From the NCBI RefSeq assembly GCF_050920415.1, contig NZ_CP169309.1: a stretch of 64,000 nucleotides of DNA. The stretch is one strand, 5' to 3'. Position numbers and translations under genes: made by a program. The stretch is from Escherichia coli (GTDB taxonomy: Bacteria > Pseudomonadota > Gammaproteobacteria > Enterobacterales > Enterobacteriaceae). How positions within the stretch are numbered: position 1 is the stretch's first letter; the number at the start of each line of letters is the position of its first letter. Positions 1-64,000 of this stretch are shown here, piece by piece. A model generated the notes under the pieces. It had not been told where the DNA came from, made no database searches, and saw only the letters and a list, made by a program, of their open reading frames with translations.

Positions 1-71
1 GTCCTGACTCTACTGGCTATGTGCCGGGTAGCATGAAATAATTAGCGCCAACAATTTAGCAGGAGTTAACA

Positions 72-251
72 ATGTTTGCAGGTTTACCTTCACTCACCCA
101 TGAACAGCAGCAAAAAGCCGTCGAGCGGATCCAGGAACTGATGGCACAAGGGATGAGCAGCGGCCAGGCAATCGCGTTGGTGGCAGAAGAGCTGCGTGCC
201 AACCATTCCGGCGAGCGAATCGTGGCGCGTTTTGAGGATGAAGACGAGTAA
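72..251 (+). CDS. yoaH: UPF0181-family small protein YoaH (59 aa)
   Basis: ATG at 72 follows AGGAG (61-65). Translates [59 protein letters not shown], stop 249-251. Below the 60-aa ORF-track cutoff; matches remembered YoaH. Confidence 0.85.
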
Positions 252-309
252 CACACTAATCCGTATCGCTTTCGTTATAGAAGCCGATGGTTATTTGATT
301 GTGAGAAAA

Positions 310-342
310 AGGACGCTTTTCATATGTGATTAAAAGCGTCCT
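310..342. terminator. Bidirectional hairpin terminator between convergent yoaH and yoaC
   Basis: 11-bp inverted repeat AGGACGCTTTT (310-320) / AAAAGCGTCCT (332-342), with an A run before it and T-rich sequence inside. Confidence 0.55.
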
Positions 343-370
343 GACCCATTTATGCTGATGTAAATTTAAC

Positions 371-670
371 TTAGACCAGTGCTTTTAGTTCTTCCTGCAT
401 ATATGTTGAAAAGTATTCAGGATTTTTAATCACAATGCGTTCACCAGACTCCATTTTTTTTGCCCATCCAACCATTTTTTCCGTGAACCCCGGGTTCCAG
501 CCTTCCTGGTCAGCTCGCGCCGTAATATCAGCGGCACTCGCGGGTACTCCCAGTTCTTTCAAATATTTAAAGATTCCCTTCGCCGTGCTTTCATTCATCG
601 AACTTGGTGTTGGCGCTGATACATCCATGGCACCAATGAAATCCAGGGCTTTATCTATTACAGCAGGCAT
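371..670 (-). CDS. yoaC: DUF1889 protein YoaC (99 aa)
   Basis: The ORF runs to 730. The ATG at 670 (MPAVIDKALDF...) has AAGGA 7 nt upstream and gives the remembered 99-aa length. Confidence 0.75.
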   Translation of the reverse strand: MPAVIDKALDFIGAMDVSAPTPSSMNESTAKGIFKYLKELGVPASAADITARADQEGWNPGFTEKMVGWAKKMESGERIVIKNPEYFSTYMQEELKALV

Positions 671-1091
671 ATTCTTATCCTTAAAATTAACCATGTTATC
701 GATAAGGCTATATATGACCTTAATTTGCATCTAATATCAAAGGGATTATAACGATATGGCACGAGTTAACCTGTTGACATTCAGGTGTTTTAAAGGTAGC
801 AGCTCATGGTGTGTTATCCAGTAAGAGGGAGAAAATTAACGGTCAGTTCTCACGCTATAACCAGATTGTTCAGCTAAGAAAGAAAACCAGAGATGCTAAT
901 CGAAGGGCGAACACAACGGCATTGTTATGTTTATTTATATAGTTAGTTTTATAGCTAAAATTGAAATTATAAAAATAAATAATGAATTAGCAGGAGCATC
1001 AACAGTAATATCTTAATCTCTGGTCGATTTATGTAAAACCGACCAGTATTATCGATAAATTATCGTCTGACTTATTTTGCTTCGATAAAGC

Positions 1092-1436
1092 TTACACCGC
1101 AGCCACAATCTTAATTTCAACTTTATACTTCGGGTTCATCAAACCCGCTTGTACCGTGCAGCGCACCGGCGCATGACCCGCGACAACCCAGGCATCCCAC
1201 GCTTTATTCATCGCCGCGAAGTCGTTTTTATCAGCCAGGAAAATGGTGGCATCCAGAATGCTCGATTTATTGCTGCCCTGTTTTTCCAGCACGGCGTCAA
1301 TCTGCGCCAGCGTGTTGGCGGTTTGCTCAAAGGCATTGGCGTCAAGGTTTTCCGGCACACCCGTATAGTAGAGAGTGTTGTTGTGGATCACGACATCAGA
1401 CCAGCGGGCTTCGGCGTCGATACGAACGATAGTCAT
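1092..1436 (-). CDS. yoaB: RidA/YjgF-family protein YoaB (114 aa)
   Basis: Translation MTIVRIDAEARWSDVVIHNNTLYYTG... is RidA-like. Start trimmed from the track ORF (1484) to the second of the MM pair. Confidence 0.88.
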   Translation of the reverse strand: MTIVRIDAEARWSDVVIHNNTLYYTGVPENLDANAFEQTANTLAQIDAVLEKQGSNKSSILDATIFLADKNDFAAMNKAWDAWVVAGHAPVRCTVQAGLMNPKYKVEIKIVAAV

Positions 1437-1567
1437 CATTTTGTCCTCATTATACTTCCATTTTCGTGCTGCAAAGACTGCCACAATGTGAGGTCGCCGT
1501 CACCACTTCAACTGGCGAAAGCGCCCTCATCCTGACATAATCCCTGTTCAAATCAACAGGGGGTAGT

Positions 1568-3478
1568 GTGACGGACGATTTTGCACCAGATGGTCAGCTG
1601 GCGAAAGCAATACCAGGCTTTAAGCCGCGAGAACCACAGCGACAGATGGCGGTAGCCGTCACCCAGGCGATAGAAAAAAGCCAGCCGCTGGTGGTGGAAG
1701 CCGGAACCGGTACGGGCAAAACCTACGCTTACCTGGCCCCTGCGCTGCGGGCGAAAAAGAAAGTCATTATCTCGACCGGCTCAAAAGCGTTGCAGGATCA
1801 GCTCTACAGCCGCGATTTGCCAACGGTCTCAAAGGCGTTGAAATACACGGGCAACGTGGCGTTGCTGAAAGGGCGCTCAAACTATCTCTGCCTCGAACGA
1901 CTGGAACAGCAGGCGCTGGCGGGCGGCGATTTGCCGGTACAAATCTTAAGCGATGTGATCCTGCTGCGCTCCTGGTCCAATCAGACGGTAGATGGCGATA
2001 TCAGCACCTGCGTCAGCGTGGCGGAAGATTCGCAGGCGTGGCCGTTGGTCACCAGCACCAACGACAACTGTCTTGGCAGCGATTGCCCGATGTATAAAGA
2101 TTGCTTTGTGGTTAAAGCACGCAAAAAAGCGATGGACGCCGATGTGGTGGTGGTAAACCATCATCTGTTTCTGGCGGATATGGTGGTGAAAGAGAGTGGA
2201 TTTGGCGAACTGATCCCGGAAGCTGACGTGATGATCTTCGACGAAGCCCACCAACTGCCTGACATTGCCAGCCAGTATTTTGGTCAGTCATTCTCCAGTC
2301 GACAACTGCTCGACCTGGCAAAAGACATCACCATCGCCTACCGCACCGAATTAAAAGACACCCAGCAGTTACAAAAGTGCGCCGACCGCCTTGCCCAGAG
2401 CGCGCAGGATTTTCGCCTTCAATTAGGTGAGCCAGGTTATCGTGGCAACCTGCGCGAACTGTTAGCTAATCCGCAAATTCAGCGAGCATTTTTACTGCTC
2501 GATGACACCCTGGAACTTTGTTATGACGTGGCGAAACTGTCGCTGGGGCGTTCCGCCTTGCTGGATGCGGCATTTGAGCGCGCCACGTTGTATCGTACGC
2601 GGCTGAAACGGCTAAAAGAGATCAATCAGCCGGGCTACAGCTACTGGTACGAATGCACTTCGCGCCATTTTACTCTGGCACTCACGCCGCTCAGCGTGGC
2701 GGATAAATTCAAAGAATTAATGGCGCTAAAACCAGGTAGCTGGATCTTTACCTCAGCAACGCTGTCGGTGAATGACGATCTGCATCATTTTACCTCGCGG
2801 CTTGGCATTGAACAGGCAGAGTCGTTGCTGTTACCCAGCCCGTTTGATTACAGCCGCCAGGCGTTACTCTGTGTGCCGCGCAACCTGCCGCAAACCAATC
2901 AACCGGGCTCCGCACGGCAACTGGCGGCAATGTTGCGACCGATCATCGAAGCTAACAACGGTCGTTGTTTTATGCTTTGTACCTCGCACGCCATGATGCG
3001 CGATCTGGCCGAGCAGTTCCGCGCTACCATGACGCTTCCCGTTTTGTTGCAGGGGGAAACCAGCAAAGGGCAACTGTTGCAGCAATTTGTCAGCGCCGGT
3101 AACGCGCTGCTTGTGGCAACCAGCAGCTTCTGGGAAGGGGTGGATGTGCGTGGCGATACATTGTCATTGGTGATTATCGACAAGTTGCCGTTTACCTCAC
3201 CGGATGATCCACTATTAAAAGCGCGCATGGAAGATTGCCGTTTGCGCGGAGGCGACCCGTTCGATGAAGTACAGCTGCCGGATGCGGTCATTACTCTCAA
3301 GCAGGGGGTAGGGCGACTGATTCGCGACGCCGACGATCGAGGGGTTTTGGTGATTTGCGACAATCGGCTGGTGATGCGCCCTTACGGCGCGACGTTTCTC
3401 GCCAGTCTGCCGCCAGCGCCGCGCACCCGTGACATTGCCCGTGCGGTTCGTTTCCTTGCGATACCATCCTCCAGGTAA
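1568..3478 (+). CDS. yoaA: DinG/XPD-family ATP-dependent DNA helicase YoaA
   Basis: GTG start. Has Walker A AGTGTGKT, DEAH box IFDEAHQL and a Cys cluster (CLERL...STC...NCLGSDCPMYKDC) typical of Fe-S helicases. 636 aa. Confidence 0.95.
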   Translation: MTDDFAPDGQLAKAIPGFKPREPQRQMAVAVTQAIEKSQPLVVEAGTGTGKTYAYLAPALRAKKKVIISTGSKALQDQLYSRDLPTVSKALKYTGNVALLKGRSNYLCLERLEQQALAGGDLPVQILSDVILLRSWSNQTVDGDISTCVSVAEDSQAWPLVTSTNDNCLGSDCPMYKDCFVVKARKKAMDADVVVVNHHLFLADMVVKESGFGELIPEADVMIFDEAHQLPDIASQYFGQSFSSRQLLDLAKDITIAYRTELKDTQQLQKCADRLAQSAQDFRLQLGEPGYRGNLRELLANPQIQRAFLLLDDTLELCYDVAKLSLGRSALLDAAFERATLYRTRLKRLKEINQPGYSYWYECTSRHFTLALTPLSVADKFKELMALKPGSWIFTSATLSVNDDLHHFTSRLGIEQAESLLLPSPFDYSRQALLCVPRNLPQTNQPGSARQLAAMLRPIIEANNGRCFMLCTSHAMMRDLAEQFRATMTLPVLLQGETSKGQLLQQFVSAGNALLVATSSFWEGVDVRGDTLSLVIIDKLPFTSPDDPLLKARMEDCRLRGGDPFDEVQLPDAVITLKQGVGRLIRDADDRGVLVICDNRLVMRPYGATFLASLPPAPRTRDIARAVRFLAIPSSR

Positions 3479-3535
3479 TTTGTGATGGAGTATGGTATGA
3501 TGCGCGCCTTTTTATTGATCTAAGCACGAAGACCC

Positions 3536-4231
3536 ATGCGAATTCTGGCTATCGATACCGCGACAGAGGCCTGCTCTGTCGCCCTGTGGAACGACGGTAC
3601 TGTCAACGCTCATTTTGAGCTTTGCCCTCGTGAACATACTCAACGAATCTTACCGATGGTGCAGGATATCCTGACCACCAGCGGAACTTCCCTGACGGAC
3701 ATAAATGCTCTGGCTTACGGGCGCGGCCCCGGTAGCTTTACCGGCGTGCGCATTGGTATTGGCATTGCGCAAGGGCTGGCGCTTGGCGCGGAATTACCGA
3801 TGATTGGCGTCTCCACGCTAATGACGATGGCGCAAGGGGCGTGGCGCAAAAACGGCGCAACCCGCGTGCTGGCAGCCATTGACGCGCGAATGGGCGAAGT
3901 TTACTGGGCCGAATATCAGCGTGATGAAAATGGTATCTGGCACGGTGAAGAAACCGAAGCCGTACTCAAACCTGAACTCGTTCATGAACGGATGCAACAG
4001 CTTTCCGGCGAATGGGTGACGGTAGGGACGGGCTGGCAAGCCTGGCCGGATCTCGGTAAAGAGAACGGTTTGGCCCTGCGCGATGGCGAAGTGTTACTGC
4101 CCGCTGCAGAAGATATGCTGCCGATTGCTTGTCAGATGTTTGCCGAGGGTAAAACGGTGGCGGTGGAACATGCCGAACCGGTTTATTTACGTAACAACGT
4201 CGCATGGAAGAAACTTCCGGGCAAAGAATGA
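3536..4231 (+). CDS. tsaB: tRNA t6A37 threonylcarbamoyl-transfer protein TsaB (YeaZ)
   Basis: [16 protein letters not shown]-terminus and [11 protein letters not shown] motif. 231 aa. Confidence 0.95.
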
Positions 4232-4269
4232 ATCTTAAGAGTATGCCCTGAGAAAAAAGGAGTCGCATC

Positions 4270-4851
4270 ATGGCGGTTCAAAAGAATGTTATCAAAGGCA
4301 TACTGGCAGGTACGTTTGCGCTAATGCTGAGCGGTTGTGTTACTGTGCCGGATGCCATTAAAGGCAGCAGTCCCACGCCGCAACAAGATTTAGTTCGGGT
4401 GATGAGTGCGCCGCAGCTGTACGTTGGTCAGGAGGCACGCTTTGGCGGCAAAGTGGTTGCGGTACAAAACCAGCAAGGGAAAACCCGCCTGGAAATTGCT
4501 ACCGTACCGCTCGACAGCGGAGCCAGACCAACTTTGGGAGAACCTTCTCGCGGTCGCATTTATGCCGATGTGAACGGTTTTCTGGATCCGGTAGATTTTC
4601 GTGGACAATTGGTCACGGTAGTTGGACCAATCACCGGTGCGGTTGACGGCAAAATCGGCAACACGCCCTATAAATTTATGGTGATGCAGGTAACGGGTTA
4701 CAAACGTTGGCATTTAACCCAGCAGGTGATTATGCCGCCTCAGCCGATTGATCCATGGTTTTATGGCGGTCGTGGCTGGCCCTATGGCTACGGTGGATGG
4801 GGCTGGTATAATCCCGGCCCCGCGAGAGTACAAACTGTTGTAACTGAATAA
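4270..4851 (+). CDS. yeaY: Slp-family outer-membrane lipoprotein YeaY
   Basis: Signal peptide with lipobox LMLSGC, Slp-like body and a Gly/Trp/Tyr-rich C-terminal tail. 193 aa. Confidence 0.9.
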
Positions 4852-4872
4852 TTGCTTGTTTTTAAAGAAAAA

Positions 4873-4897
4873 GAAACAGCGGCTGGTCCGCTGTTTC
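4873..4897 (+). terminator. Hairpin downstream of yeaY (probable terminator)
   Basis: Perfect 10-bp stem GAAACAGCGG (4873-4882) / CCGCTGTTTC (4888-4897) with a 5-nt loop, 22 nt after the yeaY stop. The U tract is only moderate. Confidence 0.5.
4881..4897 (+). promoter_or_regulatory. FadR operator (distal) of fadD
   Basis: GGCTGGTCCGCTGTTTC fits the FadR consensus ANCTGGTCNGACNTGTT and matches the remembered distal fadD operator. Confidence 0.7.
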
Positions 4898-4966
4898 TGC
4901 ATTCTTACGGTAAAGATAAAAATAAATAGTGACGCGCTTCGCAACCTTTTCGTTGGGTAATCATCA

Positions 4967-4983
4967 AGCTGGTATGATGAGTT
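4967..4983 (+). promoter_or_regulatory. FadR operator (proximal) overlapping the fadD -10
   Basis: AGCTGGTATGATGAGTT fits the FadR consensus and contains TATGAT (4973-4978) as the likely -10. Confidence 0.7.
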
Positions 4984-5055
4984 AATATTATGTTAACGGC
5001 ATGTATATCATTTGGGGTTGCGATGACGACGAACACGCATTTTAGAGGTGAAGAA

Positions 5056-6741
5056 TTGAAGAAGGTTTGGCTTAACCGTTATCCCGCGGACGTTCCGACG
5101 GAGATCAACCCTGACCGTTATCAATCTCTGGTAGATATGTTTGAGCAGTCGGTCGCGCGCTACGCCGATCAACCCGCGTTTGTGAATATGGGGGAGGTGA
5201 TGACCTTCCGCAAACTGGAAGAACGCAGTCGCGCGTTTGCCGCTTATTTGCAACAAGGGTTGGGACTGAAGAAAGGCGATCGCGTTGCGTTGATGATGCC
5301 TAATTTATTGCAATATCCGGTGGCGCTGTTTGGCATTTTGCGTGCCGGGATGATTGTCGTAAACGTTAACCCGTTGTATACCCCGCGTGAACTTGAGCAT
5401 CAGCTTAACGATAGCGGCGCATCGGCGATTGTTATCGTGTCTAACTTTGCCCACACTCTGGAAAAAGTGGTTGATAAAACCGCCGTTCAGCACGTAATTC
5501 TGACCCGTATGGGCGATCAGCTATCTACGGCAAAAGGCACGGTAGTCAATTTCGTTGTTAAATACATCAAGCGTCTGGTGCCGAAATACCATCTGCCAGA
5601 TGCCATCTCATTTCGTAGCGCCCTGCACAACGGCTACCGGATGCAGTACGTCAAACCCGAACTGGTGCCGGAAGATTTAGCTTTCCTGCAATACACCGGC
5701 GGTACCACTGGTGTGGCGAAAGGCGCGATGCTGACTCACCGCAATATGCTGGCGAACCTGGAACAGGTTAACGCGACTTATGGGCCGCTGTTGCATCCGG
5801 GCAAAGAGCTGGTGGTGACGGCGCTGCCGCTGTATCACATTTTTGCACTGACCATTAACTGCCTGCTGTTTATTGAACTGGGTGGGCAGAACTTGCTTAT
5901 CACTAACCCGCGCGATATTCCGGGGTTGGTAAAAGAGTTAGCGAAATATCCGTTTACCGCGATAACCGGCGTTAACACCTTGTTCAATGCGTTGCTGAAC
6001 AATAAAGAGTTCCAGCAGCTGGATTTCTCCAGTCTGCATCTTTCTGCAGGCGGTGGTATGCCTGTTCAACAAGTGGTGGCTGAACGTTGGGTGAAACTGA
6101 CCGGACAGTATCTGCTGGAAGGTTATGGCCTGACCGAGTGTGCGCCGCTGGTCAGCGTTAACCCGTATGATATTGATTATCATAGTGGTAGCATCGGTTT
6201 GCCGGTGCCGTCGACGGAAGCCAAACTGGTGGATGATGATGATAACGAAGTACCACCGGGTCAACCGGGTGAGCTTTGTGTCAAAGGACCGCAGGTGATG
6301 CTGGGCTACTGGCAGCGTCCGGATGCCACTGATGAAATCATCAAAAACGGTTGGCTACACACTGGCGACATTGCCGTAATGGACGAAGAAGGTTTCTTAC
6401 GCATCGTTGATCGCAAAAAAGACATGATTCTGGTTTCCGGTTTTAACGTCTATCCCAACGAGATTGAAGATGTCGTCATGCAGCATCCTGGCGTACAGGA
6501 AGTCGCGGCTGTTGGCGTACCTTCCGGCTCAAGTGGTGAAGCGGTGAAAATCTTCGTTGTGAAAAAAGATCCATCGCTTACCGAAGAGTCACTGGTGACT
6601 TTTTGCCGCCGTCAGCTCACGGGCTACAAAGTACCGAAGCTGGTGGAGTTTCGTGATGAGTTACCGAAATCTAACGTCGGAAAAATTTTGCGACGAGAAT
6701 TACGTGACGAAGCGCGCGGCAAAGTGGACAATAAAGCCTGA
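5056..6741 (+). CDS. fadD: Long-chain fatty acyl-CoA synthetase FadD (561 aa)
   Basis: TTG start at 5056 ([13 protein letters not shown]...) gives the known 561 aa. AMP-binding motifs [18 protein letters not shown] and GYGLTE are present. The track ORF begins 22 codons too early. Confidence 0.95.
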
Positions 6742-6760
6742 GCGTTAAGTCAGTCGTCAG

Positions 6761-6786
6761 ACGCCGGTTAATCCGGCGTTTTTTTT
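6761..6786 (+). terminator. Rho-independent terminator of fadD
   Basis: ACGCCGG-TTAAT-CCGGCGT hairpin followed by T8. Confidence 0.85.
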
Positions 6787-6810
6787 GACGCCCACTAAAG
6801 AGAATACAAT

Positions 6811-7938
6811 TTGAATTACCAAATGATTACCACGGACGATGCGCTGGCTTCTTTGTGTGAAGCTGTCCGTGCCTTTCCGGCGATAGCCCTGGATACTGAA
6901 TTTGTTCGTACGCGCACCTATTACCCGCAGCTGGGTCTAATTCAACTTTTCGATGGCGAGCATCTGGCGCTAATTGATCCTCTCGTGATCACCGACTGGT
7001 CACCGCTGAAAGCGATCCTGCGCGATCCGTCCATCACAAAATTTCTCCATGCAGGCAGTGAAGATCTGGAAGTGTTCCTCAATGTCTTTGGCGAATTACC
7101 ACAACCCCTGATTGACACGCAAATCCTTGCTGCCTTCTGCGGACGCCCGATGTCATGGGGTTTTGCTTCCATGGTGGAAGAGTATTCCGGCGTTACGCTG
7201 GACAAGAGTGAATCGCGCACCGACTGGCTGGCCAGACCGCTGACTGAACGTCAGTGTGAATACGCAGCGGCGGATGTCTGGTATCTGTTACCGATCACCG
7301 CAAAGCTTATGGTAGAAACGGAGGCCTCCGGCTGGCTACCTGCGGCGCTGGATGAATGCCGCCTGATGCAAATGCGTCGTCAGGAAGTCGTTGCGCCGGA
7401 AGATGCCTGGCGTGATATCACCAATGCCTGGCAGTTACGCACACGCCAACTGGCCTGTCTGCAACTGTTAGCCGATTGGCGACTGCGTAAGGCGCGGGAG
7501 CGCGATCTGGCGGTGAACTTTGTCGTGCGTGAAGAGCATTTGTGGTCGGTAGCGCGTTATATGCCGGGAAGTTTAGGCGAACTGGACAGCCTGGGCTTAT
7601 CCGGTAGCGAAATCCGCTTTCACGGTAAAACGCTGCTGGCGCTGGTGGAAAAAGCGCAGACATTGCCGGAAGAGGCCTTACCGCAGCCGATGCTTAACCT
7701 GATGGACATGCCGGGTTATCGTAAAGCGTTTAAAGCGATTAAGTCGCTGATTACTGACGTGAGCGAAACACACAAGATCAGCGTCGAATTGCTGGCATCG
7801 CGTCGGCAAATCAACCAGCTGCTGAACTGGCACTGGAAACTGAAACCGCAGAACAATTTGCCGGAGCTGATTTCCGGCTGGCGTGGTGAGCTGATGGCGG
7901 AAGCATTACACAATTTATTGCAGGAATATCCACAGTAA
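6811..7938 (+). CDS. rnd: Ribonuclease D
   Basis: TTG start (a known feature of rnd). Has a DEDD exonuclease motif (ALDTEF) and an HRDC-type C-terminus. 375 aa. Confidence 0.95.
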   Translation: MNYQMITTDDALASLCEAVRAFPAIALDTEFVRTRTYYPQLGLIQLFDGEHLALIDPLVITDWSPLKAILRDPSITKFLHAGSEDLEVFLNVFGELPQPLIDTQILAAFCGRPMSWGFASMVEEYSGVTLDKSESRTDWLARPLTERQCEYAAADVWYLLPITAKLMVETEASGWLPAALDECRLMQMRRQEVVAPEDAWRDITNAWQLRTRQLACLQLLADWRLRKARERDLAVNFVVREEHLWSVARYMPGSLGELDSLGLSGSEIRFHGKTLLALVEKAQTLPEEALPQPMLNLMDMPGYRKAFKAIKSLITDVSETHKISVELLASRRQINQLLNWHWKLKPQNNLPELISGWRGELMAEALHNLLQEYPQ

Positions 7939-7944
7939 AATCTT

Positions 7945-7987
7945 CCGAAGCCGGACTGGGCGCGCTCAGCGCCACATCCGGCTTCGG
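7945..7987. repeat. REP-like palindromic hairpin between convergent rnd and yeaX
   Basis: 11-bp arms CCGAAGCCGGA (7945-7955) / TCCGGCTTCGG (7977-7987) with a GC-rich loop. Probably a bidirectional terminator or REP unit. Confidence 0.6.
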
Positions 7988-7991
7988 CAAA

Positions 7992-8957
7992 CTACAAATC
8001 CAACACCAGGCGTTTACCCTTCGCGCGTGAACAACAGATCAACATACTTTGCTGGCTGGCACGCTCTTCATCGCTAAAATACTGATCCCGATGGTCAGCT
8101 TCACCTTCCAGTATTGCCGTTTCGCAGGTTCCGCATACCCCTTCACGACATAAACATTCCACTTTCGCTGCTTTATTATTTTCAATAACCTGCAAAATAG
8201 TCATCTCTTCCGGCACCACAAACTCTTTACCGGAACGGGCAAGCACCAGCGTAAATGCATCGCCGGTTTTGTCTTCGATAGCAAATTGCTCAAAGTGCAG
8301 CGTATCGGTGACGATGTCCAGACGCCCAGCTTCACTTCTTACCGCCTCATTTAGCGCCTCGGGGCCACAGGTATAAACATGTGTGCCAGGTTCGATATCC
8401 GCCAATAATCGCGCTAATTCCAGTCGTGTTCCGGTTGATGAATGATGCAAATGGACTTTCTCGGCCTGCGGATGCTGGACTAGCTCATCACGAAATGCGC
8501 AACTTTCTGGATTTCGCGAGCAGTAATGTAACTGCCAGTCGACGTCGCTGTATTGCAACTCTGCCATGTGCGACAGGAAAGGGGTGATACCAATACCGCC
8601 CGCGATAAACAGATGCTTTCTGGCCGAGGGAATTAGCGCAAACAGGTTATTCGGCGTTGAAATCGTTAACCGATCGCCAGCCTTCACTTTCTGATGTAAA
8701 AAACGCGAACCACCGCGCGAATTTTCTTCCAGTCGAACGGCAATCTGATAACGAGACGTATCGAGTGGCGAACTCAGCAGTGAGTACGCATTGCTGTACT
8801 GGTTATCACCATCGGCCATCTGCACAATGATGTGACTTCCGCCGTTGAACGCAGGCAGCGGTTTGCCCTCAGTTGCCACCAGCGTGAAGCGTTTCACCTG
8901 TTCGGTAAGCGGTTCAACCTGGCTCACCTGTACTTCAAACATTTGGTAGTTTGACAT
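7992..8957 (-). CDS. yeaX: Carnitine monooxygenase reductase subunit YeaX
   Basis: FNR-like flavin/NAD domains plus a C-terminal plant-type 2Fe-2S motif CREGVCGTCET. 321 aa. Confidence 0.92.
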   Translation of the reverse strand: MSNYQMFEVQVSQVEPLTEQVKRFTLVATEGKPLPAFNGGSHIIVQMADGDNQYSNAYSLLSSPLDTSRYQIAVRLEENSRGGSRFLHQKVKAGDRLTISTPNNLFALIPSARKHLFIAGGIGITPFLSHMAELQYSDVDWQLHYCSRNPESCAFRDELVQHPQAEKVHLHHSSTGTRLELARLLADIEPGTHVYTCGPEALNEAVRSEAGRLDIVTDTLHFEQFAIEDKTGDAFTLVLARSGKEFVVPEEMTILQVIENNKAAKVECLCREGVCGTCETAILEGEADHRDQYFSDEERASQQSMLICCSRAKGKRLVLDL

Positions 8958-9012
8958 TGCTGTACTCCATCAAAAATCAGCCCGGCGGCGGAAAATACCG
9001 CCGCCGATGTCA

Positions 9013-10137
9013 TTAGTCCTTAAACACCTGCGCCAGCAGATTATGGAAATGGGCGATACCGTGTTCGGAAATTCCGCTACCGCTACTGTCGGCCATGATG
9101 CGCCCCTGACCACGATAGCCACGCGATTTCAGCCCTTTCTGTACGCTTTCAACCAGACGTAAATCTTCCGGACGGAACACGTCGCGATACCACTCAATCA
9201 GTGATTTTTGCTCGTCGGTTAACTCTTCATTGGTGAAGTAAATATCGTAGTTTTGCAGGGTAGTTTCAGAATCCACCGGGAATTCATAAATGACCGTCAT
9301 CATCCCTTTGATAGGCGTAACGTTCAGCATTGTGCACGGCCACAGCCAGAAACCGTGGAATGCCGCATCCGTACCCTCTTCAAATTTGAAAGACTGTTCG
9401 GACGGTTTGGCGAAACCGTATTGCAGCGTCCAGTTACCGTGCATGGTGTGCCAGTAACGATCAACCTGAACGGAGTCGGAGAAACCTGGATGCACCGGAC
9501 CACAGTGATAGCACTCGAGATAGTTATCGACAATGTTCTTCCAGTTGGCAGGCGTGCGGGTGGTAAAACGGGCCGCCAGTTTCAGGTCATGGACTTCCGG
9601 GCAGGCTTCCAGCACTTTCTCTCCCAGACCGGGTAACTGATCTTCTACGCTGGTGGCGTTGGGGTCCATGTTGATGAAGACGAATCCGGCATATTCTTCC
9701 AGACGCACCGGAACCAGTTGCGCTTTGTCACTATCGAAATTGGCGACGTTTTCGCAGTTACGCGCATGGGCCAGGTTGCCATCGAGTTTGAATGCCCAGG
9801 CGTGATACGGACAGGTAATTACATTTTTCGCTTTCCCTTCGCCGCTCAATAACTGATGACCACGGTGTGGACAAACGTTATAGAACGCGCGCAAAACCTT
9901 ATCACGACCGCGTACCAGCACGATGCTTTCACCAATGATCTCACGGGTCACGTAATCATTGGCATTCGCCAGTTCGCTGCTGTGAGCGACACAAATCCAG
10001 CTTTTGGCGAAGACGTTCTCTTTTTCGTGTTCAAAGGCATTCTGATCAGTATAAAAACGGGCAGGAATGGTCCACGCCTCTTGCGGGTTAGCGCAAAAAT
10101 TTTCGGGTAGTACAAAGTCAGGGCTCAGATTGCTCAT
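9013..10137 (-). CDS. yeaW: Carnitine monooxygenase Rieske oxygenase subunit YeaW (374 aa)
   Basis: Rieske motif CPHRGH...CPYHAW. Start trimmed to MSNLSPDFVLPENF (track ORF is 40 codons longer). Confidence 0.92.
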   Translation of the reverse strand: MSNLSPDFVLPENFCANPQEAWTIPARFYTDQNAFEHEKENVFAKSWICVAHSSELANANDYVTREIIGESIVLVRGRDKVLRAFYNVCPHRGHQLLSGEGKAKNVITCPYHAWAFKLDGNLAHARNCENVANFDSDKAQLVPVRLEEYAGFVFINMDPNATSVEDQLPGLGEKVLEACPEVHDLKLAARFTTRTPANWKNIVDNYLECYHCGPVHPGFSDSVQVDRYWHTMHGNWTLQYGFAKPSEQSFKFEEGTDAAFHGFWLWPCTMLNVTPIKGMMTVIYEFPVDSETTLQNYDIYFTNEELTDEQKSLIEWYRDVFRPEDLRLVESVQKGLKSRGYRGQGRIMADSSGSGISEHGIAHFHNLLAQVFKD

Positions 10138-10168
10138 AGGGATACCTTTATCGTTAGGATGATGGCGT

Positions 10169-11779
10169 TCAGTTGTCGCCTTTGAATACGGTTCCAGCAG
10201 GAAGCACTGGCGCTTTTCCCGGGGCTTCAACCGGTGTCTGCGGGAGATAATGTTCAACTTGATGAGCTGGAATGTCGGCGTAATCCTGTTTCAGCCAGCG
10301 AATAAATCCGCCGACTTTCACCAGTAAAATGGCGAGGAAGGGAAGGGCAGTGAGGACGACGGTAGTTTTCATTGTTTCCAGCGAAGCACCGGTAAACAAG
10401 ATGGAAAGCGGGATCAGAGTGATCACTACGCACCAGAACAGACGCAGCCCACGGTCAGGATCGTCACCTTCCTGGAGATTACGCGTGCTGGTCGCCGCCA
10501 TGGTGTAAGCCACCGCATCCATATGCGAGGCGAGGAAGATAATCATCACGCCCAGGTATGCGGCGAGGAACAATTTACCGGCTGGCAACGACATCAGAAC
10601 TTGCTGCACAGCTGTTTCGCCGCCCAGTGTTTCCAGCACCTGTGGGACGTTGATTACGCCATTGATAAACTGATGAATGGCATAGCTTTCCATTACACCG
10701 AAGAAGAACCAGCAACCGACAGTGCTGCCGAGGATCAGTCCCCAGATAACTTCTTTAATCTTTCGACCGCGCGAAACGCGGGTGACAAACATTGCTACGC
10801 CAGGGGTGTATGAGATCCACCACAGCCAGTAGAAAACGGTCCAGTTGCGGGTAAATGAACCATCGCCAAGCGGATCGGTGAATAAGCTCATTTGCAGGAA
10901 GTTTTGCGTGGTCAGGCCGATGGCATTGATGATGCTGTTGGTAATAAATTCGGTTGGACCGACAATCAGCACCAGTAATGGCAGCAGGAATGCGCCCCAG
11001 CCAACCATTTTGCTTAGACGTTGCAAACCGTTGTTGATACCAATCCACGAGCTTAGGCAAAAAATGCCGCCGGAAAGCAGGATCACAAATGCCTGTACGG
11101 TAAAGTTATCGGGTAAACCGGTCAGCGCGGAAAGCCCACGGGTAAAGGTTGCTGCGGTGACAACAAGGGAAATGGTCAGTGCGCCGACAGTGGCGATCAG
11201 GAACATCAAATCGACCAGTTTCCCCCACGGGCCTTGCGGGCGAACGCCGGTAATAGCAGCAATAATGCCGGAAAGGCTCAGCCCTTTATTTTTCCGCACA
11301 TGAAAGTGATAAGCCATGATTAATGAGGCCAGCGTATAAGTTGCCCAGGCGCTGATGCCCCAGTGGAAGAAGGAGTAGGGAACGCTAAATTCGAGTGCCT
11401 GTTGTGAACGCGGTGCGATATTTAATCCAGGCGTTTGATAATAATAGGCCCATTCAGCAACCCCCCAATAAAGCGTAGAAGAACCTAAACCTGCACAAAT
11501 AAACATAAACAGCCAGGAGAGCGTGCTGTATTCCGGTTTTCCTTCGCCAAGACGAATATTGCCGTATTTACTGGTGGCTAAATAAATCACCAGTCCCATT
11601 GCCAGCAAAACCAATACCTGTACGGCGGAACCTAACGTACGCGTGACAAAAGTGTATATAGCGTTTGCCGCGTCGGCCGATTGTTGTGGGAAAAGGCTTA
11701 ATGCAGCTGCGATGAAAAGAATGGCCACCAGGCTGATGCTTATCAACGGCACATCTTTTTTCTTAACATTGCTCATCAT
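10169..11779 (-). CDS. yeaV: BCCT-family transporter YeaV
   Basis: BCCT signature [27 protein letters not shown] and about 12 TM segments. AGGAG lies 7 nt upstream of the ATG at 11779. The start differs from the shorter length I remember for K-12. Confidence 0.85.
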
Positions 11780-11983
11780 GAGTCATCTCCTGGGCATAAA
11801 AGCCCGCCTCTGGCTTTTGCCAGTTGTAATTATTTGCAGGGTATGAGTTGTATGTTGTGTTTAACAAATTGATTATTTACATGTTACATAAATTAAACAA
11901 TTAAGAATACGGAAAGCCATAAAACACGAAACGGAAACAATAAAAGGTGAAATGACGCAGGTTATTTACTGCAAAGAACGAAT

Positions 11984-12009
11984 AAAAAAACCGCGTCAGT
12001 GACGCGGTT
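11984..12009 (-). terminator. Rho-independent terminator of dmlA
   Basis: On the minus strand: AACCGCGTC-ACTG-ACGCGGTT followed by T7. Confidence 0.85.
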
Positions 12010-12028
12010 CAAATAAACTGGTTTGACC

Positions 12029-13114
12029 TTAACGCAAAATAATTTTGCAAATCGCGTCGGCAACCTGTGGCGTGGTGGCATTGCCTTTCATATCAGGTGT
12101 TTTCGGCCCGTGAGCAATCACTTCTTCAATCGCGGCCAGAATACCGTTATGCGCTTGCTGGAAACGCTCATCGCCATTGCCGAGAAAATCGAGCATCATT
12201 GCACCGGCCCAAATCGTGGCGATAGGGTTAGCAATATTTTTCCCGTAGATATCCGGCGCGGAACCGTGGACTGGCTCGAAGAGCGACGGGAAAGTGCGTT
12301 CCGGATTCAGGTTGGCGGATGGGGCAATGCCAATGGTGCCGGTGCAGGCCGGGCCAAGATCGGAAAGGATATCGCCAAACAAATTGGACGCCACTACCAC
12401 ATCGAAGCGTTCCGGCTGCATCACAAAACGTGCGCAGAGAATGTCAATATGCTGCTTGTCCCAGCGGATCTCCGGGTAATTCTCAGCCATTGCTTCCACT
12501 CGCTCATCCCAATACGGCATGCTGATGGCTAAACCGTTCGATTTAGTGGCAGAAGTTAGCGTCTTACGTGGGCGGCTTTGCGCAAGTTCAAAGGCATAGC
12601 GCAAAATACGATCGACACCACGACGAGTAAATACCGATTCCTGAATGACGACTTCATGCTCTGTACCTTCATTCACTCTACCGCCGAGCGAGGAATATTC
12701 GCCTTCGGTGTTTTCCCTGACCACGTAAAAATCGATGTCGCCAGGCTGTTTTCCCGCCAGCGGGCAGGGAACGCCAGGAAAGAGACGAACCGGGCGCAGG
12801 TTGACGTACTGGTCGAACTCACGACGAAATTTCAGCAGCGAACCCCACAACGAAATATGGTCCGGAACGGTATCCGGCCAGCCGGCGGCACCAAAATAGA
12901 TGGCGTCGAAACGGCTAAGTTGCTCATGCCAGTCGTCCGGCATCATTTTACCGTGATGGCTGTAATACTCGCAGCTCGCCCACTCCATTTGCTCAAAACT
13001 CAAGGCGAAGCCCCAGCGCTCAGCGGCAGCCTGTAACACGCGAATCCCTTCAGGAAGGACTTCTTTGCCAATCCCGTCTCCCGGGATCGCAGCAATACGC
13101 ATCGTTTTCATCAT
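12029..13114 (-). CDS. dmlA: D-malate dehydrogenase (decarboxylating) DmlA
   Basis: Isocitrate/isopropylmalate dehydrogenase family with signature NLFGDILSDL. 361 aa. Confidence 0.93.
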   Translation of the reverse strand: MMKTMRIAAIPGDGIGKEVLPEGIRVLQAAAERWGFALSFEQMEWASCEYYSHHGKMMPDDWHEQLSRFDAIYFGAAGWPDTVPDHISLWGSLLKFRREFDQYVNLRPVRLFPGVPCPLAGKQPGDIDFYVVRENTEGEYSSLGGRVNEGTEHEVVIQESVFTRRGVDRILRYAFELAQSRPRKTLTSATKSNGLAISMPYWDERVEAMAENYPEIRWDKQHIDILCARFVMQPERFDVVVASNLFGDILSDLGPACTGTIGIAPSANLNPERTFPSLFEPVHGSAPDIYGKNIANPIATIWAGAMMLDFLGNGDERFQQAHNGILAAIEEVIAHGPKTPDMKGNATTPQVADAICKIILR

Positions 13115-13216
13115 TGGGTTCTCACTTCCTGACCATCAAAATTGACAACCTCACCATCCTATAATTGACTGAAAAGGAATTAATCCCCGCAACTGGTGAA
13201 ACATAAAACACGAATC

Positions 13217-14140
13217 ATGAATAATTTACCGCTGCTGAACGATTTGCGCGTCTTTATGCTGGTGGCTCGCCGGGCTGGTTTTGCCGCTGTGGCGGAAGAA
13301 TTGGGTGTTTCACCGGCTTTTGTCAGCAAACGCATTGCCTTGCTGGAACAAACGCTAAATGTGGTGTTGTTACACCGTACCACCCGCCGCGTCACCATTA
13401 CCGAAGAAGGAGAGCGGATTTATGAATGGGCGCAGCGGATTTTGCAGGATGTCGGCCAGATGATGGACGAACTTTCTGACGTGCGTCAGGTGCCGCAGGG
13501 GATGCTGCGTATTATCAGCAGCTTTGGTTTTGGACGACAGGTAGTGGCTCCGGCGTTATCAGCGCTGGCGAAAGCGTATCCGCAACTGGAATTACGTTTT
13601 GATGTGGAAGACCGGTTGGTCGATTTGGTCAATGAAGGTGTCGATCTCGACATTCGCATTGGCGATGACATCGCCCCTAATTTAATCGCCCGCAAACTGG
13701 CGACCAATTACCGTATTCTCTGCGCATCGCCGGAATTTATTGCGCAATATGGCACGCCGAAACATTTAACCGACCTTTCTGCATTGCCGTGCCTGGTCAT
13801 TAAAGAGCGCGATCATCCTTTTGGTATCTGGCAATTACGCAATAAAGAAGGCCACCATGCGATTAAAGTCACCGGCCCGCTGTCGTCTAATCATGGAGAA
13901 ATTGTTCATCAGTGGTGTCTTGATGGTCAGGGGATTGCGCTACGCTCCTGGTGGGATGTCAGCGAAAATATTGCCAGTGGTCATTTAGTGCAAGTGCTAC
14001 CGGAGTATTACCAGCCAGCAAATGTCTGGGCCGTTTATGTTTCAAGGCTGGCGACGTCAGCGAAAGTGCGGATAACGGTAGAATTTTTACGCCAGTATTT
14101 TGCCGAGCACTACCCGAATTTTTCACTGGAGCATGCCTGA
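13217..14140 (+). CDS. dmlR: LysR-family regulator DmlR (307 aa)
   Basis: N-terminal LysR helix-turn-helix (FAAVAEELGVSPAFVSKRIALLE). Divergent from dmlA. Start trimmed to MNNLPLLNDL. Confidence 0.9.
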   Translation: MNNLPLLNDLRVFMLVARRAGFAAVAEELGVSPAFVSKRIALLEQTLNVVLLHRTTRRVTITEEGERIYEWAQRILQDVGQMMDELSDVRQVPQGMLRIISSFGFGRQVVAPALSALAKAYPQLELRFDVEDRLVDLVNEGVDLDIRIGDDIAPNLIARKLATNYRILCASPEFIAQYGTPKHLTDLSALPCLVIKERDHPFGIWQLRNKEGHHAIKVTGPLSSNHGEIVHQWCLDGQGIALRSWWDVSENIASGHLVQVLPEYYQPANVWAVYVSRLATSAKVRITVEFLRQYFAEHYPNFSLEHA

Positions 14141-14197
14141 TTAATGATTCAATTATCGGGTTGATATCGGGTTAAAACCTGATTTTCTCCTTTCTAA

Positions 14198-14905
<708 letters not shown>

Positions 14906-14912
14906 TGCTTTC

Positions 14913-14932
14913 AGCCCGCGTTATCGCGGGCT
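14913..14932 (+). terminator. Hairpin after leuE
   Basis: AGCCCGCG-TTAT-CGCGGGCT. The U tract is weak. Confidence 0.45.
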
Positions 14933-14980
14933 TCCTGCCTGTAATCTTTCCTTATTCATCGCTGATACGGTGCTAAAAAG

Positions 14981-14996
14981 TAACCAATAAATGGTA
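14981..14996 (+). promoter_or_regulatory. NarL 7-2-7 heptamer pair of the yeaR promoter
   Basis: TAACCAA-TA-AATGGTA is an imperfect inverted heptamer pair about 80-95 nt upstream of the yeaR ATG. Consistent with remembered nitrate/NarL control of yeaR-yoaG. Confidence 0.5.
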
Positions 14997-15011
14997 TTTA
15001 AAATGCAAATT
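14989..15011 (+). promoter_or_regulatory. NsrR-type 11-1-11 inverted repeat
   Basis: AAATGGTATTT-A-AAATGCAAATT resembles the NsrR consensus (AAGATGCATTT-n-AAATGCATCTT). It overlaps the NarL site. Confidence 0.5.
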
Positions 15012-15077
15012 ATCAGGCGTACCCTGAAACGGCTGAAATAAACTGTTTTCAGCACATTCATCGAAGGAGGGAAAAGG

Positions 15078-15437
15078 ATGCTGCAAATCCCACAGAATTA
15101 TATTCATACGCGCTCAACGCCTTTCTGGAATAAACAAACTGCGCCTGCCGGAATATTCGAACGTCATCTTGATAAAGGAACGCGCCCGGGGGTATACCCA
15201 CGCCTTTCCGTTATGCATGGGGCGGTCAAATATCTCGGCTACGCTGATGAACACAGTGCAGAACCTGATCAGGTGATCCTTATCGAAGCGGGGCAGTTTG
15301 CGGTGTTTCCGCCAGAAAAGTGGCACAACATTGAAACCATGACTGACGATACTTATTTCAACATTGACTTCTTCGTTGCTCCTGAAGTCCTGATGGAAGG
15401 CGCGCAACAACGGAAAGTCATTCATAACGGGAAATGA
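15078..15437 (+). CDS. yeaR: DUF1971 (TehB C-terminal-like) protein YeaR
   Basis: 119-aa ORF. GAAGGAGGG lies 6 nt upstream of the ATG. Confidence 0.9.
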   Translation: MLQIPQNYIHTRSTPFWNKQTAPAGIFERHLDKGTRPGVYPRLSVMHGAVKYLGYADEHSAEPDQVILIEAGQFAVFPPEKWHNIETMTDDTYFNIDFFVAPEVLMEGAQQRKVIHNGK

Positions 15438-15440
15438 ATC

Positions 15441-15623
15441 ATGGGCAAAGCAACGTATACCGTGACCGTTACCAATAACAGCAATGGTGTTTCTGTCGAT
15501 TATGAAACAGAGACGCCGATGACTTTGCTGGTGCCAGAAGTGGCGGCTGAAGTGATAAAAGATCTGGTGAATACCGTGCGTTCTTATGACACGGAAAACG
15601 AACATGATGTTTGTGGTTGGTAA
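15441..15623 (+). CDS. yoaG: DUF1869 small protein YoaG
   Basis: 60 aa. Starts 3 nt after the yeaR stop, so it is probably translationally coupled. Confidence 0.85.
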   Translation: MGKATYTVTVTNNSNGVSVDYETETPMTLLVPEVAAEVIKDLVNTVRSYDTENEHDVCGW

Positions 15624-15692
15624 TTATCACTGATCGTAGATGGCGCAATTTCTGCGCCATCGCAAAAAAATCCTCCGTGATGCTTGTCACAA

Positions 15693-15721
15693 ATCTTGCC
15701 CTCCTGATGTTGTGCTATGCT
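15693..15721 (+). promoter_or_regulatory. Candidate sigmaS/sigma70 promoter of yeaQ
   Basis: TGTGCTATGCTTT (15711-15723) fits the extended sigmaS -10 pattern KCTAYRCTT. A weak -35 CTTGCC lies at 15695-15700. Confidence 0.4.
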
Positions 15722-15770
15722 TTTTATCAGCGACTAACCCGCTAATGCAAAACAGATAAGTGAGGAAACA

Positions 15771-16019
15771 ATGGGCATTCTGTCATGGATTATTTTTGGG
15801 CTTATTGCCGGTATTCTGGCGAAGTGGATCATGCCAGGTAAAGATGGTGGTGGATTCTTTATGACTATCCTGCTGGGAATAGTCGGTGCCGTAGTCGGCG
15901 GATGGATCAGCACGCTGTTTGGCTTTGGTAAAGTCGATGGCTTCAATTTTGGCAGCTTCGTGGTTGCCGTTATTGGTGCGATTGTCGTGCTGTTTATCTA
16001 CAGAAAGATCAAAAGTTAA
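15771..16019 (+). CDS. yeaQ: GlsB/YeaQ/YmgE-family stress membrane protein YeaQ
   Basis: 82 aa, three Gly-rich TM segments. Confidence 0.9.
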   Translation: MGILSWIIFGLIAGILAKWIMPGKDGGGFFMTILLGIVGAVVGGWISTLFGFGKVDGFNFGSFVVAVIGAIVVLFIYRKIKS

Positions 16020-16032
16020 CGCGTAAATTGCA

Positions 16033-16067
16033 CAAAGGCTGCACACAGGCAGCCTTTGCTATTTTTT
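16033..16067 (+). terminator. Rho-independent terminator of yeaQ
   Basis: CAAAGGCTGC-ACACAG-GCAGCCTTTG followed by CTATTTTTT. Confidence 0.85.
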
Positions 16068-16077
16068 AGATGTGACG

Positions 16078-16152
16078 TTACCACCATCCCAACTCAGTGC
16101 CGAGAACGACAATAATCGCTACGCCCATCATAATAATCGTTGTTTTTTTCAT
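16078..16152 (-). CDS. yoaJ: Small membrane protein YoaJ (24 aa)
   Basis: Hand translation of the minus strand gives MKKTTIIMMGVAIIVVLGTELGWW, stop 16078-16080. Absent from the ORF track because of size. Confidence 0.8.
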   Translation of the reverse strand: MKKTTIIMMGVAIIVVLGTELGWW

Positions 16153-16154
16153 CT

Positions 16155-16253
16155 TTATGCTCCCGGGGCAGCATAGCCGCCAATAAAAAACCATGCTAAA
16201 AATACGACCGCTGTAATAAAGATTACAACCGGAAAAATAATACCGATTCGCAT
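16155..16253 (-). CDS. yoaK: Small membrane protein YoaK (32 aa)
   Basis: Hand translation gives MRIGIIFPVVIFITAVVFLAWFFIGGYAAPGA, stop 16155-16157, 2 nt before the yoaJ ATG. Confidence 0.8.
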   Translation of the reverse strand: MRIGIIFPVVIFITAVVFLAWFFIGGYAAPGA

Positions 16254-16285
16254 GTTATCACCAATCAAAAGGATGTGAATACGCC

Positions 16286-17311
16286 TCAGGAATGTAGCAC
16301 TGAATGCGCGACAAAAGGTGTTTTCTGTTTGTGTTTTTTCTCCTGATACATCGCGATATCGGCAGCATGCAGGGCGCTGTCTGCATCGGTCGTTTCAGGA
16401 TCGACTTCTACTATGCCAAGACTGGCACCAGGATAATACAAATCAACATCACCTAAGTGATATTCTCCGCGTATTTGCTGTTGAATACGTTCTCGCAGCG
16501 ATGGAATATCCGCATTCTCATTGTTCAGTGAAACAACCAAAAACTCATCACCGCCGAGACGACCAATAACTTCGCCATTTTGCTGGAGCGTATTAAGGCG
16601 CTCGCCAACCTGAATAAGAAACAGATCGCCACTATTATGACCAAAACGATCATTGATTAATTTGAAGTTATCCAGATCGATAAATGCGATCATTATCTTA
16701 TGGTTAAGATGCCGGGCGAGGGAAAACAGCGTCGTCAGATTTTCAAAAATCGCCCGCCGATTTGGTAACCCGGTTAACGAGTCGGTATACGATTGCGCAA
16801 TCAGCGCGGCATTGGCTTCGCGCAGCTGTTCTACCAGCGCCTCTTTTTGAATATATTGTGCAATCAGTCCGGCGAATAACTGCAAAACCTGTTCCGCGCG
16901 TTCACTCCACTGGCGCTTCTCACTGCTGGCGGCGCAAAGCGTGCCATAGAATGATCCATCCGGTAAGTGAATTGGCGTGCTCAGAAATGTGGTGATGCCA
17001 AGATTGCGTGCCGCAATACAGTCGCCCCAACGGTCGGGGACTTCATCGCTGAAAAAGCAGTTTTCATCAATGGCGCGTTTGCATAACGAGTAATCCCACG
17101 AGACGGTAAAATTCTCCGGGATGTGCATTTTCTGGCTGTTACGGGCAAACATTATATGCTGCAGGCGCGCTTCGACATCCACTTTGGTCAGGTAGGTTGA
17201 TTCCATATCAGTGACCATTTCCAGCATCTCCAGAAGCTGTCGGACCAGACTTTCCAGTGACTGTTCTTTGGCAAGGGATTGCGAGACGCGGGCGATAATC
17301 TGATCTGACAC
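16286..17311 (-). CDS. dgcP: Diguanylate cyclase DgcP (GAF-GGDEF, 341 aa)
   Basis: Intact active site RLGGDEFLVV. GTG start at 17311 (VSDQIIARV) gives the remembered 341 aa. Confidence 0.9.
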   Translation of the reverse strand: MSDQIIARVSQSLAKEQSLESLVRQLLEMLEMVTDMESTYLTKVDVEARLQHIMFARNSQKMHIPENFTVSWDYSLCKRAIDENCFFSDEVPDRWGDCIAARNLGITTFLSTPIHLPDGSFYGTLCAASSEKRQWSERAEQVLQLFAGLIAQYIQKEALVEQLREANAALIAQSYTDSLTGLPNRRAIFENLTTLFSLARHLNHKIMIAFIDLDNFKLINDRFGHNSGDLFLIQVGERLNTLQQNGEVIGRLGGDEFLVVSLNNENADIPSLRERIQQQIRGEYHLGDVDLYYPGASLGIVEVDPETTDADSALHAADIAMYQEKKHKQKTPFVAHSVLHS

Positions 17312-17493
17312 GAAACAACTCCAGGATACGGCGGGTAAATGCTGATTATTTAATCTTTGCAGGCATGATAAAACATCATCAACAAAGATGAAACAAGGCG
17401 TAATATGATTTGAGTGAATGTAATAAAAATAGTGCTGCAAAACAAAACGATACCGCGATACTCTAAGCCTGGATAAATATGTGAGATCAATAA

Positions 17494-17748
17494 ATGAAAA
17501 TTATCAGTTTTGTTCTGCCTTGCTTGCTGGTCCTGGCTGGTTGTTCAACCCCTTCTCAGCCAGAAGCACCTAAACCGCCGCAGATTGGTATGGCAAATCC
17601 GGCGTCGGTCTATTGCCAGCAGAAGGGCGGGACGCTCATTCCTGTGCAGACAGCGCAAGGGGTCAGCAACAATTGCAAATTACCGGGCGGTGAAACGATT
17701 GATGAATGGGCATTGTGGCGACGGGACCATCCGGCTGGTGAAAAATAA
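17494..17748 (+). CDS. yoaF: DUF333 lipoprotein YoaF
   Basis: Lipobox LVLAGCS. 84 aa. Confidence 0.88.
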   Translation: MKIISFVLPCLLVLAGCSTPSQPEAPKPPQIGMANPASVYCQQKGGTLIPVQTAQGVSNNCKLPGGETIDEWALWRRDHPAGEK

Positions 17749-17769
17749 CCGCCGGATGCTGCACTAAAA

Positions 17770-18117
17770 TCACAAGCTACGTAGCCAGTCGGCCAGCACC
17801 AGCGCATGGTTCTGCGTGGTGTTTTTTGCTGAGTAGAGCAGGGTCAGCGGCTGTTTTTTGGCGATGTCTGCCAGCCGCTTTCCTTCTTGCTCGTGTTGCG
17901 TCAGTTCTGCAAGATATTGCTCGCGAAAGGTTGCAAAATCGACGACTTCGCCGTGAAAGGCTTTGCGCAGTTCCGTTGACGGCGTGATTTCTTTATCCCA
18001 CTCATCAAGGGCTAAATCGGTTTTTTTGATACCGCGTGGCCAGAGGCGGTCGACCAGTACGCGATAACCATCGCTCTGTTCAGCCGGATCATAAACGCGT
18101 TTGCACTGAATATTCAT
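17770..18117 (-). CDS. yeaO: DUF488 protein YeaO (115 aa)
   Basis: Start trimmed to MNIQCKRVYDPAE. Confidence 0.88.
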   Translation of the reverse strand: MNIQCKRVYDPAEQSDGYRVLVDRLWPRGIKKTDLALDEWDKEITPSTELRKAFHGEVVDFATFREQYLAELTQHEQEGKRLADIAKKQPLTLLYSAKNTTQNHALVLADWLRSL

Positions 18118-18171
18118 CGTATTTGTTCTCCCTTTCACGCATGATTTGTCACGTCACTATAGCACCGGATA

Positions 18172-19353
18172 TTAGCGAATTTCTTTGTCTCTCCCGGCGC
18201 AAAGTCCGAAAATCGCCATCAGTAGTGAAAGTATTGCAACACCCATCAGTGGTACGGACCAGTCACCGTTAGCATCGTGTATTTTACCCATCAGTGGCGG
18301 CCCACAGGCTGCCAGCAAATACCCGACGGATTGTGCCATCCCCGAGAGTGCCGCCGCCTGATGCGCAGAACTTGCCCGCAGACCAATGAACGTCAACCCC
18401 AGTATCATTGTTGCGCCGGAACCAAAACCGAAAAGCAGAGTCCAGGTGATCGCGTGTGCTGGCATAAAGCAGAGCCCAACCGCGCCCACTGCGCACATCA
18501 AGGCAACGAACGCTGCAATACCACGCTGATCTTTCACATGATGTAAGAAAAGTGGGATCAGCAAGCCGGGAGCTGCTGTGGCTAGTTGCAGCAAACCATG
18601 CAGTGAACCCGCCTGTGCTTCGCTATAGCCGTGACTGATGAGGATCGCCGGAAGCCAGCCAATAATCACGTAATAGACCAGTGAGTTGATCCCAAGAAAC
18701 AATGTCACCTGCCAGGCAAGCGGCGAACGCCAGATACCCCGAGTATGTAAGGCGCGTGAGGTACTCAAATTTGCATGTTGTTGACTTCGCCACTGTGGCA
18801 GCCATAAAAAAAGAGCCAGCAGAGGAAAACACATCAGCATGAGCAACGCGCCTTGCCAGCCAAAACCGTTCAAAGCCAGCGGCACTACCATAGCCGATCC
18901 CAGTGCCGCCGCAGCTCCCATTGTCAGGGAATATGCGCCGGTAAGTCTGGCGACGGAATGAGGGAAATCGCGTTTAATTAATCCTGGCAGTAAGACATTG
19001 CCTAATGCAATCCCACCGCCAATGACCGCTGTACCGCCAAATAATAAGTAAGGCGAAGGGAGAGAGCGAATTGCAATACCAGCACAGATCAAAAGTAACG
19101 CGGCAAACAGGCTACGTTCCATACCAAAACGTCGCGCCACCGGGGCGGCCAGCGGTGAGATTAGCGCAAAGGCTAATAATGGCAGGGTGGTCAATAAGCC
19201 GGTTTGCGCCGTCGTTAGCGAGTAAGCGGAACGAATCGTATCCAGTAACGGTGCTGCGCCGGTAAAGGTGACGCGTAATGTTGTGGCAATCATCAGAATG
19301 CCAGCGATAAGGACAATCCTGTTTTTACCGCTTAATGAAGTTGAACAGGTCAT
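18172..19353 (-). CDS. nimT: MFS (CynX-type) 2-nitroimidazole exporter NimT
   Basis: 393 aa, 12 predicted TM segments. Divergent from its AraC-type regulator. Confidence 0.9.
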   Translation of the reverse strand: MTCSTSLSGKNRIVLIAGILMIATTLRVTFTGAAPLLDTIRSAYSLTTAQTGLLTTLPLLAFALISPLAAPVARRFGMERSLFAALLLICAGIAIRSLPSPYLLFGGTAVIGGGIALGNVLLPGLIKRDFPHSVARLTGAYSLTMGAAAALGSAMVVPLALNGFGWQGALLMLMCFPLLALFLWLPQWRSQQHANLSTSRALHTRGIWRSPLAWQVTLFLGINSLVYYVIIGWLPAILISHGYSEAQAGSLHGLLQLATAAPGLLIPLFLHHVKDQRGIAAFVALMCAVGAVGLCFMPAHAITWTLLFGFGSGATMILGLTFIGLRASSAHQAAALSGMAQSVGYLLAACGPPLMGKIHDANGDWSVPLMGVAILSLLMAIFGLCAGRDKEIR

Positions 19354-19449
19354 ATGCTTCTCATTGTCACAAACGAGGCTGTACCTTACCGTTTTTATTG
19401 TTATGTTGAATCAAGCTAAAATGACAAAATATCGCTAAATTCTGACAAA

Positions 19450-20271
19450 ATGATGCACAGGTTGAATCTCAATGGCTATGAACCCGACCGACACCATGAA
19501 GCCGCGGTCGCATTTTGTATTCACGCCGGAACGGATGAGTTAACCAGTCCTGTACATCAGCACCGCAAAGGGCAGCTGATACTGGCGCTACATGGTGCAA
19601 TTACCTGTACGGTGGAAAATGCGTTGTGGATGGTGCCGCCGCAATATGCGGTTTGGATACCGGGAGGGGTGGAACATAGCAATCAAGTGACAGCTAACGC
19701 TGAACTCTGTTTTTTGTTTATAGAGCCCAGCGCAGTGACAATGCCGACAACATGTTGCACATTGAAAATATCGCCCTTATGCCGGGAATTAATTTTAACC
19801 CTGGCAAACAGGACGACGACTCAGCGTGCTGAGCCGATGACCCGCAGATTAATTCAGGTCCTGTTTGATGAACTCCCTCAGCAGCCACAACAACAGCTGC
19901 ACCTGCCCGTTTCTTCTCATCCTAAAATCCGCACGATGGTGGAGATGATGGCGAAAGAGCCCGTTGAGTGGGGCTCATTGGGGCAATGGGCTGGCTTTTT
20001 TGCGATGAGTGAACGCAATCTTGCCCGGCTGATAGTGAAAGAGACGGGGTTGAGTTTTCGCCAGTGGCGTCAGCAGTTACAGCTGATTATGGCGCTTCAG
20101 GGATTAGTGAAAGGCGATACTGTACAGAAAGTTGCTCATACGCTGGGGTATGATTCAACAACGGCCTTTATTACTATGTTTAAGAAAGGCCTGGGGCAAA
20201 CGCCAGGCCGATATATTGCGGGATTAACTACTGTTTCCCCACAATCAGCGAAACCAGACCCGCGGCAATAA
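19450..20271 (+). CDS. nimR: AraC-family regulator NimR
   Basis: Cupin-like N-terminus plus a C-terminal AraC helix-turn-helix (SFRQWRQQL...[14 protein letters not shown]). 273 aa. Confidence 0.9.
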
Positions 20272-20674
20272 GCGGGCCAACCGGTACGCCGCGAAACAGC
20301 GCCACGCCCAAAACAGTGCCCACCAGCAGCCCGGCGACCAGTTGCGGCTGGCTGCCCATTAACGTCACGCCGCGCCCACCTAGCCAGGAGACAATAACGC
20401 CTACTGCAATTGCCACCAGCGATTTCCAGTTCAGAAACGAGTGAATCAGGGTTGAGGGCGGTAGCGTCCCGCTGGCGATGGGGGCCATAACGCCAATCGT
20501 CAGAATGATTATCCCGATACTTAGCCCCTGTTTTTCAATCCACGGGAAAAAGGTGCTTAACGGTGTGACGCGGACAATGATTAACACCAGAATTGAAACG
20601 GCCACAGTGGTGTTATGACTGATAAAGCCCAGCGCAGCTAACCCGAGCAGGATCAGCAAAGTGACATCAAACAT
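20228..20674 (-). CDS. yeaL: DUF441 inner-membrane protein YeaL
   Basis: 148 aa, four TM segments. Its 3' end overlaps nimR by 44 nt. Confidence 0.88.
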
Positions 20675-20842
20675 CGTGGTTTCCTTGCCAAAAAATAATA
20701 AGCCTGCTTACTTTACGCTTGCTGCAGGAAGGAAGTAGAAAATCTTTACGTTTTTTGCATAAAAAATCAGGCGAACTGTCATCAAACTGCCATTTGTACA
20801 CGCTATCAATAACGTGAAAACAGTTATCTCCCGGGGCATACC

Positions 20843-20947
20843 ATGAACGATCAAATGTTCGTTGAGACACTGATTATCACGTCATCGTTTTTTGTTATTG
20901 CTGTTGTGCTGGTTTTGTCCGTTCTGCTTATTGAACGGACAGGCTAG
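20843..20947 (+). CDS. yoaI: Small membrane protein YoaI (34 aa)
   Basis: Hand translation gives [37 protein letters not shown] at 20945-20947. Absent from the ORF track. Confidence 0.75.
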
Positions 20948-21451
20948 TTACGCAGTGCGGCGGAAATTGACCAGTTCTGGTTGCGCAATGCGCAAATAAT
21001 CCGCAGTTTTCAAAATAACGGATTTATTCAGCATGCCTGCATTAAAGGCGATTTCATCGAATCGCTCGAAGAGCAATGGGTCGGCGACCAGTTTGAGTTT
21101 TGGATGGAAGCTGAAAGGGGGGATCGCGCCGAAGACACAGCCTGTGAGTTCATCGACTTCCGCCGGGCTGGCCAACGAAGCGCGTAATCCGCCTATATGG
21201 CTGGCGAGTTGGCTCAGATCGGCCTGTTGATCGGCCGCGAGGATCGCCAGAACATGTTGATTTACACCATTGCCTTTGACTTTACATACCAGTGCCTTAG
21301 CCCCCTGGCCTAAAGCGGTGCCACGAATTTCTGACACCGCTTCACATTTACCTACCGCTTCATGGGTAACGACGCGGAAGTCAGCACCTTCTTGTGATAA
21401 TAAAGCGATTAACCGCTGATGCGTCACGCTTCCTTTAGCCATTTCAGTCAT
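20948..21451 (-). CDS. yeaK: YbaK/ProX-type aminoacyl-tRNA editing domain protein YeaK
   Basis: 167 aa with YbaK-like sequence. Confidence 0.9.
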   Translation of the reverse strand: MTEMAKGSVTHQRLIALLSQEGADFRVVTHEAVGKCEAVSEIRGTALGQGAKALVCKVKGNGVNQHVLAILAADQQADLSQLASHIGGLRASLASPAEVDELTGCVFGAIPPFSFHPKLKLVADPLLFERFDEIAFNAGMLNKSVILKTADYLRIAQPELVNFRRTA

Positions 21452-21493
21452 TTCATGCTCCTGAGATTACAAGCAAACAACCACAGAAGGTTA

Positions 21494-22984
21494 TCATGAA
21501 CGGCTGTTTTTGTTCTGCTTATTGACATATAAACGCTCATCGGAAGCTTTATATGCATCATGTAACGTATCGTTTTCTTTCATCGCGTAAATACCGGAAG
21601 AGAAGCCGATCTCTTTCTGAGGCGCGATATGTTGCAGACGTTTTTCGATACGTTCAGGCAGTTGTGCTGCAATTTGCGGCGTCGAATCGACAAGAATGAT
21701 GCAGAATTCATCGCCACCGAGTCGGATGGCATAATCACTTTTACGAATCGACTGTTTAATCGCCTGAGCTAATAACGTAATCGCTAAATCCCCCTCCTGA
21801 TGACCGAGGGTGTCATTTATTTGCTTTAACTTGTCCATGTCAATTGCAATAAACATCACCGAAGAACCGGATTGCACCAGTTTCTGCAACCGCTGCTCCA
21901 GTTCAGGGGTTAAAATTTTGCGATTATACAGTCCAGTCATCGCATCACTAATATTTTCTCGCGACACGTTTTGGTATAAACGGAAGTGCATCCGGACCAT
22001 ATTCAGCAAAATTAACGCCGTCAAAATCCAGAACAGAACGCTTTTCCACGAAGACGTGATAAAGTAAAGAATATCAATGGATAACGAGACACGAATACCG
22101 CCCGGTAAGTCATGGACGTAACTGACATACTGGAACAGATTATCTTCGCTCTGGTTGATGATAATGTCGCGCCCTGAATCTGTATCAGTTAGCGTGACAT
22201 TGAGAAAACGCCAGAGGAGAGGGCGGTCATGAGTGTAAAAGATATTCCGCAGATTGTTTTTGTTAATATCCAGCAGCACAATCCCTTTTAGCTGCCCTGC
22301 GACATATACCGGCGTCAGCAAACTCATCACGTTCTGTTTAGTACGCTGATCCTGGTAAATGCTCGATAATACGGTACGCCCGGTAAATACCTTTTCAATA
22401 TCTTTGCGATCGATGCCAATACTTCCTGACTGCAGGAAGGACCAGTTATTCATCGCAAAGTACTCAACATTAACCGGCTCATAAAAATAGACATAGCGGT
22501 CATTGAGATCGAGATAATAGTGAAATTTCTCTTCGGCCATTCCAAGACCTGAACCGTAATCATCCTGGTGGCGGTTGCCTTCCACTGCCTGATCAAAAGC
22601 GGGTAATAGTGCTGCAGCTTCCACAATTGTGTCGCAGTCAGTGGATGCGGTTTGTAGTGTGCCGCGTAAGCCCGGGTATTTATGGGCAGTCAGGTTTAAG
22701 CCATGGGTATTATTGGCAGACTCAAAAGCCTCGCAGATGGCGCGCCGCTGTTCTGGCGACACTTCCGACTGCTCAGCAGCGAGAGCGCGCATCACATGCG
22801 CGGCAATACTCTGATTCTGATACTTATCATAAAGAAAGGAGGAATCTGCTCTCTGCACGATATAGCGCAGATAGGCACTCATTGCTCTGTCGCTGGCGAC
22901 AAGTTCAAAAATAAGGAAGGAAGATGTCAGCACAATGACACTTGCGGCGATAAAATGCCGGAGCATTCTATGGTGCAATTTCAT
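21494..22984 (-). CDS. dgcJ: Diguanylate cyclase DgcJ (496 aa)
   Basis: Two TM segments flank a periplasmic sensor domain. Intact RLGGDEFCIIL motif. Start trimmed to MKLHHRMLRHF. Confidence 0.9.
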   Translation of the reverse strand: MKLHHRMLRHFIAASVIVLTSSFLIFELVASDRAMSAYLRYIVQRADSSFLYDKYQNQSIAAHVMRALAAEQSEVSPEQRRAICEAFESANNTHGLNLTAHKYPGLRGTLQTASTDCDTIVEAAALLPAFDQAVEGNRHQDDYGSGLGMAEEKFHYYLDLNDRYVYFYEPVNVEYFAMNNWSFLQSGSIGIDRKDIEKVFTGRTVLSSIYQDQRTKQNVMSLLTPVYVAGQLKGIVLLDINKNNLRNIFYTHDRPLLWRFLNVTLTDTDSGRDIIINQSEDNLFQYVSYVHDLPGGIRVSLSIDILYFITSSWKSVLFWILTALILLNMVRMHFRLYQNVSRENISDAMTGLYNRKILTPELEQRLQKLVQSGSSVMFIAIDMDKLKQINDTLGHQEGDLAITLLAQAIKQSIRKSDYAIRLGGDEFCIILVDSTPQIAAQLPERIEKRLQHIAPQKEIGFSSGIYAMKENDTLHDAYKASDERLYVNKQNKNSRS

Positions 22985-23164
22985 GATAAATGGCACTCCT
23001 TCGGTTAGTGAAACGAGAAAACCAGATAAAGTTCGATTGCGGCCTGGCACAGGGGCGCTAATTATACTCATCTCTGCGCCGCTGGGGAGGGGAAATTTAG
23101 GGGTAATAGTAATAAATTGTATGCAAAAGCCACGCAAAAAGCATGGCTCTGAATATTTTTGCAC

Positions 23165-24640
23165 TTAAATATGATGAATAATCACTTTGTTGCCCCCCTC
23201 GCTTTTCGCTTCGCGTAAGGCTTTATCTGCTTCCGTCATGACAAGCGAGATATTACGCGTGTCACCCGTTGAAAAAACCGTGCCAATACTGATGGTCATT
23301 TGTTCAGGAACATCATATCTGTTACTAAAACCGGTCAGGAGTTCGACATTTTTACGCATACGTTCCGCAATGATTTTTGCCTGGGCACTATTGAGTTCGG
23401 TAAATAGCAAGCCAAACACCTCACCCTCCAGTCGCGCTAAAATATCATCGGGGCGGATGCTTTGCTGGATAATATCGACAATTGAAACCAGCACTTTATC
23501 ACCCACACGATGTCCCCATTGGGCATTGATGCGCTTGAACTGATTAATATCAACCAGCATGACACAAAAGTCCTTAACAACAGGTCGCGACAATAATGAC
23601 TCTACGCTGTTGAAAAAGTAGCGCCGATTATAAATATTGGTCAGTACATCATGAACTGCCAGTTTGCTGGAGAGTTGCAGTTCCTGAAAAATGTTATAAA
23701 TCAGAAAAGACACAACAAACAGTTTACTGGAAACTTCAATCCCGCGACTGATATACCAGATGGTGTAATTATACTCATCCAGAGTCAGTAGAAGTAAGTT
23801 GCAGCATAGCGATGCCAGACATAATAATGCTATTAACGGCCATAGTTCGCTGGCTAATCGTGTACGCATGATAATAAAGAACAGTAAAAATGCCCACAGA
23901 CAAACCAATATTTTTGTATAGTTGATTCCCCAGGTCGCAGTATGGTTGTCCGGACAGTAATCGACGACATACAAAGAATAGTCAGCGTTATAACTGCTCA
24001 GATTGTGTGCCAGAAGGGGAAAAAATAAAAAAGGAATCAGCGCCAGCAACAGAATGCCAGTTTTTTTCTTATTGTTGTCAAGGATGTTGTCTTTCCCATA
24101 ACAAAAGAGCGCCAGCGAGGTTAAACAAATGAAACTGAGTTGGCGGAAAATATAGAAAATAGAAACATCATTCGACTTTGTCTGGATCAGTGTACTGCCG
24201 TTGATTGGTTTATGGATAATTACAATGGTTTCAACTAAATAGATAAGGCCACTTAAAAATGCAAGGCTTAAAATGAGTGTTGGTAAAATTTGTTTGTTAG
24301 TGAAATACTTCATTAACATGAAAAGAAAAATGACGGCGTTAAGGAAAAACAAAGCCACAACAACCATCAGGTAATTCATCTGTGGGATGAGTTTTACATT
24401 CGTGTTTTCGTTATATAAGGTAGTAATGCAAAATAAAATTAACGTCAGCAATAAGCTGAAAATAAAAAAGCCTTGAGCTTTTAATTTTTGTGTACCCATA
24501 GAAGCCATAAAAAGGAGAGCAATGTGAGTGCTGGATTTTATTGATGGCAGAGATATATGGTTTTGACCAGGATCAATTTTCGTTGACGATAAAAAATAAT
24601 TAAAGAATAACCCCAGGGAAATACGTGTTGACCGAATCAT
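23165..24640 (-). CDS. cdgI: Degenerate GGDEF, c-di-GMP-binding membrane protein CdgI (YeaI)
   Basis: Polytopic N-terminus. The GGDEF motif is degenerate (RLEGEVFGLLF), with an RxxD I-site (RPDD) 5 residues upstream. 491 aa. AT-rich coding sequence. Confidence 0.9.
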   Translation of the reverse strand: MIRSTRISLGLFFNYFLSSTKIDPGQNHISLPSIKSSTHIALLFMASMGTQKLKAQGFFIFSLLLTLILFCITTLYNENTNVKLIPQMNYLMVVVALFFLNAVIFLFMLMKYFTNKQILPTLILSLAFLSGLIYLVETIVIIHKPINGSTLIQTKSNDVSIFYIFRQLSFICLTSLALFCYGKDNILDNNKKKTGILLLALIPFLFFPLLAHNLSSYNADYSLYVVDYCPDNHTATWGINYTKILVCLWAFLLFFIIMRTRLASELWPLIALLCLASLCCNLLLLTLDEYNYTIWYISRGIEVSSKLFVVSFLIYNIFQELQLSSKLAVHDVLTNIYNRRYFFNSVESLLSRPVVKDFCVMLVDINQFKRINAQWGHRVGDKVLVSIVDIIQQSIRPDDILARLEGEVFGLLFTELNSAQAKIIAERMRKNVELLTGFSNRYDVPEQMTISIGTVFSTGDTRNISLVMTEADKALREAKSEGGNKVIIHHI

Positions 24641-24786
24641 TTTTCCGAATGATTGTTTTCTGAAACTAAATTGTGTAAAGGTTATGCTGTCATATTTAAA
24701 GCGATTGTAAGCTAATGTATGTAATAAATGAGATAATTTACAGTGAGCTAAAAATCAGCCAGGCGATAATGACCCGGCTGACAGTT

Positions 24787-26082
<1,296 letters not shown>

Positions 26083-26150
26083 CTACATTTGCCAACTGTT
26101 TGCTACGCCTGTGTTGCCGCTTCTCTGGCCCACGGTTCGCTGTCGTTGTA

Positions 26151-26175
26151 GGCCCGGTAGCATGCGTACCGGGCC
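26151..26175 (-). other. Intercistronic stem-loop between yeaG and yeaH
   Basis: 9-bp GC-rich stem GGCCCGGTA (26151-26159) / TACCGGGCC (26167-26175), 8 nt after the yeaG stop. No U tract. Confidence 0.5.
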
Positions 26176-26182
26176 ATGGTTG

Positions 26183-28117
26183 TTAAGACGATTTACGTAC
26201 GCGCAAATACCATTCGCACAGTAAACGCACCTGTTTACGGGTGTAGCCTTTTTCCATCATACGGTCGACAAAATCGTCGTGTTTCTTCTGCTCGTCGGTT
26301 GACGTTTTGGCGTTAAACGAAATAACTGGCAACAGCTCCTCGGTATTAGAGAACATTTTCTTCTCAATAACCGTGCGCAGTTTTTCATAGCTGGTCCAGT
26401 TCGGATTGCGTCCGCTGTTATTCGCTCTGGCGCGCAGTACGAAGTTGACAATCTCGTTGCGGAAATCTTTTGGATTACTGATCCCCGCCGGTTTCTCAAT
26501 TTTCTCCAGCTCAGCGTTGAGAGATTCGCGGTCAAATAGCTGCCCGGTATCCGGGTCGCGATACTCCTGATCCTGAATCCAGAAATCTGCATACGTGACA
26601 TAACGGTCAAAAATGTTTTGTCCATATTCAGAATAGGATTCAAGATACGCAGTCTGAATCTCTTTACCGATAAACTCAGCATATTTCGGAATCAAGTAAC
26701 CTTTCAGGAACTCGAGATAACGCTCAGCCTGCTCCTGAGGGAACTGCTCGCGCTCGATCTGCTGTTCCAGGACGTAGAACAGATGGACCGGGTTTGCCGC
26801 CACTTCTACATGATCGAAGTTGAACACGCGAGAGAGGATCTTAAACGCAAAACGCGTGGACAGACCGTTCATCCCTTCATCAACGCCTGCGTAGTCACGA
26901 TATTCCTGATACGACTTGGCTTTCGGATCGGTGTCTTTCAGACTTTCGCCATCATAAACCCGCATCTTCGAATAAATGCTGGAGTTTTCCGGCTCTTTCA
27001 GACGCGAAAGAATGGAAAAACGAGACAGCGTTTCCAGCGTGCCAGGTGCGCAGGGGGCGTGAGTCAGTTCACTGTGATTAAGCAATTTCTCGTAGATTTT
27101 GATCTCTTCGGAAATACGCAAGCAATATGGCACCTTCACGATATAAACACGATCGAGGAAGGCTTCGTTGTTCTTGTTATTACGGAAAGTGACCCATTCG
27201 GATTCGTTCGAATGGGCGAGAATAATCCCGTTAAACGGCAAGGCGGAGATACCTTCCGTCCCGTTGTAGTTACCTTCCTGAGTGGCGGTTAACAGGGGAT
27301 GCAGCACTTTAATCGGTGCTTTAAACATCTCGACAAACTCCATGATCCCCTGGTTGGCGCGGCATAGTGCACCGGAATATCCGTAGGCGTCTGGATCGTT
27401 CTGCGCGTAGTGTTCGAGTTTACGGATATCGACTTTCCCTACCAGCGCTGAGATGTCCTGGTTGTTCTCATCGCCAGGTTCCGTTTTGGCGATAGCAATT
27501 TGTTGCAGAATTGACGGCCAGACCTTTACCACCCGGAACTTAGTAATATCGCCACCAAATTCATGCAGGCGTTTTGCTGCCCACGGCGACATGATGGTGC
27601 CAAGATAGCGTCGAGGAATGCCATACTCTTTTTCCAGAATCTGCGCATCTTCTTGCGGATTGAAAAGACAGAACGGATGATCGTTGACCGGGCTCCGCTC
27701 ACCGTTAGCGCTTAATACATAGATCGGCACGAGCTGCATTAATGATTTCAGTCGCTCAGCAAGCGATGATTTACCCCCACCCACAGGCCCCAGCAGATAC
27801 AGGATTTGTTTCTTCTCCTCCAGCCCCTGAGCCGCGTGTTTCAGATAAGAGACAATCTGTTCAATCGCGTCTTCCATGCCGTAAAACTCTTCAAAGGCCG
27901 GGTAACGTGCAATGACCCGGTTAGAAAAGAGTCGAGAAAGTCTGGGTTCCTGGGCTGTATCGACCATGACAGGCTCACCGATAGCCATCAATAGCCGCTC
28001 AGCCGCGTTGGCATAAGCACTGCGATCTTGCCGACAAGTGGTAAGAAACTCCTGCAGTGTGAACTCTTCGTCCTTGGCAGCTTCATATCGCTGGCGATAG
28101 TGATCGAATATATTCAT
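26183..28117 (-). CDS. yeaG: PrkA-family serine protein kinase YeaG
   Basis: 644 aa. Walker A LLGPVGGGKSSL. PrkA AAA plus C-terminal domains. Confidence 0.95.
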   Translation of the reverse strand: MNIFDHYRQRYEAAKDEEFTLQEFLTTCRQDRSAYANAAERLLMAIGEPVMVDTAQEPRLSRLFSNRVIARYPAFEEFYGMEDAIEQIVSYLKHAAQGLEEKKQILYLLGPVGGGKSSLAERLKSLMQLVPIYVLSANGERSPVNDHPFCLFNPQEDAQILEKEYGIPRRYLGTIMSPWAAKRLHEFGGDITKFRVVKVWPSILQQIAIAKTEPGDENNQDISALVGKVDIRKLEHYAQNDPDAYGYSGALCRANQGIMEFVEMFKAPIKVLHPLLTATQEGNYNGTEGISALPFNGIILAHSNESEWVTFRNNKNNEAFLDRVYIVKVPYCLRISEEIKIYEKLLNHSELTHAPCAPGTLETLSRFSILSRLKEPENSSIYSKMRVYDGESLKDTDPKAKSYQEYRDYAGVDEGMNGLSTRFAFKILSRVFNFDHVEVAANPVHLFYVLEQQIEREQFPQEQAERYLEFLKGYLIPKYAEFIGKEIQTAYLESYSEYGQNIFDRYVTYADFWIQDQEYRDPDTGQLFDRESLNAELEKIEKPAGISNPKDFRNEIVNFVLRARANNSGRNPNWTSYEKLRTVIEKKMFSNTEELLPVISFNAKTSTDEQKKHDDFVDRMMEKGYTRKQVRLLCEWYLRVRKSS

Positions 28118-28220
28118 GGTATGCCGTCCTTTCGTTTTTTAGCACAGGTTAAGAGCCGTTCATATGAATAGTAGAGGCTCCCGGAAGAGGTAAACTGAAC
28201 GACGTCTCTTGCTAAAACAC

Positions 28221-28236
28221 AGCAACTCTCATGCCA
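28221..28236 (-). promoter_or_regulatory. Sigma54 (-24/-12) promoter of yeaGH
   Basis: The minus strand reads TGGCAT-GAGAG-TTGCT, with canonical GG-N10-GC spacing. It lies about 100 nt upstream of the yeaG ATG. Confidence 0.75.
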
Positions 28237-28552
28237 TTTTATCGACGATGAGAACAACGTGCCCGGTGATACACCTTCAAAATTAAGCGTAGATGGCAAA
28301 TGGAAAACTTGCCTGCACGGCTTTCTTAATTTCAATGGCATATCAACAACTCATCCATAAAATTTGCATAATTAATGTAAAGACCAGGGTCGCCAGTAAC
28401 GCGTAATTCATTTGGCTGTAAGCGTGGTGTCATCTGCGTCAGGAAAATTAAACAGTTACTTTAAAAAATGAAAACGTAAAAAGGTTGGGTTTCGATGTAT
28501 TGACGGGTAAACTTTGTCGCCCGCTAAACATTTGTTTAAGGAATGATTAATT

Positions 28553-29299
28553 GTGACCAAACTCAAACTTCTGGCACTTGGAGTGCTTATCGCAACGTCT
28601 GCAGGCGTAGCGCACGCTGAAGGTAAATTTTCCCTGGGCGCAGGCGTAGGTGTCGTTGAACACCCATATAAAGATTACGATACCGATGTTTACCCAGTAC
28701 CGGTAATCAACTATGAAGGCGATAACTTCTGGTTCCGTGGCTTAGGTGGTGGTTACTACCTGTGGAATGACGCAACGGATAAACTTTCAATTACCGCTTA
28801 CTGGTCGCCGCTTTACTTCAAAGCTAAAGACAGTGGCGATCACCAAATGCGTCACCTGGATGACCGTAAGAGCACCATGATGGCTGGTCTGTCTTATGCT
28901 CACTTTACCCAGTACGGTTACCTGCGTACCACCCTGGCTGGCGATACCCTGGATAACAGCAACGGCATCGTCTGGGATATGGCCTGGTTGTATCGTTACA
29001 CCAACGGTGGCCTGACCGTGACTCCGGGTATTGGTGTGCAGTGGAACAGCGAAAACCAGAACGAATACTATTATGGCGTATCGCGCAAAGAGTCTGCGCG
29101 CAGCGGTCTGCGTGGCTATAACCCGAACGACAGCTGGAGCCCTTACCTGGAGCTAAGTGCCAGCTACAACTTCCTCGGTGACTGGAGTGTTTACGGTACC
29201 GCGCGCTACACCCGTCTGTCTGATGAAGTTACTGACAGCCCAATGGTGGATAAATCCTGGACTGGCCTGATTTCTACCGGGATCACCTACAAATTCTGA
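28553..29299 (+). CDS. mipA: MltA-interacting outer-membrane protein MipA
   Basis: GTG start. Signal peptide ...SAGVAHA. Beta-barrel-type sequence ending in YKF. 248 aa. Confidence 0.93.
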   Translation: MTKLKLLALGVLIATSAGVAHAEGKFSLGAGVGVVEHPYKDYDTDVYPVPVINYEGDNFWFRGLGGGYYLWNDATDKLSITAYWSPLYFKAKDSGDHQMRHLDDRKSTMMAGLSYAHFTQYGYLRTTLAGDTLDNSNGIVWDMAWLYRYTNGGLTVTPGIGVQWNSENQNEYYYGVSRKESARSGLRGYNPNDSWSPYLELSASYNFLGDWSVYGTARYTRLSDEVTDSPMVDKSWTGLISTGITYKF

Positions 29300-29330
29300 T
29301 AATGCATCTTTCCAGGGCATTTTGTGCATA

Positions 29331-29356
29331 AAAACAGGGCGTAACGCCCTGTTTTG
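29331..29356 (+). terminator. Rho-independent terminator of mipA
   Basis: ACAGGGCG-TAA-CGCCCTGT followed by TTTT. Confidence 0.85.
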
Positions 29357-29388
29357 CATTACGGTGGTGCAATACCTGGGAGGAAACA

Positions 29389-30243
29389 ATGCAACAAAAA
29401 ATGATTCAATTTAGTGGCGATGTCGCACTGCCAGCCATAGGGCAGGGAACATGGTATATGGGCGAAGATGCCAGTCAGCGTAAAACAGAAGTTGCTGCAC
29501 TACGCGCGGGCATTGAACTCGGTTTAACCCTCATTGATACCGCCGAAATGTATGCCGATGGCGGTGCCGAAAAAGTGGTTGGGGAAGCATTAATCGGTCT
29601 GCGTGAGAACGTCTTTCTCGTCTCTAAAGTCTATCCGTGGAATGCTGGCGGGCAAAAAGCGATAAATGCATGCGAAGCCAGTTTACGCCGTCTCAATACT
29701 GATTATCTCGATCTCTACTTATTACACTGGTCTGGCAGTTTCGCTCTCGAAGAGACTGTCGCAGCGATGGAAAAATTGATCGCCCAGGGAAAAATCCGCC
29801 GCTGGGGCGTTTCTAACCTTGATTATGTCGATATGCAGGAACTCTGGCAGCTGCCGGGGGGAAATCAGTGTGCCACTAATCAGGTGCTTTACCATCTCGG
29901 TTCACGAGGGATTGAGTACGATTTACTTCCCTGGTGCCAGAAACAGCAGATGCCGGTGATGGCTTACAGTCCATTAGCCCAGGCCGGGCGGTTGCGCAAT
30001 GGACTGTTAAAAAATGCGGTAGTCAACGAAATTGCACATGCTCACAATATCAGTGCGGCACAAGTATTGTTGGCGTGGGTAATCAGCCATCAGGGTGTGA
30101 TGGCGATTCCAAAAGCGGCAACTGTCGCACATGTCCAACAAAATGCGGCTGTGCTTGAGGTTGAACTTTCGTCAGCGGAATTAGTTATGCTGGATAAAGC
30201 GTATCCGGCACCAAAAGGAAAAACTGCGCTGGATATGGTGTGA
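29389..30243 (+). CDS. yeaE: Aldo-keto reductase YeaE
   Basis: 284 aa with AKR motifs (IDTAEMY, LHW). Confidence 0.92.
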   Translation: MQQKMIQFSGDVALPAIGQGTWYMGEDASQRKTEVAALRAGIELGLTLIDTAEMYADGGAEKVVGEALIGLRENVFLVSKVYPWNAGGQKAINACEASLRRLNTDYLDLYLLHWSGSFALEETVAAMEKLIAQGKIRRWGVSNLDYVDMQELWQLPGGNQCATNQVLYHLGSRGIEYDLLPWCQKQQMPVMAYSPLAQAGRLRNGLLKNAVVNEIAHAHNISAAQVLLAWVISHQGVMAIPKAATVAHVQQNAAVLEVELSSAELVMLDKAYPAPKGKTALDMV

Positions 30244-30252
30244 TGTTGATAC

Positions 30253-30277
30253 GTGCCGGATGCATCGCACCCGGCAC
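30253..30277. repeat. REP-like hairpin between convergent yeaE and yeaD
   Basis: GTGCCGG (30253-30259) ... CCGGCAC (30271-30277). Confidence 0.5.
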
Positions 30278-30293
30278 ACAATATTAACGCAAA

Positions 30294-31178
30294 TTAACGT
30301 TTCGCAACGCGAATGGATTGCGCCAGATGTGCAGGTTTCTCTTTGGTGACTTTTTGCGTTTCTGAAGCGTATGCCGTTTCTACACAAACAAAGGTCTTGT
30401 AGCCATCATCCGGCATATCGCCCATGCTAACTGAAAGCGCCGGTCCTGGGTTCCAGCCTACAACGTTCAGATGATGCTGGTGGCCTACGGCGATAATACG
30501 ATTCAGCGCTTCGTCATTAATTACGCTGCAATCTTGCGGATTCAGATACACGCGATCGGTACGGTCAGGGAAGGTCTGAATACCGTCGGTCAGTACATCT
30601 TCTTTCGCGTCATTTACTTTATCAATGAAGCGATCGCCTAGTCCACTGACGCTTACCTTAGCGATATCACCCACGTTAAAGTAGGTATGCAGAGCAGAGG
30701 TAGTTTCAAATTCGCCGTGTGCTTCAAGATCGATTTCACAGGTTTTACCCACGTGGAAATGCGCTAACAGCGTAAAGTCGTGCGGCCAGAATTTTTTCGT
30801 CTCTTCGCTTTGTGTCAATTCAAAAGTCAGCGCTACACCATCAGCATCTTCACGATGTGATTTCAGCGTCCACGGCAGGTTGCGGGCAAAACCGTGCGCA
30901 GGCAGACCTTGTTGTGCAGCCGGACCAAACCACGGCCAGCAAACCGGTATGCCACCGCGAATGGCGACGCCATTTTTGAACGGTGTGTTGTTACTCAACC
31001 ACAGAACTTCTTCTTCACCCGCAGGTTTCCACGAGAGAAGGTGTGCGCCCTGTAATGCAAAAGAGGCTTTTACCTGGGGATGATCGACCACAATGAGGTC
31101 CAGTTCATCCAGTTTACGACGGGAGAGGACAGGGGAGATTTGTTCGATGACCGGAAGGGCAAAAATTTTCTTAATCAT
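30294..31178 (-). CDS. yeaD: Putative glucose-6-phosphate 1-epimerase YeaD (294 aa)
   Basis: Aldose-1-epimerase-like sequence. Start trimmed to MIKKIFALPV. Confidence 0.9.
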   Translation of the reverse strand: MIKKIFALPVIEQISPVLSRRKLDELDLIVVDHPQVKASFALQGAHLLSWKPAGEEEVLWLSNNTPFKNGVAIRGGIPVCWPWFGPAAQQGLPAHGFARNLPWTLKSHREDADGVALTFELTQSEETKKFWPHDFTLLAHFHVGKTCEIDLEAHGEFETTSALHTYFNVGDIAKVSVSGLGDRFIDKVNDAKEDVLTDGIQTFPDRTDRVYLNPQDCSVINDEALNRIIAVGHQHHLNVVGWNPGPALSVSMGDMPDDGYKTFVCVETAYASETQKVTKEKPAHLAQSIRVAKR

Positions 31179-31210
31179 GACGCAGTCCTTTAACTTCATT
31201 TTATCAGGTA

Positions 31211-31240
31211 AAAAAAAGAGCGACCGAAGTCGCTCTTTTT
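31211..31240 (-). terminator. Rho-independent terminator of gapA
   Basis: AGAGCGAC-CGAA-GTCGCTCT flanked by an A7 and a T5 run, so it could act in both directions. Confidence 0.85.
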
Positions 31241-31261
31241 AGATCACAGAGTCATCTCAAC

Positions 31262-32269
<1,008 letters not shown>

Positions 32270-32598
32270 CTATTTGTTAGTGAATAAAAGGTTGCCTGTA
32301 AAATTACAAAAACCTTACGCAGCGTCAAGCGGAATCGTGTCAATCATTGCGACAAATCAATCCTGTGCCTAAGCATTACGCGACTGACTCGCCTCACTCT
32401 TCCTTTGGGCTTGAGACCACATGGGGTCGGCGCCCCGAATTTTAAAGGGCAATTACGATAAAAATGTGATTTTCATCACGATTTAGGTGCAGCCATTTCG
32501 TCGAGATCAAGTTTAGGACAAAATTTTGCCAGTTGGTGTTAATGTTTTGTTAGAATCAGTCGCGTAATGTGAGCACGATTAAAGTGAGATGTGAGCAA

Positions 32599-33012
32599 AT
32601 GGCTAATAAACCTTCGGCAGAAGAACTGAAAAAAAATTTGTCCGAGATGCAGTTCTACGTGACGCAGAATCATGGGACAGAGCCGCCATTTACGGGTCGT
32701 TTACTGCATAACAAGCGTGACGGCGTATATCACTGTTTGATCTGCGATGCCCCGCTGTTTCATTCCCAAACCAAGTATGATTCCGGCTGTGGCTGGCCCA
32801 GTTTCTACGAACCGGTGAGTGAAGAATCCATTCGTTATATCAAAGACTTGTCACATGGAATGCAGCGCATAGAAATTCGTTGCGGTAACTGTGATGCCCA
32901 TCTGGGGCATGTCTTCCCCGACGGGCCGCAGCCAACGGGTGAACGTTATTGTGTTAACTCAGCCTCTTTACGCTTTACCGATGGCGAAAACGGCGAAGAA
33001 ATCAACGGTTGA
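32599..33012 (+). CDS. msrB: Methionine-(R)-sulfoxide reductase MsrB (137 aa)
   Basis: Two CxxC pairs ([17 protein letters not shown]) and GCGWPSF. Start trimmed to [10 protein letters not shown]. Confidence 0.95.
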
Positions 33013-33053
33013 AAAAACGATTCAGCAACTTATTCCACAGGAGCGGAAAAATT

Positions 33054-33326
33054 ATGAATCTTGATGACATTATCAACAGCATGACGCCTGAGGTATACCA
33101 GCGTTTGTCGACTGCTGTTGAACTGGGAAAATGGCCCGATGGCGTTGCGCTGACCGAGGAACAAAAAGAGAACTGCCTACAGCTGGTGATGCTGTGGCAA
33201 GCCCGCCATAATACCGAAGCTCAGCATATGACAATTGACACACATGGTCAGATGGTCATGAAGAGCAAACAGCAGTTAAAAGAAGATTTTGGTATCTCAG
33301 CAAAGCCTATTGCCATGTTTAAGTAA
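33054..33326 (+). CDS. yeaC: DUF1315 protein YeaC (90 aa)
   Basis: Start trimmed to MNLDDIINSM. Confidence 0.85.
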   Translation: MNLDDIINSMTPEVYQRLSTAVELGKWPDGVALTEEQKENCLQLVMLWQARHNTEAQHMTIDTHGQMVMKSKQQLKEDFGISAKPIAMFK

Positions 33327-33695
33327 GTGGTTTGTCCCCTTTTTGCCGCGGTTATAAAGGGGATAGCCAACAATAACCCCACGACTCATCTCAATTATCT
33401 CGCCCCGACCTGGCTAAGTCCCAGCCCGGTCTCTTGCAGTCGCGTTCACGCCTGAATGACTTCTCCTGAACTTAAGTCTCAGACCTATTTGGCCGGTAAT
33501 CCCTCTCAAATTTGCTCATTTTGCGTTCCACCTTCCATCACCCTGTAACAGACCCAGCCATTTTCTGCGTAATTGTGATCTGAGTTGTAAAACGCAGATC
33601 ATTATCTGTGTTTTAAAGATTTAATGTTGACCTCAAAAATCATGTGGGTAAGTATGATGGCCATCTAAGCAAAACAAAACACAGAGGATGACGCA

Positions 33696-34772
33696 ATGAA
33701 AGCACTGGCTCGGTTTGGCAAAGCCTTTGGCGGCTACAAGATGATCGATGTCCCACAACCCATTTGTGGCCCGGAAGATGTGGTGATTGAAATTAAAGCT
33801 GCGGCAATCTGCGGCGCAGACATGAAGCACTACAATGTCGATAGCGGTTCTGATGAGTTTAACTCTATCCGCGGCCATGAGTTCGCAGGTTGTATTGCGC
33901 AGGTTGGTGAAAAAGTCAAAGACTGGAAAGTGGGGCAACGCGTCGTGTCGGATAACAGCGGTCACGTTTGCGGCGTTTGTCCGGCCTGTGAACAAGGTGA
34001 TTTTCTGTGTTGTACAGAAAAAGTAAACCTTGGTCTGGATAACAATACGTGGGGCGGTGGTTTTTCCAAATATTGTCTGGTTCCTGGTGAAATTCTCAAA
34101 ATTCATCGTCATGCGTTGTGGGAAATCCCTGATGGTGTTGATTATGAGGACGCAGCCGTACTTGACCCTATCTGCAATGCCTACAAATCCATCGCGCAGC
34201 AATCGAAATTCCTCCCTGGTCAGGATGTAGTCGTCATCGGCACTGGCCCACTCGGGCTGTTCTCCGTACAAATGGCGCGGATTATGGGGGCGGTAAATAT
34301 CGTCGTCGTTGGTCTACAAGAAGATGTGGCGGTCCGCTTCCCGGTTGCAAAAGAACTGGGTGCGACGGCTGTAGTAAATGGTTCTACCGAAGATGTGGTG
34401 GCGCGCTGCCAGCAAATTTGTGGTAAAGACAATCTGGGACTGGTGATTGAATGCTCCGGTGCCAATATCGCACTTAAACAAGCCATCGAAATGCTCCGTC
34501 CGAACGGGGAAGTGGTACGCGTTGGAATGGGCTTCAAGCCTCTTGATTTCTCGATTAATGACATTACCGCCTGGAACAAAAGAATCATTGGGCATATGGC
34601 CTATGACTCCACCTCATGGCGTAACGCTCTCCGGCTATTAGCCAGCGGCGCTATCAAAGTCAAACCGATGATCACGCATCGTATCGGCCTGTCGCAATGG
34701 CGCGAAGGGTTTGATGCGATGGTCGATAAAACCGCAATCAAAGTGATCATGACTTACGACTTTGATGAATAA
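33696..34772 (+). CDS. ydjL: Zn-dependent (MDR) dehydrogenase YdjL
   Basis: GHEFAG catalytic-Zn motif and structural Zn cluster CGVCPACEQGDFLCC. 358 aa. Confidence 0.92.
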   Translation: MKALARFGKAFGGYKMIDVPQPICGPEDVVIEIKAAAICGADMKHYNVDSGSDEFNSIRGHEFAGCIAQVGEKVKDWKVGQRVVSDNSGHVCGVCPACEQGDFLCCTEKVNLGLDNNTWGGGFSKYCLVPGEILKIHRHALWEIPDGVDYEDAAVLDPICNAYKSIAQQSKFLPGQDVVVIGTGPLGLFSVQMARIMGAVNIVVVGLQEDVAVRFPVAKELGATAVVNGSTEDVVARCQQICGKDNLGLVIECSGANIALKQAIEMLRPNGEVVRVGMGFKPLDFSINDITAWNKRIIGHMAYDSTSWRNALRLLASGAIKVKPMITHRIGLSQWREGFDAMVDKTAIKVIMTYDFDE

Positions 34773-34798
34773 CTACTCTCCTGAAGGAACGTTATCGC

Positions 34799-36178
34799 AT
34801 GGAACAGATAACAAAACCGCATTGTGGTGCACGGCTGGATCGCTTACCGGATTGCCGCTGGCATTCGTCAATGTTTGCTATCGTCGCGTTTGGCTTGCTT
34901 GTCTGCTGGAGTAATGCCGTTGGTGGCTTGATCCTCGCGCAGCTGAAAGAGTTGGGCTGGACAGATAATTCCACCACTGCCACATTCTCAGCAATCACGA
35001 CCGCCGGGATGTTTCTCGGTGCGCTGGTTGGCGGCATCATCGGTGACAAAACCGGTCGCAGAAATGCGTTCATCCTCTATGAGGCCATTCATATTGCCTC
35101 GATGGTTGTCGGTGCTTTTTCACCGAATATGGATTTCCTTATTGCCTGCCGTTTTGTGATGGGCGTTGGGCTGGGAGCTTTACTGGTGACGCTGTTTGCT
35201 GGTTTCACCGAATATATGCCCGGTAGAAATCGCGGAACATGGTCCAGTCGGGTTTCCTTTATTGGCAACTGGTCATATCCGCTCTGTTCATTGATTGCGA
35301 TGGGACTCACGCCGCTGATTAGTGCAGAGTGGAACTGGCGAGTACAACTGCTTATCCCTGCAATATTGTCGCTTATCGCTACGGCGCTGGCCTGGCGCTA
35401 CTTTCCTGAATCCCCGCGCTGGCTGGAATCGCGCGGACGGTATCAGGAAGCCGAGAAAGTCATGCGGAGTATAGAAGAAGACGTCATACGCCAGACGGGT
35501 AAACCTTTGCCGCCCGTGGTTATTGCTGATGACGGTAAAGCGCCACAAGCGGTGCCGTATTCAGCCTTACTGACAGGAGTATTACTGAACCGCGTGATAT
35601 TAGGTTCTTGTGTGCTGATTGCCATGAACGTTGTGCAGTACACACTAATTAACTGGTTGCCAACGATATTCATGACCCAGGGGATTAATTTAAAAGACTC
35701 GATTGTTTTAAATACCATGAGTATGTTTGGCGCGCCATTTGGTATTTTTATTGCCATGCTGGTGATGGATAAAATTCCGCGTAAAACAATGGGTGTGGGG
35801 CTATTAATCCTGATTGCGGTGCTCGGATATATCTATTCACTGCAAACCAGTATGTTGCTCATAACGCTGATTGGTTTCTTCCTGATTACTTTCGTCTATA
35901 TGTACGTTTGCTATGCCTCGGCAGTGTATGTCCCTGAGATCTGGCCGACAGAGGCCAAATTACGTGGCTCCGGTCTGGCGAATGCAGTAGGGCGAATCAG
36001 TGGTATTGCCGCACCTTATGCCGTTGCAGTGCTGCTCAGTAGTTATGGCGTAACGGGAGTCTTTATTCTTCTGGGGGCGGTTTCAATTATTGTCGCAATT
36101 GCTATCGCCACCATTGGAATTGAAACCAAAGGTGTCTCCGTTGAAAGTTTAAGTATTGATGCAGTAGTCAATAAATAA
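34799..36178 (+). CDS. ydjK: MFS sugar-porter-type transporter YdjK
   Basis: 459 aa, 12 TM segments, GDKTGRR loop motif. Confidence 0.9.
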   Translation: MEQITKPHCGARLDRLPDCRWHSSMFAIVAFGLLVCWSNAVGGLILAQLKELGWTDNSTTATFSAITTAGMFLGALVGGIIGDKTGRRNAFILYEAIHIASMVVGAFSPNMDFLIACRFVMGVGLGALLVTLFAGFTEYMPGRNRGTWSSRVSFIGNWSYPLCSLIAMGLTPLISAEWNWRVQLLIPAILSLIATALAWRYFPESPRWLESRGRYQEAEKVMRSIEEDVIRQTGKPLPPVVIADDGKAPQAVPYSALLTGVLLNRVILGSCVLIAMNVVQYTLINWLPTIFMTQGINLKDSIVLNTMSMFGAPFGIFIAMLVMDKIPRKTMGVGLLILIAVLGYIYSLQTSMLLITLIGFFLITFVYMYVCYASAVYVPEIWPTEAKLRGSGLANAVGRISGIAAPYAVAVLLSSYGVTGVFILLGAVSIIVAIAIATIGIETKGVSVESLSIDAVVNK

Positions 36179-36194
36179 TACTGGTGGATTCAAA

Positions 36195-37238
36195 ATGAAA
36201 AATTCAAAAGCAATATTGCAGGTGCCGGGCACAATGAAAATTATTTCAGCAGAAATACCTGTGCCTAAAGAAGATGAAGTTTTGATTAAAGTAGAATATG
36301 TCGGTATTTGTGGTTCAGATGTACATGGTTTTGAATCAGGCCCGTTTATTCCGCCTAAAGACCCAAATCAAGAAATTGGCCTGGGTCATGAATGCGCCGG
36401 GACGGTTGTGGCTGTGGGAAGCCGTGTGCGCAAATTTAAAGCGGGGGATCGGGTAAATATCGAACCTGGCGTTCCTTGCGGTCACTGTCGTTACTGTCTG
36501 GAAGGCAAATATAACATCTGTCCGGACGTTGATTTTATGGCGACACAACCCAACTACCGCGGCGCATTAACGCACTATCTGTGTCATCCGGAGAGCTTTA
36601 CTTACAAACTGCCCGACAATATGGACACGATGGAAGGGGCGCTGGTGGAGCCTGCTGCAGTCGGTATGCATGCCGCGATGCTGGCAGATGTTAAACCGGG
36701 TAAGAAGATAATTATTCTGGGAGCGGGTTGTATTGGTTTGATGACGTTGCAAGCATGCAAATGCCTGGGAGCTACGGATATTGCCGTCGTTGATGTACTG
36801 GAAAAACGTCTGACAATGGCGGAACAGCTCGGCGCGACAGTGGTTATTAACGGCGCAAAAGAAGACACTATTGCACGTTGTCAGCAATTTACCGAAGAAA
36901 TGGGCGCAGATATTGTTTTCGAAACAGCGGGTTCTGCGGTCACCGTTAAACAGGCACCTTATCTGGTAATGCGCGGCGGTAAAATTATGATTGTTGGTAC
37001 TGTACCGGGCGATTCGGCAATCAATTTCCTCAAAATCAATCGCGAAGTCACTATCCAGACAGTATTCCGCTATGCCAATCGTTATCCGGTCACGATTGAA
37101 GCTATTTCCTCAGGGCGATTCGATGTGAAATCGATGGTGACACATATTTACGATTATCAGGATGTACAACAGGCATTTGAAGAGTCGGTTAACAACAAAC
37201 GCGACATTATTAAAGGCGTTATTAAAATTAGCGATTAA
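36195..37238 (+). CDS. ydjJ: Zn-dependent (MDR) dehydrogenase YdjJ
   Basis: GHECAG motif and CGHCRYCLEGKYNIC cluster. 347 aa. Confidence 0.92.
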   Translation: MKNSKAILQVPGTMKIISAEIPVPKEDEVLIKVEYVGICGSDVHGFESGPFIPPKDPNQEIGLGHECAGTVVAVGSRVRKFKAGDRVNIEPGVPCGHCRYCLEGKYNICPDVDFMATQPNYRGALTHYLCHPESFTYKLPDNMDTMEGALVEPAAVGMHAAMLADVKPGKKIIILGAGCIGLMTLQACKCLGATDIAVVDVLEKRLTMAEQLGATVVINGAKEDTIARCQQFTEEMGADIVFETAGSAVTVKQAPYLVMRGGKIMIVGTVPGDSAINFLKINREVTIQTVFRYANRYPVTIEAISSGRFDVKSMVTHIYDYQDVQQAFEESVNNKRDIIKGVIKISD

Positions 37239-37258
37239 TTAATACGGGAGAACAGAAT

Positions 37259-38095
37259 ATGCTCGCAGATATCAGATATTGGGAAAACGATGCCACAAAT
37301 AAACATTATGCAATTGCCCATTTTAATGTATGGAATGCAGAAATGTTGATGGGCGTTATCGACGCAGCCGAAGAAGCGAAATCACCGGTTATTATTTCTT
37401 TTGGTACAGGTTTTGTCGGGAACACCTCATTTGAAGATTTCTCTCACATGATGGTATCAATGGCAAAAAAAGCAACGGTGCCGGTAATAACTCATTGGGA
37501 TCATGGTCGGAGTATGGAAATTATTCATAACGCCTGGACTCATGGTATGAATTCATTAATGCGTGATGCTTCCGCATTTGATTTCGAAGAAAATATTCGT
37601 TTAACCAAAGAGGCTGTTGATTTCTTCCATCCGCTGGGTATTCCGGTAGAGGCAGAATTAGGGCATGTCGGTAATGAAACCGTTTATGAAGAAGCGCTGG
37701 CGGGCTATCACTATACCGATCCTGACCAGGCGGCTGAATTTGTTGAACGTACGGGCTGTGACTCATTGGCTGTCGCCATCGGCAACCAGCATGGGGTTTA
37801 TACGTCAGAGCCACAATTGAACTTTGAGGTCGTCAAACGCGTACGCGATGCCGTTTCTGTTCCGCTGGTTTTGCACGGCGCATCGGGGATCAGTGATGCC
37901 GACATTAAAACTGCAATTTCGTTGGGTATCGCGAAAATCAACATTCATACGGAGCTCTGTCAGGCCGCAATGGTAGCAGTGAAAGAAAACCAGGATCAGC
38001 CTTTCCTGCATTTAGAACGTGAAGTACGTAAAGCTGTAAAAGAACGGGCATTGGAAAAAATTAAACTGTTCGGTTCTGATGGCAAAGCGGAATAA
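37259..38095 (+). CDS. ydjI: Class II (metal-dependent) ketose-phosphate aldolase YdjI
   Basis: 278 aa of the FbaA/GatY/KbaY family (HFNV...HWDHG...LHGASG). Confidence 0.9.
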   Translation: MLADIRYWENDATNKHYAIAHFNVWNAEMLMGVIDAAEEAKSPVIISFGTGFVGNTSFEDFSHMMVSMAKKATVPVITHWDHGRSMEIIHNAWTHGMNSLMRDASAFDFEENIRLTKEAVDFFHPLGIPVEAELGHVGNETVYEEALAGYHYTDPDQAAEFVERTGCDSLAVAIGNQHGVYTSEPQLNFEVVKRVRDAVSVPLVLHGASGISDADIKTAISLGIAKINIHTELCQAAMVAVKENQDQPFLHLEREVRKAVKERALEKIKLFGSDGKAE

Positions 38096-38099
38096 TGAT

Positions 38100-39047
38100 A
38101 TGGATAATCTCGACGTTATTTGTATAGGTGCCGCTATTGTTGATATTCCATTGCAACCGGTCAGTAAAAATATCTTTGATGTGGATTCTTATCCTCTTGA
38201 AAGAATCGCAATGACCACCGGGGGTGATGCAATAAATGAAGCAACAATTATTTCTCGCCTGGGCCATCGCACAGCATTAATGAGTCGTATTGGTAAAGAT
38301 GCCGCCGGGCAATTTATTCTCGACCATTGTCGCAAAGAGAATATTGATATTCAAAGCCTGAAGCAGGACGTCAGCATAGATACCTCTATTAACGTTGGAC
38401 TGGTGACGGAGGATGGCGAGCGGACGTTTGTCACAAACCGTAACGGCAGTCTGTGGAAATTGAATATTGACGATGTTGATTTTTCGCGGTTTTCTCAGGC
38501 GAAATTATTATCTCTGGCCAGTATTTTCAACAGTCCTCTATTGGATGGTAAAGCGCTAACAGAAATTTTTACGCAAGCTAAAGCCCGGCAGATGATTATC
38601 TGTGCCGATATGATCAAACCGCGGTTGAATGAAACGCTGGATGATATTTGCGAAGCATTGAGTTATGTCGATTATCTGTTTCCTAATTTTGCCGAGGCAA
38701 AATTACTCACTGGGAAAGAGACACTGGATGAAATTGCTGACTGCTTTCTTGCGTGCGGCGTAAAAACGGTGGTGATTAAAACGGGTAAAGACGGCTGCTT
38801 TATCAAGCGTGGTGACATGACGATGAAGGTGCCGGCGGTCGCAGGAATAACCGCCATCGACACTATTGGCGCAGGCGATAACTTTGCTTCTGGCTTTATA
38901 GCGGCTCTGTTAGAAGACAAAAATCTGCGTGAATGCGCACGCTTTGCCAATGCAACGGCGGCTATCTCGGTTCTAAGCGTCGGTGCCACCACCGGTGTAA
39001 AAAACAGAAAGCTGGTCGAACAATTGCTGGAAGAATACGAAGGATAA
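38100..39047 (+). CDS. ydjH: PfkB-family sugar kinase YdjH (315 aa)
   Basis: GAGDNFASGF signature. Start trimmed to MDNLDVICIG. Confidence 0.9.
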   Translation: MDNLDVICIGAAIVDIPLQPVSKNIFDVDSYPLERIAMTTGGDAINEATIISRLGHRTALMSRIGKDAAGQFILDHCRKENIDIQSLKQDVSIDTSINVGLVTEDGERTFVTNRNGSLWKLNIDDVDFSRFSQAKLLSLASIFNSPLLDGKALTEIFTQAKARQMIICADMIKPRLNETLDDICEALSYVDYLFPNFAEAKLLTGKETLDEIADCFLACGVKTVVIKTGKDGCFIKRGDMTMKVPAVAGITAIDTIGAGDNFASGFIAALLEDKNLRECARFANATAAISVLSVGATTGVKNRKLVEQLLEEYEG

Positions 39048-39056
39048 TGAAGGCAA

Positions 39057-40037
39057 ATGAAAAAGATACCTTTAGGCACAACGGATATAACGCTTTCGCG
39101 AATGGGGTTGGGGACATGGGCCATTGGCGGCGGTCCTGCATGGAATGGCGATCTCGATCGGCAAATATGTATTGATACGATTCTTGAAGCCCATCGTTGC
39201 GGCATTAACCTGATTGATACTGCGCCAGGATATAACTTTGGCAATAGTGAGGTTATCGTCGGTCAGGCGTTAAAAAAACTGCCCCGTGAACAGGTTGTAG
39301 TAGAAACCAAATGCGGCATTGTCTGGGAACGAAAAGGGAGTTTATTCAACAAAGTTGGCGATCGGCAGTTGTATAAAAACCTTTCCCCGGAATCTATCCG
39401 CGAAGAGGTAGAAGCCAGCTTGCAACGTCTGGGTATTGATTACATCGATATCTACATGACGCACTGGCAGTCGGTGCCGCCATTTTTTACGCCGATAGCT
39501 GAAACTGTCGCAGTGCTCAATGAGTTAAAGGCCGAAGGGAAAATTCGCGCTATAGGCGCTGCTAACGTCGATGCTGACCATATCCGCGAGTATCTGCAAT
39601 ATGGTGAACTGGATATTATTCAGGCGAAATACAGTATCCTCGACCGGGCAATGGAAAGCGAACTGCTGCCGCTATGTCGTGATAATGGCATTGTGTTACA
39701 GGTTTATTCCCCGCTAGAGCAGGGATTGTTGACCGGTACCATCACTCGTGATTATGTTCCGGGCGGCGCTCGGGCAAATAAAGTCTGGTTCCAGCGTGAA
39801 AACATGCTGAAAGTGATTGATATGCTTGAACAGTGGCAGCCACTCTGTGCTCGTTATCAGTGCACAATTCCCACTCTGGCACTGGCGTGGATATTAAAAC
39901 AGAGTGATTTAATCTCCATTCTTAGTGGGGCTACTGCGCCGGAACAGGTACGTGAAAATGTCGCGGCACTGAATATCAACTTATCGGATGCAGACGCAAC
40001 ATTGATGAGGGAAATGGCAGAGGCTCTGGAGCGTTAA
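39057..40037 (+). CDS. ydjG: Aldo-keto reductase YdjG
   Basis: 326 aa AKR (LIDTAPGY, YMTHW). Confidence 0.9.
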   Translation: MKKIPLGTTDITLSRMGLGTWAIGGGPAWNGDLDRQICIDTILEAHRCGINLIDTAPGYNFGNSEVIVGQALKKLPREQVVVETKCGIVWERKGSLFNKVGDRQLYKNLSPESIREEVEASLQRLGIDYIDIYMTHWQSVPPFFTPIAETVAVLNELKAEGKIRAIGAANVDADHIREYLQYGELDIIQAKYSILDRAMESELLPLCRDNGIVLQVYSPLEQGLLTGTITRDYVPGGARANKVWFQRENMLKVIDMLEQWQPLCARYQCTIPTLALAWILKQSDLISILSGATAPEQVRENVAALNINLSDADATLMREMAEALER

Positions 40038-40173
40038 ATACTCAACACGATTCACCTCTGTTTCTGTGAAAACTGTGATGAAAATCTGTGATTCAAACAG
40101 GTTATTTTGAAAGTAAACATCGGTTATGCGATAATCGCGCTAATGTGATGTAAAAAGATACAGGGGTGTAATC

Positions 40174-40932
40174 GTGGCGGCAAAAGACAGGATTCAGGCA
40201 ATTAAGCAAATGGTTGCCAACGATAAAAAGGTGACAGTCTCAAATTTGAGTGGGATTTTTCAGGTAACCGAAGAAACCATTCGCCGCGATCTTGAGAAGC
40301 TGGAAGATGAAGGCTTTTTGACCAGAACCTATGGTGGTGCTGTTTTAAATACAGCGATGTTGACGGAGAATATCCATTTTTATAAGCGCGCTTCATCGTT
40401 TTATGAAGAGAAGCAGCTTATTGCACGCAAGGCACTACCCTTTATCGACAATAAAACCACTATGGCAGCCGATTCCAGTAGTACCGTTATGGAATTGCTC
40501 AAATTGTTGCAGGACCGTAGTGACCTGACGTTGCTAACTAACTCGGCGGAAGCGATTCATGTTCTGGCTCAATCAGAAATTAAAGTCGTTTCAACGGGGG
40601 GGGAACTAAACAAAAATACACTTTCCCTGCAAGGAAGAATTACTAAAGAGATCATCAGCCGCTACCATGTCGATATCATGGTAATGAGTTGTAAAGGTCT
40701 TGATATTAACAGCGGCGCGCTGGACTCTAACGAAGCGGAAGCTGAAATCAAAAAGACAATGATCCGTCAGGCGACAGAAGTTGCGTTATTGGTTGATCAC
40801 TCTAAGTTTGATCGCAAAGCTTTTGTCCAGTTAGCTGACTTTAGTCATATTAATTACATAATAACTGATAAATCACCGGGTGCAGAGTGGATAGCATTTT
40901 GCAAAGACAATAATATCCAGCTGGTGTGGTAA
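40174..40932 (+). CDS. ydjF: DeoR-family transcriptional repressor YdjF
   Basis: GTG start. N-terminal DeoR helix-turn-helix (VSNLSGIFQVTEETIRRDLEKLE) plus a sugar-phosphate-binding C-terminus. 252 aa. Confidence 0.9.
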   Translation: MAAKDRIQAIKQMVANDKKVTVSNLSGIFQVTEETIRRDLEKLEDEGFLTRTYGGAVLNTAMLTENIHFYKRASSFYEEKQLIARKALPFIDNKTTMAADSSSTVMELLKLLQDRSDLTLLTNSAEAIHVLAQSEIKVVSTGGELNKNTLSLQGRITKEIISRYHVDIMVMSCKGLDINSGALDSNEAEAEIKKTMIRQATEVALLVDHSKFDRKAFVQLADFSHINYIITDKSPGAEWIAFCKDNNIQLVW

Positions 40933-41049
40933 TTTAAGCACACGTTGTCAATATTATTTGTTCCTGCGCCTGGAAAATAAAATGATGATAAAGATGCGGC
41001 AAGTGAATTTGCCGCAATTGCTACCTTTTTAGCAAATCCGAGGCACCTA

Positions 41050-42408
41050 ATGGAACAATATGATCAAATTGGCGCAAGACTGGACCGCTTGCCTTTGGCC
41101 CGGTTTCATTATCGTATATTTGGTATTATAAGCTTTAGTCTGTTATTAACGGGTTTTTTGAGTTATTCAGGCAATGTTGTTTTAGCAAAGCTGGTAAGCA
41201 ATGGATGGTCAAATAATTTCCTCAATGCCGCCTTTACCTCGGCATTAATGTTTGGTTATTTCATCGGCTCTCTTACCGGTGGGTTCATCGGTGATTATTT
41301 TGGGCGGCGCAGGGCTTTTCGCATAAATCTTCTCATCGTCGGTATTGCGGCAACAGGGGCCGCTTTTGTCCCTGATATGTACTGGCTCATTTTCTTTCGC
41401 TTCCTGATGGGCACAGGAATGGGGGCGCTGATTATGGTTGGCTATGCTTCGTTTACGGAGTTTATCCCCGCGACGGTGCGTGGAAAATGGTCCGCGCGGC
41501 TGTCATTTGTCGGTAACTGGTCGCCCATGCTGTCTGCGGCGATAGGCGTGGTGGTTATCGCTTTTTTTAGTTGGCGGATAATGTTTCTGCTGGGTGGTAT
41601 TGGCATACTGTTAGCCTGGTTTCTCTCAGGTAAATACTTTATTGAGTCGCCTCGATGGTTGGCGGGGAAAGGACAAATCGCAGGTGCAGAAAGCCAACTT
41701 CGTGAAGTAGAGCAGCAAATTGAAAGAGAGAAGAGTGTTCGTTTACCCCCGCTTACTTTGAATCAGAGCAACAGCAAGGCTAACGTAATCAATGGTACTT
41801 TCTGGCTGCTGTTTAAAGGGGAAATGTTACGACGTACATTAGTTGCGATTACTGTTTTAATTGCAATGAACATTTCACTTTATACCATCACCGTATGGAT
41901 ACCGACCATATTTGTTAACTCCGGTATTGATGTTGATAAATCAATATTAATGACTGCTGTTATTATGATTGGCGCTCCGGTAGGTATATTTATTGCGGCA
42001 TTAATTATTGATCATTTTCCTCGTCGATTATTTGGCTCCGCCTTGCTTATTATTATTGCCATGTTAGGCTATATCTATTCAATTCAGACTACAGAGTGGG
42101 CGATTTTAATCTATGGCCTGGTGATGATCTTCTTTTTATACATGTATGTTTGCTTCGCGTCGGCGGTTTATATCCCGGAGCTTTGGCCAACGCATTTACG
42201 CCTGCGCGGTTCGGGTTTCGTTAATGCCGTCGGACGGATCGTCGCGGTCTTCACGCCTTATGGCGTTGCGGCACTATTAACGCATTATGGGTCAATCACG
42301 GTGTTTATGGTGCTTGGCGTGATGTTAGTGCTCTGTGCGCTGGTTCTCTCCATTTTTGGCATCGAAACGCGGAAGGTGTCGCTGGAAGAGATTTCTGAGG
42401 TGAATTAA
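41050..42408 (+). CDS. ydjE: MFS transporter YdjE
   Basis: 452 aa. Paralogous to YdjK: shared RLDRLP, GDYFGRR and ESPRWL motifs. Confidence 0.9.
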   Translation: MEQYDQIGARLDRLPLARFHYRIFGIISFSLLLTGFLSYSGNVVLAKLVSNGWSNNFLNAAFTSALMFGYFIGSLTGGFIGDYFGRRRAFRINLLIVGIAATGAAFVPDMYWLIFFRFLMGTGMGALIMVGYASFTEFIPATVRGKWSARLSFVGNWSPMLSAAIGVVVIAFFSWRIMFLLGGIGILLAWFLSGKYFIESPRWLAGKGQIAGAESQLREVEQQIEREKSVRLPPLTLNQSNSKANVINGTFWLLFKGEMLRRTLVAITVLIAMNISLYTITVWIPTIFVNSGIDVDKSILMTAVIMIGAPVGIFIAALIIDHFPRRLFGSALLIIIAMLGYIYSIQTTEWAILIYGLVMIFFLYMYVCFASAVYIPELWPTHLRLRGSGFVNAVGRIVAVFTPYGVAALLTHYGSITVFMVLGVMLVLCALVLSIFGIETRKVSLEEISEVN

Positions 42409-42430
42409 ATCTTTCGTTGATGGCGTCAAT

Positions 42431-42493
42431 TGCCAGATGTACCACTGACGTGTTTTATCTGGCCTACAATGGCAGTACAGAATTGTAGGCCAG
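42431..42493. repeat. REP pair (BIME-like) between ydjE and pncA
   Basis: GCCAGAT...ATCTGGCCTAC followed by an inverted GTAGGCCAG. This is the typical REP tail motif. Confidence 0.7.
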
Positions 42494-42500
42494 CATAAAA

Positions 42501-43142
42501 TTACTCCTGCGTCTCTTCCCAGTCTGCCAGCGTATATAGCGTTGCCCCAGCTGCTGACATCTCCATAAACGCGTGCGCACTGTCCTGTGGCTGGATATTC
42601 ACGCCACGACAACCATCGGTAATCACATTAACCTTATAACCTAACTGTAACGCGTCCAGCACGGTAAACTTCACGCAATAGTCAGTAGCCAGGCCCATAA
42701 TGATCAATTCATCGATTTCATGATCGCGTAACCAGTCATCGAGCGTGGTTTTCTGCCGACGGCCGTTATCAAAAAAGGCACTGTAACTGTCAACTAAAGG
42801 ATTTTCGCCTTTATGGAACACCGCTGCGATCGCTTTTTGGTTCAGTAACGGATGTAATTGTGCGCCTTCACTGTTCTGCACACAGTGATCTGGCCAGAAG
42901 GTTTGTGGCAAACCGTCGAGTTGGCCTGGCGTATAAGGCTCTACACCGTGCTGACTGGCAAAACTGCCGTGATTCGCCGGGTGCCAGTCTTGACTGGCGA
43001 TAACCGCTTCACCGCGCGACTGGCACCAGTCAATCAGGCGGTTAGCGACATCCACCGTACTGTCACCTTCCGGCACGGCGAGCGCGCCACCAGCACAGAA
43101 ATCATTTTGTAAATCGACCAGTAACAGGGCGCGAGGGGGCAT
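42501..43142 (-). CDS. pncA: Nicotinamidase/pyrazinamidase PncA (213 aa)
   Basis: Isochorismatase fold (LLVDLQNDF, ATDYCV). Start trimmed to MPPRALLLV. Confidence 0.93.
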   Translation of the reverse strand: MPPRALLLVDLQNDFCAGGALAVPEGDSTVDVANRLIDWCQSRGEAVIASQDWHPANHGSFASQHGVEPYTPGQLDGLPQTFWPDHCVQNSEGAQLHPLLNQKAIAAVFHKGENPLVDSYSAFFDNGRRQKTTLDDWLRDHEIDELIIMGLATDYCVKFTVLDALQLGYKVNVITDGCRGVNIQPQDSAHAFMEMSAAGATLYTLADWEETQE

Positions 43143-43152
43143 TGCAGTCTCC

Positions 43153-44169
43153 TTAATCATCCGGCGTCAGTTCGCCGCGCAGGTTTTGGCTCATGGCCTT
43201 GCGAATGGTTTCAGTATCCAGTTCCTGGCTAAGCAGGTAATGCAGTTTTGTTAGCGTAGCTTCTACTGTCATATCAGCTCCACCAATGACGCCGGCATGG
43301 GCGAGGGCGTTACCGGTGGCATAACCCCCCATGTTCACTTTACCGGACATACATTGTGTCAGGTTGACTACCACAATTCCGCGATCGCTGGCTTCTTGTA
43401 ATTCTTGCAGGAAGGCTTTGTTTTGTGGCGCATTACCCACGCCATATGAGCGCAGAATCAATGCTTTCACCGGTTGGCGCAGAAAATTGCGCACGACGTC
43501 AGCAGAAATCCCCGGATAAATCGTCACTACGCCAATTGGTTGTGGGGTGATTGGATGAACGATCAATTCCCCTTCACCGTGCGGGGCGGGGGGCGTATTC
43601 AAACGACGAATATGGATACCTGCTTCCAGTAACGGAGGAAGGTTTGGAGAGGCAAACGCATCAAAACCATCGGCATGGGCTTTGGTGGTACGGTTGCCAC
43701 GATAAAGTCGATTATTAAAAAAGAGAGTTACTTCGTTGATAGGATAATTCGCCGCAACGTACAACGCATTCAGCAGATTAATTTGTCCGTCAGAGCGTAA
43801 CTCAGCCAGCGGGATTTGTGACCCTGTCACAATGACCGGTTTACCGAGATTCTCGAGCATGAACGACAGCGCAGAGGCGGTATACGCCATCGTGTCGGTG
43901 CCGTGCAGAATGACAAAACCATCATAGTCGTCATAATGCGCTTTAATATCTTCAGCAATATGCTGCCAGTCTTCTGGCGTCATATCTGAAGAGTCCATCA
44001 GCGGCGTATATTCATGAATGGTGAAATCTGGCATCTCCGGGCGATGGAATTCCGGCATCAGCGCCAGTTGGCGTTGTAGATGACCTGACACCGGAATATA
44101 ACCCTGCTCGGAACGCTGCATCCCGATGGTCCCGCCCGTGTAGGCGACGTAAATTGATTTCTTTTGCAT
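43153..44169 (-). CDS. ansA: Cytoplasmic L-asparaginase I
   Basis: YTGGTIGM and HGTDTM motifs. 338 aa. Confidence 0.95.
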   Translation of the reverse strand: MQKKSIYVAYTGGTIGMQRSEQGYIPVSGHLQRQLALMPEFHRPEMPDFTIHEYTPLMDSSDMTPEDWQHIAEDIKAHYDDYDGFVILHGTDTMAYTASALSFMLENLGKPVIVTGSQIPLAELRSDGQINLLNALYVAANYPINEVTLFFNNRLYRGNRTTKAHADGFDAFASPNLPPLLEAGIHIRRLNTPPAPHGEGELIVHPITPQPIGVVTIYPGISADVVRNFLRQPVKALILRSYGVGNAPQNKAFLQELQEASDRGIVVVNLTQCMSGKVNMGGYATGNALAHAGVIGGADMTVEATLTKLHYLLSQELDTETIRKAMSQNLRGELTPDD

Positions 44170-44257
44170 GATATTGATATGAATGATATCGAAAGAGCAA
44201 AAGTATATACGTGAGGGGCAGCGAGCGCACCTGGATACTCTGTGGATATGAGAAAAG

Positions 44258-44291
44258 TCCGGCAGAACGGAGGGATTAGTGTCCCGCCGGA
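44258..44291 (-). terminator. Candidate terminator of the SIMPL-domain gene
   Basis: TCCGGC...GGGA-TTAGTG-TCCC-GCCGGA composite hairpin. On the minus strand it is followed by CTTTTCTC. Confidence 0.4.
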
Positions 44292-44300
44292 GAAAAGTGG

Positions 44301-45023
44301 TTAATCCTGCAACGCATAGGTTACGGTGGTGACTACGCGTACCGTTTTATTAATCGCCGTAGGATCATCTTCATCACTGCCACTGGCGAAGATCTGGAAC
44401 ACGCCTTGTGAGGCATCGCTAATTGACCCCACCTGGCTACCTGAGTCCGTTGCAAATTGTAATGCTGCGTTGCGTGCATCTTTGGTGGCGGCGGCAATCA
44501 TCTCAGCGCGCAGTGCGCCAATACCATTAAAGCGATAGGCGACTTTGCTCTCAGCGATAGCGCCCTCCGTAGCGACTTGCAGTTCGTTTAATTTCGCGAC
44601 GACTTTTTCGACAGCAGCAACATTATGGGTTTTTATCGTCACTGACCCGTCTGCGTTATAGCGTGGCATTGTGGGATCATCTTTCAGATAAAAGGAATCA
44701 GTTCGCTTGCTTGTCCATTGGCCCAGGGTTATCTCTTTCTCGTTAATCCCCTGAGCATTGAGTTCGGCAACAATTTTTTTCTGCGCGTCTTCCAGTTTCG
44801 GGAACAGTTCGCCGGGTATATTACCCTTAAAGTTAATCGCAATTGTTAATTCTGCCGTATCTGCGCGAACTTCTTTTTCAGAAAGCCCACGCACATTTAC
44901 ATAACGGTTATTGGTTTTTAAATGTTTAACACCATCGCCAACAAAATAACCACAGGCGCTAATCCCCAGTCCGAGGACGATAGCGGCAATTAAAGAGGGG
45001 GCCTTATTCACTGATGACTCCAT
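44301..45023 (-). CDS. SIMPL/DUF541-domain (YggE-like) probable lipoprotein, about 240 aa
   Basis: The ORF runs to 45113. Starting at M31 (MESSVNKAPSLIAAIVLGLGISAC) gives a signal peptide with an ISAC lipobox. The body resembles the YggE/SIMPL periplasmic family. No clear Shine-Dalgarno sequence at any candidate start. Confidence 0.7.
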   Translation of the reverse strand: MESSVNKAPSLIAAIVLGLGISACGYFVGDGVKHLKTNNRYVNVRGLSEKEVRADTAELTIAINFKGNIPGELFPKLEDAQKKIVAELNAQGINEKEITLGQWTSKRTDSFYLKDDPTMPRYNADGSVTIKTHNVAAVEKVVAKLNELQVATEGAIAESKVAYRFNGIGALRAEMIAAATKDARNAALQFATDSGSQVGSISDASQGVFQIFASGSDEDDPTAINKTVRVVTTVTYALQD

Positions 45024-45090
45024 ATCAGATGCTAAATGAGCAAGGGAATGTAGTGGAGAGAGGGAGTGAAAGACAGTCCGATTCAGGAGT

Positions 45091-45119
45091 GTGGCCGACA
45101 GCATATCGGCCACATTTTT
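45091..45119. terminator. Hairpin immediately downstream of sppA
   Basis: GTGGCCGA-CAGCATA-TCGGCCAC. The T5 run lies on the plus-strand side and an A5 run on the minus-strand side. The stem covers the first ATG of the 270-aa track ORF. Confidence 0.45.
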
Positions 45120-45126
45120 GCAGGAT

Positions 45127-46983
45127 TTAACGCACGTTGGCGCAGGTCAGGCAAAACGCATAACGGTTTTGTGGGTCGTTAAACGCTGCCAGCTTGTCGC
45201 TTTCACTTTTAACGGTAGAGGCTACCGAGGCCAGCGGTGCAGGTAACATGGCCTGGAACGCATCTGGCAACATTGCCCGGACAGAACCAGACATATTGTC
45301 CATCACTTTGTCGAAGAAGGTCGGTTCATCAACGTAGTATTCCAGATGCCACTGTTTCACTTTTGCCAGCTCTGCTGCTTTGGCAACCGCATCATCGAAA
45401 TCCCCGAGACTATCGACCAGCCCGTTAGCTTTTGCATCCTGACCGGTCCAGACGTGGCCCTGGGCGATTTTATCAATCTGCTCCGGCGTCGAATGACGCG
45501 CATCAGCAACCAGCGTGATAAAGCGTTTATAGCCATTCTCAATGCTTAACTGCATCATCTGCTGCGCTTCCGGCGGCAGTGCCTTGGTGATAGAAACATC
45601 CGCCAGCGGTGAAGTTGAGACGCCATCGGTATGAACACCAATCGAATCCAAACTATTTTCTACGGTAGTGACCACGCCGAAGATACCGATAGAACCGGTC
45701 AGGGTGCTGGGGTTAGCCACAATGTAATTAGCTGGCGTGGAAATCCAGTAACCACCAGATGCCGCCATGCCGCCCATCGATACAACCACAGGCTTACCCG
45801 CTGCCCTGGCAGCTGCCAGTTCAGCGCGAATCACTTCAGAGGCGGTAACGCTGCCGCCAGGGCTATTAACACGCAGAACAATCGCTTTCACTTTCGGGTC
45901 AAGGCGAGCGTCGCGGATTTGTGCCGCAGTGGTATCACCGCCAACATTCCCCTGAGTTTCCTCGCCATCCATAATTGCGCCATTCGCGAAGACGACACCG
46001 ATGCTGTCACCGGTATCTGCCGGCGTTTTCAATGCGTAATCGTAATAACTGATGGCGCGATAATTTTTATCAGTCTTACTCCAGCCGAACTCTTTGGTCA
46101 GAGCTTTTTCGATTTCGGCACTTGATGCCAGTGCATCGACCAGCTTGTTTTCCAGCGCATATTTCGCGGTATCGCCACCGGTTTTGGTTAAACCCTCAAG
46201 CAACCCTTGCGCACCAGGGAATACCTGCTGAGCAGGGATCTGCCGGTTAGCGGCAACAGTATTCAGATAGTTTTGCCACAGCTCACCGATCCAGCGGCTG
46301 TCAGCTTCGCGGGCTGCCGGTGACATATCATCACGAATAAACGGTTCAACGGCAGATTTATACGTACCCACGCGGAACACATGGGTGGAAACTTTCAGCT
46401 TATCCAGTAACGATTTGTAGTACAGACCGTTGGTAGCAAAACCGTGCAGATCCACCACGCCTTGTGGAGATAGCCAAATTTTGTTGGCGAAACTGGCGAG
46501 ATAATATTGCCCCTGGCTGTAGTTCTCGCCTATGGCATAAACTGGTTTCCCGCTGTCACGAAACTCTTTCAGGGCTTTGCCGATGTACTGCATAGACGGC
46601 TGGTCGCCGCCTGCGAAGTTTTTCAGATCCATCACGATACCGGTGATATTGCGGTCATCCTTCGCCTGGCGAATGGTGTTGACGATATCAAACAGTGAGT
46701 TTTCCTGCAGACGATCGGAACTGGCACCAAGGAGCTGGCGGCTTAGCTTACTAAACCGCTGAGAACTGTCGGGTTTATCGACGATTACACCAGATATGTC
46801 CAGCAGCAGCGCGCCACGACTGGCCGTTTCTTTCGAATCACCACCACTGACCTGCATCCAGATCCCCACACCAACCAGTACGAGAAAAATAAAGAACAGG
46901 TTAAGTACCATTTCACGGACGAAATTCAGCAGACGCCACGTCCATTTAAAAAATCCGGCAATAAATCGCCAAAGGGTTCGCAT
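45127..46983 (-). CDS. sppA: Signal peptide peptidase A (protease IV), 618 aa
   Basis: Tandem S49 peptidase domains. Start trimmed to [14 protein letters not shown]. Confidence 0.95.
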
Positions 46984-47143
46984 GTATTCTCCCAAATTAA
47001 GGTCACACCTGTCACAGGCGCAATAGATGTGGTTATCGTAATGACCCAACCGGCACTTGTCAGCAGGAATTGCGGACTGTGCTGTAACAAAATCCACTCT
47101 CGTGTTAATTTTGTGAATAAATATCATGACAGGAGTTAATCAA

Positions 47144-47695
47144 ATGGATGCACTCGAACTATTGATCAATCGCCGTAGCGCCTCCCGCCTGGCTGAACCT
47201 GCGCCAACGGGTGAACAACTGCAAAACATCCTGCGTGCGGGTATGCGTGCCCCGGACCATAAGTCCATGCAACCGTGGCATTTTTTTGTGATTGAAGGGG
47301 AAGGACGCGAGCGTTTCAGCGCATTATTGGAACAGGGGGCGATTGCTGCCGGTAGTGATGACAAAGCTATCGACAAAGCGCGTAATGCGCCGTTCCGCGC
47401 ACCGCTCATCATAACGGTGGTGGCAAAATGCGAAGAAAATCATAAAGTCCCGCGCTGGGAACAGGAAATGTCTGCGGGATGTGCGGTCATGGCGATGCAA
47501 ATGGCAGCAGTTGCCCAGGGGTTTGGCGGCATCTGGCGCAGTGGCGCATTAACTGAAAGTCCGGTAGTGCGTGAAGCATTCGGTTGCCGTGAGCAGGATA
47601 AAATTGTCGGTTTTCTCTACCTTGGTACGCCGCAGTTGAAAGCATCTACATCGATAAACGTTCCGGACCCGACGCCGTTTGTGACTTATTTCTGA
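47144..47695 (+). CDS. ydjA: Minimal nitroreductase-family flavoprotein YdjA (183 aa)
   Basis: Start trimmed to [12 protein letters not shown]. Nitroreductase fold motifs present. Confidence 0.92.
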
Positions 47696-47811
47696 TAATT
47701 GTCGCGAAACTGTCTGGATTGTGAGCAAAGGCGCAGGAATTCAGACACTCTCACTTATCACTTCATGGAATGAGGGTTACCATACCCGGATTGCATTGAC
47801 AGGAGATGTCC

Positions 47812-48855
47812 ATGAGCGAGAACTCGATTCGTTTGACCCAATACAGCCACGGTGCAGGTTGCGGCTGTAAAATTTCCCCAAAAGTGTTGGAAACCATCCT
47901 GCACAGTGAGCAGGCGAAGTTTGTTGATCCGAATTTGCTTGTGGGTAATGAAACCCGCGACGATGCGGCGGTGTACGATCTGGGCAATGGCACCAGCGTT
48001 ATCAGTACCACCGACTTCTTTATGCCGATCGTTGATAATCCTTTCGATTTTGGCCGCATTGCGGCGACTAACGCCATCAGCGATATCTTCGCGATGGGTG
48101 GCAAACCGATTATGGCGATTGCGATCCTCGGCTGGCCTATTAACAAACTTTCCCCTGAAATTGCCCGCGAAGTAACCGAAGGTGGACGCTATGCATGCCG
48201 TCAGGCGGGTATTGCGCTGGCTGGCGGTCACTCCATCGATGCGCCGGAGCCGATTTTTGGTCTGGCGGTAACGGGGATCGTACCGACCGAGCGGGTGAAG
48301 AAAAACAGTACTGCACAAGCCGGATGCAAACTGTTCCTGACGAAACCGCTGGGAATTGGCGTTCTTACTACGGCTGAGAAAAAATCACTGCTGAAACCAG
48401 AACATCAGGGACTAGCGACGGAAGTGATGTGCCGGATGAACATCGCAGGCGCGTCCTTTGCCAACATCGAAGGCGTAAAAGCGATGACTGACGTGACTGG
48501 TTTTGGTCTGCTGGGGCATTTGAGCGAAATGTGTCAGGGTGCTGGTGTGCAGGCGCGAGTCGACTATGAAGCGATCCCGAAACTGCCAGGGGTTGAAGAG
48601 TACATTAAGTTGGGCGCAGTGCCTGGCGGCACCGAACGTAACTTTGCCAGCTATGGGCATCTGATGGGTGAAATGCCGCGTGAAGTGCGCGATCTGCTGT
48701 GCGATCCGCAAACTTCTGGCGGTCTGCTGCTGGCGGTCATGCCGGAAGCAGAAAATGAGGTCAAAGCTACAGCCGCCGAGTTTGGCATTGAACTGACGGC
48801 GATTGGCGAACTGGTGCCAGCGCGCGGCGGTCGTGCCATGGTTGAGATTCGTTAA
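47812..48855 (+). CDS. selD: Selenide, water dikinase (selenophosphate synthetase), 347 aa
   Basis: N-terminal HGAGCGCK motif (catalytic Cys and Lys). AIR-synthase-related fold. Confidence 0.95.
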
Positions 48856-48859
48856 GTCG

Positions 48860-50815
48860 ATGCGGTTGTTTATTGCCGAAAAACCGAGTCTGGCGCGCGC
48901 CATTGCTGATGTCCTGCCCAAACCGCACCGGAAAGGCGATGGCTTTATCGAGTGCGGTAATGGCCAGGTGGTGACCTGGTGTATCGGTCACCTGCTTGAG
49001 CAGGCGCAGCCAGACGCCTACGACAGTCGCTATGCGCGCTGGAACCTGGCCGATCTCCCCATTGTCCCGGAAAAGTGGCAATTACAGCCCCGACCCTCCG
49101 TGACTAAACAACTTAATGTCATCAAACGCTTTCTGCATGAAGCCAGCGAAATCGTTCACGCCGGTGACCCGGACCGTGAAGGGCAATTACTGGTAGATGA
49201 AGTGCTGGACTACCTGCAACTGGCACCGGAAAAGCGCCAGCAGGTGCAGCGTTGCTTGATCAACGACCTGAACCCGCAGGCGGTTGAACGGGCGATCGAT
49301 CGTCTTCGTTCCAATAGCGAGTTTGTACCGCTGTGCGTTTCCGCGCTGGCGCGAGCGCGTGCCGACTGGCTGTACGGCATCAATATGACCCGCGCGTACA
49401 CCATTCTCGGTCGTAATGCGGGTTATCAGGGCGTGCTTTCCGTGGGACGCGTGCAGACGCCCGTGCTCGGGCTGGTGGTGCGCCGCGATGAAGAGATTGA
49501 AAACTTCGTGGCGAAAGACTTCTTTGAAGTCAAAGCGCATATCGTGACACCTGCCGATGAGCGGTTTACCGCTATCTGGCAACCGAGCGAAGCGTGTGAA
49601 CCGTACCAGGATGAAGAAGGGCGCTTGTTACATCGTCCGCTGGCGGAGCATGTAGTTAACCGCATCAGCGGCCAACCGGCTATTGTCACCAGCTATAACG
49701 ATAAACGGGAATCAGAATCCGCACCGCTGCCGTTTTCGCTTTCGGCGTTGCAGATTGAAGCGGCTAAACGCTTTGGTCTGAGTGCGCAGAACGTGCTTGA
49801 TATCTGCCAGAAGTTGTACGAAACGCACAAGCTAATCACTTATCCGCGTTCCGATTGTCGCTATCTGCCAGAAGAGCATTTTGCCGGACGCCACGCAGTG
49901 ATGAATGCCATCAGCGTTCATGCACCGGGCTTGTTACCGCAGCCAGTGGTCGATCCAGATATACGCAACCGCTGCTGGGATGACAAAAAGGTCGATGCAC
50001 ACCACGCCATCATCCCGACCGCGAGGAGTTCTGCCATCAACCTGACGGAAAACGAGGCGAAGGTCTATAACCTGATTGCTCGTCAGTATTTGATGCAGTT
50101 CTGTCCGGACGCGGTGTTCCGCAAGTGTGTTATCGAACTGGACATTGCCAAAGGCAAATTTGTCGCTAAAGCCCGTTTTCTTGCTGAAGCAGGCTGGCGC
50201 ACACTGTTAGGCAGCAAAGAGCGCGATGAAGAAAACGACGGCACGCCGCTGCCTGTGGTGGCGAAAGGCGATGAGTTGCTGTGTGAAAAAGGTGAAGTGG
50301 TAGAGCGGCAAACCCAGCCGCCGCGCCATTTTACCGATGCAACACTGCTTTCGGCGATGACCGGGATCGCGCGCTTTGTTCAGGACAAAGATCTGAAAAA
50401 GATCCTTCGTGCCACCGATGGTCTGGGGACAGAAGCAACCCGTGCCGGGATTATTGAACTGTTGTTCAAGCGTGGCTTTCTGACCAAAAAAGGGCGCTAT
50501 ATCCACTCCACCGACGCCGGAAAAGCGTTATTCCATTCGCTGCCAGAAATGGCTACGCGACCGGACATGACCGCGCACTGGGAATCGGTGCTGACGCAAA
50601 TCAGCGAAAAGCAGTGTCGCTATCAGGACTTTATGCAACCGTTGGTGGGGACGCTGTATAAGTTGATTGATCAGGCCAAACGTACGCCGGTGCGGCAGTT
50701 TCGCGGCATAGTGGCTCCAGATGGAGGAGAAGGAAATAAAAAGACTTCACCCCGTAAGCGAGCAGCGAAAAAAAGCCCGCCAGCAGCAGAGGCGGGCAGT
50801 GGAGTGATAATGTAA
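48860..50815 (+). CDS. topB: DNA topoisomerase III
   Basis: Starts [10 protein letters not shown] (TOPRIM) 4 nt after the selD stop. 651 aa with a Lys/Arg-rich C-terminal tail. Confidence 0.95.
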
Positions 50816-50837
50816 TGCTCTGATGCAGTCAGTTTTC

Positions 50838-50872
50838 GTAGGCCAGATAAGGCGTTCACGCCGCATCTGGCA
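50838..50872. repeat. REP element between topB and gdhA
   Basis: GTAGGCCAGATAAGGCGTTCACGCCGCATCTGGCA closely fits the canonical E. coli REP consensus. Confidence 0.8.
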
Positions 50873-50898
50873 TAAACGCCTGAAACGGCGCTAATGAC

Positions 50899-52242
50899 TT
50901 AAATCACACCCTGCGCCAGCATCGCATCGGCAACCTTCACAAAACCGGCAATGTTCGCGCCCTGCACGTAGTTGGTTTGCTCACCTTCACCACCATGCTC
51001 AACACAGGCATGGTGGATATCCAGCATGATGTGATGCAAACGTGCGTCAACTTTCTCGGCTTTCCAGCCCAGGCGCGCAGCGTTTTGCGCCATTTCCAGG
51101 CCGGATGTAGCTACGCCACCAGCATTAGCCGCTTTACCCGGTGCAAACAGTACGCCTGCCTGCTGGAACAGTTCAGTCGCTTCGATGGTGGTCGGCATAT
51201 TTGCCCCTTCGGCGACGGCTTTAACGCCATTGGCGATAAGCTGATGCGCGGCGTCTACATCCAGTTCGTTCTGGGTGGCGCAAGGCAGGGCGATATCAAC
51301 CGGTACAGACCACGGCTGTTGGCCTTCGAGATAGACCAGGCCAAATTTTTTGGCGTAATCTGCCACTCGACCATCGCGGCTGGCTTTGATTTCGATAAGA
51401 CGTGCCAGTTTCTCTTTAGTGAATCCGCTTTCATCAACGACAGTGCCACTGGAGTCTGACGCAGTAATCACACGGGCACCAAATTCCATCGCTTTTTCGA
51501 TAGCGTACTGAGCGACGTTGCCGGAGCCAGAAACGGAAACGCGCATCCCTTCAAAACCCATACCGTGGCGTTTTAGCATTGCCTCGGTGAAATAAACCAG
51601 ACCGTAGCCGGTTGCTTCCGGGCGAATAAGACTGCCGCCAAAAGAAAGCCCCTTACCGGTGAAGACGCAGGCGGTATTGTTGGAGAGCTTTTTCATCATC
51701 CCCGCCATAAAGCCGACTTCACGACCACCAACGCCGATATCACCTGCCGGAACGTCGGTATCTGCGCCCAGGTGGCGATACAGTTCAGTCATTAGCGCCT
51801 GGCAGAACCGCATCACTTCGCCTTCGCTTTTCCCTTTCGGGTCGAAATCGCTGCCGCCTTTACCACCGCCCATCGGCAGAGTTGTCAGGGCATTTTTGAA
51901 GGTTTGTTCAAAGCCGAGGAATTTGAGAATGGAGAGATTTACCGATGGATGGAAGCGCATACCACCTTTGTACGGGCCGATGGCGGAGCTGAACTGCACG
52001 CGCCATGCACGGTTGACCTGTACCTGGTTGCGATCGTCAACCCATACCACGCGAAACTGGATCACGCGCTCCGGTTCAACCAGACGCTCCAGTAATGACA
52101 TCTGACGATATTTTGGATTTTGTTCAAGAAAAGGCCAGAGTGTGGTCATTACTTCACGAACGGCTTGCGCGAACTCGGTTTGATTCGGGTCGCGCTTTTG
52201 GACATGGTTGAGGAATGACTCCAGAGAATATGTCTGATCCAT
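50899..52242 (-). CDS. gdhA: NADP-specific glutamate dehydrogenase
   Basis: LPMGGGKGGSDFDPKGKS motif. 447 aa. Confidence 0.97.
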   Translation of the reverse strand: MDQTYSLESFLNHVQKRDPNQTEFAQAVREVMTTLWPFLEQNPKYRQMSLLERLVEPERVIQFRVVWVDDRNQVQVNRAWRVQFSSAIGPYKGGMRFHPSVNLSILKFLGFEQTFKNALTTLPMGGGKGGSDFDPKGKSEGEVMRFCQALMTELYRHLGADTDVPAGDIGVGGREVGFMAGMMKKLSNNTACVFTGKGLSFGGSLIRPEATGYGLVYFTEAMLKRHGMGFEGMRVSVSGSGNVAQYAIEKAMEFGARVITASDSSGTVVDESGFTKEKLARLIEIKASRDGRVADYAKKFGLVYLEGQQPWSVPVDIALPCATQNELDVDAAHQLIANGVKAVAEGANMPTTIEATELFQQAGVLFAPGKAANAGGVATSGLEMAQNAARLGWKAEKVDARLHHIMLDIHHACVEHGGEGEQTNYVQGANIAGFVKVADAMLAQGVI

Positions 52243-52477
52243 AGATATAAAACCCTTATATATTAATACGATTATGCTTATGTTGTTTATGTCATGTGCT
52301 TTTGCAGTTTTCGACTATACCATCAAGAATGTGACGGTAAGCAAGAAAAAAATGACTCACGAAAGCAAATTAATAACGGGAGAAATCTCATAACCAAAAG
52401 CGATAACTCAGACGCTAAAGTTTTGCCGCCAGGCTACCGTTATCAGTAGCAGAGACAAAAACGTTAAGGAGTTCCCT

Positions 52478-52750
52478 GTGAGTCGAGCATTGTTCGCCCT
52501 AGCATTGGCATTTCCATTCATTGCACTGGCTAACCCGCATTATCGTCCGGACGTGGAGGTAAACGTACCGCCTGAAGTATTCAGTTCAGGCGGGCAGTCA
52601 GCGCAGCCCTGTACTCAGTGCTGCGTCTATCAGGATCAAAACTATTCTGAAGGGGCGGTAATTAAAGCCGAAGGAATACTGCTGCAATGCCAGCGGGATG
52701 ACAAAACTCTTAGCACTAATCCGCTGGTCTGGCGGCGCGTAAAGCCATAA
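52478..52750 (+). CDS. ynjH: DUF1496 secreted small protein YnjH
   Basis: GTG start. Signal peptide MSRALFALALAFPFIALA. 90 aa. Confidence 0.85.
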   Translation: MSRALFALALAFPFIALANPHYRPDVEVNVPPEVFSSGGQSAQPCTQCCVYQDQNYSEGAVIKAEGILLQCQRDDKTLSTNPLVWRRVKP

Positions 52751-53123
52751 ACGCCTCTAATAGTGGAATGTCAGCAGGGGCCAGCGGATATTGCAGCGCC
52801 TCTTCAGGTGAGCACCAGACCAGCGCCTGATGTTCATGTGCCTGTAACGTCCCGTGGAAGTCGGGTACGTGCCAGGCATGAAGATGGATAATCCGCCCCG
52901 ACACTTCTCGCTGATGGCTGGCAACATACTCACCCACAGTTGCTTCGATGCCCAATTCTTCGCGTAACTCACGCACCAGCGCCTGCCGCTGGCTTTCATC
53001 CGGCTCGACTTTACCACCGGCAAACTCCCATAATCCCGCCTGATCGCTATGGGCGGGGCGTTGAGCGAGTAAAATTTTGCCATCACGTTCGATGATGGCG
53101 GCAACAACTTCAATCATATTCAT
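52716..53123 (-). CDS. nudG: Nudix CTP/5-methyl-dCTP pyrophosphohydrolase NudG
   Basis: Nudix box GGKVEPDESQRQALVRELREELGI. 135 aa. Confidence 0.93.
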   Translation of the reverse strand: MNMIEVVAAIIERDGKILLAQRPAHSDQAGLWEFAGGKVEPDESQRQALVRELREELGIEATVGEYVASHQREVSGRIIHLHAWHVPDFHGTLQAHEHQALVWCSPEEALQYPLAPADIPLLEAFMALRAARPAD

Positions 53124-53209
53124 AAATTACACACGGGCAGATAAGCGAAAAATGCCATAATATCCGCACTGTTGCTCAATCAGAAAGGCTTTATATTTAA
53201 GGAGTGCCT

Positions 53210-53830
53210 GTGTTAGACCGCCATCTTCATCCCCGAATTAAACCTTTGTTGCATCAGTGTGTGAAGGTTCTGGATAAACCTGGTATCACGCCAGATGGTT
53301 TAACGTTAGTGGGGTTTGCTATCGGCGTGTTGGCATTGCCGTTTCTGGCACTGAGCTGGTATCTGGCGGCGCTGATTGCCATTTTACTAAACAGATTGCT
53401 TGATGGTCTGGACGGCGCGCTGGCACGGCGTCGAGGCCTCACCGACGCAGGCGGCTTTCTCGATATCTCGTTGGATTTCCTTTTTTACGCGCTGGTGCCT
53501 TTTGGGTTTATCCTCGCCGCACCGGAGCAAAACGCGCTGGCAGGCGGCTGGCTGCTGTTTGCGTTTATCGGCACGGGCAGCAGTTTTCTCGCTTTTGCTG
53601 CGCTGGCGGCGAAACATCAGATTGATAATCCCGGTTATGCGCATAAATCGTTTTATTATCTGGGCGGGTTAACCGAAGGCAGCGAGACGATTTTGCTGTT
53701 TGTTCTGAGTTGTCTCTTGCCGGCTTATTTTCCGTGGTTTGCGTGGATATTTGGCGCGCTGTGCTGGATGACGACCTTTACGCGGGTGTGGAGTGGATAT
53801 CTGACGCTGAAGTCGCTCCAGCGTCAGTAG
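53210..53830 (+). CDS. ynjF: CDP-alcohol phosphatidyltransferase-family membrane protein YnjF (206 aa)
   Basis: Signature DGLDGALARRRGLTDAGGFLDISLD, i.e. D-G-x2-A-R-x8-G-x3-D-x3-D. The second GTG is chosen as the start. Confidence 0.88.
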   Translation: MLDRHLHPRIKPLLHQCVKVLDKPGITPDGLTLVGFAIGVLALPFLALSWYLAALIAILLNRLLDGLDGALARRRGLTDAGGFLDISLDFLFYALVPFGFILAAPEQNALAGGWLLFAFIGTGSSFLAFAALAAKHQIDNPGYAHKSFYYLGGLTEGSETILLFVLSCLLPAYFPWFAWIFGALCWMTTFTRVWSGYLTLKSLQRQ

Positions 53831-53838
53831 TTGCAATG

Positions 53839-55146
53839 TTATTTGCTGCTGTCCGGGCCGCGCTCACCGGTTGCTACGGGATTTTTCGGATCGCTGCTCC
53901 ATTCGTACCAGCCGCCGTCGTAAACGGAGACGTTATTCCAGCCCATTGCTCGTGCGTACATAAAGGTTTCGGACGCGCGCCAGCCGGTGCCGCAGTAGAA
54001 TGAAACTTGCTGATCTGGTTTGATATTCCATGCTTTCCACATAGCGGCAATATCATCGGCGCTACGCATGGTGCCATCCGGGTTATGGAAATCCTCCATA
54101 TGCGTCGAGTCGCTACCAGCGTGTCCCCAACGGGCTCCGGCTATTTCACCTTTTGGCTTAATATAGCTGTAACCACTGGTCGTACCGATAAATTCTGGCC
54201 ACGAACGAATGCTCACCAGCGATGCATCCTGGCGATGCAGCAGCCCACGGGCCTGTTCCATATCAAGCATCAACTGCGGTTGCGCCGGGATCTTCACGCC
54301 GAAATCCGGTTCAGCTTTCACTTTCGGTGGCGTTCCGCGCTCAACAGGCAGTCCCGCGTCGGACCAGGTTTGCCAGCCGCCGTCCAGCAGGCGCACATCT
54401 TTCACCCCTGCATAGAGCATAATCTGTGCTACACGCGCTGCTGCGTATACATCACGACCATATAGAATCACCGTGGTGTCATGACGAATGCCATGTTTTG
54501 CCAGCATCGCTTTCAGTTGTTCATCAGAGACTTTATTCCACAGCGGTTCGCTTTCCACTTCATTGGTATCGATGTAATCCGCGCCGGGAATATGGCTGAT
54601 AAGGTAAAGCTTAGGAGCGCCCCAGGCCGCTTCAATGACTTTCCAGTCACCGGCAGGTTTCGCTGTAACGTCTTTTCCTTGTTGCAGGTCATGCAGCCAT
54701 TGCGGATAAACCAGCTGCTCAAAGTGCGGCAGTTTTTGCAGACGGGAAGGTTCGCTTAGCGCGTCACTCAAAATGGAGATATGCGTAAAACCTGCTTTTT
54801 GCAGTCGCGTTTTGACGGCGTCGACATCTTTGTCATTACCGTACAGCGCCACCGGAGCGTCGGTTTTCAGGTTATGTTGCTTGATCCACGCGTTGAGCTG
54901 TTCGGTGCTCATTTTGTCGAGCCAGCTAGCAGAGAGGTTTAAGGCGGCAGGTTCATGACCAGAAGGGCCATTTAAGGTTTGTGGCCAGCCGTTATAAAAC
55001 GCGCTGGGGCGAGTATCTATCGCTTTGCCATTTTGTTGTTGAAGCTGGTCAAGTGTAAGAGGCTTCGCCAGTTCAGCGGCCCACGAAGAAGCGCAAGCCA
55101 GCCCTAAAGCCATTGCCAGCGCGGTCATTTGAGAAACACGTTTCAT
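53839..55146 (-). CDS. ynjE: Periplasmic triple-rhodanese sulfurtransferase YnjE (435 aa)
   Basis: Signal peptide ...ACASSWA. Active-site loop CGTGWRAS lies in the last rhodanese domain. Confidence 0.92.
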   Translation of the reverse strand: MKRVSQMTALAMALGLACASSWAAELAKPLTLDQLQQQNGKAIDTRPSAFYNGWPQTLNGPSGHEPAALNLSASWLDKMSTEQLNAWIKQHNLKTDAPVALYGNDKDVDAVKTRLQKAGFTHISILSDALSEPSRLQKLPHFEQLVYPQWLHDLQQGKDVTAKPAGDWKVIEAAWGAPKLYLISHIPGADYIDTNEVESEPLWNKVSDEQLKAMLAKHGIRHDTTVILYGRDVYAAARVAQIMLYAGVKDVRLLDGGWQTWSDAGLPVERGTPPKVKAEPDFGVKIPAQPQLMLDMEQARGLLHRQDASLVSIRSWPEFIGTTSGYSYIKPKGEIAGARWGHAGSDSTHMEDFHNPDGTMRSADDIAAMWKAWNIKPDQQVSFYCGTGWRASETFMYARAMGWNNVSVYDGGWYEWSSDPKNPVATGERGPDSSK

Positions 55147-55212
55147 CGAAAATCCCGACATTGTAGTTTTGAGTGCGCCATTCTGAACTGACGCATTGGG
55201 AAAAACTTTGCG

Positions 55213-55866
55213 TTATCGCAGTTTGTTGTAATTTTCTGACCACTGCGCCATATCCAGAACAGAACTATCAGCAGGAACATCCTGGATATCGTGCGTTACC
55301 TGAACGACGGGGATCGCCATGGCGCGAATTTCGCTGAACACCCACTGGCGAAAATTATCGCGCAGAGCCACATCAAGACGGCTGAACGGCTCATCCAGGA
55401 GTAACGCTCTTGGCTGGGCGAGAAGGGCGCGTAGCAGAGCAACGCGCGCTCGCTGACCGCCAGACAAAGTGGCAGGATCCTGATGGAAAGCTCCGTCAAG
55501 GCCTGAACGCTCAAGTGCATCATTCACGGCATTACGTCGGGCATTCCCCTTAAGTGTCTCCGGTAGCGCCAGCAGTAAATTTTGCCCGACGCTGAACTGG
55601 TCAAATAACAGTGCATCCTGGAAAAGAATGCCAATCTGACGCTGTGCGGTGGGTTGCATGTCAATCCGTTGCTCATTGAGCCATAGCTCACCTGCACAAG
55701 AAAACTGTCCGGCCAGCGCACCAATCATCCATGAAAACAGTGTAGATTTTCCACAGCCAGACGGCCCCATTAACGTGACAATGTCACCTTTATCCACCGT
55801 AAAGTTAACGTTTGTCAGCAAGCGGCTTTCTGGTAAACGTAGCGAAACATTTTTCACGCAGAGCAT
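55213..55866 (-). CDS. ynjD: ABC transporter ATPase YnjD (217 aa)
   Basis: Walker A GPSGCGKST, signature LSGGQRARV, Walker B LLLDEP. The start overlaps the ynjC stop (TAATG). Confidence 0.92.
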   Translation of the reverse strand: MLCVKNVSLRLPESRLLTNVNFTVDKGDIVTLMGPSGCGKSTLFSWMIGALAGQFSCAGELWLNEQRIDMQPTAQRQIGILFQDALLFDQFSVGQNLLLALPETLKGNARRNAVNDALERSGLDGAFHQDPATLSGGQRARVALLRALLAQPRALLLDEPFSRLDVALRDNFRQWVFSEIRAMAIPVVQVTHDIQDVPADSSVLDMAQWSENYNKLR

Positions 55867-57401
55867 TAGCGGAGTCCTTGTCTGACATAACCTACCCATT
55901 TTGCGACTAACGCGGTCAGGGCAAAAATAATAAGCGGCAACAGTAGTTGCCATAAAGCCTGGGCGGCGAGAATGCCGTTGCTGCCGCCGCTGCTTAATGC
56001 CACCGCTTCAGTGGTGAGCGTCGGAAAACGCCCCGCGCCCAGCCACAGAGTCGGCATATACTGCGCAATACTGACTGAAAATCCTACCGCGAAGGCAATC
56101 AGCGCAGGGCGCAACATGAGTGGGCATTTCACGTAAAAGAAGATTTTGGCCCGCGACCAGCCCAGTGTTTGCGCAATCAAAATTAACCGTGAATCAATGC
56201 GCTGCCAGGCGGGTTGCAGGATAAACAGCATCCACGGCATTACCCACAGCAGATGCCCCCAGACCACCGCTGTCCAGCTCCCATCTATGTTCAGCCATAG
56301 CGCCAGCATGTACTGGCCCGCCACCAGCGGCAGAGCGGGTAATAAAATGGGCAACCAGAGCCACAACTGGCGACGCTTTGCCCCCCATTCCAGCCACAGC
56401 AGTAACAGGACCAAAGCGATAAACGTCGCCACCAGCCCCATTGTCAGGCTGTTGATGAGCGCTTCACTATTGATCGTCGACTGATCCGCGAGGATCGCCA
56501 GCAGAACCACACACAGCACACCGGTTAAGGGTAAAAAACTCGCCAGTGTATTGCCGGGTAATAAAGGCGTGGCGGGCTTACGAACGCCATCTACGCGGGG
56601 AATGGTGCACTGCCAGGCGCGCCAAAGTAAATAGCCCAGCAAAACGTAGACGGCGAGTAACAGCATCAGCAGCAGGCTGGCGAGTGCGCCTTTCATCTGT
56701 TGATCGGCGTCGCCTTGGGTTAACCACTGCCAGCTAATTACCGCCAGCGTCGGTGGATTACCCGGCCCGAGAATAATTGCCACATCCACGACCGACAACG
56801 ACCATGCCACAATAGCCAGCATCGCCATTGCCAGTGCAGGCGCGACGGAGGGCAACAACAACCAGTTCAGACATTGCCAGCGGCTGTAGCCCAGCGAATC
56901 CAGTACAATAACCTGCTGCAACAGCCGTTTCTCGCTCAATACTGCCGCTAAGATCCACAGCAGAAATGCGCTTTCTTTCACCGCCAGGGTAAGGCCCAGC
57001 CCAATACCCAATTTATCCATCGGCGGAGTGAGAAAAGGAAAAACCTGATAAACCAGGCCACCTTCAGCAAACAGCAACAGGGCGCTGGTGGCAAAAGCCA
57101 CATGGGGAATGGCGAGCAGCCACGGCAGACGGGCGCACATACGCTGCCATTTCGGCCCAGGCCACAGCGCCATAATTACCAGCAGGGCAATCGTCAATGC
57201 GCCGAGCGCCGCGATGGTTGTTGACACCAGTGTTGCCAGTAAGGCCTGCGGTAGCTGCGGATCGGCAAATAACGCCTGCCAGTGTGCCAACGACAAAGCA
57301 GGCGATATCAGCGTGAGAGCTGCCGGGATCAGCGGTGCATAAATCACCGCCACCATCGCCCACAGCAACAAGATTAATGCGTACCGTAACGGTGTAGCCA
57401 T
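55866..57401 (-). CDS. ynjC: ABC transporter fused double permease YnjC (511 aa)
   Basis: About 12 TM segments with a duplicated permease module, as in ThiP/FbpB. Start trimmed to MATPLRYALILLLW. Confidence 0.9.
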   Translation of the reverse strand: MATPLRYALILLLWAMVAVIYAPLIPAALTLISPALSLAHWQALFADPQLPQALLATLVSTTIAALGALTIALLVIMALWPGPKWQRMCARLPWLLAIPHVAFATSALLLFAEGGLVYQVFPFLTPPMDKLGIGLGLTLAVKESAFLLWILAAVLSEKRLLQQVIVLDSLGYSRWQCLNWLLLPSVAPALAMAMLAIVAWSLSVVDVAIILGPGNPPTLAVISWQWLTQGDADQQMKGALASLLLMLLLAVYVLLGYLLWRAWQCTIPRVDGVRKPATPLLPGNTLASFLPLTGVLCVVLLAILADQSTINSEALINSLTMGLVATFIALVLLLLWLEWGAKRRQLWLWLPILLPALPLVAGQYMLALWLNIDGSWTAVVWGHLLWVMPWMLFILQPAWQRIDSRLILIAQTLGWSRAKIFFYVKCPLMLRPALIAFAVGFSVSIAQYMPTLWLGAGRFPTLTTEAVALSSGGSNGILAAQALWQLLLPLIIFALTALVAKWVGYVRQGLR

Positions 57402-58543
57402 TCTTGTTCCAGCGCATTTACCCAACCTGCGTGCGGTTCAGCCAGTACCGGCGGCAGATCCTGCGGCATTCTTGATTGCAATATTTCATGCTGCCCGTCA
57501 GGCAGTTTTTGCGGATCGAGAACCGATGGATCGCCCCAGACAGCAGGGTCTGCTTTACGTAGCTGTGCATCAGGTGAGAGCAGGAAATTGGCAACCACCT
57601 TCGCCGCAGCACTGGCATTCGCGTTAGCAGGAATGGTGACAAAATGCACGTTGCCAATCATCCCCTCGTTAAAACCAAAACTGTAACTGCTTGCCGGCAA
57701 ATCGCCACTGGCGATTTTTTGCTGGGCATGTGCAGGATTAAAGGTCAGCGACAGGCGCAATGTGCCAGCTTTCAGCAGAGCATCCATCCGCGCGGGCGAA
57801 GGTGGGAAATCCTTTCCTTCGCGCCATAAATACGGATGCAGCGCATCAAGATATTGCCACAAGGGCGCAGTGATACGGGCGAAAGTCGCATCGTTCGGCG
57901 CTTCTTTTAATGCTGCGGGATCTGGCGTCAGCATAATCAGTAACTGTTCAAGAAATGCGGTGCCAGTAAAGTCTGGCGGGCGCGGATAGGTAACCGTGCC
58001 AGGATTGGCTGTAGCAAATTCCAGTAAGGCTTGCGGTGTTTGTGGTGGCTGTGGCGTAACATCGCGGCGGGCGATAAACGTCAGTTGAGCGCCGCCCCAC
58101 GGCGATTCTGCGCCTTCGACAGGTACAGAAAAATCTTCCCGTACCGGCAGTTGTGTATCGACATAACGCCAGTTTGGCAGAGTCTCAGCCCAGCCGGTTT
58201 GCAGTAAATTGGCCTCTTTTAAAGTGCGGAAGTTTTCGCCGTTCACCCAGAGCAGATCCACCGAACCGCCTGTCTCGCGCCCGGCTGCGGCTTCGGTCTG
58301 AATGCGCTTCACCGCGTCTGCGGCATCCGCCAGGCGGACAATCTTCAGGTTTATATCATAATGGGTTTTCATCTCGCCGCTAACCCAGTCGAGATAGCGG
58401 TTAATTGCGGTATCGCCGCCCCAGGCGTTAAACCAGACGGTTTGCCCTTTGGCCTCATTTTTAACTTCCTGCCAGTCACTGGCATGTGTTGCCAGAGAAA
58501 ACAGCGATAACAATCCCAGCAACCACCCACAATGGCGCATCAT
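57374..58543 (-). CDS. ynjB: ABC transporter periplasmic substrate-binding protein YnjB
   Basis: Signal peptide MMRHCGWLLGLLSLFSLATHA. SBP family. Its 3' end overlaps the ynjC start by 28 nt. Confidence 0.9.
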   Translation of the reverse strand: MMRHCGWLLGLLSLFSLATHASDWQEVKNEAKGQTVWFNAWGGDTAINRYLDWVSGEMKTHYDINLKIVRLADAADAVKRIQTEAAAGRETGGSVDLLWVNGENFRTLKEANLLQTGWAETLPNWRYVDTQLPVREDFSVPVEGAESPWGGAQLTFIARRDVTPQPPQTPQALLEFATANPGTVTYPRPPDFTGTAFLEQLLIMLTPDPAALKEAPNDATFARITAPLWQYLDALHPYLWREGKDFPPSPARMDALLKAGTLRLSLTFNPAHAQQKIASGDLPASSYSFGFNEGMIGNVHFVTIPANANASAAAKVVANFLLSPDAQLRKADPAVWGDPSVLDPQKLPDGQHEILQSRMPQDLPPVLAEPHAGWVNALEQEWLHRYGTH

Positions 58544-58549
58544 CTCTCC

Positions 58550-59098
58550 TTAAGAACGTTTTTCAGGAATACGGCACAGCCCCTGAGCGGGAATGTCCAT
58601 GGCAGAATTAAAACGGGCTGACAGATTTTGCAGGCCGATCAATGCCGTCAGTTCGGTGAGCGCCTGGGCGTCAAAATGCGCAGCCAGTCGGGTACGCAGG
58701 GCATCATCGACCGTTGGCGGCGTTACGCTGGCGGCTTCGGCGTACTCCAGCGCCAGCCGTTCTTCATCGCTAAAGAGCGGGCTTTGCCGCCAGTCAGCCA
58801 CTGCCAGCAACTTATCGGTGCTGCCGGTACGCTCGGCGACTTTCATACTGGTGATATCCACGCAAAACTCACACAGGCACATTTGCGCAATGCGCGCGCT
58901 GACAAGCGATCGCACTACCGGATCGAGCGGTGAGCGTTTACGCTCCAGCCAACCGACAAACATCGACACCAGATAAAAGATAAACGGGATCCGTCCCCAC
59001 CAGCGAATTGGACTTAGCACCTCGCCGTAATGGCGACGATGCAGCCACGCCTGCGGACGTAAACTTAAAGGAATTTTGCTAAGCGGTGGTAAACCCAT
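58550..59098 (-). CDS. ynjA: AhpD-like/carboxymuconolactone-decarboxylase-family protein YnjA
   Basis: 182 aa with a CxxC motif (CEFCVD). The ATG overlaps the ydjZ stop (TGATG). Confidence 0.88.
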   Translation of the reverse strand: MGLPPLSKIPLSLRPQAWLHRRHYGEVLSPIRWWGRIPFIFYLVSMFVGWLERKRSPLDPVVRSLVSARIAQMCLCEFCVDITSMKVAERTGSTDKLLAVADWRQSPLFSDEERLALEYAEAASVTPPTVDDALRTRLAAHFDAQALTELTALIGLQNLSARFNSAMDIPAQGLCRIPEKRS

Positions 59099-59802
59099 CA
59101 GGCATTCCTCTTCTGGCGTTCAAGCCATATTTTTTTCGCCATAAAAATCACCACGGTCAGGGCAAACAGAATAAACAGTCCGGTGACAAACCAGAAGGTA
59201 CCGCCCGTTAACATACTGCCCGCCCAGGAATAAACAATAGTCGCCGGTAACTGACCAAGCCCGGTGGCGATAAAAAACGAGCGAAAACGTATTGACGTCA
59301 AACCGGCAGCATAGCTGATTGGATCGAAAGGGACAAAAGGCAATAACCGGCATACCAGGATAGTGTGTTTGCCGTAGCGAGTGAAAAAGCCGTCCATACT
59401 GTCAAGCATGGTTTTACCGGTTAATTTTTCCACCACTTCGCGGCCCATTACTCTGGCGATAAAAAAGCATAGCGCCGCGCCCGCCATAGAACTGGTCCAC
59501 GACAGCAAGCCGCCCCAGAACGCGCCAAACAGCGACGCATTGGCAAAGGTGATCAAAAATGCAGGCAGCGGTGCAGCAATGGCCTGTAAGATCATTAAAA
59601 AGAATGAGACCAGTGCAGCCTGCGTGCCGTAAGACGCAATAAAGCGTTCAATGCCTTGTTGATCCACGGCGGCAAAGGCTACAAGGCTGCTGTTAATAAA
59701 CTCATAAACGCCGGGAATCAGCGCCCATGCGAGCAGCGCAACAATTAACAAGATGATAATGACGCCACGCCAGAGCCACATTTTACGGTTTTTATCTCTC
59801 AT
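59098..59802 (-). CDS. ydjZ: TVP38/TMEM64 (DedA-related) membrane protein YdjZ
   Basis: 234 aa, multi-TM, with family motifs FFIARVMGRE and RLLPFVPFD. Confidence 0.9.
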   Translation of the reverse strand: MRDKNRKMWLWRGVIIILLIVALLAWALIPGVYEFINSSLVAFAAVDQQGIERFIASYGTQAALVSFFLMILQAIAAPLPAFLITFANASLFGAFWGGLLSWTSSMAGAALCFFIARVMGREVVEKLTGKTMLDSMDGFFTRYGKHTILVCRLLPFVPFDPISYAAGLTSIRFRSFFIATGLGQLPATIVYSWAGSMLTGGTFWFVTGLFILFALTVVIFMAKKIWLERQKRNA

Positions 59803-59805
59803 CTT

Positions 59806-60510
59806 TCATCTTTGTTGTTCGGTTAAAGAGGTTTTATCAGAAGTGGTCAGTGCCACTTGTTTGTAACGGGCGTAGCATTTAGCAAGCTGAATAAGAATAA
59901 ACAGTATTAGCCCTGCCAGACAAAGTTTGAAAATAAATGATAATGTTATGCCTTCAGTAACAAGGTCGCTGGCCATAAAAGTATAAATAAAGATCCCCGG
60001 CAGAGTCGTGAATGCCGAAATAAAGGTATATGGCCAAAAGGCAATGGCGGTTAATCCGTAGGCGTAATTTTGAATATTGTAAGGAAATAGCGGAATTAAG
60101 CGGGTAAGAATAAGAAAATCGATACCGTTACGTGCAATCCCTTTCTCAATAGACTGAAAGACGGTGGTATCCCCAACATATTTCAGCACCAGTTCTCGCC
60201 CCATCCAGCGAGCAATCAAAAAGGAAACCGACGAAGCGAGCGTTGCTGCAACTAACGAAAGCAGAGTCCCCAAGAATGGACCAAAAATAATGCCACTGCC
60301 AATGACCAGGACACTACCGGGCAGCAGCAGAAGAGTGGCAATAACAAATAACAGAATATAAAGGCTGTAACCGAAAATACCACTCTGGCGAATAAGTGCC
60401 TGCAAGTGAGGAAGATCGCTAATGAAATTGAATATGCCTGAAGCATAAACAAGATAAATTGCCAGAGCAAAAGTCAGACTACCAACAACGAACTTACACT
60501 CAGCTTTCAT
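59806..60510 (-). CDS. ydjX: TVP38/TMEM64-family membrane protein (YdjX-like paralogue)
   Basis: 234 aa. Shares motifs FLIARWMGRE and RLIPLFPYN with YdjZ. Hand-counted lines give about 33-45% GC. The stop lies 3 nt before the ydjZ ATG. Confidence 0.8.
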   Translation of the reverse strand: MKAECKFVVGSLTFALAIYLVYASGIFNFISDLPHLQALIRQSGIFGYSLYILLFVIATLLLLPGSVLVIGSGIIFGPFLGTLLSLVAATLASSVSFLIARWMGRELVLKYVGDTTVFQSIEKGIARNGIDFLILTRLIPLFPYNIQNYAYGLTAIAFWPYTFISAFTTLPGIFIYTFMASDLVTEGITLSFIFKLCLAGLILFILIQLAKCYARYKQVALTTSDKTSLTEQQR

Positions 60511-60630
60511 CGTGGAGATTTCCTATATCAAGCCTTGATAATAGAGAAGTGAAAAACGCGATGACGGTATAACAAACCTAAGCTGGTCACAAATCCTTAC
60601 TGCCAGTTTCTTGATTATCCTCAAGAATCG

Positions 60631-60659
60631 GCCTCCTGACCTGGAGGATGTCAGGAGGC
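60631..60659 (-). terminator. Hairpin downstream of xthA
   Basis: 10-bp stem GCCTCCTGAC / GTCAGGAGGC, 8 nt after the xthA stop. The U tract is weak. Confidence 0.55.
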
Positions 60660-60666
60660 TGCGTCA

Positions 60667-61473
60667 TTAGCGGCGGAAGGTCGCCCACACAGGCGCGTGA
60701 TCGGACGGTTTTTCCATGCTGCGGATTTCATAGTCGATGCCGGTTTCTACGCAACAGTCTGCCAGCGGTTGGCTGGCGAGCAGCAGGTCGATACGCAGAC
60801 CACGGTTATCGTCAAAACCTTTTGAGCGGTAATCAAACCATGAGAAACGATCTGCTGTTTCCGGATTCGCATGGCGGAAGGTATCCACCAGCCCCCAACT
60901 TATCAGCCTGTCCATCCATTCACGTTCTTCAGGCAGGAAAGAACATTTACCAGTACGCAGCCAGCGTTTGCGGTTCTCTTCGCCAATGCCGATATCCAGG
61001 TCGGTGGGGCTGATATTCATATCGCCCATAATCAGCACCGGATTTTCACGCTTGAGTTCGGTTTCCAAATAATTTTGCAGATTCTGATAAAACTGCGCCT
61101 TCGCCGGGAATTTTATCGGATGGTCGCGGCTTTCACCCTGCGGGAAGTAACCGTTGATCACGGTGACATTGCCCAGCGGCGAGGGGATTTCCGCCATAAT
61201 AATTCGCCGCTGCGCCTCTTCGCCGTCGTCAGGGAAGCCGCGACGCACGGCAATCGGCGTCTCTTTGGTCAGCAGCGCCACGCCATAATGGCCTTTCTGC
61301 CCGTGATAAAACACGTTGTAGCCGAGCTTCGCCACCTCTTCGAGCGGAAACATATCGTCATGAACTTTTGTCTCCTGCAGGCCAATCACATCCGGTTGGT
61401 GCTTTTCGACGATGGCTTCAAGCTGGTGAGGTCTGGCGCGCAGGCCGTTGATATTAAAAGAGACAAATTTCAT
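60667..61473 (-). CDS. xthA: Exodeoxyribonuclease III (268 aa)
   Basis: [14 protein letters not shown]... ExoIII/AP endonuclease family. Confidence 0.96.
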
Positions 61474-61830
61474 AGTCGCTGCCATTTATTCAGATAAAGA
61501 GTGCGTGGATGGTAGCAGAATTTCGCTTTGCTTACCGCCTGTTGTTAAGTGATTTGATCGATGGTTGTTAATGATGTCAACGATGGCGCAAAAAATGCCC
61601 GCTTTTGGTGCGCGCTGCGTCAGAATGGCGCAGTAATTTCCAGTAAATTTCGTCAATGATCACAATTCCAGAATTATATTTTACTTCTGCATAACATTGC
61701 GTTTTTTATTCTTTTTATTCACCTGCATCGCAAACGTATTCACTTTATATGCACTTTAAATGCATATGGTTTGGTTATAACTCCTTGATTTCCAGTTAGC
61801 CACCGCGGTTTATGCACTTTTATCACTGGC

Positions 61831-61846
61831 TGGCACGAACCCTGCA
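61831..61846 (+). promoter_or_regulatory. Sigma54 (-24/-12) promoter of astCADBE
   Basis: TGGCAC-GAACC-CTGCA with canonical GG-N10-GC spacing, about 75 nt upstream of the astC ATG. Confidence 0.75.
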
Positions 61847-61882
61847 ATCTACATTTACAGCGCAAACATTACTTATTATTAA

Positions 61883-64000
<2,118 letters not shown>

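Follow-up and report, generated by a model that had tools for sequence, protein, structure and literature searches.

The window analysed here is a stretch of 64,000 nucleotides of Escherichia coli DNA in which eight intact genes occupy positions 53210 to 60510, as the initial annotation had it. Gene coordinates derive from the list of open reading frames and from a RefSeq-annotated genome (NZ_CP169399.1) that is 100% identical, and domains were assigned with Pfam and NCBIfam profiles, which bear out the domain content claimed earlier. Six genes run head to tail on the minus strand: a ydjX-like gene (59806..60510), a divergent allele coding for a VTT/TVP38 membrane protein of the COG0398 DedA type; ydjZ (59098..59802), encoding a second VTT/TVP38 membrane protein; ynjA (58550..59098), encoding an AhpD/CMD-like protein; ynjB (57374..58540 or 58543, the two start calls), the periplasmic substrate-binding protein of an ABC importer; ynjC (55866..57401), a fused double permease; and ynjD (55213..55866), the ABC ATPase. 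Their junctions measure +3, -1, +6, -28 and -1 nt, so that ydjZ starts 3 nt past ydjX and shares 1 nt with ynjA, while ynjC has 28 nt in common with ynjB and 1 nt with ynjD; with the PGAP start the ynjA–ynjB junction becomes +9. An exported triple-rhodanese sulfurtransferase is encoded by ynjE (53839..55146, minus strand), 66 nt beyond ynjD, and ynjF (53210..53830, plus strand), coding for a membrane enzyme of the CDP-alcohol phosphatidyltransferase family, converges on ynjE with 8 nt between the two stop codons; these spacings agree with those first described. The CTP pyrophosphohydrolase gene nudG (52716..53123, minus strand) diverges from ynjF, which it adjoins in all Enterobacteriaceae loci and in none of the non-enteric ones; we treat it as a neighbour whose membership would follow from synteny only. 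All eight genes are annotated y-genes of Escherichia and the locus is therefore already known in itself; the new element is the comparison of gene neighbourhoods across genomes.

Upstream of ydjX, on the minus strand at 60611..60624, lies an FNR-type box (TTGAGGATAATCAA on the coding strand) with one mismatch to TTGAT-N4-ATCAA. The box and its flanking promoter region are kept relative to K-12, where the corresponding sequence is TTGAGAAAAATCAA. The K-12 operon ydjXYZ-ynjABCD is bound and activated by FNR from a site at -60.5, a regulation backed by FNR ChIP and expression data (PMC3688515). In E. coli, FNR turns the operon on under anaerobic conditions. The K-12 operon differs in having an additional gene, ydjY, between ydjX and ydjZ, the absence of which from this window the initial annotation had overlooked; the ydjX-like DNA is moreover just 75% identical to K-12 ydjX.

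Domain content of the encoded proteins

YnjB belongs to family NF008633 (556 bits against a cut-off of 203), has a signal peptide evident from its sequence and contains no cysteine in its mature form. Searches against PDB sequences returned no match for YnjB; its AF2 model (pLDDT 94.8) most closely resembles the solved folds of cluster-D substrate-binding proteins (PhnS, PotD, FutA, AfuA and TbpA, 11-17% identity), whose ligands differ widely; the comparison gave no ligand class for YnjB. The remaining importer components match PF00528 (ynjC) and PF00005 (ynjD, 103 bits). YnjF matches PF01066 with 42.5 bits (cut-off 22) and carries the complete D-G-x2-A-R...D-x3-D motif that had been reported for it, in the form D65-x2-D68-G-x2-A72-R73-x7-G81-x3-D85-x3-D89; the four catalytic aspartates and the glycine, alanine and arginine are unchanged in 46 orthologues. 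Its closest characterised families are inositol-phosphate-type phosphatidyltransferases.

The ydjX-like protein and YdjZ both match PF09335 (87.9 and 86.5 bits, respectively), and YdjZ scores 35.7 bits against the UptA equivalog, for which the cut-off is 250. DedA proteins of the YdjZ type (COG0398) have been grouped with eukaryotic scramblases and not with UndP flippases (PMC10127716). YnjA matches PF02627 (36.5 bits) and displays a C74-x-C76-x-x-C79 motif; its top NCBIfam match is NF053654, 'YciW-related (seleno)protein', at 101 bits and below the cut-off. YnjE is made up of three PF00581 stretches with the active-site loop C385-GTGW-R, preceded by the signal peptide MKRVSQMTALAMALGLACASSWA.

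Neighbourhoods of ynjBCD and ynjF across phyla

A scan of 185,579 species genomes was seeded with YnjB, and the co-location of ynjF with ynjBCD was sampled in the best 80 hits. Among the 43 testable non-enteric loci of that sample ynjF lies 3' of ynjD on the same strand in 29 and is not adjacent in 14, mostly from Alphaproteobacteria and including several orphan ynjB genes; when metagenomes were scanned with YnjF instead, ynjD was found immediately upstream in all 20 testable non-enteric loci. Outside the Enterobacteriaceae the genes are arranged ynjB-ynjC-ynjD-ynjF, all on the same strand. Of 52 non-enteric loci, 51 have ynjF directly after ynjD with a gap of no more than 73 nt, the median being an overlap of 8 nt, and the two genes overlap in 33, ynjF in non-enteric Proteobacteria being operonic with ynjD and mostly overlapping it. 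In addition, YnjF::YnjB fusions (P0199, P0271, P0280-P0283) occur on at least six independent, Firmicutes-like contigs and are 65-100% identical among themselves; towards the N-terminus they comprise a YnjF homologue of full length (34% identity) whose motif is intact, and the topology is consistent because a signal-anchor segment is present. The gene also adjoins the transporter genes in Fusobacteria, Bacilli and Negativicutes. Mirror-tree correlation between YnjB and YnjF reaches 0.89, a value comparable with the 0.93 between YnjB and YnjC (Mantel, 0/2000 permutations).

The initial annotation had proposed asking whether ynjE and ynjF travel with the operon. For ynjF the answer is strongly positive: the gene is operonic, fused or adjacent, and its divergence tracks that of YnjB. 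For ynjE the outcome is divided, in that none of 87 non-enteric proteobacterial and metagenomic loci contains the gene, whereas a full-length orthologue (39% identity over 451 aa, E 3e-103), like YnjE furnished with an export signal, adjoins the same cluster in a Selenomonadales genome. Other rhodaneses recur beside the cluster and one is fused to a VTT protein.

Small cysteine-redox proteins and VTT proteins likewise accompany the ynjBCDF set. Fusion of the VTT partner to a flavoprotein disulfide reductase is frequent; such a VTT::pyridine-nucleotide-disulfide-reductase fusion adjoins ynjBCDF in about 25 proteobacterial loci. In loci of Aeromonas type (L064 and L157) a YnjA-like gene lies upstream of the VTT::reductase gene. 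A YnjA-like gene also stands immediately 5' of ynjF in Citrobacter, Enterobacter, Cedecea and Buttiauxella. Further afield, ynjC is represented by two separate permease genes in Firmicutes and Fusobacteria. One locus (L164) encodes two VTT proteins, a C_GCAxxG_C_C protein, YnjF::YnjB, two permeases, an ATPase and a convergent rhodanese, and another (L166) a VTT protein, a C_GCAxxG_C_C protein, YnjF::YnjB and two permeases. Ilyobacter (L173) has the order rhodanese::VTT, YnjB, two permeases, ATPase and YnjF; Bacillus pinisoli (L174) has YnjB, two permeases, ATPase, VTT, YnjF and a disulfide reductase; and the Selenomonadales locus (L175) has a CCG protein, VTT, YnjF, YnjB, two permeases and ATPase, with the YnjE orthologue convergent. 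The VTT gene adjoining ynjF in this last locus encodes a protein 33% identical to the ydjX-like protein (E 1e-40).

The co-location of VTT genes with ynjBCDF repeats over four phyla, and because the arrangement recurs in this way it is not chance adjacency. The positive result for ynjF, the YnjE orthologue and the VTT and cysteine-redox companions together indicate that the module is real. Given the conserved neighbourhoods and the fusions, the functional linkage of importer, YnjF, VTT and rhodanese genes advanced by the initial annotation is strongly supported, as is the view that ydjX-ydjZ-ynjABCD with ynjE and ynjF is the form taken in Escherichia by a single membrane system conserved in several phyla. 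What has been established about it is which genes it contains, that the catalytic motifs are present, that the genes lie together in different phyla, and that they are translationally coupled and in places fused.

A putative importer-fed lipid pathway and its alternatives

The core of the system would be the binding-protein-dependent importer YnjBCD together with YnjF. We propose that a small polar hydroxylated solute is bound by periplasmic YnjB and imported by YnjCD, and that YnjF, at the cytoplasmic face, would join it or a close derivative to CDP-diacylglycerol, yielding CMP and a minor phospholipid, which YdjX and YdjZ, related to the scramblases TMEM41B and VMP1 of eukaryotes, may then shift between leaflets. 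The head group would bear or gain redox-active sulfur, or another chalcogen or metalloid; in E. coli its candidate cysteine partners would be YnjA in the cytoplasm and the exported rhodanese YnjE, and elsewhere the flavoprotein disulfide reductase or rhodanese fused to VTT, the C_GCAxxG_C_C protein and the CCG protein. We infer which way the flow runs, that CDP-diacylglycerol is the donor, that the lipid is flipped and that sulfur chemistry involves the head group, and we consider the explanation as a whole about as likely as not. To our knowledge, an extra phospholipid has never been reported in E. coli. Several observations count against the proposal: 14 of the 43 non-enteric YnjB loci lack an adjacent ynjF; in enterobacteria ynjF has a promoter of its own and is read from the other strand; ynjE and ynjF of K-12 are catalogued as an overlapping-transcript 'excludon' (PMC12288877), and expression of the two genes could be anti-correlated; EcoCyc names K-12 YnjE 'molybdopterin synthase sulfurtransferase', a cytoplasmic role; and purified YnjE has nearly no thiosulfate:GSH activity (PMC10215317). 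In some lineages the transporter is paired with TIGR04283/TIGR04282 transferases instead of YnjF, or is fused to an ICMT/PEMT-like methyltransferase, and a phosphatidyl product is therefore not required in every lineage.

The same enzymes might instead run a carrier cycle, in which YnjF loads a head group made by the cell or scavenged, a VTT protein flips the lipid, YnjE, YdjY or others use the head group or its sulfane sulfur in the periplasm, and YnjB recaptures the released alcohol; the importer would then serve recycling rather than nutrient uptake. The tight translational coupling of importer and lipid enzyme, found also in free-living aquatic bacteria, speaks for such a cycle, as do redox partners fused to the VTT protein and not to the importer, the extracytoplasmic location of YnjE, YnjB and YdjY versus the cytoplasmic one of YnjA and the reductase, and the YdjY-VTT pairs of Clostridium tagluense. 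Head-group biosynthetic genes were not seen in the clusters, however, and the idea, purely inferential, fits the present data equally with simple salvage; we regard it as rather unlikely.

In certain Clostridia and certain Proteobacteria a nucleoside hydrolase and the TIGR04283/TIGR04282 "arsenosugar" transferases join the set or replace members of it, and the loci of the Clostridia encode an APH-type kinase as well. In Crassaminicella, Thermotalea and Alkalithermobacter the genes for YnjB, two permeases and ATPase are followed by TIGR04283 (247 bits, cut-off 182), TIGR04282 (192 bits, cut-off 134) and the APH-family kinase, with a divergent nucleoside hydrolase upstream in all three and YedE-TusA genes upstream in Crassaminicella and Alkalithermobacter. 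Members of both transferase families, again scoring over the cut-off, are found next to ynjBCD in Halomonas (L067) and Brachymonas (L039); in the latter the two form a fusion that, with a nucleoside hydrolase after it, precedes ynjBCDF and VTT::reductase. These loci evoke uptake of a 5'-modified nucleoside or a ribose- or polyol-type sulfur, selenium or arsenic compound, on which the hydrolase, kinase, CofC-like nucleotidyltransferase and GT2 enzyme (TIGR04282 and TIGR04283) would act where present, YnjF forming a phosphatidyl conjugate by analogy with arsenosugar phospholipids. The HMMs nearest to YnjF, those of polyol-phosphate transferases, and a GT2::YnjB fusion (P0130) agree with this. 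Yet the 'arsenosugar' names derive from co-occurrence with ArsS and not from assays, neither arsS nor arsM was seen in any locus examined, E. coli has none of the extra enzymes and mature YnjB lacks cysteine, which leaves an organo-chalcogen or organo-arsenic sugar pathway a doubtful proposition.

It is improbable that the module unites separate functions, with the VTT protein and its redox partner transporting and processing a small molecule (selenite, thiosulfate or polysulfide, for example) and YnjBCD-YnjF fulfilling an unrelated lipid or nutrient role under shared regulation alone. In favour of such a split, selenite uptake has been connected with a DedA protein, according to a reference as cited in PMC10127716, YedE/TusA-type genes adjoin ynjB in Clostridia, and about half of the non-enteric ynjBCDF loci have no VTT gene within the DNA stretches examined. 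Against this, the VTT gene separates ynjF from the ATPase gene in Bacillus pinisoli and from the CCG gene in the Selenomonadales locus, the co-location repeats over four phyla, and COG0398 DedA proteins are scramblase-like, without the charged residues of PMF-driven transporters.

That YnjBCD is an ordinary importer of thiamine, polyamine, phosphonate or iron, with YnjE in cytoplasmic molybdenum-cofactor sulfur transfer and YnjF, YdjX and YdjZ as unrelated housekeeping membrane proteins, is very improbable and already largely refuted by the comparative data: sources name YnjB a 'putative thiamine' or 'spermidine/putrescine' binding protein, the K-12 YnjE annotation fits and the best HMM matches of YnjD and YnjC are PhnT2 and PhnU2, ThiQ and CysA, but these scores all fall far under the family cut-offs, YnjB has no detectable sequence similarity to solved TbpA, PotD, FbpA or PhnS, YnjE and its Selenomonadales orthologue both have export signals, and the cross-phylum operons, fusions and co-evolution with YnjF, VTT and rhodanese exceed chance adjacency.

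The ydjX-ynjF locus and its promoter region

The eight genes that lie between nudG and xthA very probably constitute a single functional system. ORF calling and a RefSeq annotation transferred to the window place seven of them on the minus strand, namely the ydjX-like gene (59806-60510), ydjZ (59098-59802), ynjA (58550-59098), ynjB (57374-58540, or 58543 with an alternative ATG), ynjC (55866-57401), ynjD (55213-55866) and ynjE (53839-55146), and ynjF (53210-53830) on the plus strand. The junctions from the ydjX-like gene to ynjD measure +3, -1, +6 or +9, -28 and -1 nt, and 66 nt separate ynjD from ynjE. The gene layout, the junctions and the convergence of ynjE and ynjF are as described in the initial annotation, all of whose domain calls were likewise recovered with Pfam and NCBIfam. 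The stop codons of ynjF and ynjE are 8 nt apart (53830-53839), which leaves no room for separate terminators, and in K-12 the pair appears in a published list of excludons with overlapping transcripts (PMC12288877). This listing and the convergent orientation of ynjF in enterobacteria count against the pathway proposed below. A second convergent pair, ynjH (plus strand) and nudG (minus strand), overlaps by 35 nt at 52716-52750 and is found in the same list (PMC12288877).

The region 53000-61000 is Escherichia chromosome and is 100% identical to NZ_CP169399.1 (the 'E. coli' genome MFDS1022581); its identity to 5419 of the 5424 other complete E. coli genomes is just 90-95%, indicating that the window stems from a divergent Escherichia lineage. 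The gene ydjY, which sits between ydjX and ydjZ in K-12 and in 5353 of 5426 complete E. coli genomes, is absent from the window. DNA identity to K-12 amounts to only 75% across ydjX and the promoter region (59802-60700), compared to 93% from ydjZ onward, and the same ydjY-less minority haplotype recurs in NZ_CP061764.1 and in a metagenome contig (L095). The 574-aa ENA protein P0002 (10 member sequences), E. coli-like and 96% identical to YnjB, combines CMD (YnjA) and SBP domains; it is a read-through or fused gene call of ynjA and ynjB.

Upstream of ydjX, at 60611-60624, lies the FNR-type box TTGAGGATAATCAA, which has a single mismatch to TTGAT-N4-ATCAA; its position and the surrounding promoter region are conserved with K-12. 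The K-12 ydjXYZ-ynjABCD operon is bound and activated by FNR (PMC3688515), the occupancy data being from K-12 only. Across the whole window 52 such sites with up to two mismatches were counted against 37.9 expected, a number that none of 100 shuffles reached. A GC-rich hairpin (cagcctcctgac...gtcaggaggc, 60629-60660) is located directly past the xthA stop and just upstream of the box; it is probably the xthA terminator, albeit without a clear T-run. A consensus promoter scan (6 found versus 7.1 expected from shuffles) and an excess of terminator-like hairpins, which do not match gene ends, were both set aside.

Co-location and fusion of importer and putative synthase genes

Searching 1.84 billion cluster representatives yielded 1522 YnjB relatives. 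An alignment of ten YnjB sequences served as the seed for scanning 185,579 species at one genome each, and the 80 best loci, with flanks of 10 kb, were retained and compared by tblastn and ORF clustering; an alignment of 16 YnjF sequences seeded the corresponding scan of 241 million metagenome records (best 80 loci). The E. coli layout is present in 17 of 17 Enterobacteriaceae-type loci of the YnjB-seeded scan, and all 56 enteric-type loci among the best 80 of the YnjF-seeded scan have either this or the Citrobacter layout. The latter differs in that a YnjA-like gene is found directly upstream of ynjF on the same strand, as it is in Citrobacter, Enterobacter, Cedecea, Buttiauxella, Scandinavium and Atlantibacter. 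The other 63 of the best 80 YnjB loci, drawn from Comamonadaceae and other Burkholderiales, Thiotrichales, Vibrio, Salinivibrio, Aeromonas, Marinobacterium, Desulfobulbales, SAR324 and several Alphaproteobacteria, have the order ynjB-ynjC-ynjD-ynjF on one strand, with ynjF not in all of them.

The association of ynjF with the operon, which the initial annotation had proposed, extends well beyond the enterics: ynjF directly follows ynjD in 29 of 43 non-enteric YnjB loci that include ynjD and at least 700 bp downstream, and ynjD lies immediately upstream of ynjF on the same strand in 20 of 20 testable non-enteric YnjF loci (56-62% identity to YnjF), frequencies that are not unbiased estimates as each scan consists of its best 80 loci. 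The 14 testable YnjB loci without an adjacent ynjF, one third of the total, are mostly from Alphaproteobacteria, and some YnjB genes are orphans; both points speak against the pathway proposed below. The two genes are translationally coupled; no more than 73 nt separate them in 51 of 52 loci from both sets, and in 33 they overlap, typically with 8 nt in common, as the stop codon of ynjD resides inside the conserved ATG-yTT-GAy start of ynjF. The pairwise divergences of YnjF and YnjB correlate with r = 0.89 over 29 non-enteric loci (reached by none of 2000 Mantel permutations), which compares to 0.93 for YnjB-YnjC and 0.75 for YnjB-YnjD within the transporter; shared species phylogeny adds to all such correlations, making the YnjB-YnjF value supporting evidence and not proof.

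The proposed companionship of ynjE is borne out in part: the gene itself is absent from non-enteric proteobacterial loci, but a true orthologue lies beside the cluster in a Selenomonadales MAG (L175), a 453-aa rhodanese with 39% identity over 451 residues (E 3e-103) and its own export signal. The gene nudG was left out of the system, since its adjacency is confined to Enterobacteriaceae and was hence taken as synteny, and the conserved flanking ORFs of Comamonadaceae and Alphaproteobacteria (ftsY, M16 peptidases, rsmD, coaD, hrpB, MCP, bacterioferritin and SDR) were discarded as housekeeping synteny.

Three fusion types occur among long YnjB relatives, in which the YnjB-type binding protein is fused to an N-terminal CDP-alcohol phosphatidyltransferase (P0199), to an ICMT/PEMT-like membrane methyltransferase (P0194) or to a GT2 domain (P0130). 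P0199 begins with a full-length homologue of YnjF (34% identity, residues 1 to 192) that has the same MLD-x-H start and an intact motif. A hydrophobic signal-anchor comes next; it would place the binding domain on the outside of the membrane, which makes the topology of the fusion sound. The YnjF::YnjB fusion is represented by at least six sequences at 65-100% identity from independent contigs, and the methyltransferase::YnjB fusion by nine.

Contig look-ups with precomputed Pfam matches revealed related layouts in other phyla. Two Logan contigs carry the YnjF::YnjB fusion: in L164 the order is VTT, VTT, C_GCAxxG_C_C, YnjF::YnjB, two permeases and ATPase, with a convergent single-domain rhodanese, and in L166 it is VTT, C_GCAxxG_C_C, YnjF::YnjB and two permeases. 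In Ilyobacter polytropus (Fusobacteria, L173) a large Fer4/Pyr_redox_2/CCG protein and a rhodanese::VTT fusion precede YnjB, two permeases, ATPase and YnjF. Bacillus pinisoli (L174) encodes YnjB, two permeases, ATPase, VTT, YnjF and a pyridine-nucleotide-disulfide reductase, followed by a Crp/Fnr-type regulator, glutaredoxin and DsrE, while the Selenomonadales MAG has a CCG protein, VTT, YnjF, YnjB, two permeases and ATPase, onto which the 453-aa rhodanese converges. The binding proteins of these last three loci score 430-468 bits on the YnjB model (cut-off 203), and the Selenomonadales VTT protein and YnjF are 33% and 30% identical to YdjX and YnjF of the window, respectively. In Clostridium tagluense (L171) YdjY and VTT are followed by YnjB, two permeases and ATPase, and a second VTT-YdjY pair is nearby; the two pairs of YdjY-domain (PF27149) and VTT genes occupy 6520-7927 and 16428-17236, one of them directly upstream of ynjB.

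The importer, the putative synthase and their partners

Binding-protein-dependent ABC systems with BPD_transp_1 permeases are importers. YnjB has a signal peptide visible in its sequence and belongs to its own family (NF008633, COG4134; 556 bits versus a cut-off of 203), which is conserved across Proteobacteria, Firmicutes and Fusobacteria with scores of 430-556 bits, and ynjC and ynjD overlap their neighbours. YnjBCD resembles the cluster-D importers ThiBPQ, PotABCD, PhnSTUV, FbpABC and AfuABC in the fold class of its binding protein, its single ATPase and its two permease domains, which are fused in YnjC as they are in ThiP and FbpB; for YnjB there is no match at the sequence level. It falls outside the thiamine (ThiB/TbpA), polyamine (PotD/F) and 2-AEP (PhnS) binding-protein families: no NCBIfam equivalog and, at E <= 0.01, no PDB sequence matched it. 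A Foldseek search with the YnjB model (pLDDT 94.8) returned PhnS, PotD, FutA, AfuA and TbpA at 11-17% identity and TM-scores of 0.54-0.67; these are generic cluster-D proteins with unrelated ligands and hence do not reveal that of YnjB. Trp, Asp, Glu, Asn and Gln are prominent among its conserved residues, and this make-up, along with the polyol phosphates used by the nearest characterised relatives of YnjF, weakly suggests a sugar-, polyol- or amine-like ligand, which is a lead and not a result. Our literature searches found no function for YnjB, YnjC, YnjD or YnjF and no informative phenotype, and YnjBCD is still referred to as an 'uncharacterized transport system'.

Enzymes of the PF01066 family take a phospho-alcohol from a CDP-linked donor and pass it on to a hydroxyl group, a reaction that occurs at the cytoplasmic face of the membrane. 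YnjF matches this family (42.5 bits versus 22) and contains the complete motif D65-x2-D68-G69-x2-A72-R73-x7-G81-x3-D85-x3-D89; the eight residues named in it do not vary among the 16 selected orthologues or among all 46. Its best HMM and PDB-profile matches are phosphatidylinositol-phosphate (PIP) and archaetidylinositol-phosphate synthases and DIPP synthase (PDB 6h53, 5d92, 4mnd, 4o6m), with which it shares the fold family and the D-x2-D-G-x2-A-R...G-x3-D-x3-D motif. In contrast to the PIP/archaetidylinositol-phosphate synthases, however, YnjF is linked to an ABC importer, bears a family signature of its own in the orthologue alignment (FIGTGSSFLAFA and KSFYYLGGLTExTET), and scores below their equivalog cut-offs (NF040950, 63 bits, or 97 for the Ilyobacter orthologue, versus 180; NF045883, 36.5 to 64 bits versus 170); no inositol-phosphate synthase was found in its gene context. 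The cysteines C168 and C185, conserved in YnjF, were dropped as a general feature on finding by eye that they are replaced in the YnjF::YnjB fusion.

The phosphatidylcholine synthase (Pcs) route with choline ABC uptake (e.g. ChoXWV) is known in rhizobia and pseudomonads, and is the closest functional analogue of the route proposed for YnjBCD-YnjF: an exogenous alcohol is acquired by a binding-protein-dependent ABC importer, and an enzyme of the CDP-alcohol phosphatidyltransferase family directly condenses it with CDP-diacylglycerol to give a phospholipid. The ynj system departs from this scheme in that YnjF is not a Pcs (NF045888, 19 bits versus 400), the YnjB family is unrelated to choline-binding proteins, and its importer and putative synthase genes, which occur together with those for VTT and Cys-redox proteins, are joined by translational coupling or by fusion.

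A different set of enzymes accompanies the importer in Crassaminicella thermophila, Thermotalea metallivorans and Alkalithermobacter, where YnjB (518 bits), two permeases and ATPase precede a GT2 protein (TIGR04283, 247 bits versus 182), a CofC-like protein (TIGR04282, 192 bits versus 134) and an APH-family kinase. A divergent nucleoside hydrolase gene lies upstream in all three loci, joined there by YedE-TusA-YedE genes in Crassaminicella and Alkalithermobacter. Both families also score above cut-off beside ynjBCD in Halomonas (L067) and Brachymonas (L039): in Halomonas, one of the 14 loci lacking an adjacent ynjF, TIGR04283 follows ynjD at the position of ynjF, and in Brachymonas a TIGR04282/TIGR04283 fusion and a nucleoside hydrolase precede ynjBCDF and a VTT::reductase. 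NCBI names both families 'arsenosugar biosynthesis glycosyltransferase', a function that is itself inferred. In several Clostridia and some Proteobacteria this ArsS-associated pair takes or shares the place beside ynjBCD that YnjF has elsewhere; neither family was found in the window or in any of the Enterobacteriaceae loci examined, and arsS was found in none of the loci examined. The importer has thus repeatedly been coupled to enzymes of small-alcohol or sugar conjugation, with the enzyme (YnjF, TIGR04283/TIGR04282) differing from case to case.

YdjX and YdjZ both contain the VTT domain (87.9 and 86.5 bits versus 33.9). They share superfamily and reentrant-loop architecture with the UptA/DedA (COG0586) flippases, yet are of the COG0398 type and fall below the UptA-type UndP flippase equivalog cut-off (YdjZ 35.7 bits versus 250; no match for YdjX). 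To our knowledge, no bacterial COG0398 protein has been shown to have a lipid substrate. Among the eight paralogues of E. coli, high-level complementation of UndP recycling in B. subtilis is reported for DedA alone. According to a published survey, COG0398 proteins lack the charged residues needed for UndP transport, and in its phylogeny and structure predictions YdjX and YdjZ group with the eukaryotic scramblases TMEM41B, VMP1 and Tvp38 (PMC10127716). The survey makes no mention of an association with YnjF or YnjBCD and ties COG0398 to aerobic metabolism (PMC10127716), in contrast to the FNR activation of the E. coli operon. The commonest COG0398 fusion partner that it reports is a pyridine-nucleotide-disulfide oxidoreductase (PMC10127716), the very partner we find beside ynjBCDF. 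The VTT gene next to ynjBCDF in non-enteric Proteobacteria nearly always encodes a 716-734-aa fusion protein, in which the VTT domain is joined to a flavoprotein disulfide reductase with a CxxxxC redox centre; this fusion is present in about 25 loci, either after ynjF or before ynjB, and preceded by a YnjA-like gene in Aeromonas-type loci.

YnjA (PF02627, 36.5 bits versus 23) is an AhpD/CMD-like protein with the cysteine motif C74-x-C76-E-F-C79 and PDB relatives 2ijc, 7xw1, AhpD (6k40) and Bmp8 (6ohi). YnjE is a rhodanese with a signal peptide, three PF00581 stretches (117.6 bits) and the six-residue loop C385-G-T-G-W-R. The structure of K-12 YnjE has been solved and the purified protein is nearly inactive with thiosulfate (PMC10215317). 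This near-inactivity and the K-12 annotation of YnjE as a molybdopterin-synthase sulfurtransferase count against the pathway proposed below. Among 160 proteobacterial and metagenomic loci rhodanese and YdjY homologues are restricted to the enteric type, and homologues of TusA, YedE and C_GCAxxG_C_C were found in none. The recurrent member is thus not one particular protein but some Cys- or flavin-based sulfur/disulfide enzyme, be it a rhodanese, disulfide reductase, AhpD-like, C_GCAxxG_C_C or CCG protein, and such an enzyme has been fused to a VTT protein twice (VTT::reductase and rhodanese::VTT).

A putative pathway to a redox-active phospholipid

The initial annotation envisaged one pathway of import, thiol/persulfide chemistry, head-group attachment by YnjF and flipping by YdjX/YdjZ. 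Fusions, coupling and cross-phylum co-location strongly support the linkage of the genes; the mechanism of import, phosphatidyl transfer, flipping and sulfur-redox chemistry, which is read from domains and gene order, we regard as evenly balanced between right and wrong. YnjBCD would bring in a hydroxylated solute, YnjF would join the solute or a derivative of it to CDP-diacylglycerol, and the VTT proteins would redistribute the product. Since redox partners are fused to the VTT protein, the molecule that it transports is likely to bear a thiol, disulfide, persulfide or similar centre. It is doubtful that the system makes and flips a new class of phospholipid, in which an imported sugar- or polyol-like head group harbours a redox-active S, Se or As centre; candidate head groups would be a 5-deoxy-5-X-ribosyl moiety or a thiol-alcohol, akin to arsenosugar phospholipids. 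Such a lipid might serve as a membrane-anchored chalcogen carrier, with a disulfide reductase or AhpD-like protein inside and the rhodanese YnjE and YdjY outside, and there is a modest chance that the system is something categorically new in this way, with a redox-active or chalcogen-/arsenic-bearing phospholipid as its product.

The genes and the K-12 operon are already known and annotated, but we did not find the linkage of ynjBCD to YnjF and VTT in the literature, and the coupling of YnjF with an importer, a scramblase-type protein and sulfur-redox proteins is without a described counterpart. If the proposal is true, a single pathway reaching from Proteobacteria to Firmicutes and Fusobacteria would take in eight uncharacterised E. 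coli genes, which make up about a tenth of the transport and lipid genes that remain in the 'y-ome' of the region. YnjBCD would be the first binding-protein-dependent importer to be genetically, perhaps physically, welded to a phospholipid head-group synthase, and the bacterial COG0398/TVP38 relatives of human TMEM41B and VMP1 would gain a defined lipid substrate. It would also explain the export of YnjE, a rhodanese without a good substrate, and the frequent fusion of DedA-type proteins to disulfide reductases. The comparative data turn what was a vague idea into concrete experiments.

Three observations concern individual neighbourhoods. Among the proteobacterial loci YdjY was observed in those of Escherichia alone, although it is part of the cross-phylum gene set. 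YedE/Sulf_transp genes are associated with thiosulfate or selenium uptake, and in two Clostridia a split YedE/Sulf_transp gene with a TusA-like gene in between lies immediately upstream of ynjB (L167, 5507-6984; L170, 6485-7945). The ergothioneine genes egtD and egtB (TIGR03438, 374 bits; TIGR03440, 573 bits) lie directly upstream of ynjB in a Burkholderiales MAG (L021, 7394-9579) and, being seen at one locus only, were left out as evidence; at this locus a glutathione-reductase-like gene precedes egtD-egtB and a VTT::reductase gene follows ynjD.
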